Assembly: GCA_965202585.1 (NCBI GenBank) | Contig: OZ241829.1 | Location: 66,030,001-66,094,000, forward strand | Direction: 5' to 3' | DNA from: Thalia democratica | Taxonomy: Eukaryota | Length of the DNA stretch: 64,000 nt | In this document: positions 1 through 64,000 of the stretch, piece by piece | How positions within the stretch are numbered: the stretch's first letter is position 1 | How the letters are laid out: the number at the start of each line of letters is the position of its first letter | Made by a program: the position numbers and the translations under genes | The notes under the pieces: generated by a model | Database searches by the model: none | The model's input: the letters and a program-made list of their open reading frames with translations, nothing else | What the model was told of the DNA's origin: nothing

Positions 1-3000
1 CAGACTTGTATACTACAGTAGAATTATTTTAAGACTAAAAAACATGTTACTATGTAAATTTTTCTATATCGTTTTTCAACTTAATGTTTTTTAATTTCCG
101 AAATTACTTAAATGACAACTTATAATTTTTTATAATTTAGTACAATTTAGTAAATATATACACGTTTTCGTAAGTTAATTAGGATAAAAGTAAAGTTAAA
201 AGTTGCTTAAAGCTCTCATGAGTTCATTCGTGAGTTTAAAACTTATAAAATATATTCAAATAGATAAGTATTGCTACCTAAGCTAAAATAAAAGTCAAAC
301 TGAATTAAGACTCAAGTAACAAATTATATGAGTTTTGTCTACAATTATTTGTAATTGGATTATAAATGCAAGAAAAATAAGTACCGTTTTGAACTAAAAT
401 TATAATAACAGTAAAATAAGTGTATTTGCCACAAGCTCATATCAAGTGCTTTATATAAGCAGTTAAAAGCTTATGATAAAAATTACGCACAAATTCTGCT
501 TGGCTTTTTTGAATAAAGACTTTAAGCATGTAGCATTCTGTTTGTACATTTGTAGACAAACTACTTATCTAAAAAGAGATGAACTGATCCTTCTCTATAT
601 ACAATTCATCAACGACATTACTTTATAAAACAGGATTTGACATCAAACTGACAACGGAAAAAGGAAGTTGGGAAGAAACAAGAGACATGTGCGAAGATAT
701 GGGAGGTCAACTGGTCCACAACACTTTGAAGAGATACGTTGGAAGACTTCGTACATCGTATAAGGAGTAAGTAGCTAAAGAATTTACTCAAGTTAAGTTG
801 TGTATTGCTACTGAGCAAGTGTAATGAACAAGTTTTTAAAATTTGGTATTATCCATTCAAGCTCATTAGATTGATTATTTTTATAAATCTTTTGATAAAA
901 CGTGTTTTGGACGTGGAATAAAACATGACACTTTAAATTTTTTTTTACCATTTCAAAATCTCATTGAGCATAAGTTTTTTCTACATTAATAAAATCTTAA
1001 ATTAAATATTGAAAAATAAAAATTTTGAAATTTTTCACTTATTCAGTTTGGTGGAAGAAGCGATTGACAGCAACGATGTTTGGATCGGATGCCAGCGGGC
1101 CAAGGACAAAACTTTGAACAGCGAGTTCCAACTGTTGAACGGCGAATATTTGTTCGCTTCCCGCGCAAACCCGTTTGAACAGCTGCTCTACTATTGGTCG
1201 GCTTCAGTGCCACGTGACACCGAACTCGATCAAGCCGTTGTCATAAGGCACGAGAAAAAAGCGCTCGAAAACTTGCCCAAGTCACAAGAACTTTACGGGC
1301 TTTGTGAAATTGGACATTATTGATTTATTCTGTTTTTATTTTTTCTATAAGTTAGTTTTTTCTATAAAATTCAAACTTGTATCAAATGATTTCTTCTAAA
1401 ATTGTATAAGATTTAAATTTTAAATTTAGATTTTATAACGATATTTATCGTTTATATTTTGTCTAGTAGTATGTTTGATATATTAAGATATGGATAATTC
1501 AACAAATTAGAAATATTCTGTTTTATTATATTTCAATTTTATTAAGCTTTGCATTTTGTTAAACTCCCAAAAACTAAATTTTATTTGTCAAACTTTCAAG
1601 TATTGGATTATAACAATTTTATAATTGTGTACTTTGAAAAGTTTCACTTGAAACAAAAGTTGTTTTTTTACTTCGTTGTTTACTTATTATATTTTAGTTT
1701 TAAAGGTTTGATTTATAATACTAAAGTTTTGGAGTGTATAAAGCAAAATTATATTTTTTAAATAATCATAAGTATTTCAAGTTTCTAATATAAACTATAA
1801 GCAAATATAAGACTTAAAATAGTTTTCTTAAGGACGCTACAGTTTAAAATAAAAAAGACTATTTTTTATAATCAAATTTACCCAAGGTAAGTATTAAATT
1901 TTAATATATGTTTCTTAACATTTTTAAGCTACTTAAAAATGTAGCAGTAAGTAAAGTTTTTGTCTTAGAAAAACAAAAAAGACCTTGTGAGTAATTTTTG
2001 TGATAGTTTGTTTTAACTACGACTTAGCATGTTTAAAAATATCACGAAGCAGCAAATAATAAATGTAATGAATAAAAACATAACAAATTAATTGATCTTT
2101 TAGGTCAAAAAAAAGCTATACTGTTTTCTTTAGTCTTAATAAAAAGTGTAATATGTAAAAAAGCAAAAAAAAAACTTAAGACTTTTTTAAATTGAATAAA
2201 AAATAAAAGTTTCTCTAAATTTATTCGAAACGTTTTGAACTTTATAAATAATAGAAGAGTAGAAAAATAAGTTGACTTTTAAGATCATGAAATTATTTTT
2301 TATTGTTTTGATATAATCGAAACAAAAAACTTATTATCTATAAAGCAAAAATAAACGTTTAAAATGTTTTTTTAACTTAATACGAACCTTAGGCTCAACT
2401 CCTTTATGTTATCTCAAAAATGTGTTTAATTTTATAAAGAATACCCATGTAATAAAAATAGATGGGCTCTTATATACAAAAAATGTAGTTTTTGTTTAAT
2501 CTTAAAACAATTTGTTATACCTATGAAGTTAGATTATTAAGTTTTTTATCTAAACTTTTTATAAATCATAAGCTCAATTAAGTTTTTTTGAAACGTGTTT
2601 ATTTTTATAAATATTATCAATTAAAAAATAGTTGAACTTTAGGTCACAAAGTTTTTTTTGATTACTCTATCTAAAAAAATTTGGTACTGAAAAACCAAGA
2701 AGTTTGAGCAAGATCTTTTTTGTTAAAATTGAAAAAAGTTATAAGTGTAACAGATTAAATTAAAACTGAGTAAAAGTTAAAAAAAAGTTTTCAAAATGCA
2801 CAAATATCTAAAAGCTTCTCTTTCCCACTATAATAATATTAAAAGTTGTTTATACTCCACCAAGTCGAAAACTATTTAAATTTGTTATAAAATCATGTAA
2901 ACTTTTCCTTTTAAAATATAGTTTTACAAAAAAAATGTTTTTTTATTTTAAGAAAATTAATATATCTTTTAAATATTGAAAAATATAAAATACTCGATAT

Positions 3001-3463
3001 GACAACATGCAAGAAAAAAAAAAAATAAATTCATCAATTTTGTTGTCTTCAAAATGTTGAATTGAATTAACAAAGTCTTAATTAATGTTTAAAAAAAGAA
3101 AATTTAAACTTATTTATGAAAATATAAGTAATCAAACTAAATAGTAACGCTAAAAAAAATAAGGAATTTTTCTTACTATGACGAAATATACCGATTGAAT
3201 AAGCAATTAGCAAGGCCTTATAATCGTTCTACATAATGAAAATATGACAAACAATGTTGTCTGCTGTTTTTTTTTTTTACTTTGAAGTATTTCAAACAAC
3301 TCATATTGATATTATGAATATTCTTGCGGTACGTTGTAAAAAAGTAGAACGAAAAATATAAATTTGTAAAACTTTACATCGGAAAGCTACGAGAATTAGA
3401 ATATGGTGTATGTCTAGCTTTTAATGATTTAGTTTCTTAAACTTAGATCGTACATCTTAGAAA
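1..3463. repeat. Segmental duplication copy, near-identical to 60543-64000
   Basis: The window start cagacttgtatactacag recurs at 60543. The sequences stay colinear, with scattered SNPs and small indels, to atcttagaaa (3463 vs 64000). The ORF track shows paired ORFs at offset 60542. Confidence 0.97.
634..1323 (+). CDS. Last two exons (634-766, 1047-1323) of an upstream paralog of the Sushi/C-type lectin gene; terminal CTL domain
   Basis: aacag|GA TTT GAC... reads GFDIKLTTEKGSWEETRDMCEDMGGQLVHN...; donor GA|gtaagt; acceptor ttattcag|T; reads LVEEAIDSNDVWIGCQR...LCEIGHY* (CTL WxxAxxxC and VWIG motifs). Matches 61176-61865 apart from rare substitutions (SVPRD vs SMPRD). Confidence 0.88.
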
Positions 3464-4739
3464 ATAATTTAGTTAGTGGAACGTCATATACAATGTTTTT
3501 TCTAACAAAAATGCCAGCACGGACCAAAAGTTGTTTGATTTCGAAGGAAGAGTTCCAGAATTAGTTTACTATACCGCCTCAAATCTACTTGAACATAACG
3601 TTTTAATAAAAAAAAATGTTTTAGATTTAAAACTCTTTATTTCTGGAAATCTAGCAATTCTGCTGGAAAGAATTATTTAAGCTTCCCGCCAAATTCTTGC
3701 GATTCAAAACGAATATTTACAATCTAAATACTTTAACAAACGCCGACACGTATTAAGAAAAAAAAGAATACTGAGGATTAACTAAGAAGTTCATTGTAAC
3801 TTTTATAATATTCATATACAAACTAGTTTTTAAAAAACGACATATTATTTTTTCGTAAGATAAAATAGAAAAACGACTTTTAAGATAGTTATTGAAAAAA
3901 CTTTTATCAAAATATATTTATGAGTTATGTGAAAAAAAAAACATTTATTTTAAGCTTCTAAGTTTCGAAAAATAACTGTTACATGTTAATTAATGGTTTC
4001 AACTGCTGAGCTGATTTTAGTAACAAGTTTAGTTGGGTTACAAGTTGTTGAATATGTTATAACATTTTTTTTTATTACAACGATTATTTTCAGGGAAAAA
4101 AAAACTTTTCATTAGTTTTTATAATTTCACACTTGAAATTTTATGCTTACTTTGCAAATTTTAAGTTGTAACCCAAGACACATTTTACCCAATCTGATTT
4201 TTTTCTATAGAAAGTATATTATACTCTTTTTAGTCATTAAAAAACAATAAATTAAAAACCAAAATAAGTGATAGTTTTATAAAACTTATAAGTTTTTTAG
4301 TTTATTGAAAACGATACAGAAATTGACATTCGGTAATATAGTCAAGGGAACTGATTTATGCTTAAATCTTTAAAAATATCAAAGAATTAAATTAATTAAT
4401 AAACTCTAAAATTTTTTATACTGTAGATAAATGATTAGAAGAAAATCTACACAAGTGACTTGTTGCATTTGCATAAATAATCTGAGTAACTTTTTAACTT
4501 TTTTATAACTGTGTTTCTAAAAGTTGGCATAATAGCTTTTAAAAAGTTATTTTACTGTATTAGTGCTGATTAAATGTTTTTGTTAAACGTGTTTTAAAAA
4601 GAATTTCTTTATTTTTTTTTTGGGTAGATCTCAGCACTTATAACAAAAGAAAAAGTATTCAAACTAACAATGTCATAAATATCACTTCATTTCAATTTTA
4701 ACACAAAACTGTTAAATATTTTTAACAAAATTTATTTTT

Positions 4740-5554
4740 TCACCATTCCTTTATGTTCTTTTCCGAAGAAACGAATTCACCGTTCGGGGACTCCACCCCG
4801 ACCGGAAGCGTCGCCAGGTAAACGGGGGCTTCGGCGCCCTGATCGGGCGTCCTCGAGGCCTTATCCCCGCCCAAGTCCGTCTTCACCCATCCGGGGCACA
4901 CCGCGTTGATTATGACGTCACTACCCTTTAGCTTCCTGGCCCACACGAAGGTGAGCGCGGACATGCCGACCTTGGACATTCCGTACGGCTGCTCCACGAA
5001 CCCGTCTTCCTTGCAAGTCCCCCTCCGGCAGCTCTCGACGAACTCCTCCATCTTCCCCGTCAGCTCCTCCTCCGTCAGCGTCTCCCTCCTGAAGAACTTT
5101 TGGTTCTCCTCGCTCAACTGCTTGAGGTACATGATGCTCAAAGTGCTGGACACGTTGACGATCCTGCCACCCCTCCTCACAATAGGAAACAGGATCCTGC
5201 TGATGTCGACGGTTCAAGTGTAGTTCGTCCTCACGCAGTCCTCCGCCTTTTTCACTGCGGCGTCGCGTCGGTCGAGTCGTACGCGATGCCCGCGTTGTTC
5301 ACGATGACGTCGATGCCCCCGTACTGTGACGTCATGAAGCTTTTGAGCCGCTCGATGCTCTTGACGTCGCAAACGTCCAATTCGTGGAACTGGGGGTAGA
5401 GTCCCTCTCTCTCAAGGGTCTTCACCGCCTCCCTGCCGCGCTGCTCGTTCCTGGACAGAATGAAGACGTCCCCGTCGAACTTCTGGCACAGCCCCCTGAC
5501 GATGGCGAGCCCGATGCCCTTGTTGGAACCCGTTACTATGGCAACATTTGTCAT
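4740..5554 (-). pseudogene. CBR1: Carbonyl reductase [NADPH] 1-like SDR, intronless, disrupted by a 1-bp deletion and a nonsense codon
   Basis: MTNVAIVTGSNKGIGLAIVRGLC (TGxxxGIG), NNAGIAY, NVSS, YGMSK (YxxxK), CPGWVKTDLGG...EW* align with vertebrate CBR1 along the whole length. Against the copy at 40715-41148 it lacks one base near 5256 (cact-gcgg vs cactagcgg) and has ACT TGA ACC instead of ACT GGA ACC near 5215. Confidence 0.9.
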
Positions 5555-6957
5555 AATTTTCTCGTGTTTAAAATTTATCTGTCTTAATTTAAATTTTTTG
5601 ATATTACATTTATTAATAATAATATTTTCATTTTTTTTCATAGTATGTAATACTAAATACTTTAAAAAAAAAGAAAAGCAAAGTACATGTTGGAAAAATA
5701 TATTATTTAACATGTTTTACTAACTAGTATGCTAATTAAATGTTTTATACTATTGTTTCAAAAAGGAACAAAATTTTCAAAAGTACTGTGAATAGTCAGT
5801 TTGACTGTTAAAATATTACATCATATAACTTTTTTATGTAAAGTTACTAATTTTCGCGCGAATGAAAGTTACTATGAATAAAAATTTGTGCATAAAGCAT
5901 TGAGTCGAATAAACGTGTAAAGAAGTGTTTATACTTAACACATACTATTTATTTAAATATGTAAAATTGTGAAATTTAAGTTACAACAAAAAAGAGTTGT
6001 TTTATTTTTGTATTAAATATAAATATTAAAACAGTTGTAAATAATTTTGAGATTTGTTCAGCATAGTTAGTTTGTTTTCAGGCAAAATTGTAATCTAACT
6101 GAATTTGTAAGTAATATATATATTTAATAAAACTTTTTACGAACCGTCTCAATTTTACACACAAAACACTTTGAAAGGTCTTCTGTTTATTTATATAAAC
6201 ATTGTAAATCGTGTTTGAAAAATAAACTACGAACTGATGGTAAAACTAACTAAGTTAATTAAGTTTGAATTTAAACAAAAAAAAGCTTAGTTTACTTAAC
6301 TTAAAAACTTGTAAGTCACTTTCATGTATATTTGTTTACAACTACTGTCAATACATGAAAATGAAAAGGCAGCACTTGTTGGTTATAAGTAAAGAACTTA
6401 AAACCAGTGAATGTTGGTGGATCATAAACTAAATGTTCTGTTTAGTCTTGCTGTCTGAAGCCAGATTGTCAGTCAGACTTTTCTATACGCTTTACATTAA
6501 GACGGGCCAACACTCTAGGGTTTTTCAAATATATAGTTTTATCATTTATGTTAACTTTGCGTAACAAAACACAAACTAATTTTTTACTAAAGTAAAGTAT
6601 TATTAAAAGCTTGTAAACTAGACACTATTTAAATTTGAAAAGTAGATACAAATAAATAAAAATCAGAATCAATACGCTCAACGATTTAATTATAAAAAAT
6701 TGATTTACTTTTTTGTAACTAAAAAAATATTCACTTTACTAGTCTAAACGGCAAGTGCAAAATAAATAAGTTGTGAAGCTGCCTAGCTAACCAACTTTCG
6801 GTTATAAACGAAATAAAAACAAGCAAGTCGAGTAAATTAATGTTACATCTTTTACTGATTCTAAAGAACTTTCTGTTGTAATTAAAAGGTTTTTTTTTAA
6901 TAAAAAATTTCTTCACAATTTTCCAACACAAACTACCATGCAAATGTTAAAAAATAT

Positions 6958-7030
6958 GCCACCAGCTGGATTCGATCTCGGTACACTCGAATGGTTATTT
7001 TCGTTTTAACCACTCGACCATCATGGTTGA
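6958..7030 (-). mobile_element. tRNA-like (SINE head or pseudo-tRNA) sequence
   Basis: The - strand reads ...gaTGGTCGAGTGGttaa...gaGATCGAATCCagc, i.e. Pol III A-box and B-box-like motifs at tRNA spacing. The acceptor and anticodon stems are degenerate. Confidence 0.5.
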
Positions 7031-9574
7031 TTTAATTAAATCTTGTAACGATTATATACTTAGTTTTTATCATCATGTTATGAATATTTGTTGCTTTACC
7101 ATCACATAAAACCCATTAGAAAATGAACAATTTTCTCTGATACAAGAGATTTTTTCAAATAAATACTCTTATTTTGTGAAATAAAGCGACATTAAAAAAA
7201 ATAAAGTATTTAAGCACAGACTAAACTCCTCTTAGTTAAGCCAGTTAATGTTATTCTTTTGAAAACTTAATATACGTGTTTACAATAAGAAGTTTTGTAT
7301 ACAATTATTTTTTTTGTTTACAATCATATTCTAAACTGAGAAAACAAAATACTTAATTTTTATAGTATAAAATAAAAGCCGAAAAAGTGGTTAATGGCTA
7401 CAGCGAACAAACAACTTTGTGGTTGTTGCAATATAAACATAACAATTGAAATACATACTGAAATATGGAATTACAAGTAAAAACTAAACAGATACTTATT
7501 GGTATAACAATTATAATAATATATAGTGTAATTGTTGCTCGACACTTCTTTTACAAATAGTCAAAGAACATCTTTCTTCAAGTGTTAATTAATAGAACTC
7601 TGTCTTAAAATTACATTAGCAAATTCACTAACAGTATAAATAGCATATAAGAATGTAAACTTTCTTTAATTTCAAAATTGTTTGTTATGATTCTATTAAC
7701 AATAATATGAATGTGTTGAAAACTAAGTTTAGTAGGTTATCTTAGTTATGGTAATGAAAACTTTATTTTAAGGTAATTATAAAGTTGAATTCTTTAAAAA
7801 AATAAACTTATACTTTTCAAAACTTCATAGTGAAAAAAAAAATTTTTTTACAGATGAACTAAAGCTTTGTCAAAGGTTAATAGACTAAAACAGAAACGAT
7901 TTACTACTTGCGATTTTTTAAAAGCTGAAAATTAGCTTAAGTTATGTAGTAAAAACAGTTTGATATAAGTAATTTTACTTTGATAAAGTTGTTTTTTACC
8001 TTGAGACAAATACTTCTAAACAAATAGATAACTTTAAGTGTAAAACCAGTAATTAATCAAAAATAAAACAAAAGCTTTATTCATTTTATTGAGTTTTTTT
8101 TTGAAAACTTGTAATCTAAAATTTAATAAAAATATCAACTTTCTTTGCTTTAAGTTCTTGAACTTTTTCTTTTAAACAATTAATCAGCTTGAATTCATAC
8201 TATATTATTTACAAAATAAAGTAATTTATTTTAGGCAAGTGATACAGAGTCAATTTTTTAATAACACAGCTTTTTTCGTTTTATTTTATTTCATGTTTGA
8301 GCAATGTTTTTGTAATATTGATTTTCGTAAGGACTTGTTTTGCAATAAACTTAAAACTTTTATAATGTTTGGAAATCTCCTTTGAAAATATTTTTCCGTG
8401 GTGAATTTAAAAATTAAAACTAGTCTAATGTTTTTTTTCTTAAAAATAAATTGCTTTTTAAGCTTATCAGTGGAAGAATTTTTTTAAGAAAGTTGTTAAA
8501 GTGAAAATGTTGTTAAAAAATACTTTCAAAAAATTCTCTACAATAGTAAGTAACTTAAAAAAAACTTATAATGAAAATGCAGTTTGTAAGCTATTAAATA
8601 AACTAAGCAAGGAAAAATATGTCTCAAACAAAATTATAAAAATAACTATATTTTTTAATCTTAAGTAATGTTGTACTTTACTAAACTTATTTAACTAGTA
8701 ACCATTACTTTTTGTTTAAGAACTTTATCGTAAAAGAGATATTGTTTTAAATAAATTACAAATGAATTAACATTAATGTTAATCAAATATTTTAAACTCT
8801 ACTTACAAAGAAAATGATTTTAAAGAACTTTTTGAAAGTTTTTTTTGTTTTTTGACTTTAAAAATGATTGTAAAATATTTTTGCTGTGTATTAGTAAAAA
8901 CCGTTAGCTTAAACAACTTTGTTTAACTATTTAATTACAAATCTAGAATATCAATTAAAAACTAAATGCCACAAGGCTAATTTTTTCGTAAAAAATATGT
9001 GAAAACTTTAAATGCTCGTTTTGACCTAAAACTATGAAAAAAATCGTTTAAAAGGGTGTGCTTTTTTTTAAATTTATATTTCTTTATCTTTTTTAATATT
9101 AATTTTAGAGTAGAATATTAAGTTATCGTCATTATTATATTTATCGTTATTTTAAGAAAAAAAATATTTTACCTTATAGTAAATAAGATTCATACCAAAG
9201 ATAGTTATACAGTGTTAATTAACTTCTAAATTTATAGTTGTTTGAATTAAGATACGATAACTCAGTTTTAAGAAATATTCTGTTAACTTATTAAATACTT
9301 TAAGATTACGAGAATCTAATAAAAAAACAAAGATTTTATAGTGTAAGCTTTACGCGGTTAAACTTTGCAGATTCTATTTCATTTTAACATTTTTATAAAA
9401 AATGAATTAAGTCTCTACTAAACAGTTTTTTGGACCTGGTTTGAAATTGTAAAGTTTTAAAATTCTGAAGTTAACTAAAGCTTGACAAAGATAAACACAA
9501 GTTTGTAAACATTTGGAGGGAAAATTTATAAGAACTGAAGAAACAGGTTTGTAATTTAATATTATTTATATTTA

Positions 9575-9972
9575 CAGGGTTGCAACTTTACCTGGAAACC
9601 TGGAATTTGACAATTTAGGCAACAAAACCTAGAATTTGAGAATTTTTGAAAAAAACCTGGAATTTTGAAAAAAAATCACTAAAAAACCTGGAATTTTAAA
9701 CAATTTTTACATGTTAAGTAGAAAAATCTAGATTTGACAGAAAAATTCTACCCTAAAAATAAAAGTTTTTTGTCATTATCAAAATTTTTTTTATTCAAAA
9801 GATTATTTAAATTAGCTTTACCATATCTTTTCAATATTTTTTACTATTTAACACATTTTTTACCTCAAACTTAATTTTAAACTAAAAATAGACTCTAAAA
9901 AGTGTACTTTTAAAAAACTGAAGGAAGTTTTGAAAACCTTGAAAAATTTTTGAAAATACAGTGGTCATGCTT
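9575..9972. mobile_element. Degenerate MITE of the cagggttgc...gtggc(a)accctg family
   Basis: Starts ta|CAGGGTTGCAAC, has internal aaaacctggaatttt repeats and ends cagtggtcatgc. Related copies recur in every unit of the 17.5-35 kb array and near 35.85 kb. Confidence 0.6.
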
Positions 9973-10283
9973 AACTTTAGGTGAGGACGCTTTGGTTCAA
10001 TATACAGGAAATTCTCAGCATTATTTTCAATGATATTCAATTTTATTTTGAAATTTATTCATATTAATTATTTATATTACTGAATGTAATTTTAGCTGGC
10101 ACTTTAGGTGGCTTTTCAACAATGCAACTTTCTAATAACAAAGTTTTTGTATTCTTTTTTGTATTCTAATAACAAAAATTTTACTAAAGTCAGTTTTAAA
10201 TTAAAACATCAAAATCAACACTAAGCTGAAGTTTGATCGATATATAAATACAGCATATATACGTTATATACCTGTCTTCACTA

Positions 10284-12360
10284 TCTTAGACGTTTAACTT
10301 TTATTTTACGTCCTATCGTTTCGATACTTTGCAATTGTGAACTGATAAGTCGTCTCAAAATGGGTGCCAAATTGCTGATCAAACAAACTAATATTACGTC
10401 ATAATCGACATATAAAGACGAAAATTCCGTACAAATCGTAAATTTTATATCTTATCTTAGACGTTTAACTTTTATTTTACGTCCTATCGTTTCGATACTT
10501 TGCAATTGTGAACTGATAACTCGTCTCAAAATGGGTGCCAAATTGCAGATCAAACAAACTAATATTACGTCATAATCGACTTATAAAGACGAAAATTCCG
10601 TACAAATCGTAAATTTTACATCTTATCTTAGACGTTTAACTTTTATTTTACGTCCTATTGTTTTGATACTTTGCAATTGTGTTCTGATAAGTCGTCTCAA
10701 AATGGGTGCCAAATTGCAGATCAAACAAACTAATATTACGTCATAATCGACTTATAAAGACGAAAATCCCGTATAAATAGTAAATTTTACATCTTATCTT
10801 AGACGTTTAACTTTTATTTTACGTCCTATCGTTTCGATACTTTGCAATTGTGAACTGATAAGTCGTCTCAAAATGGGTGCCAAATTGCAGATCAAACAAA
10901 CTAATATTACGTCATAATCGACTTATAAAGACGAAAATCCCGTATAAATCGTAAATTTTACATCTTATCTTAGACTTTTAACTTTTATTTTACGTCCTAT
11001 TGTTTTGATACTTTGCAATTGTGAACTGATAAGTCCTCTCAAAATGGGTGCCAAATTGCAGATCAAACAAACTAATATTACGTCATAATCGACATATAAA
11101 GACGAAAATTCCGTATAAATCGTAAATTTTACATCTTACCTTAGACGTTTAACTTTTATTTTATGTCCTATTGTTTTGATACTTTGCAATTGTGTTCTGA
11201 TAAGTCGTCTCAAAATGGGTGCTAAATTGCAGATCAAACAAACTAATATTACTTCATAATCGACATATAAAGACGAAAATTCCGTACAAATCGTAAATTT
11301 TACATTTTATCTTAGACGTATAACTTTTATTTTACGTCCTATTGTTTTGATACTTTGCAATTGTGAACTGATAAGTCGTCTCAAAATGGGTGCCAAATTG
11401 CAGATCAAACAAACTAATATTACGTCATAATCGACTTATAAAGACGAAAATCCCGTATAAATCGTAAATTTTATATCTTATCTTAGACGTTTAACTTTTA
11501 TTTTACGTCCTATCGTTTCGATACTTTGCAATTGTGAACTGATAAGTCGTCTCAAAATAGGTGCCAAATTGCAGATCAAACAAACTAATATTACGTCATA
11601 ATCGACTTATAAAGACGAAAATTCCGTACAAATCGTAAATTTTACATCTTATCTTAGACGTTTAACTTTTATTTTACGTCCTATCGTTTCGATACTTTGC
11701 AATTGTGTTCTGATAAGTCGTCTCAAAATGGGTGATAAATTGCAGATCAAACAAACTAATATTACGTCATAATCGTCTTATAAAGACGAAAATCCCGTAT
11801 AAATAGTAAATTTTACATCTTATCTTAGACGTTTAACTTTTATTTTACGTCCTATCGTTTCGATACTTTGCAATTGTGAACTGATAAGTCGTCTCAAAAT
11901 GGGTGCCAAATTGCAGATCAAACAAACTAATATTACGTCATAATCGACATATAAAGACGAAAATTCCGTATAAATCGTAAATTTTACATCTTATCTTAGA
12001 CGTTTAAATTTTATTTTACGTCCTATTGTTTTGATACTTTGCAATTGTGAACTGATAAGTCGTCTCAAAATGGGTGCTAAATTGCAAATCAAACAAACTA
12101 ATATTACGTCATAATCGACATATAAAGACGGAAATCCCGTACAAATCGTAAATTTTACATCTTATCTTAGACGGTTAACTTTTATTTTACGTTCTATCGT
12201 TTCGATACTTTGCAATTGTGAACTGATAAGTCGTCTTAAAATGGGTGCCAAATTGCAGATCAAACAAACTAATATTACGTCATAATCGACTTATAAAGAC
12301 GAAAATCCCGTATAAATCGTAAATTTACGTCTTTTCTTAGACGCCAAATTTTTATTTTAC
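10284..12360 (+). repeat. Left arm: 12 tandem copies of a 171-bp unit plus a partial copy
   Basis: The tcttagacg marker occurs at 10284, 10455, 10626, 10797, 10968, 11139, 11310, 11481, 11652, 11823, 11994, 12165 and 12335. Confidence 0.97.
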
Positions 12361-13465
12361 ATTTTAGGAGCATAAAAAAACGCGTGTCTCTGTTTTGTAC
12401 TTTTAGACCTTATCAAAAACACCTTAAGATATCATGGCGTTTTTTTTAAATGGTTTAAACATAAACTTAATAAACTTTTTTGTGTTGTTATTCTTATAAT
12501 CTTCATGGAATCATAGCAATAAGTTTTATAATAGCTTTTTACTTAAAATACTTTAATAAGTAGAGACTAGAGAGCTTCTAAAAAGGCGTTTTAGACTTAC
12601 GGACTTTATCAAACCATTTAAGAATCTACTACGTTTTTTTTACTCTTTTTAACATAAACTTAATGAACTTTTTTCATTTTATATAACTAACCTTTATAAA
12701 AGTATAGCAACAAAAAAATGTATAAATTAACAAGTTCTAAATAATTTTAATAAATATGATACGACCTAAGATAAACAACACGATGAATTTTGTTGACAAT
12801 TTTAATGAAATGAAACATAATGCTATAAAATATCTACTTGTAACTAATTTAAATTAAATCGAGTAAAATACAGTCAAAATTAAAAATAATATTCTTCATG
12901 AAAAGAATCTTCATCATAATTTTTTAAATAGCCGCAATGTCCACAAAACCACTTAAAATTCAAAAAAGACTCGAAGGGAGAATTATTGTAAGGAAGGCAA
13001 TTAAAATGGAACCACTTTCTACAGTTCTCACATCCCAACTAGAAATTAAAGTTTGAGTAGTTAATCATTAACAACGTTAATTATAAACAGCTATTGATGT
13101 TCTATATTTTAGTTCGGACTGACAGCTATACTAAATTAAGAAATGCTTACTAACCCATTTTACCTTTTCGTTCTTTTTTTTTTATGCCACGCAGGGTCAT
13201 CTCTTTTACATTTGTAGCAAAAAACTTTGTTTACGACTGAAATTAAAAATTACGTACAAATTGATCAATACATAATGTTTAAAAATGTAGTGCTTGCTTA
13301 ATTTTTTTTTCTTTTATTTGTTAGTTGTTTAAATCTTATTAGTTTACCTCCGTCCTTTATTAGACTTGTTGCAATTTCTAAGCGTTTTGAATTCAGAAGT
13401 TCGCAGTTAGTTTCAACACGTATGTTTTTTAAAGAATGAGGAAAGCAAGATATAAATTGTTCTGC

Positions 13466-14642
13466 TTGTACGGAATTTTCGTCTTTATATGTCGATTATG
13501 AAGTAATATTAGTTTGTTTGATCTGCAATTTAGCACCCATTTTGAGACGACTTATCAGAACACAATTGCAAAGTATCAAAACAATAGGACATAAAATAAA
13601 AGTTAAACGTCTAAGATAAGATGTAAAATTTACGATTTATACGGAATTTTCGTCTTTATATGTCGATTATGACGTAATATTAGTTTGATTGATATTCAAT
13701 TTGGCACCCATTTTGAGAGGACTTATCAGTTCACAATTGCAAAGTATCAAAACAATAGGACGTAAAATAAAAGTTAAAAGTCTAAGATAAGATGTAAAAT
13801 TTACGATTTGTACGGAATTTTCGTCTTTATATGTCGATTATGACGTAATATTAGTTTGTTTGATCTGCAATTTGGCACCAATTTTGAGACGACTTATCAG
13901 AACACAATTGCAAAGTATCGAAACGATAGGACGTAAAATAAAAGTTAAACGTCTAAGATAAGATGTAAAATTTACTATTTATACGGGATTTTCGTCTTTA
14001 TAAGTCGATTATGACGTAATATTAGTTTGTTTGATCTGCAATTTGGCACCCATTTTGAGACGACTTATCAGTTCACAATTGCAAAGTATCAAAACAATAG
14101 GACGTAAAATAAAAGTTAAACGTCTAAGATAAGATGTAAAATTTACGATTTGTACGGAATTTTCGTCTTTATAAGTCGATTATGACGTAATATTAGTTTG
14201 TTTGATCTGCAATTTGGCACCCATTTTGAGACGACTTATCAGTTCACAATTGCAAAGTATCGAAACGATAGGACGTAAAATAAAAGTTAAACGTCTAAGA
14301 TAAGATATAAAATTTACGATTTGTACGGAATTTTCGTCTTTATATGTCGATTATGACGTAATATTAGTTTGTTTGATCTGCAATTTATCACCCATTTTGA
14401 GACGACTTATCAGAACACAATTGCAAAGTATCAAAACAATAGGACGTAAAATAAAAGTTAAAAGTCTAAGGTAAGATGTAAAATTTACGATTTATACGGA
14501 ATTTTCGTCTTTATATGTCGATTATGACGTAATATTAGTTTGTTTGATCAGCAATTTGGCACCCATTTTGAGACGACTTATCAGTTCACAATTGCAAAGT
14601 ATCGAAACGATAGGACGTAAAATAAAAGTTAAACGTCTAAGA
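13466..14642 (-). repeat. Right arm: about 7 inverted copies of the same 171-bp unit
   Basis: The cgtctaaga marker ends at 13616, 13787, 13958, 14129, 14300, 14471 and 14642. Confidence 0.96.
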
Positions 14643-14733
14643 TAGTGAAGACAGGTATATAACGTATATATGCTGTATTTATATATCGATCAAACTTCAG
14701 CTTAGTAAAATCAACATTTTCTGTGAAATAATT

Positions 14734-15186
14734 GGTAGTTACCTGGCATGATGTTGCATTAATATCGAACTGAATCTATATATTGAAAATAACCATAGTT
14801 TTAGGCTAAATATGACATTTTTAAAAAAGTTAAAAATAAAATCAAACTTTTTATTTATCATAAAGTAATAAAACTTGATTATGCAATGATGCTATGAGCA
14901 TGATATTGCTATGATTTAACATTATAAATCGATCACATCAATACAATGTTTATTTTTTATATCACTACAAATCTAAAAAAAAAAATTGACTAAATGTTTA
15001 GTTTTATTAGTTTATTAGAAACAAAATTCATTCTACTTATGTATTTATAAAGCTTGGTTAAAATAAAGTATTTTTTTCAGAATATATTAAGCTTTAAACA
15101 TAGTTTTCAGCCTAAAATTATGGTTAAAATGAACATTGAAATTAATTTATTTTCAGTTCGATATTGGTGCGACAGTAAATAGTTAC
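14734..15186. mobile_element. Degenerate ~430-bp MITE, copy 1
   Basis: ggtagttacctggcatgatgttgcattaatatcgaactgaa is imperfectly inverted to ttcagttcgatattggtgcgacagtaaatagttac. Inner inverted segments also pair (aaccatagttttaggc / gcctaaaattatggtt). Confidence 0.6.
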
Positions 15187-15893
15187 TAAATATTTTTACC
15201 TGTTTTAAATTGCTAATATTATGATTTTTTAAAGTGTACAAGATTATTTTAAAGTATTTTTACAGTTTTCACCTTTTAGTACATAAATTTTCAAGTTTAT
15301 GATAATCTCAGGCTGAATCATAAAGATATTGAGTAAAATTTTTCAGGCTAGTTAAAACATTTTTGATAGTGTTTGCTTACATATTTGTAGTAGCATTACA
15401 TTATCTTTTTTATTAACATAGCATTGTTTGAAAAAACATCTTTTATTTTAGATTTAAAGTTATATAAATAAAGACAAGAAAAATTTAAAAATCCTGGCAG
15501 AATATTTAAAAACTTAAAACATAGTTCTAAAAAGCCAGTGGCCATCCTGTTAAGACATAAATTTCAGACATTTAAGGGTTAAAACATTTTGTCATTAGGT
15601 TATTTTTAGTAGCTCTTCTCATTATATAGTTTTTATGATAAGTTTCTAATTTTAAACAATATATTGATATTATCAGTTGGTTAATAACAAAACTACTGCA
15701 GATCCACTGCTCTAATACCATTTATGACTAATAATTTAAACAAATTTATTACTATATAATTTTAGGCTTAAAATAAAGGTTGATGACAGTATTAATGTTT
15801 AAATAAGCTAAAAAAAGGAATAAAAGGATAATGTAATTACATAGAGTTGCACTGTTGTTTTGTATTTTGTTTTTAATTGTCTTTACTAGTTTT

Positions 15894-16537
15894 GGTAATT
15901 ACCAGGGATGTCCACCAATATCAAGCTGAAACTGTTTTCGATGTCTTTTTAAAACAATTTTAAAATAAGAATTTGTATTTTATACATGCAAAAAATCAAT
16001 TAAACTTATTTATCATAAACTAGTAAAACTGAAATATTCGATCACTTTTATTTATAATGTAAAGCGATTATATAAATGAATTAGTTTATATCGATTACAA
16101 TAATACTGTGATATAAAATCTATTAAATATTTTAGTTAGTAATAAATTTAATTATTTCTATTAAATAATGTAACGAGTTCAAAACAAAGTATCTTTTTAG
16201 ATTAAACATAATAGGCTTAAAACATTGATATTTAGCTTAAAAGTATGGTAAAATAGATATCGAATATAGTATAATTTCAGCTTGATATTAGTGCGACATC
16301 ACCCTAGGTCAGGGGTTGGCAGGTCAAAAAAGGAACGTTTTTTATTTGGTTTAAAAAACACATTTAAAAATAATTTTTTGATTATTAATAATTTAGGCGA
16401 GAGATAATCCTTTAAAGATAACACTGAAATTTAACTTTTGTTTTTTGAGAATGTTAATATATCAAACTAGTTGAAAAAAAAAAAGTTTAATGCGGATCGC
16501 GGACCGCAGTTTGTCAACCCCTGCCCTAGATAGTTAC
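15894..16537. mobile_element. Same MITE family, copy 2, with a hAT-type MITE inserted in its right TIR
   Basis: ggtaattaccagggatgtccaccaatatcaagctgaa is inverted to ttcagcttgatattagtgcgacatcaccctaggt[insertion]agttac. Confidence 0.65.
16310..16523. mobile_element. hAT-type MITE (214 bp) with an 8-bp TSD
   Basis: TIRs CAGGGGTTGGCA / TGTCAACCCCTG; flanks CCCTAGGT (16302-16309) and CCCTAGAT (16524-16531). It is absent from the sister unit at 17461. Confidence 0.85.
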
Positions 16538-17033
16538 TTATATTTATAGTAGAATTGCATTATCTTTTTATTAATATAGCACTGTTTAAAAAATAATTTA
16601 GTTTTAGAATTAAGGTTATATAAAAATGACAAGAGAAGTTTCAAAATCCTGGCAGAAAATCTAAAAACTTAAAAGATAGTTCTGTAAAGCTAGTTGCAAT
16701 CCTGTTTAGACATAAACTTGGATTTTATTTGTCATTAGGTTATTTTAGGTAGCTCTTTTCATTAAATAGTTTTTATGATAAGTTTCTAATTTTAAATAAT
16801 ATATTAATACTATCAATTGCTTAATATTTAAACTACTGCAGATTCAATACTCTAATACCATTTATGACTAATAATTTAAAGAAATTTATTACTATATAAT
16901 TTTAGACTTGAAATAAAGGTTGATGACAGTATTAATGTTTAAATAAGCTAAAAAAAGGAATAAAAGGATAATGTAATTACATAGAGTTGCACTGTTGTTT
17001 TGTATTTTGTTTTTATCTGTCTTTACTAGTTTT

Positions 17034-17468
17034 GGTAATTACCTAGGATGATGTCCACCAATATCAAGCTAAATTTATATTACATTCGATGTCTTTTTTA
17101 ACTATAATTTTTACATATAAGTTTCTACTTTATATACACAAAAATATAATCTAATTTATTTATCATCAACTAATAAAACTAAAAAATTTGATCTTTTTTA
17201 TTTACAATATCAAGCGATTATATAAATGAAATAATTTGTATCAATTAAGATGTTGTGAGATGAAATCGATTAAATATTTAAGTATGTACTAATTTATTTT
17301 TATTAATACTATTAATTTTCGTAGCCAGTTTGAAACAAAGTATCTTTTTAGATTAAACAAAATAGGTTTAAAACATTGGTTTTTAGCTTAAAAATGTAGT
17401 TAAAAAAACGTCGAATATAGTATATATTTCAGCTTGATACTGGTGCAACATCATCCTAGGTAGTTACC
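17034..17468. mobile_element. Same MITE family, copy 3
   Basis: ggtaattACCTAGGATGATG...CATCATCCTAGGTagttacc, with inner caatatcaagct / agcttgatactg. Confidence 0.7.
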
Positions 17469-17819
17469 CTTATTTCAATTAACTAATTTTAAAAATTTAA
17501 AGGAATATTTAAGATTTGTTAGAATAAATTAAAAGAATTTAATTAGTTGCTTTAAAAAAACTCAAAATGAAAGTATAAATCTGTGCCAACAAGGTATTTG
17601 AAATTTAGTTACATAGACTACTATATTTGTGTTTTGAATGATTTTATTAGTTTAGAAAACATAATAACACGTACAGAAGTTTTAAAAGTCATTTGCTGAT
17701 TAAAAATAAAACCAATAAAAATTCATTTTGAACAAGTTTGTAATCTTGCCATTGTATACTAATGGTTTAATAAATTGTGTGTACAATCTGGCTCAAGTAA
17801 AACACCTTAATACTAACAG

Positions 17820-17958
17820 CCTGAAGGAATTGAGCAGTGCTTTTTGGAATCAGTTATATTCATGAATGAAGACGATGAAGCACTTTTGGACGCAGTCGAG
17901 ATAATATACCCTGAAAATGTTGTACCAGGATCCGAAAGAGTGTCGCTGTAAATTTACG
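17820..17958 (+). pseudogene. A2M/TEP-family exon copy 1 (nonsense TAC>TAA)
   Basis: ctaacag|CCT...TAC G|gtagga; PEGIEQCFLESVIFMNEDDEALLDAVEIIYPENVVPGSERVSL*IY. Confidence 0.75.
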
Positions 17959-18345
17959 GTAGGATTGGTTAAATACAGATCTTTCCATTAAATCTTAGAC
18001 AAATTACTTATTTAAAAAAAATATTTTATAGTATGGTCTATTACAAAAGATAACTCTTTATAGTTTTAAATATATAAACCAAAGTTAACTATTATAACTA
18101 TCCTGAAATAAGTTAATAACAAATACAGTAAAAACATATAAATTAAATTACCACACTAGATAGTTTTGTATAATTATTTATTTTTCGGTTGTTTACGAAA
18201 GACTTTTGTTAACTTTTTTGATTAGTTTTGCTCAATAAAACAGCAGTTTTTTATTGATTACAGCTTGATACTTTTAATCTCCCTAACTCTTTATTTCTTT
18301 TTAACATTTGTTATTGCTTGTAATCAAGTACTCTAAATCTACTTA

Positions 18346-18690
18346 CAGGGTTGTCACTTTACCTGGAAACATTGAAAAACCTGTAATTTTGAAGAAAATC
18401 ACTAAAAAACCTAGAATTTTAAACAATTTTTATATGTTATGTTGAAAAATCTAGATATGACGCAACAAATTTATCATATATATATTTTTTTGATCATCAT
18501 CAAAAATTTCCATTCAAAAACACATTTAAAGTAGCTTAACCGTATATTTTTAATGTTTTTATACTATTTAACACAGTTTTTACCTTAAACTCAATTTTAA
18601 ACTAAAGATAAACCAAAAAATGTGCACTTTACAAAACTTGGAGGAAATTCTGAAAACCTGGATATTTTTTTAAAATGACTGATAATCCTG
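18346..18690. mobile_element. Representative array-embedded MITE (cagggttg...cctg, TA-flanked)
   Basis: ta|CAGGGTTGTCAC...GATAATCCTG|ta; same family as 9575-9972, with one degenerate copy per array unit. Confidence 0.55.
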
Positions 18691-19496
18691 TACTAACTAA
18701 CTATTAGCTCATCCAGATCCGCCTTAAGTGCGTTGTTAAACTAAGATGGTTTTTATATCGTTAGTGATTGTTTCAAAATTTATTCATTAAGAAAAAGCCG
18801 TTTGCTCATTGATAATGTAATAAATGATGAAAACTTTGTGAGTAAATAGTTTAGTTCGTATTTTATTAGACAATTTATTTTAGAGCTCTAAAGCTTTTTT
18901 GATTGAAAAAAATTAATTAACTGTCTGAAAGAATATTAACATAAATTTGTTCTGATCCCGGATGTACGGCTTACTTGAATTTATTCATCTACTTTAAGGT
19001 ATAATAGTTTTAGTGTTGTTTTCAGAAAAACAAATTATTTTTATTCTATCTTTCAGAAAATTCGAAAATGTATATAACTAAGAATAAGTTTTTGAATAAT
19101 TTTGTAGTTACACTGGTTTTTGCATTTTTAAACATTTGTCTGTGTTTTTTAATCAACTGTAATTGATTTTACATACAAGTCTCTGCTTAATTACATTTTA
19201 TAAAAATAAGTTTTCTAATATAAAAAAAAATCAAAATGGAAGAATAAACCTTTTCCAACAAAGTATTTGAAATTTAGTTACAAAGATTCTGTAACTTTAT
19301 TATTTGTGTTTTAAATGATTTTATTAGATTAGAAAACATAATAACCCGTACAGAAGTTTTAAACGTAGTTTTCTGATTAAAAATAAGACCAGTATCTATT
19401 CATTTTGAACGAATTTGTATTATTGCCATTGTGTACTAATGGTTTAATAAATTGTTCGTACAGTCTGGCTTAAGTAAAACACCTTAATACTAACAG

Positions 19497-19635
19497 CCTG
19501 AAGGAATTGAGCAGTGCTTTTTGTAATCAGTTATATTCATGAATGAAGACGATGAAGCACTTTCGGACGCATTCGAGATAATTTACCCTGAAAATGTTGT
19601 ACCAGGATCCGAAAGAGCGTCGCTGTACATTTACG
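19497..19635 (+). pseudogene. A2M/TEP-family exon copy 2 (nonsense GAA>TAA)
   Basis: Same 139-bp AG...GT exon; PEGIEQCFL*SVIF... Confidence 0.75.
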
Positions 19636-20716
19636 GTAGGATTTGTTAAATACAGAACTTTCCATTGATTTTTAGACAAATAACTTTTTTAAATAAAACA
19701 TTATATAGTGTGGTCTATTACAAAAGATAACTCTTTATAGTTTTAAATATATAAATCAAAGTTAACCATTATAACTATTCTGAAATAAGTTAATAACAAA
19801 TACAAACATATAATTAAATTACCACACTAGATAGTTTTGTATAATTATTTGTTTTTTGGTTCTTTACGAAAAACTTTTGTTAGCTTTTTCGATTAGTTTT
19901 GCTCAATAAAGTAGCAGTTTTTTATAAATTACAGCTTGATACTTTTTATCTACCTTACTCTTTATTTCTTTTTAACGTTTGTTATTGCTCGTGATCAAGT
20001 ACTCTCAAATCTACTTACAGGTTTCCCATTTTACCTGGAAACATAGAAAATCCTGTATTTTTGAATAAAAATCACTAAAAAACCTGAATTTTTAATTAAT
20101 TTTTACATGTTAAGTAGAAAAATTTATCACTTAAATAATTTTTTGGTCATCATCAATTTTTTTATTCATAAACACATTCAAAGTAGCTTTACAGTATGTT
20201 TTCAATGCTTTTATACTAGTTGAAAAAGTTTTTTTTTACCTTAAAATTAACTTGAAACTAAAAATACACCCTAATATGTGTACATTTAAAACCTGTAAAA
20301 ATTTTGTTAAATGCCACTGATAACCCTGTACTAACTAACTGTTAGCTCATCAACATTTTAAAGATTTTTCTGTGTTTTTTAATCAACTGTATTTGATTTT
20401 ACATACAAGTCTCGGCTTAATAACATTTTATAACTATAGCATTACTAATTAAAAAAAAATTAAAATCGAAGAATAAACCTTTGCCAACAAGGTATTTGAA
20501 ATTTAGTTACATAGATTACTATATTTGTGTTTTAAATGATTTTATTAGTTGAGAAAACATTGTGACACATATAGAAGTTTTAAAAGTAATTTGCTGATTG
20601 GAAATAAGACCGGTAAAAATTCATTTTGAACGAATTTGTAATATTCCTACTGTACACTAATGGTTTAATAAATTGTGTATACAGTCTGGCTCAACTAAAT
20701 ACCTTAATACTAACAG

Positions 20717-20855
20717 CCTGAAGGAATTGAGAAGTGCTTTTTGAAATCAGCTATATTCATGAATGAAGACGATGAAGCACTTTTGGACGCATTCGAGATA
20801 ATTTACCCTGAAAATGTTGTACCAGGTTCCGAAAGAGCGTCGCTGTACATTTACG
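20717..20855 (+). other. A2M/TEP-family exon copy 3 (open frame)
   Basis: PEGIEKCFLKSAIFMNEDDEALLDAFEIIYPENVVPGSERASLYIY(G). Confidence 0.72.
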
Positions 20856-22257
20856 GTAGGATTGGTTAAATACAGAACTTTCCATTAATTTTTAGACAAA
20901 TAACTTATTTAAATAAAATATTGTATAGTATAATCTATTACAAAAGATAATTTTATATAGTTTTAAATATATAAACCAAAGCTAACCATTATAACTATCC
21001 TGAAATAAGTTAATAACAAATACATTAAAAACATATAAATTAAATACAACACTAGATAGTTTTGTATAATTATTTATTTTTTGGTTGTTTACAAAAAATT
21101 TTTACATGTTATGTCGAAAAATCTTGATATGACGCATAAATTATCATATAGAATTTTTTTTGGTCATCATCAAAATTAAAAACACATTTAAAGTAGCTTA
21201 ACCGTATGTTTTTAATGTTTTTATACTATTTAACGCAGTTTTTACCTTAAACTCAATTTTAAACTAAAAATAGACCGAAGAATGTGTACTTTTAAAAACT
21301 TGGAGGAAATTCTGAAAACCTGGATATTTTTTTTAAATGACTGATAACCCTGTACTAACTAACTATTAGCTCATCAAGGTCCGCCTTTACTGCGTTGTTA
21401 AACTAAGATGGTTTTTATATCGTTAGTGATTGTTTCAAAATTTATTCTTTAAGAAAAAGCCGTTTGCTCATTGATAATGTCAATAAATGATGAAAACTTT
21501 GTGAGTAAATAGTTTGGTTTGTATTTTATTAGACAGTTTATTTCTGAGCTCTAAAGCTTTTTTAATTGAACAAAATATTTTAACTGTCTAAAATTATAAT
21601 ATTTGGAATTTGTTCTGACCCCGGATTTACGTCTTACTTGAATTTCTTTATCTATTTTAAGGTATTATTGGTTTATTTAAATACATTTTTGTGATGTCAT
21701 AATTCAGAATACTTCCTCAGTTTTCGATATCAGTCGCTTTCTTTTTGGAACTTGTATCTTTTTTATGGTGTCATATTAACGGTGTTGATTTTCAGAAAAA
21801 CAAATTATTTTTATACTATTTTTCAGAAAACTCGAAAATGTATATAACTAAGAATAAGTTTTTAAATAATTTTGTAGTTACACTGGTTTTTGCATTTTTA
21901 AACATTTGTCTATGTTTTTTAATCAACTGTAATTGATATTACATACAAGTCTCTGCTCAATTACATTTTATAAAAATAAGTTTTCTAATATAAAAAAAAT
22001 CAAAATGGAAGAATAAACCTTTTACAAAAAAGTATTTGAAATTTAGTTACAAAGATTACTATATTTGTGTTTTAAATGATTTTATTAGTTTAGAAAACAT
22101 AATAACCCGTACAGAAGTTTTAAACGTAGTTTTCTGATTAAAAATAAGACCTGTATCTATTCATTTTGAACGAATTTGTAATCTTGCCATTGTATACTAA
22201 TGGTTTAATAAATTGTGTGTACAATCTGGCTCAAGTAAAACACCTTAATACTAACAG

Positions 22258-22396
22258 CCTGAAGGAATTGAGCAGTGCTTTTTGGAATCAGTTATATTCA
22301 TGAATGAAGACGATGAAGCACTTTCGGACGCATTCGAGATAATTTACCCTGAAAATGTTGTACCAGGATCCGAAAGAGTGTCGCTGTACATTTACG
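22258..22396 (+). other. A2M/TEP-family exon copy 4 (open frame)
   Basis: PEGIEQCFLESVIFMNEDDEALSDAFEIIYPENVVPGSERVSLYIY(G). Confidence 0.72.
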
Positions 22397-23986
22397 GTAG
22401 GATTTGTTAAATACAGAACTTTCCATTAAATTTTAGACAAATAACTTATTTAAATAAAATATTATATAGTGTGGTCTATTACAAAAGATAACTCTATATA
22501 GTTTTAAATATATAAACCAAATTTAACCATTATAACTATCCTGAAATAAGTTAATAAAAAATACGTTAAAAACATATAAATCAAATTACCACACTAGATA
22601 GTTTTGTACAATTATTTATTCTTGGTTGTAAACAAAAAACTTTTGTTCGCTTTTTCGATTAGTTTTTCTCAATAAAGCAGCAATATTTTACTGAGTACAG
22701 CTTGGTACTTTTTATCTATCTTGCTCAATATTTCATTTTAACGTTTGTTATTGCTTGTAATCAAGTACTCTCAAATCTACTTACAGGTTTGCCACTTTAT
22801 CTGATAATATAGAAAAACCTGGAATTTTGAAGAAAAATCACCAAAAAACCTGGAATTTTAAACAATTTTTACATGTTATGTCGAAAAATCTTGATACGAC
22901 GCAAAAAAATTATCATATAAATTTTTTTTTGGTCATCATCAAAATTAAAAACACATTTAAAGTAGCTTAACCGTATGTTTTCAATGTTTTTATATATTTA
23001 ACGCAGTTTTTACCTTAAACTCTATTTAAAACTTAAATTAGACCGAAACATGTGTACTTTTCAAAACTTGGAGGAAATTCTGAAAACCTGGATATTTTTT
23101 TTTTAAATGACTGATAGCTCTGTACTAACTAACTATTAGCTCATCCAGATCCACCTTAACTGCGTTGTTAAACTAAGATGGTTTTTATATCGTTAGTGAT
23201 TGTTTCAAAATTTTTTCTTTATGAAAAAGCCGTTTGTTCATTGATAATGTCAATAAATTATAAAAACTTTGTGAGTAAATAGTTTGGTTTGTATTTTATT
23301 AGACAGTTTATTTCTGAGCTCTAATACTTTTTTGATTGAACAAAATTATTAAACTGTCTGGAATTATATCTGGAATTTGTTCTGACCCCGGATTTACGGC
23401 TTACTTGAATTTCTACATCTATTTTAAGGTATTATTGGTTTAGTTAAATACATTTTTGTGATTTCATAGTTCAGAATACTTCCTCAGTTTTCGATATCAG
23501 TCGCTTTCTTTTTGGGAATTGTATCTTTTTAATGGTGTCATATTAACGGTGTTGTTTTTGAGAAAAACTCAAATTATATTCATTCTATATTTCAGAAAAC
23601 TCGAAAATGTAAATAATCAAGAATAAGTTTTTGAATAATTCAGTTGTTAAACTGGTTTTTGCATTTTTAAACATTTGTCTGTCTTTTTTAGTCAACTGTT
23701 TTTGATTATACATACACGACACGGCATAATTACATTTTATAAACATTAGTTCTGTAATTAAAAAAAAATCAAAATGGAAGAATAAATCTGTGTCAACAAG
23801 GTATTTGAAATTTAGCATGATTTTTTTAGTTAAGAAAACATAATAACACTTACAGAAGTTTTAAAAGTAATTTAATGATTAGAAATTAACCATTTTGAAC
23901 GAATTTGTATTATTGCCATTGTGTACTAATGGTTTAATAAATTGTGTGTACAATCTGGCTCAAGTAAAACACCTTAATACTAACAG

Positions 23987-24125
23987 CCTGAAGGAATTGA
24001 GCAGTGCTTTTTGGAATCAGTTATATTCATGAATGAAGACGATGAAGCACTTTCGGACGCATTCGAGATAATTTACCCTGAAAATGTTGTACCAGGATGC
24101 GAAAGAGCGTCGCTGTACATTTACG
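23987..24125 (+). other. A2M/TEP-family exon copy 5 (open frame)
   Basis: ...YPENVVPGCERASLYIY(G). Confidence 0.72.
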
Positions 24126-25735
24126 GTAGGATTGGTTAAATACAGAACTTTCCATTAACTTTTAGACAAATAACTTATTTAAATAACGTCTAAAACATTA
24201 AAATAATATATTATTTAGTATAACCTATTATAAAAGCTAATTGTTTATAGTTTTAATATATAAACCAAATTTAACCATTATAACTATCCTGAAATAGGTT
24301 AATAAAAAATACATTAAAAACATATAAATCAAATTACCACACTAGATAGTTTTGTATAATTATTAATTTTTTGGTTGTAAACAAAAAACTTTTGTTCGCT
24401 TTTTCGATTAGTTTTTCTCAAAAAAGCAGCAATATTTTACTGAGTACAGCTTGGTACTTTTTATCTATCTTGCTCAATATTTCATTTTAACGTTTGTTAT
24501 TGCTTGTAATCAAGTACTCTCAAATCTACTTACAGGTTTGCCACTTTATCTGATAATATAGAAAAACCTGGAATTTTGAAGAAAAATCACCAAAAAACCT
24601 GGAATTTTAAACAATTTTTACATGTTATGTCGAAAAATCTTAATATAACGCAAAAAAATTATCATATAGAATTTTTTTTGGTCATCATCAAAATTAAAAA
24701 CACATTTAAAGTAGCTTAACCGTATGTTTTCAATGTTTTTATATATTTAACGCAGTTTTTACCTTAAATTCTATTTAAAACTAAAAATAGACCGAAACAT
24801 GTGTACTTTTCAAAACTTGGAGGAAATTCTGAAAACCTGGATATTTTTTTTTAAATGACTGATAGCTCTGTACTAACTAACTAATAGCTCATCAAGATCC
24901 GCCTTAACTGCGTTGTTAAACTAAGATGGTTTTTATATCGTTAGTGATTGTTTCAAAATTTTTCTTTAAGAAAAAGCCGTTTGTTCATTGATAATGTCAA
25001 TAAATTATAAAAACTTTGTGAGTAAATAGTTTGGTTTGTATTTTTTAGACAGTTTATTTCTGAGCTCTAATACTTTTTTGATTGAACAAAATTATTAAAC
25101 TGTCTGAAATTATAATATCTGGAATTTGTTCTGATCCCGGATTTACGGCTTACTTGAATTTCTACATCTATTTTAAGGTATTATTGGTTTAGTTAAATAC
25201 ATTTTTGTGATTTAATAGTTCAGAATACTTCCTCAGTTTTCGATATCAGTCGCTTTCTTTTTGGGACTTGTATCTTTTTTATGGTGTCATATTAACGGTG
25301 TTGTTTTTGAGAAAAACTCAAATTATTTTCATTCTATATTTCAGAAAACTCGAAAATGTAAATAATCAAGAATAAGTTTTTGAATAATTCAGTAGTTAAA
25401 CTGGTTTTTGCATTTTTAAACATTTGTCTGTCTTTTTTAGTCAACTGTAATTGATTAGACATACACGACACGGCATAATTACATTTTATAAACATTAGTT
25501 CTGTAATTAAAAAAAAATCAAAATGGAAGAATAAATCTGTGTCAACAAGGTTTTTGAAATTTAGCATGATTTTTTTAGTTAAGAAAACATAATAACACGT
25601 ACAGAAGTTTTAAAAGTAATTTAATGATTAGAAATTAATCATTTTGAACGAATTTGTATTATTGCCATTGTGTACTAATGGTTTAATAAATTGTGTGTAC
25701 AATCTGGCTCAAGTAAAACACCTTAATACTAACAG

Positions 25736-25874
25736 CCTGAAGGAATTGAATAGTGCTTTTTGGAATCAGTTATATTCATGAATGAAGACGATGAAGCACT
25801 TTCGGACGCATTCGAGATAATTTACCCTGAAAATGTTGTACCAGGATGCGAAAGAGCGTCACTGTACATTTACG
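25736..25874 (+). pseudogene. A2M/TEP-family exon copy 6 (nonsense CAG>TAG)
   Basis: PEGIE*CFL... Confidence 0.75.
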
Positions 25875-27485
25875 GTAGGATTGGTTAAATACAGAACTTT
25901 CCATTAAATTTTAGACAAATAACTTATTTAAATAACGTTTAAAACATTAAAATAGTATATTATTTAGTATAACCTATTATAAAAGCTAATTGTTTATAGT
26001 TTTAAATATATAAAACAAATTTAACCATTATAACTATCCTGAAATAGGTTAATAAAAAATACATTAAAAACATATAAATCAAATTACCACACTAGATAGT
26101 TTTGTATAATTATTAATTTTTTGGTTGTAAACAAAAAACTTTTGTTCGCTTTTTCGATTAGTTTTTCTCAATAAAGCAGCAATATTTTACTGAGTACAGC
26201 TTGGTACTTTTTATCTATCTTGCTCAATATTTCATTTTAACGTTTGTTATTGCTTGTAATCAAGTACTCTCAAATCTACTTACAGGTTTGCCACTTTATC
26301 TGATAAGATAGAAAAACCTGGAATTTTGAAGAAAAATCACCAAAAAACCTGGAATTTTAAACAATTTTTACATGTTATGTCGAAAAATCTTGATATAACG
26401 CAAAAAAATTATCATATAGAATTTTTTTTGGTCATCATCAAAATTAAAAACACATTTAAAGTAGCTTAACCGTATGTTTTCAATGTTTTTATATATTTAA
26501 CGCAGTTTTTACCTTAAATTCTACTTAAAACTAAAAATAGACCGAAACATGTGTACTTTTCAAAACTTGGAGGAAATTCTGAAAACCTGGATATTTTTTT
26601 TTTAAATGACTGATAGCTCTGTACTAACTAACTAATAGCTCATCAAGATCCGCCTTAACTGCGTTGTTAAACTAATATGGTTTTTATATCGTTAGTGATT
26701 GTTTCAAAATTTTTCTATAAGAAAAAGCCGTTTGTTCATTGATAATGTCAATAAATTATAAAAACTTTGTGAGTAAATAGTTTGGTTTGTATTTTATTAG
26801 ACAGTTTATTTCTGAGCTCTAATACTTTTTTGATTGAACAAAATTATTAAACTGTCTGAAATTATAATATCTGGAATTTGTTCTGACCCCGGATTTACGG
26901 CTTACTTGAATTTCTACATCTATTTTAAGGTATTATTGGTTTAGTTAAATACATTTATGTGATGTCATAGTTCAGAATACTTCCTCAGTTTTCGATATCA
27001 GTCGCTTTCTTTTTGGGACTTGTATCTTTTTTATGGTGTCATATTAACGGTGTTGTTTTGAGAAAAACTCAAATTATTTTCATTCTATATTTCAGAAAAC
27101 TCGAATATGTAAATAATCAAGAATAAGTTTTTGAATAATTCAGTAGTTAAACTGGTTTTTGCATTTTTAAACATTTGTCTGTCTTTTTTAGTCAACTGTA
27201 ATTGATTAGACATACACGACACGGCATAATTACATTTATAAACATTAGTTCTGTAATTTAAAAAAAATCAAAATGGAAGAATAAATCTGTGTCAACAAGG
27301 TATTTGAAATTTAGCATGATTTTTTTAGTTTAGAAAACATAATAACACGTACAGAAATTTTAAAAGTAATTTAATGATTAGAAATTAATCATTTTGAACG
27401 AATTTGTATTATTGCCATTGTGTACTAATGGTTAAATAAATTGTGTGTACAATCTGGCTCAAGTAAAACACCTTAATACTAACAG

Positions 27486-27624
27486 CCTGAAGGAATTGAG
27501 CAGTGCTTTTTGGAATCAGTTATATTCATGAATGAAGACGATGAAGCACTTTCGGACGCATTCGAGATAATTTACCCTGAAAATGTTGTACCAGGATGCG
27601 AAAGAGCGTCACTGTACATTTACG
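27486..27624 (+). other. A2M/TEP-family exon copy 7 (open frame)
   Basis: PEGIEQ...PGCERASLYIY(G). Confidence 0.72.
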
Positions 27625-29230
27625 GTAGGATTGGTTAAATACAGAACTTTCCATTAATTTTTAGACAAATAACTTATTTAAAAAAATATTATATAGTGTG
27701 GTCTATTACAAAAGAAAATTATTTTATAATTTTAAATATATAAACCAAATTTAACCATTATAACTATCCTGAGATAAGTTAATAAAAAATACATTAAAAA
27801 CATATAAATCAAATTACCACACTAGATAGTTTTGTACAATTACTTATTTTTTGGTTGTAAACTAAAAACTTTTGTTCGCTTTTTCGATTAGTTTTTCTCA
27901 ATAAAGCAGCAATATTTTACTGAGTACAGCTTGGTACTTTTTATCTATCTTGCTCAATATTTCATTTTAACGTTTGTTATTGCTTGTAATCAAGTACTCT
28001 CAAATCTACTTACAGGTTTGCCACTTTATCTGATAATATAGAAATACCTGGAATTTTGAAGAAAAATCAACAAAAAACCTGGAATTTTAAACTATTTTTA
28101 CATGTTATGTCGAAAAATCTTGATATAACGCAAAAAAAATTATCATATAGAATTTTTTTTGGTCATCATCAAAATTAAAAACACATTTAAAGTAGCTTAA
28201 CCGTATGTTTTCAATGTTTTTATATATTTAACGCAGTTTTTACCTTAAATTCTATTTAAAACTAAAAATAGACCGAAACATGTGTACTTTTCAAAACTTG
28301 GAGGAAATTCTGAAAACCTGGATATTTTTTTTTTTAATGACCGATAGCTCTGTACTAACTAACTATTAGCTCATCCAGATCCACCTTAACTGCGTTGTTA
28401 AACTAAGATGGTTTTTATATCGTTAGTGATTGTTTCAAAATTTTTTCTTTAGGTTTAAATAAGAAAAAGCCGTTTGTTCATTGATAATGTCAATAAATGA
28501 TGAAAACTTTGTGAGTAAATAGTTTGGTTTGTATTTTATTAGACAGTTTATTTCTGAGCTCTAAAGCTTTTTTGATTGAACAAAATTATTAAACTGTCTG
28601 AAATTATAATATCTGGAATTTGTTCTGACCCCGGATTTACGGCTTACTTGAATTTCTACATCTATTTTAAGGTATTATTGGTTTAGTTAAATACATTTAT
28701 GTGATGTCATAGTTCAGAATACTTCCTCAGTTTTCGATATCAGTCGCTTTCTTTTTGGGACTTGTATCTTTTTTATGGTGTCATATTAACGGTGTTGTTT
28801 TTGAGAAAAACTCAAATTATTTTCATTCTATATTTCAGAAAACTCGAAAATGTAAATAATCAAGAATAAGTTTTTGAATAATTCAGTAGTTAAACTGGTT
28901 TTTGCGTTTTTAAACATAGGTCTGTCTTTTTTAGTCAACTGTAATTGATTATACATACACGACACGGCATAATTACATTTTATAAACATTAGTTCTGTAA
29001 TTAAAAAAAAAATCAAAATGGAAGAATAAATCTGTGTCAACAAGGTATTTGAAATTTAGCATGATTTTTTTAGTTAAGAAAAAATAATAACACGTACAGA
29101 AGTTTTAAAAGTAATTTAATGATTAGAAATTAATCATTTTGAACGAATTTGTATTATTGCCATTATGTACTAATGGTTAAATAAATTGTTCGTACAATCT
29201 GGCTCAAGTAAAACACCTTAATACTAACAG

Positions 29231-29369
29231 CCTGAAGGAATTGAGCAGTGCTTTTTGGAATCAGTTATATTCATGAATGAAGACGATTAAGCACTTTCGG
29301 ACGCATTCGAGATAATTTACCCTGAAAATGTTGTACCAGGATGCGAAAGAGCGTCACTGTACATTTACG
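29231..29369 (+). pseudogene. A2M/TEP-family exon copy 8 (nonsense GAA>TAA)
   Basis: ...MNEDD*ALSD... Confidence 0.75.
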
Positions 29370-31976
29370 GTAGGATTGGTTAAATACAGAACTTTCCATT
29401 AAATTTTAGACAAATAACTTATTTAAATAACGTTTAAAACATTAAAATAGTATATTATTTAGTATAACCTATTATAAAAGCTAATTGTTTATAGTTTTAA
29501 ATATATAAACCAAATTTAACCATTATAACTATCCTGAAATAGGTTAATAAAAAATACATTAAAAACATATAAATCAAATTACCACACTAGATAGTTTTGT
29601 ACAATTACTTATTTTTTGGTTGTAAACAAAAAACTTTTGTTCGCTTTTTAGATTAGTTTTTCTCAATAAAGCAGCAATATTTTACTGAGTACAGCTTGGT
29701 ACTTTTTATCTATCTTGCTCAATATTTCATTTTAACGTTTGTTATTGCTTGTAATCAAGTACTCTCAAATCTACTTACAGGTTTGCCACTTTATCTGATA
29801 ATATAGAAAAACCTGGAATTTTGAAGAAAAATCACCAAAAAACCTGGAATTTTAAACAATTTTTACATGTTATGTCGAAAAATCTTGATATAACGCAAAA
29901 AAATTATCATATAGAATTTTTTTTGGTCATCATCAAAATTAAAAACACATTTAAAGTAGCTTAACCGTATGTTTTCAATGTTTTTATATATTTAACGCAG
30001 TTTTTACCTTAAATTCTATTTAAAACTAAAAATAGACCGAAACATGTGTACTTTTCAAAACTTGGAGGAAATTCTGAAAACCTGGATATATTATTTTAAA
30101 TGACTGATAGCTCTGTACTAACTAACTAATAGCTCATCAAGATCCGCCTTAACTGCGTTGTTAAACTAATATGGTTTTTAAATCGTTAGTGATTGTTTCA
30201 AAATTTTTCTTTAAGAAAAAGCCGTTTGTTCATTGATAATGTCAATAAATGATAAAAACTTTGTGAGTAAATAGTTTGGTTTGTATTTTATTAGACAGTT
30301 TATTTCTGAGCTCTAATACTTTTTTGATTGAACAAAATTATTAAACTGTCTGAAATTATAATATCTGGAATTTGTTCTGACCCCGGATTTACGGCTTACT
30401 TGAATTTCTACAATAATAACGTATTTAAAAAAATATTATAAAGTGTGGTCTATTACAAAAGAAAATTATTTTATAATTTTAAATATATAAACCAAATTTA
30501 ACCATTATAACTATCCTGAGATAAGTTAATAAAAAATACATTAAAAACATATAAATCAAATTACCACACTAGATAGTTTTGTACAATTACTTATTTTTTG
30601 GTTGTAAACTAAAAACTTTTGTTCGCTTTTTCGATTAGTTTTTCTCAATAAAGCAGCAATATTTTACTGAGTACAGCTTGGTACTTTTTATCTATCTTGC
30701 TCAATATTTCATTTTAACGTTTGTTATTGCTTGTAATCAAGTACTCTCAAATCTACTTACATGTTTGCCACTTTATCTGATAATATAGAAATACCTGGAA
30801 TTTTGAAGAAAAATCAACAAAAAACCTGGATTTTTAAATTATTTTTACATGTTATGTCGAAAAATCTTGATATAACGCAAAAAAAATTATCATATAGAAT
30901 TTTTTTTGGTCATCATCAAAATTAAAAACACATTTAAAGTAGCTTAACCGTATGTTTTCAATGTTTTTATATATTTAAAGCAGTTTTTACCATAAACTCA
31001 ATTTTAAACTAAAAATAGACCGAAACATGTGTACTTTTCAAAACTTGGAGGAAATTCTGAAAACCTGGATATTTTTTTTTTAAATGACCGATAGCTCTGT
31101 ACTAACTAACTATTAGCTCATCCAGATCCACCTTAACTGCGTTGTTAAACTAAGATGGTTTTTATATCGTTAGTGATTGTTTCAAAATTTTTTCTTTAAG
31201 TTTAAATAAGAAAAAGCCGTTTGTTCATTGATAATGTCAATAAATGATGAAAACTTTGTGAGTAAATAGTTTGGTTTGTATTTTATTAGACAGTTTATTT
31301 CTGAGCTCTAAAGCTTTTTTGATTGAACAAAATTATTAAACTGTCTGAAATTATAATATCTGGAATTTGTTCTGACCCCGGATTTACGGCTTACTTGAAT
31401 TTCTACATCTATTTTAAGGTATTATTGGTTTAGTTAAATACATTTTTGTGATGTCATAGTTCAGAATACTTCCTCAGTTTTCGATATCAGTCGCTTTCTT
31501 TTTGGGACTTGTATCTTTTTTATGGTGTCATATTAACTGTGTTGTTTTTGAGAAAAACTCAAATTATTTTCATTCTATATTTCAGAAAACTCGAAAATGT
31601 AAATAATCAAGAATAAGTTTTTGAATAATTCAGTAGTTAAACTGGTTTTTGCATTTTTAAACATTTGTCTGTCTTTTTTAGTCAACTGTAATTGATTATA
31701 CATACACGACACGGCATAATTACATTTTATAAACATTAGTTCTGTAATTAAAAAAAAATCAAAATGGAAGAATAAATCTGTGTCAACAAGGTATTTGAAA
31801 TTTAGCATGATTTTTTCAGTTAAGAAAACATAATAACACTTACAGAAGTTTTAAAAGTAATTTAATGATTAGAAATTAATCATTTTGAACGAATTTGTAT
31901 TATTGCCATTGTGTACTAATGGTTTAATAAATTGTGTGTACAATCTGGCTCAAGTAAAACACCTTAATACTAACAG

Positions 31977-32115
31977 CCTGAAGGAATTGAGCAGTGCTTT
32001 TTGGAATCAGTTATATTCATGAATGAAGACGATGAAGCACTTTCGGACGGATTCGAGATAATTTACCCTGAAAATGTTGTACCAGGATGCGAAAGAGCGT
32101 CGCTGTACATTTACG
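31977..32115 (+). other. A2M/TEP-family exon copy 9 (open frame)
   Basis: ...ALSDGFEIIYPENVVPGCER... Confidence 0.72.
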
Positions 32116-33741
32116 GTAGGATTGGTTAAATACAGAACTTTACATTAATTTTTAGACAAATAACTTATTTAAATAACGTCTAAAACTATAAAATAATATA
32201 TTATTTAGTATAACCTATTATAAAAGCTAATTGTTTATAGTTTTAAATATATAAACCAAATTTAACCATTATAACTATCCTGAAATAGGTTAATAAAAAA
32301 TACATTAAAAACATATAAATCAAATTACCACACTAGATAGTTTTGTATAATTATTAATTTTTTGGTTGTAAACAAAAAACTTTTGTTCGCTTTTTCGATT
32401 AGTTTTTCTCAATAAAGCAGCAATATTTTACTGAGTACAGCTTGGTACTTTTTATCTATCTTGCTCAATATTTCATTTTAACGTTTGTTATTGCTTGTAA
32501 TCAAGTACTCTCAAATCTACTTACATGTTTGCCACTTTATCTGATAATATAGAAATACCTGGAATTTTGAAGAAAAATCAACAAAAAACCTGGATTTTTA
32601 AATTATTTTTACATGTTATGTCGAAAAATCTTGATATAACGCAAAAAAAATTATCATATAGAATTTTTTTTGGTCATCATCAAAATTAAAAACACATTTA
32701 AAGTAGCTTAACCGTATGTTTTCAATGTTTTTATATATTTAACGCAGTTTTTACCATAAACTCAATTTTAAACTAAAAATAGACCGAAACATGTGTACTT
32801 TTCAAAACTTGGAGGAAATTCTGAAAACCTGGATATTTTTTTTTTAAATGACCGATAGCTCTGTACTAACTAACTATTAGCTCATCCAGATCCACCTTAA
32901 CTGCGTTGTTAAACTAAGATGGTTTTTATATCGTTAGTGATTGTTTCAAAATTTTTTCTTTAAGTTTAAATAAGAAAAAGCCGTTTCTTCATTGATAATG
33001 TCAATAAATGATGAAAACTTTGTGAGTAAATAGTTTGGTTTGTATTTTATTAGACAGTTTATTTCTGAGCTCTAAAGCTTTTTTTGATTGAACAAAATTA
33101 TTAAACTGTCTGAAATTATAATATCTGGAATTTGTTCTGACCCCGGATTTACGGCTTACTTGAATTTCTACATCTATTTTAAGGTATTATTGGTTTAGTT
33201 AAATACATTTTTGTGATGTCATAGTTCAGAATACTTCCTCAGTTTTCGATATCAGTCGCTTTCTTTTTGGGACTTGTATCTTTTTTATGGTGTCATATTA
33301 ACTGTGTTGTTTTTGAGAAAAACTTAAATTATTTTCATTCTATATTTCAGAAAACTCGAAAATGTAAATAATCAAGAATAAGTTTTTGAATAATTCATTA
33401 GTTAAACTCGTTTTTGCATTTTTAAACATTTGTCTGTCTTTTTTAGTCAACTGTTTTTGATTATACATACACGACACGGCATAATTACATTTTATAAACA
33501 TTAGTTCTGTAATTAAAAAAAAATCAAAATGGAAGAATAAATCTGTGTCAACAAGGTATTTGAAATTTAGCTTGATTTTTTTAGTTTAGAAAACATAATA
33601 ACACGTACAGAAGTTTTAAAAGTAATTTAATGATTAGAAATTAATCATTTTGAACGAATTTGTATTATTGCCATTGTGTACTAATGATTTAATAAATTGT
33701 GTGTACAATCTGGCTCAAGTAAAACACCTTAATACTAACAG

Positions 33742-33880
33742 CCTGAAGGAATTGAGCAGTGCTTTTTGGAATCAGTTATATTCATAAATGAAGACGATGA
33801 AGCACTTTCGGACGCATTCGAGATAATTTACCCTGAAAATGTTGTACCAGGATGCGAAAGAGCGTCGCTGTACATTTACG
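33742..33880 (+). other. A2M/TEP-family exon copy 10 (open frame)
   Basis: ...VIFINEDDEALSDAF...PGCERASLYIY(G). Confidence 0.72.
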
Positions 33881-36800
33881 GTAGGATTGGTTAAATACAG
33901 AACTTTCCATTAACTTTTAGACAAATTACTTATTTAAATAACGTTTAAAACATTAAAATAATATATTATTTAGTATAACCTATTACAAAAGATAATTGTT
34001 TTAGTTTTAAATATATAAACCAAAGCTAACCATTATAACTATTCTGAAATAAGTTAATAACGAATACATTAAAAACATATAAATTAAATTACCACACTAG
34101 ATTGTTTTGTATAGTTATATATTTTTTGGTTGTTTACGAAAAACTTTTGTTCGCTTTTTTGATTAGCTTTGCTCAATAAAACAGCAGTATTTTATTGATT
34201 ACAGCTTGATACTTTTTATCTACCTTACTCTTTATTTCTTTTTAACATTTGTTATTGCTTGTAATCAAGTACTCTCAAATCTACTTACAGAGTTGCCATT
34301 TTACCTGGAATTTTGAATAAAAATCACTAAAAAACCTGAAATTTTAATTAATTTTTACATGTTAAGTAGAAATATTTATCATATGAATAATGTTTTGGTC
34401 ATCATCAAATTTTTTTATTCATAAACACATTTAAAGTAGTTTTATAGTATATTTTCAATGTTTTTATACTATTTAACACAGTGTTTTACCTTAAACTCAA
34501 TTTAAAACTAAAGATAGACCGAAACATGTGTACTTTTCAAAACTTGGAGGAAATTCTGAAAACCTGGATATATTATTTTAAATGACTGATAGCTCTGTAC
34601 TAACTAACTATTAGCTCATCAAGATCCGCCTTTAATGCGTTGTTAAACTAAGATGGTTTTTATATCGTTAGTGATTGTTTCAAAATTTTTTCTTTAAGAA
34701 AAAGCCTTTTGCTCATTAATAATGTCAATAAATGATGAAAACTTTGTGAGTAAATAGTTTGGTTTGTATTTTATTAGACAGTTTATTTCTGAGCTCTAAA
34801 GCTTTTTTGACGGAACAAAATTATTTAACTGTCTGAAAGAATAATAACAGAAATTTGTTCTGATCCCGGATTTACGGCTTACTTGAATTTCTTTATCTAA
34901 TTTAAGGTATCATTGGTTTAGTTAAATACATTTTTGTGACGTCATAATTCAGAATACTTCTTCAGTTTTTGATATCTATAGTTTTCTTTTTTGGTTTTAA
35001 ATCTTTTCTAAGATGTCGTTTTAATGGTGTTGATTTTTAGAAAAAATTATTTTCTTTTTCAGGATGAATGTGAATTTTTATTCAATATCCTTATTTTTCT
35101 ACGTTTAATTTTCGATAATATATCCCTTTTTCTACAGTATTTGTTTTTAACGTAGTAATTTAGTTCAAGTTTTTTATTATAGAACCAACTAACACGTTTG
35201 ATGTACTTTTAGTTAATATTGGTGATGAAAAAAACTTTTGTTACTCAAGTTTTTGTAGTTTTATATGGTTGTCTTAACTCAGTGAATACCGCTTGTTCTG
35301 TATTTATTTCCTTTCAACAACAACAAATAATATTTCTCTATTGTATTTGGTTAGAATCTTTTACAGAACCTTGAAATTGATCTTTATTTGACTTTTGTTC
35401 TTCTTAAAATTATTTTATAAGTTGTAAATTTATGCAAAGCTGGTTTGTGTTGACCTATCAATTTTACATTTTTGTACGTTTCTTCATTAGCAAACCAAAA
35501 TGTATTTTTAATTAAGTTAATAGTTGTTATGTTTCGCCATAAAAATCCACGAATTTCAAAAATGAATTTTGTTATGTTATTTAAATAAGTTTATAATTTA
35601 GCTTTGGTTGCAGTGCAGTTTGTGCTTTGCTTTATTTTAAATAAGATTTTTTTTTTGACATTAAACAAACAATATTTAATTCTAGTAAGTACGTCTCTTT
35701 TTTAAACAGTGCTCTAAGTAGACTAATTGATTCATTATAATAATATTCAATATAATTCATTATGATAATAAGTTTTTATACTCTTAACACATTATCTTAC
35801 CTTAACCTTAACTTTAAATTAAAAATAGACCCAAAAAAGTGTACTTTTAAAAACCAGGAAAAAATTTGCCAACAGTATTTGGCAACCCTATTTTATGCTA
35901 TAAACTAGTGTTTTAAATATAAAACTAATATTTTTGATTAAAGGGAAAGAAAATTAAACACATTGAAACTGTAAAGTAAGTTGAACTAAAACTAGATAAC
36001 ACTTAACTAATTTTAAGTTGAATTTCTCGAATATGTGATTGCTTTTGTGTTAACAATATAAGTATATATTTCGAAACGCTACTTTTAATTTTGATGCTTT
36101 CAAATTTCTTAGTTTTTACTTATGTAATTAAATAACCAACATATCAAGATAGCAAGTTAATCTCAAAATAAACGTTCTCTAAGGTAAATCTATGGTAAAT
36201 TTTTACAGCTTCAGCTTAAAAGTTCAACGTTAGTAAAATAGAAATAATAATTTAATATAAAAGCAAGTACTAACTAAATTTTTGAATAAAAGCAAAACTA
36301 AATGAACACTTAATTGAATGATAATTTTAAACTATTTGTATTTTTGCTGTCATTTTTAAATTTTGTGATGCGCTAAGTTGCAAACTAAGATTTTTATTGA
36401 GTTTCTAACCTATAACCGTTCATAAAATTAGTGTTTGACAAAAGTGTGCACATTGAGCAGTAAACTTTGAGAAACCAACTTTAAACTACTTTATTTCTGT
36501 TTAATTTTGTATCAAACCGTTTCTGAAATTATAAAATTACTGAAGTATTTCTAGAGTATCGAGTTCTTAATTTGTTAAACCTAAATTCTTCGTATATTTT
36601 TTAGCTTTAAAGTTAATATCAAAAGTAAAAGAACAAAAACGTTATGTGTTATCATTAAAATTTAATTTATAAATCTTTTGTTATCCGATTTTTATTTATT
36701 TTTCATTCCAGTTTTGTACCTCAAGTCGTGCTTGTGGCCTCCTTTTCCTGACGCATCTTGTTAGTGTTATTTTACCCATAAAAACAGAACATACTATTAA

Positions 36801-37124
36801 CAGACGAACAATTTTATAATTTTACGAAATAGAAACTAAAACTATTTATTATATTTAAAATGTGTAATTTCATAGGTGATTATGAAGAATGACCGAGAAG
36901 ACGCAAAAATTACCCGAGAACCAGAGGCGAAGTAATTAAGAGATACTGAAAATTTTTTCCTACGTCATAGTGTTTCTTACTTTAATAGGTGAACATTGTT
37001 TGTTTTAGTTTATAAATTATAGTTATAGTTGTTAAAATTAGTTGTATTTTAATATTTAAGCATACATTTCAATGTAATTCAGTATAATACAAGTCAAAAG
37101 GTAAAATACATTTTAAAGTAAAGT

Positions 37125-37905
37125 TTTTTACCATTATTACGTCATTAAATTATTTGGAATGAAGCAGGACCTGACCACAAGGATAGCCTAAACCAGAGGT
37201 CGCAGTGAAATTAAAAAAAAAACGTTGTCCACACTTAATTAAAAAATTATAAAAACAAAAATGGGATGAAATATACTATGATAAAGCACTCGTAAATAGT
37301 TTTATTATGAACATTCAAGTTCTTTTGTTTTAAAGTAGTGGTTAATTTTATCTGCTATTGAAACTGTCGCTCTACAAACGAAATTTGATTAAATATTTAG
37401 TTATACATAAAAGTAAAGTGAGCTATCAATTAATTAGCCTCACGTGCAAATCTGATGATACTCCTTTAACTTAATAGCTTAATACTCAATAAAAATTAAA
37501 AACCGCAGTCATATCATTCCAGGGCAAAACTTGTTTTTTACTATTATTACGTCATTAAATTATTTGGAATGAAGCAGGACCGGACCACAAGGATAGCCTA
37601 AACCAGAGGTCGCAGTGAAATTAAAAAAAAAACGTTGTCGCGGTCCACACTAAATTAAAAAATTATAAAAACAAAAATGGGATAAAATATACTATGATAA
37701 AGCACTCGTAAATAGTTTTATTATGAAAATTCAAGTTCTTTTATTTAAAGTAGTGCTTAATGTTATCCGCCATTGAAACTGTCGCTCTACAAACGAAATT
37801 TGATCACATGGCGTCAGGTACAAATATGTTGATACTCCTTAAACTTAATTCCTTAATACTCAATAAAAATTAAAAACCGCAGTCTCATTATTCCAGGGCA
37901 AAATT
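37125..37905. repeat. Local ~410-bp tandem duplication
   Basis: gtcattaaattatttggaatgaagcaggacc occurs at 37141 and 37551. The paralogous block near 46.9 kb has only one copy. Confidence 0.85.
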
Positions 37906-39058
37906 ATGAGTTAACAGTAGCTTTAAAAGGTCCTTACAGTTCAAAAGAAAAACTTATGGAGTATTTGTTACATGTCGTTTTGTTGTAGTAGAAAAATGTA
38001 AAAGTTTAAATTACTGTGTACATCATATACACAACTGAATATTTATTTATATTATTTCGAACATAACCTTTAGAGTTGTACAACTCAGTACTGTTGACTA
38101 AAAAGTTTATTTAAGCTTTTTATTTTATAGGTGTTTCGTACTTTTTAAAACTAAAAATACATACTCAGCTTGAATATATTTAATTATATCATTAATTGTT
38201 TAAAAACACAGTAGTAATAAAATTAAAGTTTGCTTTACAGTGTTAAGCTTATTAACTGTACCACAAATTTAAAGTAATTTATTTTTTGATACGCAAAGTT
38301 TATGGTAATTTTTAGCTTTGATGATGTTGTTAAAAATAGTTTTTTATTGAGAGTTACTTTTATTATTTACTTTAAGTTTAGAGATTAAAACAAATACAAT
38401 AATCAAACTTACTATCGAATTTGTAACAACTCAATGAGTAAAAAATGTATTATGTTTATAAAGTTTTCAAAATAGTATAGTTATTAATGAAACTTTAAGT
38501 ACTTGCTATTCTTTAAAATAAAATATTAAAGTCAAAAACAAAAATAGTGTTGAAGTAAACTTATAAACTGCAGTAATTGTTACAAACGAAATTACAAAAT
38601 GTTAAAAGTTAAATGTTATTAAACTTATATTAATACTTGATCTTTGAAAAATAATAGTTTATCTTAACTTGGATTTAAAAGTTGCGCAATATTTATATTC
38701 TATACAACATTAATTAAACATTTTAAAATTTGAGTTTTTATTCTACACAGTGTTTAATGCGTAATGCAATGATCACGAACTAAAAACTGTTTAAAGTAAG
38801 GATGACAAAGCTATATATACTAAATTATATAAGTCTGTTAAATTGACAAAAATTTCAAAGTCTTATAACGAATTGAATAACTACTACAGAGCTATCATTC
38901 CAGTTATTATGAGGGTTAAACTAATTTTTTATACAAAAAACTTATTGGATACAGCTTACAATGAAATAAAAATATAAAATACCAATACGATACAAACACA
39001 AGCATAAATGCAACAAACTTAGAAAATGGTAAAATATGCAATTACGGACACGAAAATG

Positions 39059-40540
39059 TTATGATTTTAGTAATTTAGCCAAGTGTCTACATTTACCAAT
39101 TAACTTAGTTATGGAGTTGAGAGAGGATTTTTCGTCAGCAAATGCTATTTCCAATCTATTAATAATACACAGAGAGCATATTCTACTCGGTTTGCGTTGA
39201 TTAGTTTTATGCATTATCTTCCATTTAACATTGTTCTTAATCATATCTTCATTGAACTTAGCGGCGTGAAAAAATGAGCTGAATTTTGTGGATTCTTTCA
39301 GATTTTAATTTCTGCAGCTATGTATATTTTCGTTGTATCTTGTTTTAAAGTTTTTTGCAGTGTATCCAAAATAATGCGGTTCTTTGTTATCATATGAGAC
39401 AGTAGCTTTGTATATGAAACGTCTGGAAAGGCATTTACCTTCCACTGGGCATGAGATTCTAATTCTACAATTGAAACTTGTTTCATTTTTCTTTTTGTTT
39501 TTACTTTCCTCTATGATTTTAGACTTGATTTGCTGATTTCGGATTCTATGTTGGGCATACATGAATAACCTATTTTGATTGCCTCTCTGTTGAGAATTTT
39601 ATATATATTTGTTTTTAGGGAAATGCTTATCTACTGATTTAATTTTTTTTTTCCCTATTTTGGTCTTTAATGTTGCTCTAAAAGGAAGGTTGTAGTATAA
39701 CACTTGTTTTTTTTCTTTTTCTATCGCCCCTACCATCATTATGATTTGAGTATTCTAAAACTTTATTAAAACCACTGTTTTTTAACGCTTTCTCGTATGA
39801 TTTCTTGTAATTATCAGACATAGTCTTGTTTTTTGATAAATCAAATAGTATATTTTGTTTCATATTAGTTGGCTCTCTTTTGACGCTTGGTTAGATTTTA
39901 TATTTATGTTTTTTTTCTTTAGCGTTTGGTTTTCTGTGGGGATGATATATTATTCTGTAGATCAAGTAATACATCCAGGAAGTCTATGTTACTGCTGTCT
40001 AATTCAATCTTATTTTTTAAGTTTTGTTCAGAGAAAACCGCTCTAATTTCTTTTCTTGTCTTTTCTATGACTCTTTTTGATCGCTTTTTAATTTTAGAAA
40101 TTCCATCATCGCGCTACTACTCGAAGTTATCTTTAGATAAAAATTAGTTTAGGTTATTCAATAGGAACAAAACGATTAACTTGCAAACTTCAGCGCCATG
40201 GTAGCTTCCCATCGGAACGTCAAATAGGTCTTCTTTTGCATTCTTTTTGATCCAAACTTCGTTGACATGCCTGAGAACTGTCTTGCACGAGTGTAGTATA
40301 GTATATATGTCTGAGTATGTTATTTTCATTTATTTTTTTGCAAGTTCGATCGATTTTTTTAGTAACAGATTATTCGAGATACTTGGGTAGGATTCTTCTA
40401 TATTAAATTTTATAAACGTGTAACTACTCTTGTTGTTGATTTTATTAAACCATTTTATAACATTATCAATTTTTATCAATTGCTGTAACTTAGTTTTTTT
40501 CTTTAACTTTAATCTAAATTCTTAACAATAATTTTATATT
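39059..40540 (-). mobile_element. Degenerate 5'-truncated Penelope-like retroelement (RT C-terminal half plus GIY-YIG endonuclease)
   Basis: Frameshifted - strand fragments: NVIKWFNKI..FIKFNIEESYPSI, FDVPMGSYHGAEVC, (Y)RDDG, DFLDV, YNxPF...KIGYSCMPNI, CPVEGKCL..IYKATV..HYFGYT..FKTRY, CSLC...CRH. This is the typical PLE motif order. Confidence 0.85.
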
Positions 40541-40714
40541 ATAAACAATCAAATAGTAAGTTAAACGCTTGTGCAGCAGCAAACAATTAATGTATATGTT
40601 ATAATACACAACATAAAGGTAATTTTAAAGTAAATAAGATAACTGGTCACTCTTCTTAACATTCTTAAAACTATTGAAAAAATCAAAGACCTTATGTAAA
40701 CACAAAAATTTTTT

Positions 40715-41148
40715 TTGAGGTACATGATGCTCAAAGTGCTGGACACGTTGACGATCCTGCCACCCTTCCTCACAATAGGAAACAGGATCCTGCTGATGTC
40801 GACGGTTCCAGTGTAGTTCGTCCTCACGCAGTCCTCCGCCTTTTTCACTAGCGGCGTCGCGTCGGTCGAGTTGTACGCGATGCCCGCGTTGTTCACGATG
40901 ACGTCGATGCCCCCGTACTGTGACGTCATGAAGCTTTTGAGCCGCTCGATGCTCTTGACGTCGCAAACGTCCAATTCGTGGAACTGGGGGCAGAGTCCCT
41001 CTCTCTCAAGGGTCTTCACCGCCTCCCTGCCGCGCTGCTCGTTCCTGGACAGAATGAAGACGTCCCCGTCGAACTTCTGGCACAGCCCCCTGACGATGGC
41101 GAGCCCGATGCCCTTGTTGGAACCCGTTACTATGGCAACATTTGTCAT
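40715..41148 (-). pseudogene. CBR1: CBR1-like copy 2: intact 5' half, truncated by a duplication breakpoint (reads through to a chimeric stop at 40561)
   Basis: MTNVAIVTGSNKGIG...NNAGIAYNSTDATPLVKKAEDCVRTNYTGT...NVSSTLSIMYL has no lesions. Homology to copy 1 ends at ttgaggtac (equivalent to 5122), so the YxxxK motif is missing. Confidence 0.88.
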
Positions 41149-42556
41149 AATTTTCTCGTGTTTAAAATTTATCTGTCTTAATTTAAAATTTTTAGATATT
41201 TCATTTATTGATAATAATATTTTCATTTTTTATCATAGTATGTAATACTAAATACTTTTAAAAAAAAAAGAAAAGCAAAGTACATGTTGGAAAAATATAT
41301 TATTTAACATGTTTTACTAACTAGTATGCTAATTAAATGTTTTATACTATTGTTTCAAAAAGGAACAAAATTTTCAAAAGTACTATGAATAGTCAGTTTG
41401 ACTGTTAAAATATTACATCATATAACTTTTTTATGTAAAGTTACTAATTTTCGCGCAAATGAAAGTTACTATGAATAAAAATTTGTGCATAAAGCATTGA
41501 GTCCAATAAACGTGTAAAGAAGTGTTTATACTTAACACATACTATTTATTTAAATATGTAAAATTGTGAAATTTAAGTTACAACAAAAAAGGGTTGTTTT
41601 ATTTTTGTATTAAATATAAATATTAAAACAGTTGTAAATAATTTTGAGATTTGTTCAGCATAGTTAGTTTGTTTTCAGGCAAAATTGTAATCTAACTGAA
41701 TTTGTAAGTAATATATGTATTTAATAAAACTTTTTACGAACCGTCTCAATTTTACACACAAAACACTTTGAAAGGTCTTCTGTTTATTTATATAAACATT
41801 GTAAATCGTGTTTGAAAAATAAACTACGAACTGATGGTAAAACTAACTAAGTTAATTAAGTTTGAACTTTAACCAAAAAAAGCTTAGTTTACTTAACTTA
41901 AAAACTTGTAAGTCACTTTCATGTATACTTGTTTACAACTATTTTCAATATATAAAAATGAAAAGGCAGCACTTGTTGGTTATAAGTAAAGAACTTAAAA
42001 CCAGTGAATGTTGGTGGATCATAAACTAAATGTTCTGCTTAGTCTTGCTGTCTGAGGCCTGATTGTCAGTCAGACTTTTCTATACGCTTTACATTAAGAC
42101 GGGCAAACACTGTAGGGTTTTTCAAATATATAGTTTTATCATTTATGTTAACTTTGCGTAACAAAACACAAACTAATTTTTTACTAAAGTAAAGTATTAT
42201 TAAAAGCTTGTAAACTAGACACTATTTAAATTTGAAAAGTAGATACAAATAAATAAAAATCAGAGTCAATACGCTCAACGATTTAATTATAAAAAATTAA
42301 TTTACTTTTTTGTAACTAAAAAAATATTCACTTAACTAGTCTAAACGGCAAGTGCAAAATAAATAAGTTGTGAAGCTGCCTAGCTAACCAACTTTCGGTT
42401 ATAAACGAAATAAAGAATAAGCAAGTCGATTAAATTAATGTTACATCTTTTACTGATTCTAAAGAACTTTCTGTTGTAATTAAAAGGTTTTTTTTTTAAT
42501 AAAAAATTTCTTCAAAATTTTCCAACACAAACTACCATGCAAATGTTAAAAAACAC

Positions 42557-42628
42557 GCTACCGGCTGGATTCGATCTCGGTCTACTCGAATGGGAGTTTT
42601 AGTTTTATCGACTCGACCATCAAGGTTC
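42557..42628 (-). mobile_element. tRNA-like SINE head, duplicate of 6958-7030
   Basis: - strand tgatggtcgagtcgataa...gagatcgaatccagccgg. Confidence 0.45.
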
Positions 42629-44269
42629 GTTTAAATTAATCTTGTAACGTTTATATACTTAATTTTTATCATCATGTTATGAATATTTGTTGCTTTACTA
42701 TCACATAAAACCCATTAGAAAATGAACAATTTTCTCTGATACAAGGAGATTTTTTCAAATAAGAACTCTTATTTTGTGGAATAAGGCGACATTAAAAAAA
42801 AATAAAGTATTTATGCACAGACTAAACTCCTCTAAGTTAAGCCAGTTAATGTTATTCTTTTGAAGACTTAATATACGTGTTTACAATAGGAATTTTTGTA
42901 TACAATTATTTTTTTTTGTTTCCAATCATATTTAAACTGAGAAAACAAAATACTTAATTTTTATAGTATAAAATAAAAGCCGAAAATGTAGTTGATGGCT
43001 ACAGCGAACAAACAACTTTGTGGTTGTTGCAATATAAACATAACAATTGAAATACATACTGAAATATGGAATTACAAGTAAAAAATAAACAGATACTTAT
43101 TGGTATAACAATTACAATAATATACAGTGTAATTGTTGCTCGACACTTCTTTTACAAATAGTTAAAGAACATCTTTCTTCAAGTGTTAATTAATAGAATT
43201 CTGTCTTAAAATTACATTAGCAAATTCACTAACAGTATAAATAGCATATATGAATGTAAACTTTCTTTAATTTCAAAAATATTTGTTATGATTCTATTAA
43301 CAATAATATGAATGTGTTGAAAACTAAGTTTAGTAGGTTTATCTTAGTTATGGTAATGAAAACTTTATTTTAAGGTAATTATAAAGTTGAATTCTTTAAA
43401 AAAATAAACTTATACTTTTCAAAACTTCATAGTGAAAAAAAAAGTTTTTTACAGATGAACTAAAGCTTTGTCAAAGGTTAATAGACTAAAACAGAAACGA
43501 TTTACTACTTGCGATTTTTTAAAAGCTGAAAATTAGATTAAGTTATGTAGTAAAAACAGTTTGATATAAGTAATTTTAATTTGATAAAGTTGTTTTTTAC
43601 CTTGAGACAAATACTTCTAAACAAATAGATAACTTTAAGTCTAAAACCAGTAATTAATCAAAAATAAAACAAAAGCTTTATTCATTTTATTGAGTTTTTT
43701 TTGAAAACTTGTAATTTAAAATTTAATAAAAATATCAACTTTCTTTGCTTTAAGTTCTTGAACTTTTTGTTTTAAACAATTAATCAGCTTGAATTCATAC
43801 TATATTATTTACAAAATAAAGTAATTTATTTTAGGCAAGTGATACAGAGTCAATTTTTTAATAACACAGCTTTTTTCGTTTTATTTTATTTCATGTTTGA
43901 GCAATGTTTTTGTAATATTGATTTTCGTAAGGACTTGTTTTGCAACAAACTTAAAACTTTTATAATGTTTGGAAATCTCCTTTGAAAATATTTTTCCGTG
44001 GTGAATTTAAAAATTAAAACTAGTCTAATGTTTTTTTTCTTAAAAATAAATTGCTTTTTAAGCTTATCAGTGGAAGAATTTTTTTAAAGAAAGTTGTTAA
44101 AGTGAAAATGTTGTTAAAAAATACTTTCAAAAAATTCTCTACAATAGTAAGTAACTTAAAAAAAACTTATAATGAAAATGCAGTTTGTAAGCTATTAAAT
44201 AAACTAAGCAAGGAAAAATATGTCTCAAACAATATTATAAAAATAACTATATTTTTTAATCTTAAGTAA

Positions 44270-44369
44270 NNNNNNNNNNNNNNNNNNNNNNNNNNNNNNN
44301 NNNNNNNNNNNNNNNNNNNNNNNNNNNNNNNNNNNNNNNNNNNNNNNNNNNNNNNNNNNNNNNNNNNNN
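44270..44369. other. Assembly gap (100 N)
   Basis: Run of N. The flanks map to 8668 and 34618 of the upstream copy. Confidence 0.99.
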
Positions 44370-47300
44370 ATCAAGATCCGCCTTTAATGCGTTGTTAAAC
44401 TAAGATGGTTTTTATATCGTTAGTGATTGTTTCAAAATTTATTCTTTAAGAAAAAGCCGTTTGCTCATTAATAATGTCAATAAATGATGAAAACTTTGTG
44501 AGTAAATAGTTTGGTTTGTATTTTATTAGACAGTTTATTTCTGAGCTCTAAAGCTTTTTTGACGGAACAAAATTATTTAACTGTCTGAAAGAATAATAAC
44601 AGAAATTTGTTCTGATCCCGGATTTACGGCTTACTTGAATTTCTTTATCTAATTTAAGGTATCATTGGTTTAGTTAAATACATTTTTGTGACGTCATAAT
44701 TCAGAATACTTCTTCAGTTTTTGATATCTATAGTTTTCTTTTTTGGTTTTAAATCTTTTCTAAGATGTCGTTTTAATGGTGTTGATTTTCAGAAAAAAAT
44801 TATCTTCTTTTTCAGGATGAATGTGAATTTTTATTCAATATCCTTATTTTTCTACGTTTAATTTTCGATAATATATCCCTTTTTCTACAGTATTTGTTTT
44901 TAACGTAGTAATCTAGTTCAAGTTTTTTATTATAGAACCAACTAACACGTTTGATGTACTTTTAGTTTATATTAGTGATGAAAGAAACTTTTGTTACTCA
45001 AGTTTTTGTAGTTTTATATGGTTGTCTGAACTCAGTGAATACCGCTTGTTCTGTATTTATTTCCTTTCAACAACAACAAATAATATTTCTCTATTGTATC
45101 TGGTTAGAATCTTTTACAGAACCTTGAAATTGATCTTTATTTGACTTTTGTTCTTCTTAAAATTATTTTATATAGTTGTAAATTTATGCAAAGCTGGTTT
45201 GTGTTGACCTATCAATTTTACATTTTTGTACGTTTCTTCATTAGCAAACCAAAATGTATTTTTAATTAAGTTAATAGTTGTTATGTTTTGCGATAAAAAT
45301 CCACGAATTTCAAAAATGAATTTTGTTATGTTATTTAAATAAGTTTATAATTTAGCTTTGGTTGCAGTGCAGTTTGTACTTTGCTTTATTTTAAATAAGA
45401 TTTTTTTTTGACATTGAACAAACAATATTTAATTCTAGTAAGTACGTCTCTTTTTTAAACAGTGTTCTAAGTAGACTAATTGATTCATTATAATAATATT
45501 CAATATAATTCAATATGATAATAAGTTTTTATACTATTTAACACATTATCTTACCTTAACTTTAACTTTAAATTAAAAATAGACCCAAAAAAGTGTACTT
45601 TTAAAAACCAGGAAAAAATTTGCCAACAATATTTGGCAACCCTATTTTATGCTATAAACTAGTGTTTTAAATATAAAACTAATATTTTTGATTAAAGGGA
45701 AAGAAAATCAAACAAATTGAAACTGTAAAGTAAGTTGAACTAAAACTAGATAACACTTAACTAATTTTAAGTTGAATTTCTCGAATATGTGATTGCTTTT
45801 GTGTTAACAATAAAAGTATATATTTCGAAACGCTACTTTTAATTTTGATGCTTTCAAATTTCTTAGTTTTTACTTATATAATTAAATAACCAACATATCA
45901 AGATAGCAAGTTAATCTCAAAATAAACGTTCTCTAAGGTAAATCTATGGTAAATTTTTACAGCTTCAGCTTAAAAGTTCAACGTTAGTAAAATAGAAATA
46001 ATAATTTAATATAAAAGCAAGTACTAACTAAATTTTTGAATAAAAGCAAAACTAAATGAACACTTAATTGAATGAAAATTTTAAACCATTTGTATTTTTG
46101 CTGTCATTTTTAAATTTTGTGATGCGCTAAGTTGCAAACTAAGATTTTTAAAGAGTTTCTAACCTATAACCGTTCATAAAATTAGTGTTTGACAAAAGTG
46201 TGCACATTGAGCAGTAAACTTTGAGAAACCAACTTTAAACTACTTTATTTTTGTTTAATTTTGTATCAAACCGTTTCTGAAATTATAAAATTACTGAAGT
46301 ATTTCTAGAGTATCGAGTTCTTAATTTGCTAAACCTAAATTCTTCGTATATTTTTTAGCTTTAAAATTGATATCAAAAGTAAATGAACAAAAACGTTATG
46401 TGTTATTATTAAAATTTTATTTATAAATCTTTTGTTATCCGATTTTTATTTATTTTTCATTCCAGTTTTGTACCTCAAGTCGTGCTTGTGGCCTCCTTTT
46501 CCTGACGCATCTTGTTAGTGTTATTTTACCCATAAAAACAGAACATACTATTAACAGACGAACAATTTTATAATTTTACGAAATAGAAACTAAAACTATT
46601 TATTATATTTAAAATGTGTAATTTCACAGGTGATCATGAAGAATGACCGAGAAGACGAAAAAAGGACCCGAGAACCAGAGGCGAAGTAATTAAGAGATAC
46701 TGAAAATTTGTTCCTACGTCATAGTGTTTCTTACTTTAATAGGTGAATATTGTTTGCTTTCATTTATAAATTATAGTTATAGTTGTTAAAATTAGTTGTA
46801 TTTTAATATTTAAGCATACATTTCAATGTAATTCAGTATAATACAAGTCAAAAGGTAAAATACATTTTAAAGTAAAGTTTTTTACCATTATTACGTCATT
46901 GAATTATTTGGAATGAAGCAGGACCTGACCACAAGGATAGCCTAAACCAGAGGTCGCAGTGAAATTAAAAAAAAAAAACGTTGTCGCGGTCCACACTTAA
47001 TTAAATAATTTTAAAAACAAAAATGGGATAAAATATACTATGATAAAGCACTCGTAAATAGTTTTATTATGAACATTCAAGTTCTTTTATTTAAAGTAGT
47101 GCTTAATGTTATCCGCCATTGAAACTGTCGCTCTACAAACGAAATTTGATTAAATGTTTAGTTATACATAAAAGTTAAGTGAGCTATCAATTAATTAGCT
47201 TCACATGGCGTCAGGTACAAATATGTTGATACTCCTTAAACTTAATTCCTTAATACTCAATAAAAATTAAAAACCGCAGTCATATTATTCCTGGGCAAAA

Positions 47301-50101
47301 TTATGAGTTAACAGTAGCTTTAAAAGGTCCTAACAGTTCAAAAGAAAAACTTATGGAGTATTTGTTACATGTCGTTTTGTTGTAGTAGAAAAATGTAAAA
47401 GTTTAAATTACTGTAAACATACATATACACAACTGAATATTTATTTATGTTATTTCGAACATAACCTTTAGAGTTGTACAACTCAGTACTGTTGACTAAA
47501 AAATTTATTTAAGCTTTTTATTTTATAGGTGTTTCGTACTTTTATAAACTAAAAATACATACTCAGCTTGAATACATTTAATTATATCATTAGTTGTTTA
47601 AAAACACAGTAGTAATAAAATTAAAGTTTGCTTTACATTGTTAAGCTTATTAACTGTACCACAAATTTCAAGTAATTTATTTTTTGATACGCAAAGTTTA
47701 TGGTAATTTTTAGCTTTGATGATGTTGTTAAAAATATTTTTTTGTTGAGAGTTACTTTTATTATTTACTTTAAACTTAGAGATTAAAACAAATACAATAA
47801 TCAAACTTACTATCGAATTTGTAACAACTCAATGAGTAAAAAATGTATTATGTTTATAAAGTTTTCAAAATAGTATAGTTATTAATAAAACTTTAAGTAC
47901 TTTAAAATAAAATATTAAAGTCAAAAACAAAAATAGTGTTGAAGTAAACTTATAAACTGCAGTAATTGTTATAAACGAAATTACAAAATGTTAAAAGTTA
48001 AATGTTATTAAACTTATATTAATACTTGATCTTTGAAAAATAATAGTTTATCTTAACTTAGATTTAAAAGTTGTGCAATATTTATATTCTATACAACATT
48101 AATTAAACAATTTAAAATTTGAGTTTTTATTCTACACAGTGTTTAATGCGTAATGCAATGATCACGAACTAAAAACTGTTTAAAGTAAGACTGACAAAGC
48201 TATATATACTAAATTATATAAGTCTGTTAAATTGACAAAAATTTCAAAGTCTTAATAACGAATTGAATAACTACTACAGAGCTATCATTCAAGTTATTAT
48301 GAGTGTTAAATTAATTTTTTATACAAAAAACTTATTGGATACAGCTTACAATGAAATGAAAATACAAAATACCAATACGATATAAACACAAGCATAAATG
48401 CAACAAACTTAGAAAATGGTAAAATATGCAATTACGGACACGAAAATGTTATGATTTTAGATATTTAGCGAAGTATCTACATTTACCAATTAACTCAGTT
48501 CTGGAGTTGAGAGGAGTTTTTGTCAGCGATCGCTATATCCAATTTTTCAATATTATACAGAGTGCATATTTTGCTCGGTTTGCGTTGATTAATTTTATGC
48601 ATTATCTTCCATTTAACATTGTTCTTAATCATATGTTCATTGAACTTAGCGGCGTGAAAAAATGAGCTGAATTTTGTGGATTCTTTCAGATTTTAATTTC
48701 TGCAGCTATGTATATTTTCGTTGTATCTTGTTTTAAAGTTTTTTGCAGTTTCCAAAATAATGCGGTTCTTTGTTATCATATGAGACAGTAGCTTTGTATA
48801 TGAAACGTCTGGAAAGGCATTTACCTTCCACTGGGCATGAGATTCTAATTCTACAATTGAAACTTGTTTCATTTTTCTTTTTGTTTTTACTTTCCTCTAT
48901 GATTTTAGACTTGATTTGCTGATTTCGGATTCTATGTTGGGCATACATGAATAACCTATTTTGATTGCCTCTCTGTTGAGAATTTTATATATATATTTGT
49001 TTTTAGGGAAATGCTTATCTACTGATTTAATTTTTTTTTTCCCTATTTTGGTCTTTAATGTTGCTCTAAAAGGAAGGTTGTAGTATAACACTTGTTTTTT
49101 TTTTTTTCTATCGCCCCTACCATCATTATGATTTGAGTATTCTAAAACTTTATTAAAACCACTGTTTTTTAACGCTTTCTCGTATGATTTCTTGTAATTA
49201 TCAGACATAGTCTTGTTTTTTGATAAATCAAATAGTATATTTTGTTTCATATTAGTTGGCTCTCTTTTGACGCTTGGTTAGATTTTATATTTATGTTTTT
49301 TTTCTTTAGCGTTTGGTTTTCTGTGGGGATGATATATCATTCTGTAGATCAAGTAATACATCCAGGAAGTCTATGTTACTGCTGTCTAATTCAATCTTAT
49401 TTTTTAAGTTTTGTTCAGAGAAAACCGCTCTAATTTCTTTTCTTGTCTTTTCTATGACTCTTTTTGATCGCTTTTTAATTTTAGAAATTCCATCATCGCG
49501 CTACTACTCGAAGTTATCTTTAGATAAAAATTAGTTTAGGTTATTCAATAGGAACAAAACGATTAACTTGCAAACTTCAGCGCCATGGTAGCTTCCCATC
49601 GGAACGTCAAATAGGTCTTCTTTTGCATTCTTTTTGATCCAAACTTCGTTGACATGCCTGAGAACTGTCTTGCACGAGTGTAGTATAGTATATATGTCTG
49701 AGTATGTTATTTTCATTTATTTTTTTGCAAGTTCGATCGATTTTTTTAGTAACAGATTATTCGAGATACTTGGGTAGGATTCTTCTATATTAAATTTTAT
49801 AAACGTGTAACTACTCTTGTTGTTGATTTTATTAAACCATTTTATAACATTATCAATTTTTATCAATTGCTGTAACTTAGTTTTTTTCTTTAACTTTAAT
49901 CTAAATTCTTAACAATAATTTAATATTATAAACAATCAAATATTAAGTTAAACGCTTGTGCAGCAGCAAACAATTAATGTATATGTTTTAATACACAACA
50001 TAAAGGTAATTTTAAAGTAAATAAGATAACTGGTCACTCTTCTTAACATTCTTAAAACTATTGAAAAAATCAAAGACCTTATGTAAACACAAAAATTTTT
50101 T
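44370..50101. repeat. Duplicate of 34618-40714
   Basis: Starts atcaagatccgcctttaatgc (equivalent to 34618) and stays colinear to gtaaacacaaaaatttttt. Confidence 0.95.
48449..49927 (-). mobile_element. Second copy of the degenerate Penelope-like element
   Basis: Same RT and GIY-YIG fragments as 39059-40540 (ORFs 49531-49716, 48897-49250, 48733-48948). Confidence 0.85.
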
Positions 50102-50823
50102 CTTCAATTAAAATATATTGCATTTGGTTTAAATTGTATATTTGTACAAAGTGTTTATCTCCTTCTTTTTATTCAAAATTTCATTGCTTGCCTAAGCTTA
50201 CCGATTTTCTGTATAAGATTCTATTTTTGTTTTGTAGTAACAACTGCCAGAAGTTTTTAAGCAATGGACATTAATTAAAACTGAGGATGTTTCTTAAAAT
50301 CATGTCCTTCATACTAACTTTAAACCTCATAACAGTTTATACTGAAAAAAACTCTATTTATTAAAAATAAGTAAAGTATTTCAACTAAAACATTAAAAGA
50401 CTTTAAATTAAAACAGTAATGATAAAACAGAAGCGTTTAAATTTGTGTTATTTTTATCACACATGTTTTAATGAATTCACCTTGTTTATATCATAGTTTT
50501 AATTATAACTGTATAAAACTATTCGTTTAACTTACAAAAATAACTATTATATACTATAACTTTTACTAACAACTTAAAAAGGACTTGGTAATTTGAAACC
50601 CTAGGTGATTTAAAATTTTTACAATTATTTTTGTGCAAAAAAAAAACGATGCTCACCTTTTATAACTTAAGACGAACTTTCTATAAAAAATAAATAGTCA
50701 TTCTTATGGAAAAAATTAGAAAATTTTGACTCTCTTGAGGTAGCTTACTTAGTAATTTTTGATAAAAAAAAAGACCTTTCGTCTTTCGACGAAAAGCCTT
50801 TAGAAAAAAAAAAGGGAGAAAAT

Positions 50824-50905
50824 GAAAAAAAAAATGGCGCAAAAAAGCCCCCGACGAGCCGCGGCCGCGGCTCGTCGGGGGCTTTTTTGCGCCATTTTTT
50901 TTTTC
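50824..50905. repeat. Perfect loop-less 82-bp palindrome
   Basis: G A10 TGGCGC A6 GCCCCCGACGAGCCGCGG|CCGCGGCTCGTCGGGGGC T6 GCGCCA T10 C; imperfect pairing extends about 20 bp further on each side. Confidence 0.97.
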
Positions 50906-52419
50906 TTTTTCTCCCTTTTTCTCTACCAACCGTTCCTTTAACCTCACATTTTTTTCTCAATCCCCAATTTTTGAAAAAGCAATCCTCCCCCGCTTACTTA
51001 TAATTGTTTTTTCGAAGCTCCTGCTTCACTTTCAAAATATTTCGCTTCTACTCACCTCTAACTTTTATAGCGACCATGAGAATAAGCCGCTTTTTCACAT
51101 GTACTATTTTGAGTGCTTCGCCTTCGCATTTTCTAATATTTCGCCTACTCCGCTTCAGTCGCCCCGGCCGTAGCTTCACCTCTAGAAATGCTTTAGTTAG
51201 TATCACTCAAACGTACGTTTAACTGGGCTGAATCATGTCAGAGCTCGTTCATATACTGCTACGCCTTCTGAGAGAGCGGCTTCTTTGCTCAACGGCTTGC
51301 TTAGGACGGCACGTGCCTTGCTCTCGCTTTACCTTCCCTTGGTGCTTATTCAATCGGCTCTGTTTAATCGCCTAGCTGCGGTCTTTCGACTCCAGCTCGA
51401 GTCGACGGCCACGTCGACTCAAGCTATATGCCTGCAAAAACACTAACACACAACCCGCCTTCACCACGCCTACCCGCTTAGACGTCTAGGGATTTATTCA
51501 TTACAGCTTTACATTGTAAAATCCCTAAGCTGACTAGGTCGTCAGCTCGCTTTCTGGCACACTACAAGTGCCTCTCTTAATAGTGTAACATTAAGCATAC
51601 GCGTATGATGCCGAAATGTACGTGTTGAAAAATTTGGCTACCCCAAGAGAGTCAAAATTTTTCTTTCTTTCATAACATTACATTTTTACAATATTACTTA
51701 ACTTATATGTGATGCACTTTATATTATCATGTTAACCAACTACACTATACACATCTATAAGGACACTAAGAGGTACGCATTTGCGTAAAGTACGCACTTA
51801 CATTAATAATGAGTTAATTTATTAAGTATAAATGTGAAAGTTTTTGCCTTTTTCAAACTTAAATAATGTGTAACTATATATTATCTTTACTTTATAGCCA
51901 AGTACAGTTTTTTTTTCAGTTAAACAGCTATGACGTTTTAGTTGTAACAAATATGGTTCATTTGCATTGCTAGCTGTTTTAAATATTACAAAGTTACATA
52001 AATAAGAAGTTTTTTTTTTAATTAAAACTGAACAAAGATTTTTTATCACATATACATGTTCCTCCTTATAACAAACTTAATAACTACATGTGCTTTTATA
52101 TAACTAACAAGTTTCTAATATAAAATTTTGTTTTATTAATATTTTATTATCTATTAATTAAAAATTAATATTTTAATATCTATATGATTTGATTCTTTTA
52201 ATTTATTTTAATAACATTTTTGAGTGTGTGATTATTTTTGAAATTATTATTGTCACTCAGAAAATTTTAAAAAATAAATGCTAAAGCTTGTTAGCATTTT
52301 CATATTAATTAACTTAAATTTCATAACTTAAAACTTAAAAATTTTCTTATTAATAATTAATTACAAAACTTGTAAACTGACTATTTCAATTAAGAAAACA
52401 TAACCAAACCAGTTTATAA

Positions 52420-55400
52420 ATGATGTATTTTTTTATTAAAAATAAAATTTTGACATGTTATTACTTACTTGTGCTTTGTGTCATGTTATTCTTATCATGT
52501 TCAACAGGGAAAATTTCCATATTCAATTTGCGTCCTCACTGCGGGGAAGCGGGTCCGGCTCACCGCCTTGTGACCGGTTTCGTGCTGGACGAAAACATCA
52601 GTACTTCTGTTAAGAAAAGTTTGCCCTGTTTGTATGTATATTGTATAAATTATCAGTGAACTTTCATAAATATTGCTGAATTATACAAATAAAAACAGTT
52701 GTGTATTGTTGACATTTTTTTAATTTTCTTTAATGTTAAATATTTTAAAACGATTACTCATCTAAAACATGTGGACTCATAATCTTTTCATTGGATAAAA
52801 CTTAATGAAAGTAGTTGCTTCCTTTTGTTAATAAATAATTTAATTTTTGTATTTTACCCTAAAAAGAATTCAGAGAGAGCTCTTTTTTATTTTTTTTTTA
52901 TATGAATTTCATTCAGTTATTAAGATTATGTATATTAACCTAATTAAAAACTACATTTATTTTAACAAAACACTAATGCGCATCTATTTTTAAACTTTGT
53001 TTTAATTTTTGTTTTTTTAAATTTTTCTATACTTGTTTTTTAGCTAAACGAGGTTGTATAAACAAAGTAAAACAAAAAAATTGTGTAATTTCTTATGTAA
53101 CCAACAAAGTTGTACAAACAGACAAGTAACTAACAACCTTTTTACGTTTCAGTCTGCCAAGGTGTACCGTCGTTCGACGGAGCAACGACCCACATCGTCC
53201 ACCAGCGGCAGCCCCAACTGTCCAGTTTCGTCTACGGCGACGTGCTGACGTTTTCCTGCGACGGCCACAAACGGTTTCTTCCTTCCAACCCGTCGCTGAC
53301 TTGCCAGGAAAACGGAAGGTGGGGACCCGACACGCTGATTGGCTGCGTTGAAGGTAAGAAAAAATCCCCAAAAGTATGAGTACAATCTAATTTGACTTTT
53401 TTTTTACAGATGACGTGTGCCCGTCTCCACCGCAAATCGCCTTTTCCTCGCACCACGACTACTACAGGCCTCCGACTCCGGCAAACTCTACCGACTCGAT
53501 GTGGCTTCCGGAAACGATCCTGCATTACGAATGCAGCGATCAGTACCCGATAACCGTTCCCGACGACTTCTTCGGGGCGAAATGCACCAGCAGCGGCGCG
53601 TGGGTGGGCGCGTATGGAAAATACCATCCTTCGCATGAAAAACCTCACGATATTAAAATGAACGACAAGAAGTTCAAGGAAAAGTTTGGAAAATGCGTCA
53701 CTGGTATTTTTAATTTTTAATGTTTAGTCAACCTTTTTGTGTTTATAATTCACTTGAAGTAAGCTAGTAGCAGTTTATAGTTTTTTAGTTAGAAATTACG
53801 TTCGAAAAGGTACATGATGTCAATTTCAAGTTATTTTGATTTAAAAACTAAACTGCTACCACCAGTATCTTTGAAATATGTTGTTCCTAGGTTAACAATT
53901 ACCACTTCTAATTAAGTTTTTAGCAAGCCTTTATGTTTCCAATTTTAGTTTGTTAAAACTTTTTTTTTACAATTGTCTATATTGACCCATGTACGACTCT
54001 GTTCTCGGCATGCTTTTTAGAAATTGCGTGGGATTTTTAAAAGGTTTATAAAATAAATTTATTTTAAAAATGCAAAATTTATTTCAGAGTGTGAGTTTCC
54101 CGATCCACATAACTCAATAAAAACTGTGCTAAAATATCTTGAAGTCAATGCGTCATACTCCATACCTTCAGTCGTCAGGTACACCTGTAACGAGGGTTAC
54201 CATTGGACGCGGGTGGCAGTTGTGAGCTGTCGCCACCAAGATATTCAAGATAAAGGTCCTTTCGGAAGATTAAACACGCTGCTTGGATTCTGTGCACCCG
54301 GTTAGCTTCTTTTAGTTTCAAAGATAAATTTTTGTAAACAAATTACAAAACAACTGAATGTTTTAAATTAACAACCGTAAGTATTTATCTTTTCTGTTTT
54401 TTAATATGTCGAATAATTTAGTTTTGTTAAAGCCTTTCAGCGCAAAGTATTGCTACTGAAGTTTGTACATAAGTTTAAGGTAAAATAAAAAATTACTAAT
54501 AACTTTTAGCTTGCCCGCCACTCCCATTTTTAATACGAAACGGGGTTAAGCGAGTTATTAGGCAACCGAATCGAAGGAGCTTGGTTTCCTTCTCGACAAC
54601 CATACACTACTTTTGCAACCAAGGATTCACTCCGACTTTTGTAAACAGCCGATACAGTTGCAACTACGCTGGGAGCTGGCAAAATTCAGAGCTGAACCCT
54701 AGGTGTTTGAGGCGTAAGTTGTAACAATATTGATAAGTGTTTGTTTATCAGTCCACCTACTATTTGACTTTAAGGCTGCCCTAACCTGCAAAACGATCCG
54801 TACGGAAGTCTTGAAGCATCTGTACAAGCTCGGACTAATTTCTATCTGGCCGGTGACCGAGTTGAACTAAGCTGTGATGATGACTACGTGTTGAGCTCAG
54901 ACTTAACAGCTTCAAGTACAACTTTGTCCTGCCTGTCAAACGGAAGGTGGAATTACGAAAAAATACCGGTTTGTATTAAAAGTGAGTTACGCTAATCAAA
55001 AGCTTTTATTCTTATTCTGTTGAACTTTCATTTATGTAAGAAAAAAATTTAAGACGTTCTTTTATTTTGACACCTACACTTGTTTCAGAAGTTTTTAAGC
55101 ACTAAAATTAGTGACCTAACAAGTTTAGTTGATTCGTTTTTTCATTAGTTTAAATGCATTTAAACTAATTTATTAACTTAATTTTATCTACAATATACTT
55201 CTTTTCTACTCAATTTGTTTATTTTAAGGATGTGACGACCCTCCTCGAGGCGACTTTCTAAATTCCACGATAAAGTTCAGTCACGCGCAAGGAGAATACT
55301 GGTCGTACACCGTAGTGGAGTACGTATGCAAGGAAAAACACACTTTTAAATATCCCGATGAGGACGGGACTCGCACTTGTGAAGGAGACGCAAACTGGAG

Positions 55401-58400
55401 CGATGACTCCCCTCCTGAGTGTGCTCCCGGTTAATAAATGATGAAAATATTATCACTATCCCAACAAATACTTTTAGTTATATTTAAATCTGTGTGTAAG
55501 AAATAACAAATAAACTACACTTAACAGAATGTGAAACTCCTCCAGCCGTTGAAGGCTCAACAATTAATATTTTAAACGACTCATTTATTGAATACGAATG
55601 TTTAGACGGTTATCACATTGACAACGAGTCGAACAGCGTTTTCGAGTGCAGGCTCGGTCCTGTTTGGTTTCCCTTGGAAACTCCTGTCTGTCTAAAAGGT
55701 AAATAAATACCAGTTTTTACTGCAAACTGTTTGTTAGACAAATTTCAAGCGTCTAAAAAGATCCTCTCAGGCTCAAATCAATTTCCTACTCTAAAATTTT
55801 TTAACGGACTATTTTTAAGTGTCTTGAAATGTTATCAAATTTATTACGAGTTTATCTTTTCTAGAATGCAACAGCATACCCGTGTACGATAAAACGTTGC
55901 CCGCTGTTGTTACAAAGAATGTTTCAAGGGAGGGCAAGCTTATAACCGGATCATCGTTGAATTTCAGCTGTCAACCAAACTACGGCCTGATCAACTCGAT
56001 ATCGAGTTGTGGCCTCGACGGCAGATGGACGCCCGAGATCACGTGTGTTCGAGGTATGTATATTTGCACGTGAAAAAATAAATTAAAAACAACTCATTTT
56101 TTTGTTTTTAAAGATTGCGGGAATCCAGACGAGATCGACAACGGATCTTTCCTGGTCAACGAAGAGTCGGATGAGTATCCTGAAGGTGAAGAGGAACTGT
56201 ACAGCAGCAAGTATCCGCACCAGGTGACTTATTCTTGCAACCCGTTTCACTCGACGGTTCCCGGAAGCGAGATGGTGTTGAAATGCTCGAATACCAGCTT
56301 CACGTTTGAACCTGAGTTGCCGGTCTGCTTGCCAGGTGACCAAGTCGTATACAAATGTTTAAGCTCATGATTTGTACTAAATTTTATTAAAAGTTTTAAT
56401 CGGTTTTTTAAAGTTTTAATGTTTCAATTTATTTTAAAACCACAGAGTGTTCAACCCCGCCAACCAACAATTATTCCACGTTTGATTTTTTCATGAGCAC
56501 TCACCGTGTCTACCTACCGCCGAACAGAATAAAGTACACTTGCGAAGCCGGCTACAGAACTTTGCCTTCAGGTCTCAGCGTGCTGCAGTGCGGTGATGAC
56601 GGGGAATGGACATTTGATGATTTCAAAAGCTGCTACACTGGTTAGATTGTTGACTAGGTTTATTTTGATGGCTTAAAAGTTAAAGTAAAACGGTCAGTTA
56701 AAAATATTGCTTAAGTAGTTATAGTATATTTTTATTCTACTAAAAGGTGATTACAAAACTTAATATTATACTGCTTTAGTAATAATAAAAACATTTTTAA
56801 ACAACGTTTTTGTAATTGGAACTATAAAAGATTACTTTAATTACATTGCGTTTTAAAAAAGTATATTTCTAAAAGCTTTAATACGTCATTCACAATACTT
56901 TGAGCAGAGTGTAAACTTTTTTCATAAGTTTTTATATTTAAATAATACTAAACAAATTTAAAACAGTTAAGCAAAAATTACGGAAAAAATATACAAATAC
57001 TAATTAAAGTACATTAGTATAACTTTTTCCACAACTTTAATAGAAACAGAATGCAATTCTGCGCCCCCACAATTAGACAATGCAACTCAGCATTTCAAAT
57101 GGCAGTATGAAGGGGTGCATCTTCCAGGCACGCAAGTCAATTATGTTTGCCAGAACGGCTTCATCATGGCCCCGCAGTTTTTCCAGGGATTTGAATGCAG
57201 CGAAAATTCGTTAGAATACGACATTCCTCTCACAACCAGAGAGTCGTTTACTTCTGGTGCTTGCTATCCGGGTTAGGTTTCAGAATATATATTAATTAAA
57301 ACTTCTTTTTTGCTTTTTTATTTTGTTTTTAAGTTTTTTCCCATTTTGAATTAACAATATTAACTGGAAATCTTCAGACTGTGGCGACTGGCCAGACATC
57401 CCGAATGGCAAACGGTTCACTGCGGATTCACAGTTTCTATCGGACTTGGTAGGAGAAAGACACGTTTTGATAATTTCATCCAACTATTTGTGCAACACAG
57501 GATATCTTTACACGAGCGCAAATAGCCTTGTAACATGCACTGATTCCTCAAAACCACTAGATGTTAAAAGTTGCTCTAGAGGTAATATTTTGTTTATAAC
57601 TATTTATGAACAAAAACATAAACGTAACTAAAATTAAAAAAATAATATTTAAAAATCTAAACAAAGTTGAAAAGTGTATGTATTCCAGAATGTAAAAGTT
57701 TGCCAATTACAAGTATGGACTTTGCAACCGTCGAATATTACAAAAGGCCAAGGACAGACATTAATGTGGGAGGAACAGAATTCAGATTTGTTTGCGACCA
57801 AGGGTACTTCCTCGTGGACCGTCCTGGCTCGTTGCGTGTGAGCTGTGAAAAGCTACGCGACGGTTTTCAAGAAGATCTAGGAATATGCGGAGTCATTGGT
57901 TTCAGGTGTGATCTTAATGGTATCTGGCACTCTTTGGAAAGATCGCGCTGCATTACAAGTAAATTTAACGTACCACTTTGAATTAAACACTAGTATTTTT
58001 TGCATCAAACTAATTGGCATGTTTAGTAGTTGAGTGAAACGTGTTTAATGAATTTAATTTAGGTTGTCTGACACCACCAAGCGACGATTTGGCAACTTGG
58101 AAAATTACCAGCACATATTGGGAAGGAAGACTGTTCACCGACACGGTTGTAGAGTACACTTGTCCTGAAAACCACACGCTGACCAACTTCACTGATTCAA
58201 CTCGTATATGTGGAAGAGACGGAAGTTGGAGCGATCCTGTTGCACCCAGCTGTATCCCTAGTAATATTCGTTATTATTTTTAGTGAACTCTAGTTTCCAG
58301 AGCTTATAGTTTTACCTCATTAAATACTTTTAAAGTAACGTGTTACAATACACATAAAACTATTTTTCTTAGCTGTTAAATCTCACGTACGATGAAAATA

Positions 58401-61400
58401 AAAGTTTATGAACACTTTGGACACGCTACCAAAGTAAATTCTAAGGAGTGATATAGCTAACGTGTACTAAGTAATGATAATTATTGAGTATTTAATTTTC
58501 AGTTTTAAACCTTTATACTATCAATACTTCTTATGACAATCACTTCTGCATTAAAACATACATATGGGAAATCAACTACTTTTTTTTGTAAAACTTACTA
58601 ATTTACGCAGCTTAATGAGTTTAAGGACGTCTGCTTAAGTTTTGTGTTCAATTTAGCTAACTTTAAGTCTTTTGCATAAAAATTTGGCTTTTAGATGGAA
58701 GACAATATATCAAAAAAACTTAATTACTGTTTACAAAAAGTTTGCCTTTTTTGGCAACAAATATAACTGTACCAAATATTGATTAGTTATAAAAGTTTTG
58801 AAAATTTCAACAAATTTCAGTTTGCGAACTGTTGCCAACTTCCATCGAGAACGGTCAATTCCACCAGTTGACCGATCAGCATGCCAGCATGAAAGATGTA
58901 GAAGGAACAAGGAAGAGTTACGTTTGCGACGAAGGCTACCACCTGCTCATATCCTCTTACTTTCCAGCTTCTTTTACATTCCACTGCAACCAACAAGTAC
59001 CTCCGAATGCTGTGCAGTGGAATGAAGTCAGTTCTGGGAGCCAAGTGGCAAAACCGTTGTGCATTAAAAGTTGGTGTTTTTTTATTAAACGTTGTATATG
59101 AAAAGCAATATACGCCTTATTGATAAAAAATTTTCAGGACAATGTAAAGCGTATCAAATAATAACGGATGCTCATTCGTACGATGAGGCAGTTGAAAAGT
59201 GCGACAATTTATCTGCAGACCTTCTTGGACCAACCCTTGACGATGTAGATTATGAAAAGTTTGTTTTAAAACACTTTGCTAACCCTTCTACTTTTCTAGT
59301 TACGTTTATAAAAAGAAAAAAATTGCATTCAAAACAGTGATTGTTTATTTTCAATAATATTAAAAATGTCAACTTATACAACAGGTATTTGAAGGCTATA
59401 ACTCAGCACATGAGTGATGAAAACTTCGAGTACACTTACATCTACGGAAAGCCAGAATTGAGCGACACCTTTTTAAACTGGTGTTCAGGCTTCCCAAAAC
59501 CTTCCGCCTCTTCGATCTGCTATTTCATCCGCACAAACGGCTTCTGCGTTGTTAATTTAGACTGTGAAAGCAAACGGCCGATTGTATGCGAAGTTGACCG
59601 CTTCGAGCTTAGGCCAAGAGAAGAGTCAAACTCATACCAGTTTGCCGACGATGCTTGCAGATCGGTAGAAGGTACCCTGATGTCTACGACTTTTTTCATC
59701 CCTGCTTATATGCCGTAAGTACTTTAGAGAAGTTATCTTTGTTTTTCTTGTTATTTGCATTGACAAATTTCGGTACTTGAATAGTGGAAAACGGTAAGTT
59801 AAAACATTTTCAAACTGAAATGTTTATTTTTATTAAAGTTCACCTGAGTTGACAAGTCGAGCAAAAATAATAATAAGCCGTATTTTGAAAATAGTTATAT
59901 GAACATCTTTAAAATTTTACCACATTCATAGAGAACAATAATAAAAAACAAGGGTTTATGTTGTCACAAAAACATTTTCTCAGGTCAAAATAGTTTTGCT
60001 AAACTTTTAAAAACTATACAAATAACTAATTTCTAGAGGTAACATTAAGCACTTAAAATCTACATGTAGTATACTATACCCAAATTACAGTCGAATAAAG
60101 AAGATCATAGACACATTACCAGGAAGCAAGATGTGGACTGGTTTGCAGCGACCCGGATACGATTATTCCGCAAACGACTTCGTCACCCTGCCCGACGGTA
60201 AAAGAATTCTGATATCTCAAATATCGCAGTTCTGCCGGCGCGAACCCGACAACTTCCAAAGCATTCAGCATTGCGTGGACTACAACCGAGATCGCGGCTG
60301 TTTGAGCGACTTCGGGTGCTACCAATCCTACCAGGCTTCAATCTGCGAAATTGCCGTCTGCTCAGCTCGAGACGCCAAAGTGCCAAATCTTCCTTACACG
60401 AGATGCAGCAGAGGAAGCTGGTACGTTTCAGCTGACAGATCAGAACGACTTGTCTGTTACGCAGGTACAACAACTGTTTCAAATATCGTTTTAGTATTTT
60501 TTACTATCAATTTTGATTCTTCAGATGTTCAGCATTTGTTTTCAGACTTGTATACTACAGTAGAATTATTTTAAGACTAAAAAACATGTTACTATGTAAA
60601 TTTTTCTATATCGTTTTTCAACTTAATGTTTTTAAATTTCCGTAATTACTTAAATGACAACTTATAATTTTTTATAATTTAGTACAATTTAGTAAATATA
60701 TACACGTTTTCGTAAGTTAATTAGGATAAAAGTAAAGTTAAAAGTTGCTTAAAGCTTTCATGAGTTCATTCATGAGTTTAAAACTTAGAAAATATATTCA
60801 AATAGATAAGTATTGCTACCTAAGCTAAAATAAAAGTCAAACTGAATTAAGACTCAAGTAACAAATTATATGAGTTTTGTCTACAATTATTTGTAATTGG
60901 ACTATAAATGCAAGAAAAATAAGTACCGTTTTGAACTAAAATTATAATAACAATATAATAAGTGTATTTGCCACAAGCTCATATCAAGTGCTTTATATAA
61001 GCAGTTAAAAGCTTATGATAAAAATTACGCACAAATTCTGCTTGGCTTTTTTGAATAAAGACTTTAAGCATGTAGCATTCTGTTTGTACATTTGTAGACA
61101 AACTACTTATCTAAAAAGAGATGAACTGATCCTTGTCTATATACAATTCATCAACGACATTACTTTATAAAACAGGATTTGACATCAAACTGACAACGGA
61201 AAAAGGAAGTTGGGAAGAAACAAGAGACATGTGCGAAGATATGGGAGGTCAACTGGTCCACAACACTTTGAAGAGATACGTTGGAAGACTTCGTACATCG
61301 TATAAGGAGTAAGTAGCTAAAGAATTTACTCAAGTTAAGTTGTGTATTGCTACTGAGCAAGTGTAATGAACAAGTTTTTAAAATTTGGTATTATCCATTC

Positions 61401-61865
61401 AAGCTCATTAGATTGATTATTTTTATAAATATTTTGATAAAACGTGTTTTGGACGTGGAATAAAACATGACACTTTAAATTTTTTTTTACCATTTCAAAA
61501 TCTCATTGAGCATAAGTTTTTTCTACAATAATAAAATCTTAAATTAAATATTGAAAAATAAAAATTTTGAAATTTTTCACTTATTCAGTTTGGTGGAAGA
61601 AGCGATTGACAGCAACGATGTTTGGATCGGATGCCAGCGGGCCAAGGACAAAACTTTGAACAGCGAGTTCCAACTGTTGAACGGCGAATATTTGTTCGCT
61701 TCCCGCGCAAACCCGTTTGAACAGCTGCTCTACTATTGGTCGGCTTCAATGCCACGTGACACCGAGCTCGATCAAGCCGTTGTCATAAGGCACGAGAAAA
61801 AAGCGCTCGAAAACTTGCCCAAGTCACAAGAACTTTACGGGCTTTGTGAAATTGGACATTATTGA
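52420..61865 (+). CDS. Secreted-type multi-Sushi (15 CCP) plus 3 C-type lectin domain protein
   Basis: Phase 1-1 Sushi exons: 53153-53353, 53410-53703, 54088-54300, 54510-54713, 54775-54981, 55229-55429, 55528-55698, 55865-56053, 56114-56335, 56446-56640, 57050-57271, 57378-57581, 57689-57958, 58063-58260, 58821-59069 (C..P..G...Y/FxC..G/Y...C...(G)xW...C pattern). CTL exons: 59138-59258, 59385-59714, 60091-60464, 61176-61308, 61589-61865. All junctions are GT-AG and the frame is continuous to TGA. The first exon (52420 onward, hydrophobic YYLLVLCVMLFLSCSTG) and its donor site are tentative. Confidence 0.88.
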
Positions 61866-64000
61866 TTTATTCTGTTTTTATTTTTTCTATAAGTTAGTTT
61901 TTTCTATAAAATTCAAACTTGTATCAAATGATTTCTTCTAAAATTGTATAAGATTTAAATTTTAAATTTAGATTTTATAACGATATTTATCGTTTATATT
62001 TTGTCTAGTAGTATGTTTGATATATTAAGATATGGATAATTCAACAAATTAGAAATGTTCTGTTTTATTATATTTCAATTTTATTAAGCTTTGCATTTTG
62101 TTAAACTCCCGAAAACTAAATTTTATTTGTCAAACTTTCAAGTATTGGATTATAACAATTTTATAATTGTGTACTTTGAAAAGTTTCACTTGAAATAAAA
62201 GTTGTTTTTTTACTTCGTTGTTTACTTATTATACTTTAGTTTTAAAGGTTTGATTTATAATACTAAAGTTGTGGAGTGTATTAAGCAAAATTATATTTTT
62301 TAAATAATCATAAGTATTTCAAGTTTCTAATATAAACTATAAGCAAATATAAGACTTAAAATAGTTTTCTTAAGGACGCTACAGTTTAAAATAAAAAAGA
62401 CAATTATTTATAATCAAATTTACCCAAGGTAAGTATTAAATTTTAATATATGTTTCTTAACATTTTTAAGCTACTTAAAAATTTAGCAGTAAGTAAAGTT
62501 TTTGTCTTAGAAAAACAAAAAAGACCTTGTGAGTAATTTTTGTGATAGTTTGTTTTAACTATGACTTAGCATGTTTAAAAATATCACGAAGCAGCAAATA
62601 TGTATAAATGTAATGAATAAAAACATAAAAAATTAATTGATCTTTTAGGTCAAAAAAAAGCTATGCTGTTTTCTTTAGTCTTAATAAAAAGTGTAATATG
62701 TAAAAAAGCAAAAATAAAAAACTTAACACTTTTTTAAATTGAATAAAAAATAAAAGTTTCTCCAAATTTATTCGAAACGTTTTGAACTTTATAAATAATA
62801 GAAAAGTAGAAAAATAAGTTGACTTTTAAGATCATGAAATTATTTTTTAATGTTTTGATATAATCGAAACAAAAAACTTATTATCTATAAAGCAAAAATA
62901 AACGTTTAAAATGTTTTTTAACTGAATACGAACCTTAGGCTCAACTCCTTTATATTATCTCAAAAATGTGTTTAATTTTATAAAGAATACCCATGTAATA
63001 AAAATAGATGGGCTCTTATATACAAAAAAATGTAGTTTTTGTTTAATCTTAAAAAAATTTATTATACCTATGAAGTTAGATTATTAAGTTTTTTATCTAA
63101 ACTTATTATAAATCATAAGCTCAATTAAGTTTTTTTGAAACGTGTTTATTTTTATAAATATAAACAATTAAAAAATAGTTGAACTTTAGGTCACAAAGTT
63201 TTTTATGATTACTCTATCTAAAAAAATTTGGTACTGAAAAACCAAGAAGTTTGAGCAAGATCTTGTTTGTTAAAATTGAAAAAAATTATAAGTGTAACAG
63301 ATTAAATTAAAACTGAGTAAAAGTTAAAAAAAGTTTTCAAAATGCACGAATATCTAAAAGCTTCTCTTTAATAATATTAAAAGTTGTTTATACTCCACCA
63401 AGTCGAAAACTACTTAAATTTGTTATAAAATCATGTAAACTTTTCCTTTTAAAATATAGTTTTACAAAAAAAAATGTTTTTTTATTTTAAGAAAATTAAT
63501 ATGTCTTTTAAATATTGAAAAATATAAAATACTCGATATGACAACATGCAAGAAAAAAAAATAATAAATTCATCAATTTTGTTCTCTACAAATTGTTGAA
63601 TTGAATTAACAAAATCTTAATTAATGTTTAAAAAAAAGAAAATTTAAACTTATTAATGAAAATATAAGTAATCAAACTAAATAGTAACGCTAAAAAAATA
63701 AGGAATTTTTCTTACCATGACGAAATATACCGATTGAATAAGCAATTAGCAACGCCTTATAATCGTTCTACATAATGAAAATATGACAAACAATGTTGTT
63801 TGCTGTTTTTTTTTTACTTTGAAGTATTTCAAACAACTCATATTGATATTATGAATATGCTTGCGGTACGTTGTAAAAAAGTAGAACGAAAAATATAAAT
63901 TTGTAAAACTTTACATCGGAAAGCTACGAGAATTAGAATATGGTGTATGTCTAGCTTTTAATGATTTAGTTTCTTAAACTTAGATCGTGCATCTTAGAAA
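60543..64000. repeat. Segmental duplication copy, near-identical to 1-3463
   Basis: Direct comparison with the window start. Confidence 0.97.

Follow-up and report, generated by a model that had tools for sequence, protein, structure and literature searches.

A foldback-shaped DNA transposon with satellite-like arms, very probably of the Rehavkus group, at a recently filled site in Thalia democratica

Rehavkus transposons are defined by 9-bp target-site duplications (TSDs), long terminal inverted repeats (TIRs) with minisatellites, and a PHD finger, and they have been described as foldback transposons with subterminal tandem repeats of variable number. Representatives in Repbase (Rehavkus-1_TC, -3_TC, -1_HR, -2_NVi, and -1_DY) are now placed under MuDR/MULE, and Rehavkus serves as the outgroup to canonical MULEs. 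The combination of Ulp1 and PHD modules is already known in Mutator transposases, and satellite-like inverted arms have been described in Tribolium and Drosophila as promoting rearrangements and as capable of seeding satellite DNA. The kind of element reported here, Rehavkus/foldback with satellite-like arms, has already been described.

We analysed a 64,000-nucleotide stretch of Thalia democratica contig OZ241829.1 (the window), in which the segment 10220-14706 (4,487 bp) is a transposable unit: its ends are defined, and it generates target-site duplications of 9 bp. Directly read on both of its sides is the 9-mer AAAATCAAC (10211-10219 and 14707-14715), a 9/9 match whose probability by chance is about 2e-5 at the local base composition. 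The element opens on the forward strand with a unique 62-bp terminus (10220-10281, beginning ACTAAGCTGAAG), the outer part of the TIR, and closes on the reverse strand with its identical reverse complement (14645-14706). Complementarity is perfect for 212 bp inward from the tips, and the top inverted-repeat pair (10220-11479 and 13447-14706) extends over 1,260 nt with 95% complementarity. The left arm (10282-12360, forward strand) consists of 12.2 tandem subterminal units of 171 bp by TRF (95% matches, no indels) and by the monomer table, and is the counterpart of the right arm of a longer copy, L034 (C8:48.589-48.598 Mb). The right arm (13467-14644, reverse strand) holds about 6.9 units in the opposite orientation, as delimited by TRF (13469-14644) and by the correspondences between monomers of the two arms (L1-R1, L2-R3, L3-R4, L5-R6, and L6-R7). 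A degenerate partial monomer (12361-12392) lies at the junction of the left array and the internal segment; junction alignments placed it, with homology to L034 beginning at 12393. Folding as single-stranded DNA gave 1,223 inter-arm base pairs and an MFE of -1515 kcal/mol, so that a hairpin with a stem of more than 1 kb is realistic. The features from which the earlier note had recognised a complete Foldback-type element (perfect TIRs, a 9-bp TSD, 12 versus about 7 inverted units, and a potential stem of over 1 kb) were all present, and the modular inverted tandem-repeat arms, the capacity to fold back, and the TSD length are those of Foldback elements. The likeness to Drosophila FB and to Tetris of D. 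virilis, in which a unique tip is likewise followed by tandem-repeat arms of variable, unequal length, is architectural; the 9-bp TSD is also shared with FB.

The element lies in a tandem segmental duplication of near-identical units; one unit is filled, and the others represent the empty site. The target site recurs, unoccupied and with a single AAAATCAAC, in six near-identical paralogous (or allelic) copies, whose flanks are 99.6 to 100% identical to those of the filled site. Because these other units are empty, the insertion either followed, or is polymorphic with respect to, sequence no more than 0.4% different. The insertion in the window is very young, and the six sites show its preinsertion state. 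The lineage of the sequence predates this insertion, since the window copy is 3 to 3.6% diverged from its nearest relatives. An old insertion, with empty sites produced by loss of the element (through precise excision or gene conversion between units) or with the other allele misassembled as tandem units, appears improbable. In its favour, an identical spacing of 41,758 bp separates duplication units in three instances, as redundancy in the assembly might produce; C47 and C423 are indeed redundant contigs, and the divergence of the interior could be read as age. However, the element would have had to be lost precisely six times independently, with one intact 9-mer left behind each time, which is unlikely, and the allelic reading would still amount to a polymorphic site and recent movement. 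The divergence of the interior, for its part, does not date the insertion, because cut-and-paste elements carry old sequence along to new sites.

The internal segment of this young insertion (12393-13466, reverse strand) corresponds by blastn to the 3' end of L034's transposase gene region (positions 4858-5929 of that copy, reversed), with 96.2% identity over 1,077 bp (96.4% over ungapped columns). Within it, the ORF list and Pfam revealed an open exon remnant of 52 codons (12883-13038, reverse strand) for the C-terminal PHD finger of the transposase (PF00628, 27.9 bits; cutoff, 24). This exon is also present in L034 and in another longer copy, L033, with scores of 27.9 to 29.8 bits across the three copies. 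The deletion breakpoint lies at 13466/13467, and all gene sequence 5' of the remnant is gone; of the transposase gene region, the window copy keeps no more than the final ~1.07 kb, and it contains no complete transposase gene. Being nonautonomous, it depends on a transposase produced elsewhere, as had been proposed on the basis of the window alone. The ~1.1-kb noncoding spacer of the earlier note exists as a segment (12361-13466), but the term noncoding does not hold, given the transposase 3' end and the open PHD exon. Similarly, the proposed nonautonomous family is accurate for the internally deleted window copy but not as a homogeneous short family: the short copies are independent deletion derivatives with different breakpoints. 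A deletion junction common to the window copy and copy L043 was considered and rejected, the breakpoints being ~95 bp apart.

Copies that enclose a transposase, which the earlier note had suggested looking for, were found in L033 and L034, where a gene with the Rehavkus signature is split by several short introns and is damaged. This gene model was assessed exon by exon. With tblastn, the L033/L034 transposase matched long homologues with E values of 1e-17 to 1e-19. Aligned by hhalign to a profile of 10 homologous proteins, in which D, D, E, and C..H are invariant, pieces of L034 and L033 reached 99.4% (E 1e-21), 97.3% (E 2e-11), and 92%. The blocks LFLDATGSV, PVAEFISTAH, IEIDQSW, ICSSHVMK, PLWTG, and TNTYAELWF of L033/L034 align, by eye and unscored, with Rehavkus-1_TC, -3_TC, and -1_HR in a published alignment. 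L033 carries a stop codon within the PLW block, L034 is without one 5' exon and without the 2.7-kb Ulp1 region, and the two remaining DDE-bearing copies are broken or partial. No demonstrably intact transposase was found among the copies read (those at C6:64.59 Mb, C8:44.75 Mb, C5:13.56 Mb, and C7:50.13 Mb were left out). Pfam detected Ulp1 (Peptidase_C48) and PHD among the ten long homologues, and in P0053, P0090, and P0097 the Ulp1 protease and PHD finger lie at the C-terminal end, a module like that of the Ulp1 (+PHD) Mutator transposases of hydra, lancelet, and plants (KI-MULE/VANDAL-like). Unlike in those transposases, Ulp1 in the window family is a weak trace confined to L033, an 11-residue catalytic-Cys motif (E about 1 to 5) that is probably the remnant of an Ulp1 domain; neither L034 nor the window copy has it. 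A Pfam scan of all exon-sized open frames in L033/L034 yielded nothing beyond the PHD finger, and the Pfam MULE model (PF10551) matched neither the exon pieces nor the ten long homologues. No meaningful match came from a profile search of PDB sequences, and the ESM Atlas, as a weak language-model lead, pointed to MULE/ZSWIM clusters (0.87 to 0.89).

The window element is, very probably, an internally deleted, nonautonomous copy of a low-copy foldback-shaped family with a transposase from the Rehavkus group, within the Mutator (MULE) superfamily. Shared with Rehavkus are the 9-bp TSD (13 of 14 independent copies, the window copy included), the long TIRs with variable numbers of subterminal tandem repeats (0 to 27 units per arm in 14 copies), the C-terminal PHD finger (window copy, L033, and L034), and a DDE core with the signature D / PV.E..S..H / D / C..H / PLW / N..E.(W/Y)F..K (six blocks, compared by eye). 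The window family differs from Rehavkus in its own termini and 171-bp unit, in the several short introns of its gene, and in the Ulp1 region, which is present in distant homologues and as a probable remnant in the longest copy but is not part of the literature descriptions of Rehavkus. The transposase signature upholds the previously suggested connection to the Mutator superfamily; because PF10551 did not match, this connection goes only via Rehavkus, plus the language-model lead. The foldback shape is polyphyletic, and foldback-like TIRs are known in unrelated superfamilies, such that an element of another superfamily (P-like Galileo, Zisupton, Merlin, or hAT) could also be considered; Ulp1 domains occur in Ginger1 elements too, and the missing MULE match would agree with such an origin. 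We regard it as very improbable, as the TSD is 9 bp long, THAP or integrase signatures were not found, and the catalytic blocks match Rehavkus sequences one by one (by eye). Galileo/P elements are expected to generate TSDs of 7 bp, hAT and Zisupton elements TSDs of 8 bp, and Ginger elements TSDs of 4 bp. A 7- or 8-bp TSD together with a matching transposase, as in Galileo, Zisupton, or hAT, is not what the copies display; long, internally repetitive TIRs are shared with the foldback-like Galileo of the P superfamily, but its THAP-type P transposase and 7-bp TSDs do not apply to the window family.

Members of this Rehavkus-type family are dispersed. In a genome-wide search, the terminus recurred as 61 ends (30 forward and 31 reverse; 0 with a reversed-pattern control), mostly arranged as inward-facing pairs, so the TIR is not confined to this locus. 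A separate, perfect 9-bp TSD flanks every one of twelve other complete copies, and that of one older copy matches at 8/9 positions; different duplications at other copies had been anticipated in the earlier note. Over 13 TSDs, the consensus showed mild G-richness at position 1, and no clear target motif was found. Fourteen copies follow a common plan of a 62-bp tip and 171-bp arrays; between the family's two subfamilies, conservation of the 171-bp unit lies in its 3' third. The family is a low-copy family of foldback-shaped DNA transposons. It resembles Tm1 of root-knot nematodes (Mutator/Foldback, Phantom subclass) in its FB-like composite TIRs, 9-bp TSDs, MULE-type transposase, and few transposase-bearing copies among many deleted ones, whereas Tm1 has 14-bp units, asymmetric end motifs, and a Phantom/FLYWCH transposase in place of 171-bp units, symmetric tips, and a Rehavkus-type transposase with PHD. 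The arms of FB and Tetris can seed satellite DNA; in the window family, no free-standing 171-bp satellite arrays were found, all scored matches lying inside element-sized loci. That the locus is a local inverted duplication or palindrome of a 171-bp satellite without any transposon, as its long, satellite-like, imperfectly mirrored arms might suggest, has next to no likelihood in view of the base-exact recurrence of the ends, the separate TSDs of the other copies, and the precise insertion evident from the six empty sites.

With regard to mechanism, a DDE transposase supplied in trans would bind the termini, and probably also the repeated 171-bp subterminal units, excise the element, and reinsert it with 9-bp staggered cuts in the target. 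The internal deletion of the window copy may have arisen from abortive gap repair, and the arm arrays may expand and contract by unequal exchange or slippage while staying roughly mirror imaged. The very recent insertion and the lack of a demonstrably intact transposase among the copies read make an odd fit. Distantly related MULE-type genes with open frames of 760 to 1,000 codons are present elsewhere in the genome. Mobilisation in trans by something unexpected, either a spliced, Ulp1-less, 5'-altered product of L034 or a distant MULE-type gene that recognises the 171-bp arrays, is conceivable but doubtful. If true, it would represent natural cross-mobilisation of satellite-armed foldback elements and would show how the arms spread 171-bp arrays through the genome.

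The element itself does not alter existing knowledge. Its use lies in annotating repeats in this genome and in marking recent activity of a transposase. With filled and empty duplicated units and an exact 9-bp duplication, the locus offers an unusually clean before-and-after view of one transposition and shows very recent movement of a Rehavkus-type foldback family in the genome.

The element occupied window positions 10220 to 14706 (4,487 bp) between two copies of the 9-bp target-site duplication (TSD) AAAATCAAC, read in the sequence at 10211 to 10219 and 14707 to 14715; at the local base composition, the chance probability of a 9/9 flank match is about 2e-5. It started with ACTAAGCTGAAG and terminated in the reverse complement of ACTAAGCTGAAG. 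Its 62-bp unique tips were identical at both ends and, because the outermost monomers were also nearly identical, perfect complementarity extended over 212 bp from the element ends. TRF found 12.2 copies of a 171-bp unit in the left arm (10282 to 12360; 95% matches, 0 indels) and 6.9 copies, inverted relative to these, in the right arm (13469 to 14644), and a repeat finder reported inverted arms of 1,260 nt with 95% complementarity. The TSD, the perfect terminal inverted repeats and the 12 versus about 7 opposed units described in an earlier note were all recovered. The arms were variable and approximately mirror images, left-arm units L1, L2, L3, L5 and L6 pairing with right-arm units R1, R3, R4, R6 and R7, respectively, with extra units in between. 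Folding the element as single-stranded DNA gave 1,223 inter-arm base pairs (MFE, -1515 kcal/mol), so that the hairpin stem of >1 kb proposed earlier is plausible. Elsewhere in the window, about 4.5 kb from the element, a block richer in GC contained two minus-strand ORFs (4740 to 5713; 146 and 153 aa) with a TGSNKGIG Rossmann motif that resemble a gene for a short-chain dehydrogenase or carbonyl reductase; positions 44270 to 44369 are a 100-N assembly gap.

The genome search with the element terminus that the earlier note had suggested (first 31 bases, ≤2 mismatches) returned 61 ends in the 802-Mb assembly (30 forward and 31 reverse matches; reversed-pattern control, 0), most of them as inward-facing pairs with 2 to 10 kb between the ends. 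Fifteen such pairs were examined; two, on contigs C47 (124230 to 128776) and C423 (15373 to 19919), were 100% identical to the window over the element and 1.5-kb flanks and were removed as redundant or haplotig contigs rather than independent copies, leaving 13 other copies. A perfect 9-bp TSD, different in each case as the note had anticipated, was present in 12 of the 13, and one older copy had 8/9. All copies shared a plan of a 62-bp tip followed by 171-bp units in inverted arms, with 0 to 27 units per arm, mostly unequal between arms. Two subfamilies were distinguished, A (the window copy and about 6 to 8 loci) and the larger B, with identities between them of about 87% in the tip, 73% in the 171-bp unit and 83% in the interior. 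Nested within one subfamily B copy, L032 (C7:41822630-41831660), was a segment with an inverted array on each side (locus positions 3589 to 3861 and 5817 to 6101), made of 16- to 18-bp repeats (34/52-bp higher-order; type GACAAAATTGCACGAGGG); this segment is probably another foldback-like element inserted in L032.

The 300-bp left flank of the insertion (9920 to 10219) had 100% identical matches at six other places on C5, the window's own chromosome (C5:65769715, 65838530, 65914646, 65956404, 65998162 and 66100413; the window's own copy, 66039920). Three spacings between flank copies were exactly 41,758 bp, and more diverged copies (87 to 91%) lay nearby and further out. The window therefore lies inside a tandem array whose duplicated units are large and near-identical (C5, 65.77 to 66.10 Mb); the array may reflect very recent segmental amplification or, in part, redundancy of the assembly. 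In 6/6 other units, the flanks were 99.6 to 100% identical to those of the window (500 bp per side), and the site read ...CATCAAAATCAAC ATTTTCTGTG..., with one AAAATCAAC and without the element. These six empty sites represent the pre-insertion state, and the insertion into one unit postdates the near-identity of the units. Should some units in fact belong to the other allele, the site would be polymorphic for the insertion; on either reading, the element moved recently. It is unlikely that the insertion is old and was lost secondarily from six units. The recurring ends, the per-copy TSDs and the empty sites refute a local inverted duplication; the window element is a transposon.

Window positions 12393 to 13466, between the arms, corresponded in reverse orientation and at 96% identity to positions 4858 to 5929 of L034, a longer subfamily A copy (C8:48.59 Mb; 8.4 kb), and are the 3'-terminal part of the coding region of this family. 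The spacer of about 1.1 kb, earlier taken as non-coding, in fact holds a 52-codon open PHD finger exon on the minus strand (12883 to 13038; Pfam PF00628, 27.9 bits; cut-off, 24). Homology to L034 ended at 13466/13467, from where the sequence continued directly into a 171-bp monomer, and about 3 kb of the interior was deleted from the window copy. Among other short copies, the breakpoint lay about 95 bp earlier in L043 and elsewhere in L041; L037 retained the interior's other (5') end. The short copies are independent deletion derivatives rather than one amplified non-autonomous family.

The transposase gene was studied exon by exon, as single open frames. L034 and the 9.4-kb subfamily B copy L033 carried a coding region divided into short open frames, and a Pfam scan of the single frames gave no match apart from PHD. 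One 129-residue frame matched 101 proteins (HMMER, 1.84 billion representative proteins), including unnamed proteins of 750 to 1,230 residues from a psyllid (Diaphorina citri), mussel and fish. Upon Pfam scanning of ten long homologues, an Ulp1 protease domain (Peptidase_C48) was found in three and a PHD finger above cut-off in three; P0053, an Ulp1 carrier, had a sub-threshold C-terminal PHD match (17 bits). In tblastn, P0053 and another long homologue, P0090, matched L033 and L034 over the core (E, 1e-17 to 1e-19). D, D, E and C..H were invariant in the alignment of the ten, and their profile matched pieces of L034 (99.4%, E 1e-21; 97.3%, E 2e-11) and the N-terminal Cys/His-rich exon of L033 (92%). 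Conserved blocks in L033/L034 were LFLDATGSV, YYYA, PVAEFISTAH, IEIDQSW, ICSSHVMK, PLWTG and TNTYAELWF..LK. A sister family with 54 to 60% amino-acid identity (L058, C5:37169500-37179400, locus positions 3037 to 5876, minus strand; twins on C6) had its transposase laid out exon for exon alike, with open exons, which supports the short interruptions being true introns.

The L033/L034 blocks corresponded block by block, matched by eye, to those of Rehavkus-1_TC, -3_TC and -1_HR (PMC6446971, supplementary file 2). Dupeyron et al. 2019 (PMC6446971) define Rehavkus by 9-bp TSDs, TIRs of 26 to 400 bp, a PHD finger and a minisatellite and treat it as sister to, or outgroup of, canonical MULEs; Repbase merged it into MuDR (PMC4455052). 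A study in Tribolium describes Rehavkus elements as foldback transposons in which the TIRs are long and the subterminal tandem repeats vary and can grow into satellites (bioRxiv 10.1101/2024.12.02.626372). The Ulp1 plus PHD module is known from Mutator transposases of hydra, lancelet and plants (PMC2836005). All testable defining features of Rehavkus were present in the family, the reference-sequence comparison being by eye, and its sequence features assign it to this already known kind, Rehavkus-type foldback. The Pfam MULE model matched neither the family's transposase pieces nor the ten long homologues, and the element was therefore not filed as a canonical MULE. Foldback shape is polyphyletic (PMC3169594). 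With a 9-bp TSD and blocks of the Rehavkus type, the element is unlikely to be a foldback-shaped member of another superfamily.

The window element has defined ends, a 9-bp target duplication, a precise insertion and an internal deletion. A DDE transposase of the Rehavkus type, provided in trans, would bind the tips as well as the repeated units. Within the 171-bp unit, the 3' third (about unit positions 108 to 165) is the best candidate for a binding module; it was nearly the same in subfamilies A and B, the remainder of the unit being diverged. Deletion derivatives may arise from interrupted gap repair, and array length may shift via unequal exchange or slippage.

DDE exons ≥70% identical to this family were present at only four loci in the assembly. 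L033 had a stop codon within the conserved PLW block; all conserved core blocks were open in L034, which was without the N-terminal exon of L033 and without a 2.7-kb segment, the site of a probable Ulp1 remnant in L033 (an 11-residue catalytic-Cys motif only; E, about 1 to 5). The third locus had three stops, and the fourth was partial. Given this damage and incompleteness, no demonstrably intact transposase source was found among the four loci, despite the very recent insertion. The window copy was 3 to 3.6% different from L034 and L043, which were 98.9% alike; this does not contradict a recent insertion, because in cut-and-paste transposition an old copy can relocate. Distant relatives of the CxxH exon (28 to 33% identity; C1:53640910, C5:37443352, C4:4936498, C10:23219785 and C2:55582835) sit in stop-free open frames of 760 to 1,000 codons. 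These may represent either domesticated genes or MULE-type transposases that are intact and lack introns, and cross-mobilisation of the family by such distant MULE-type genes is possible.
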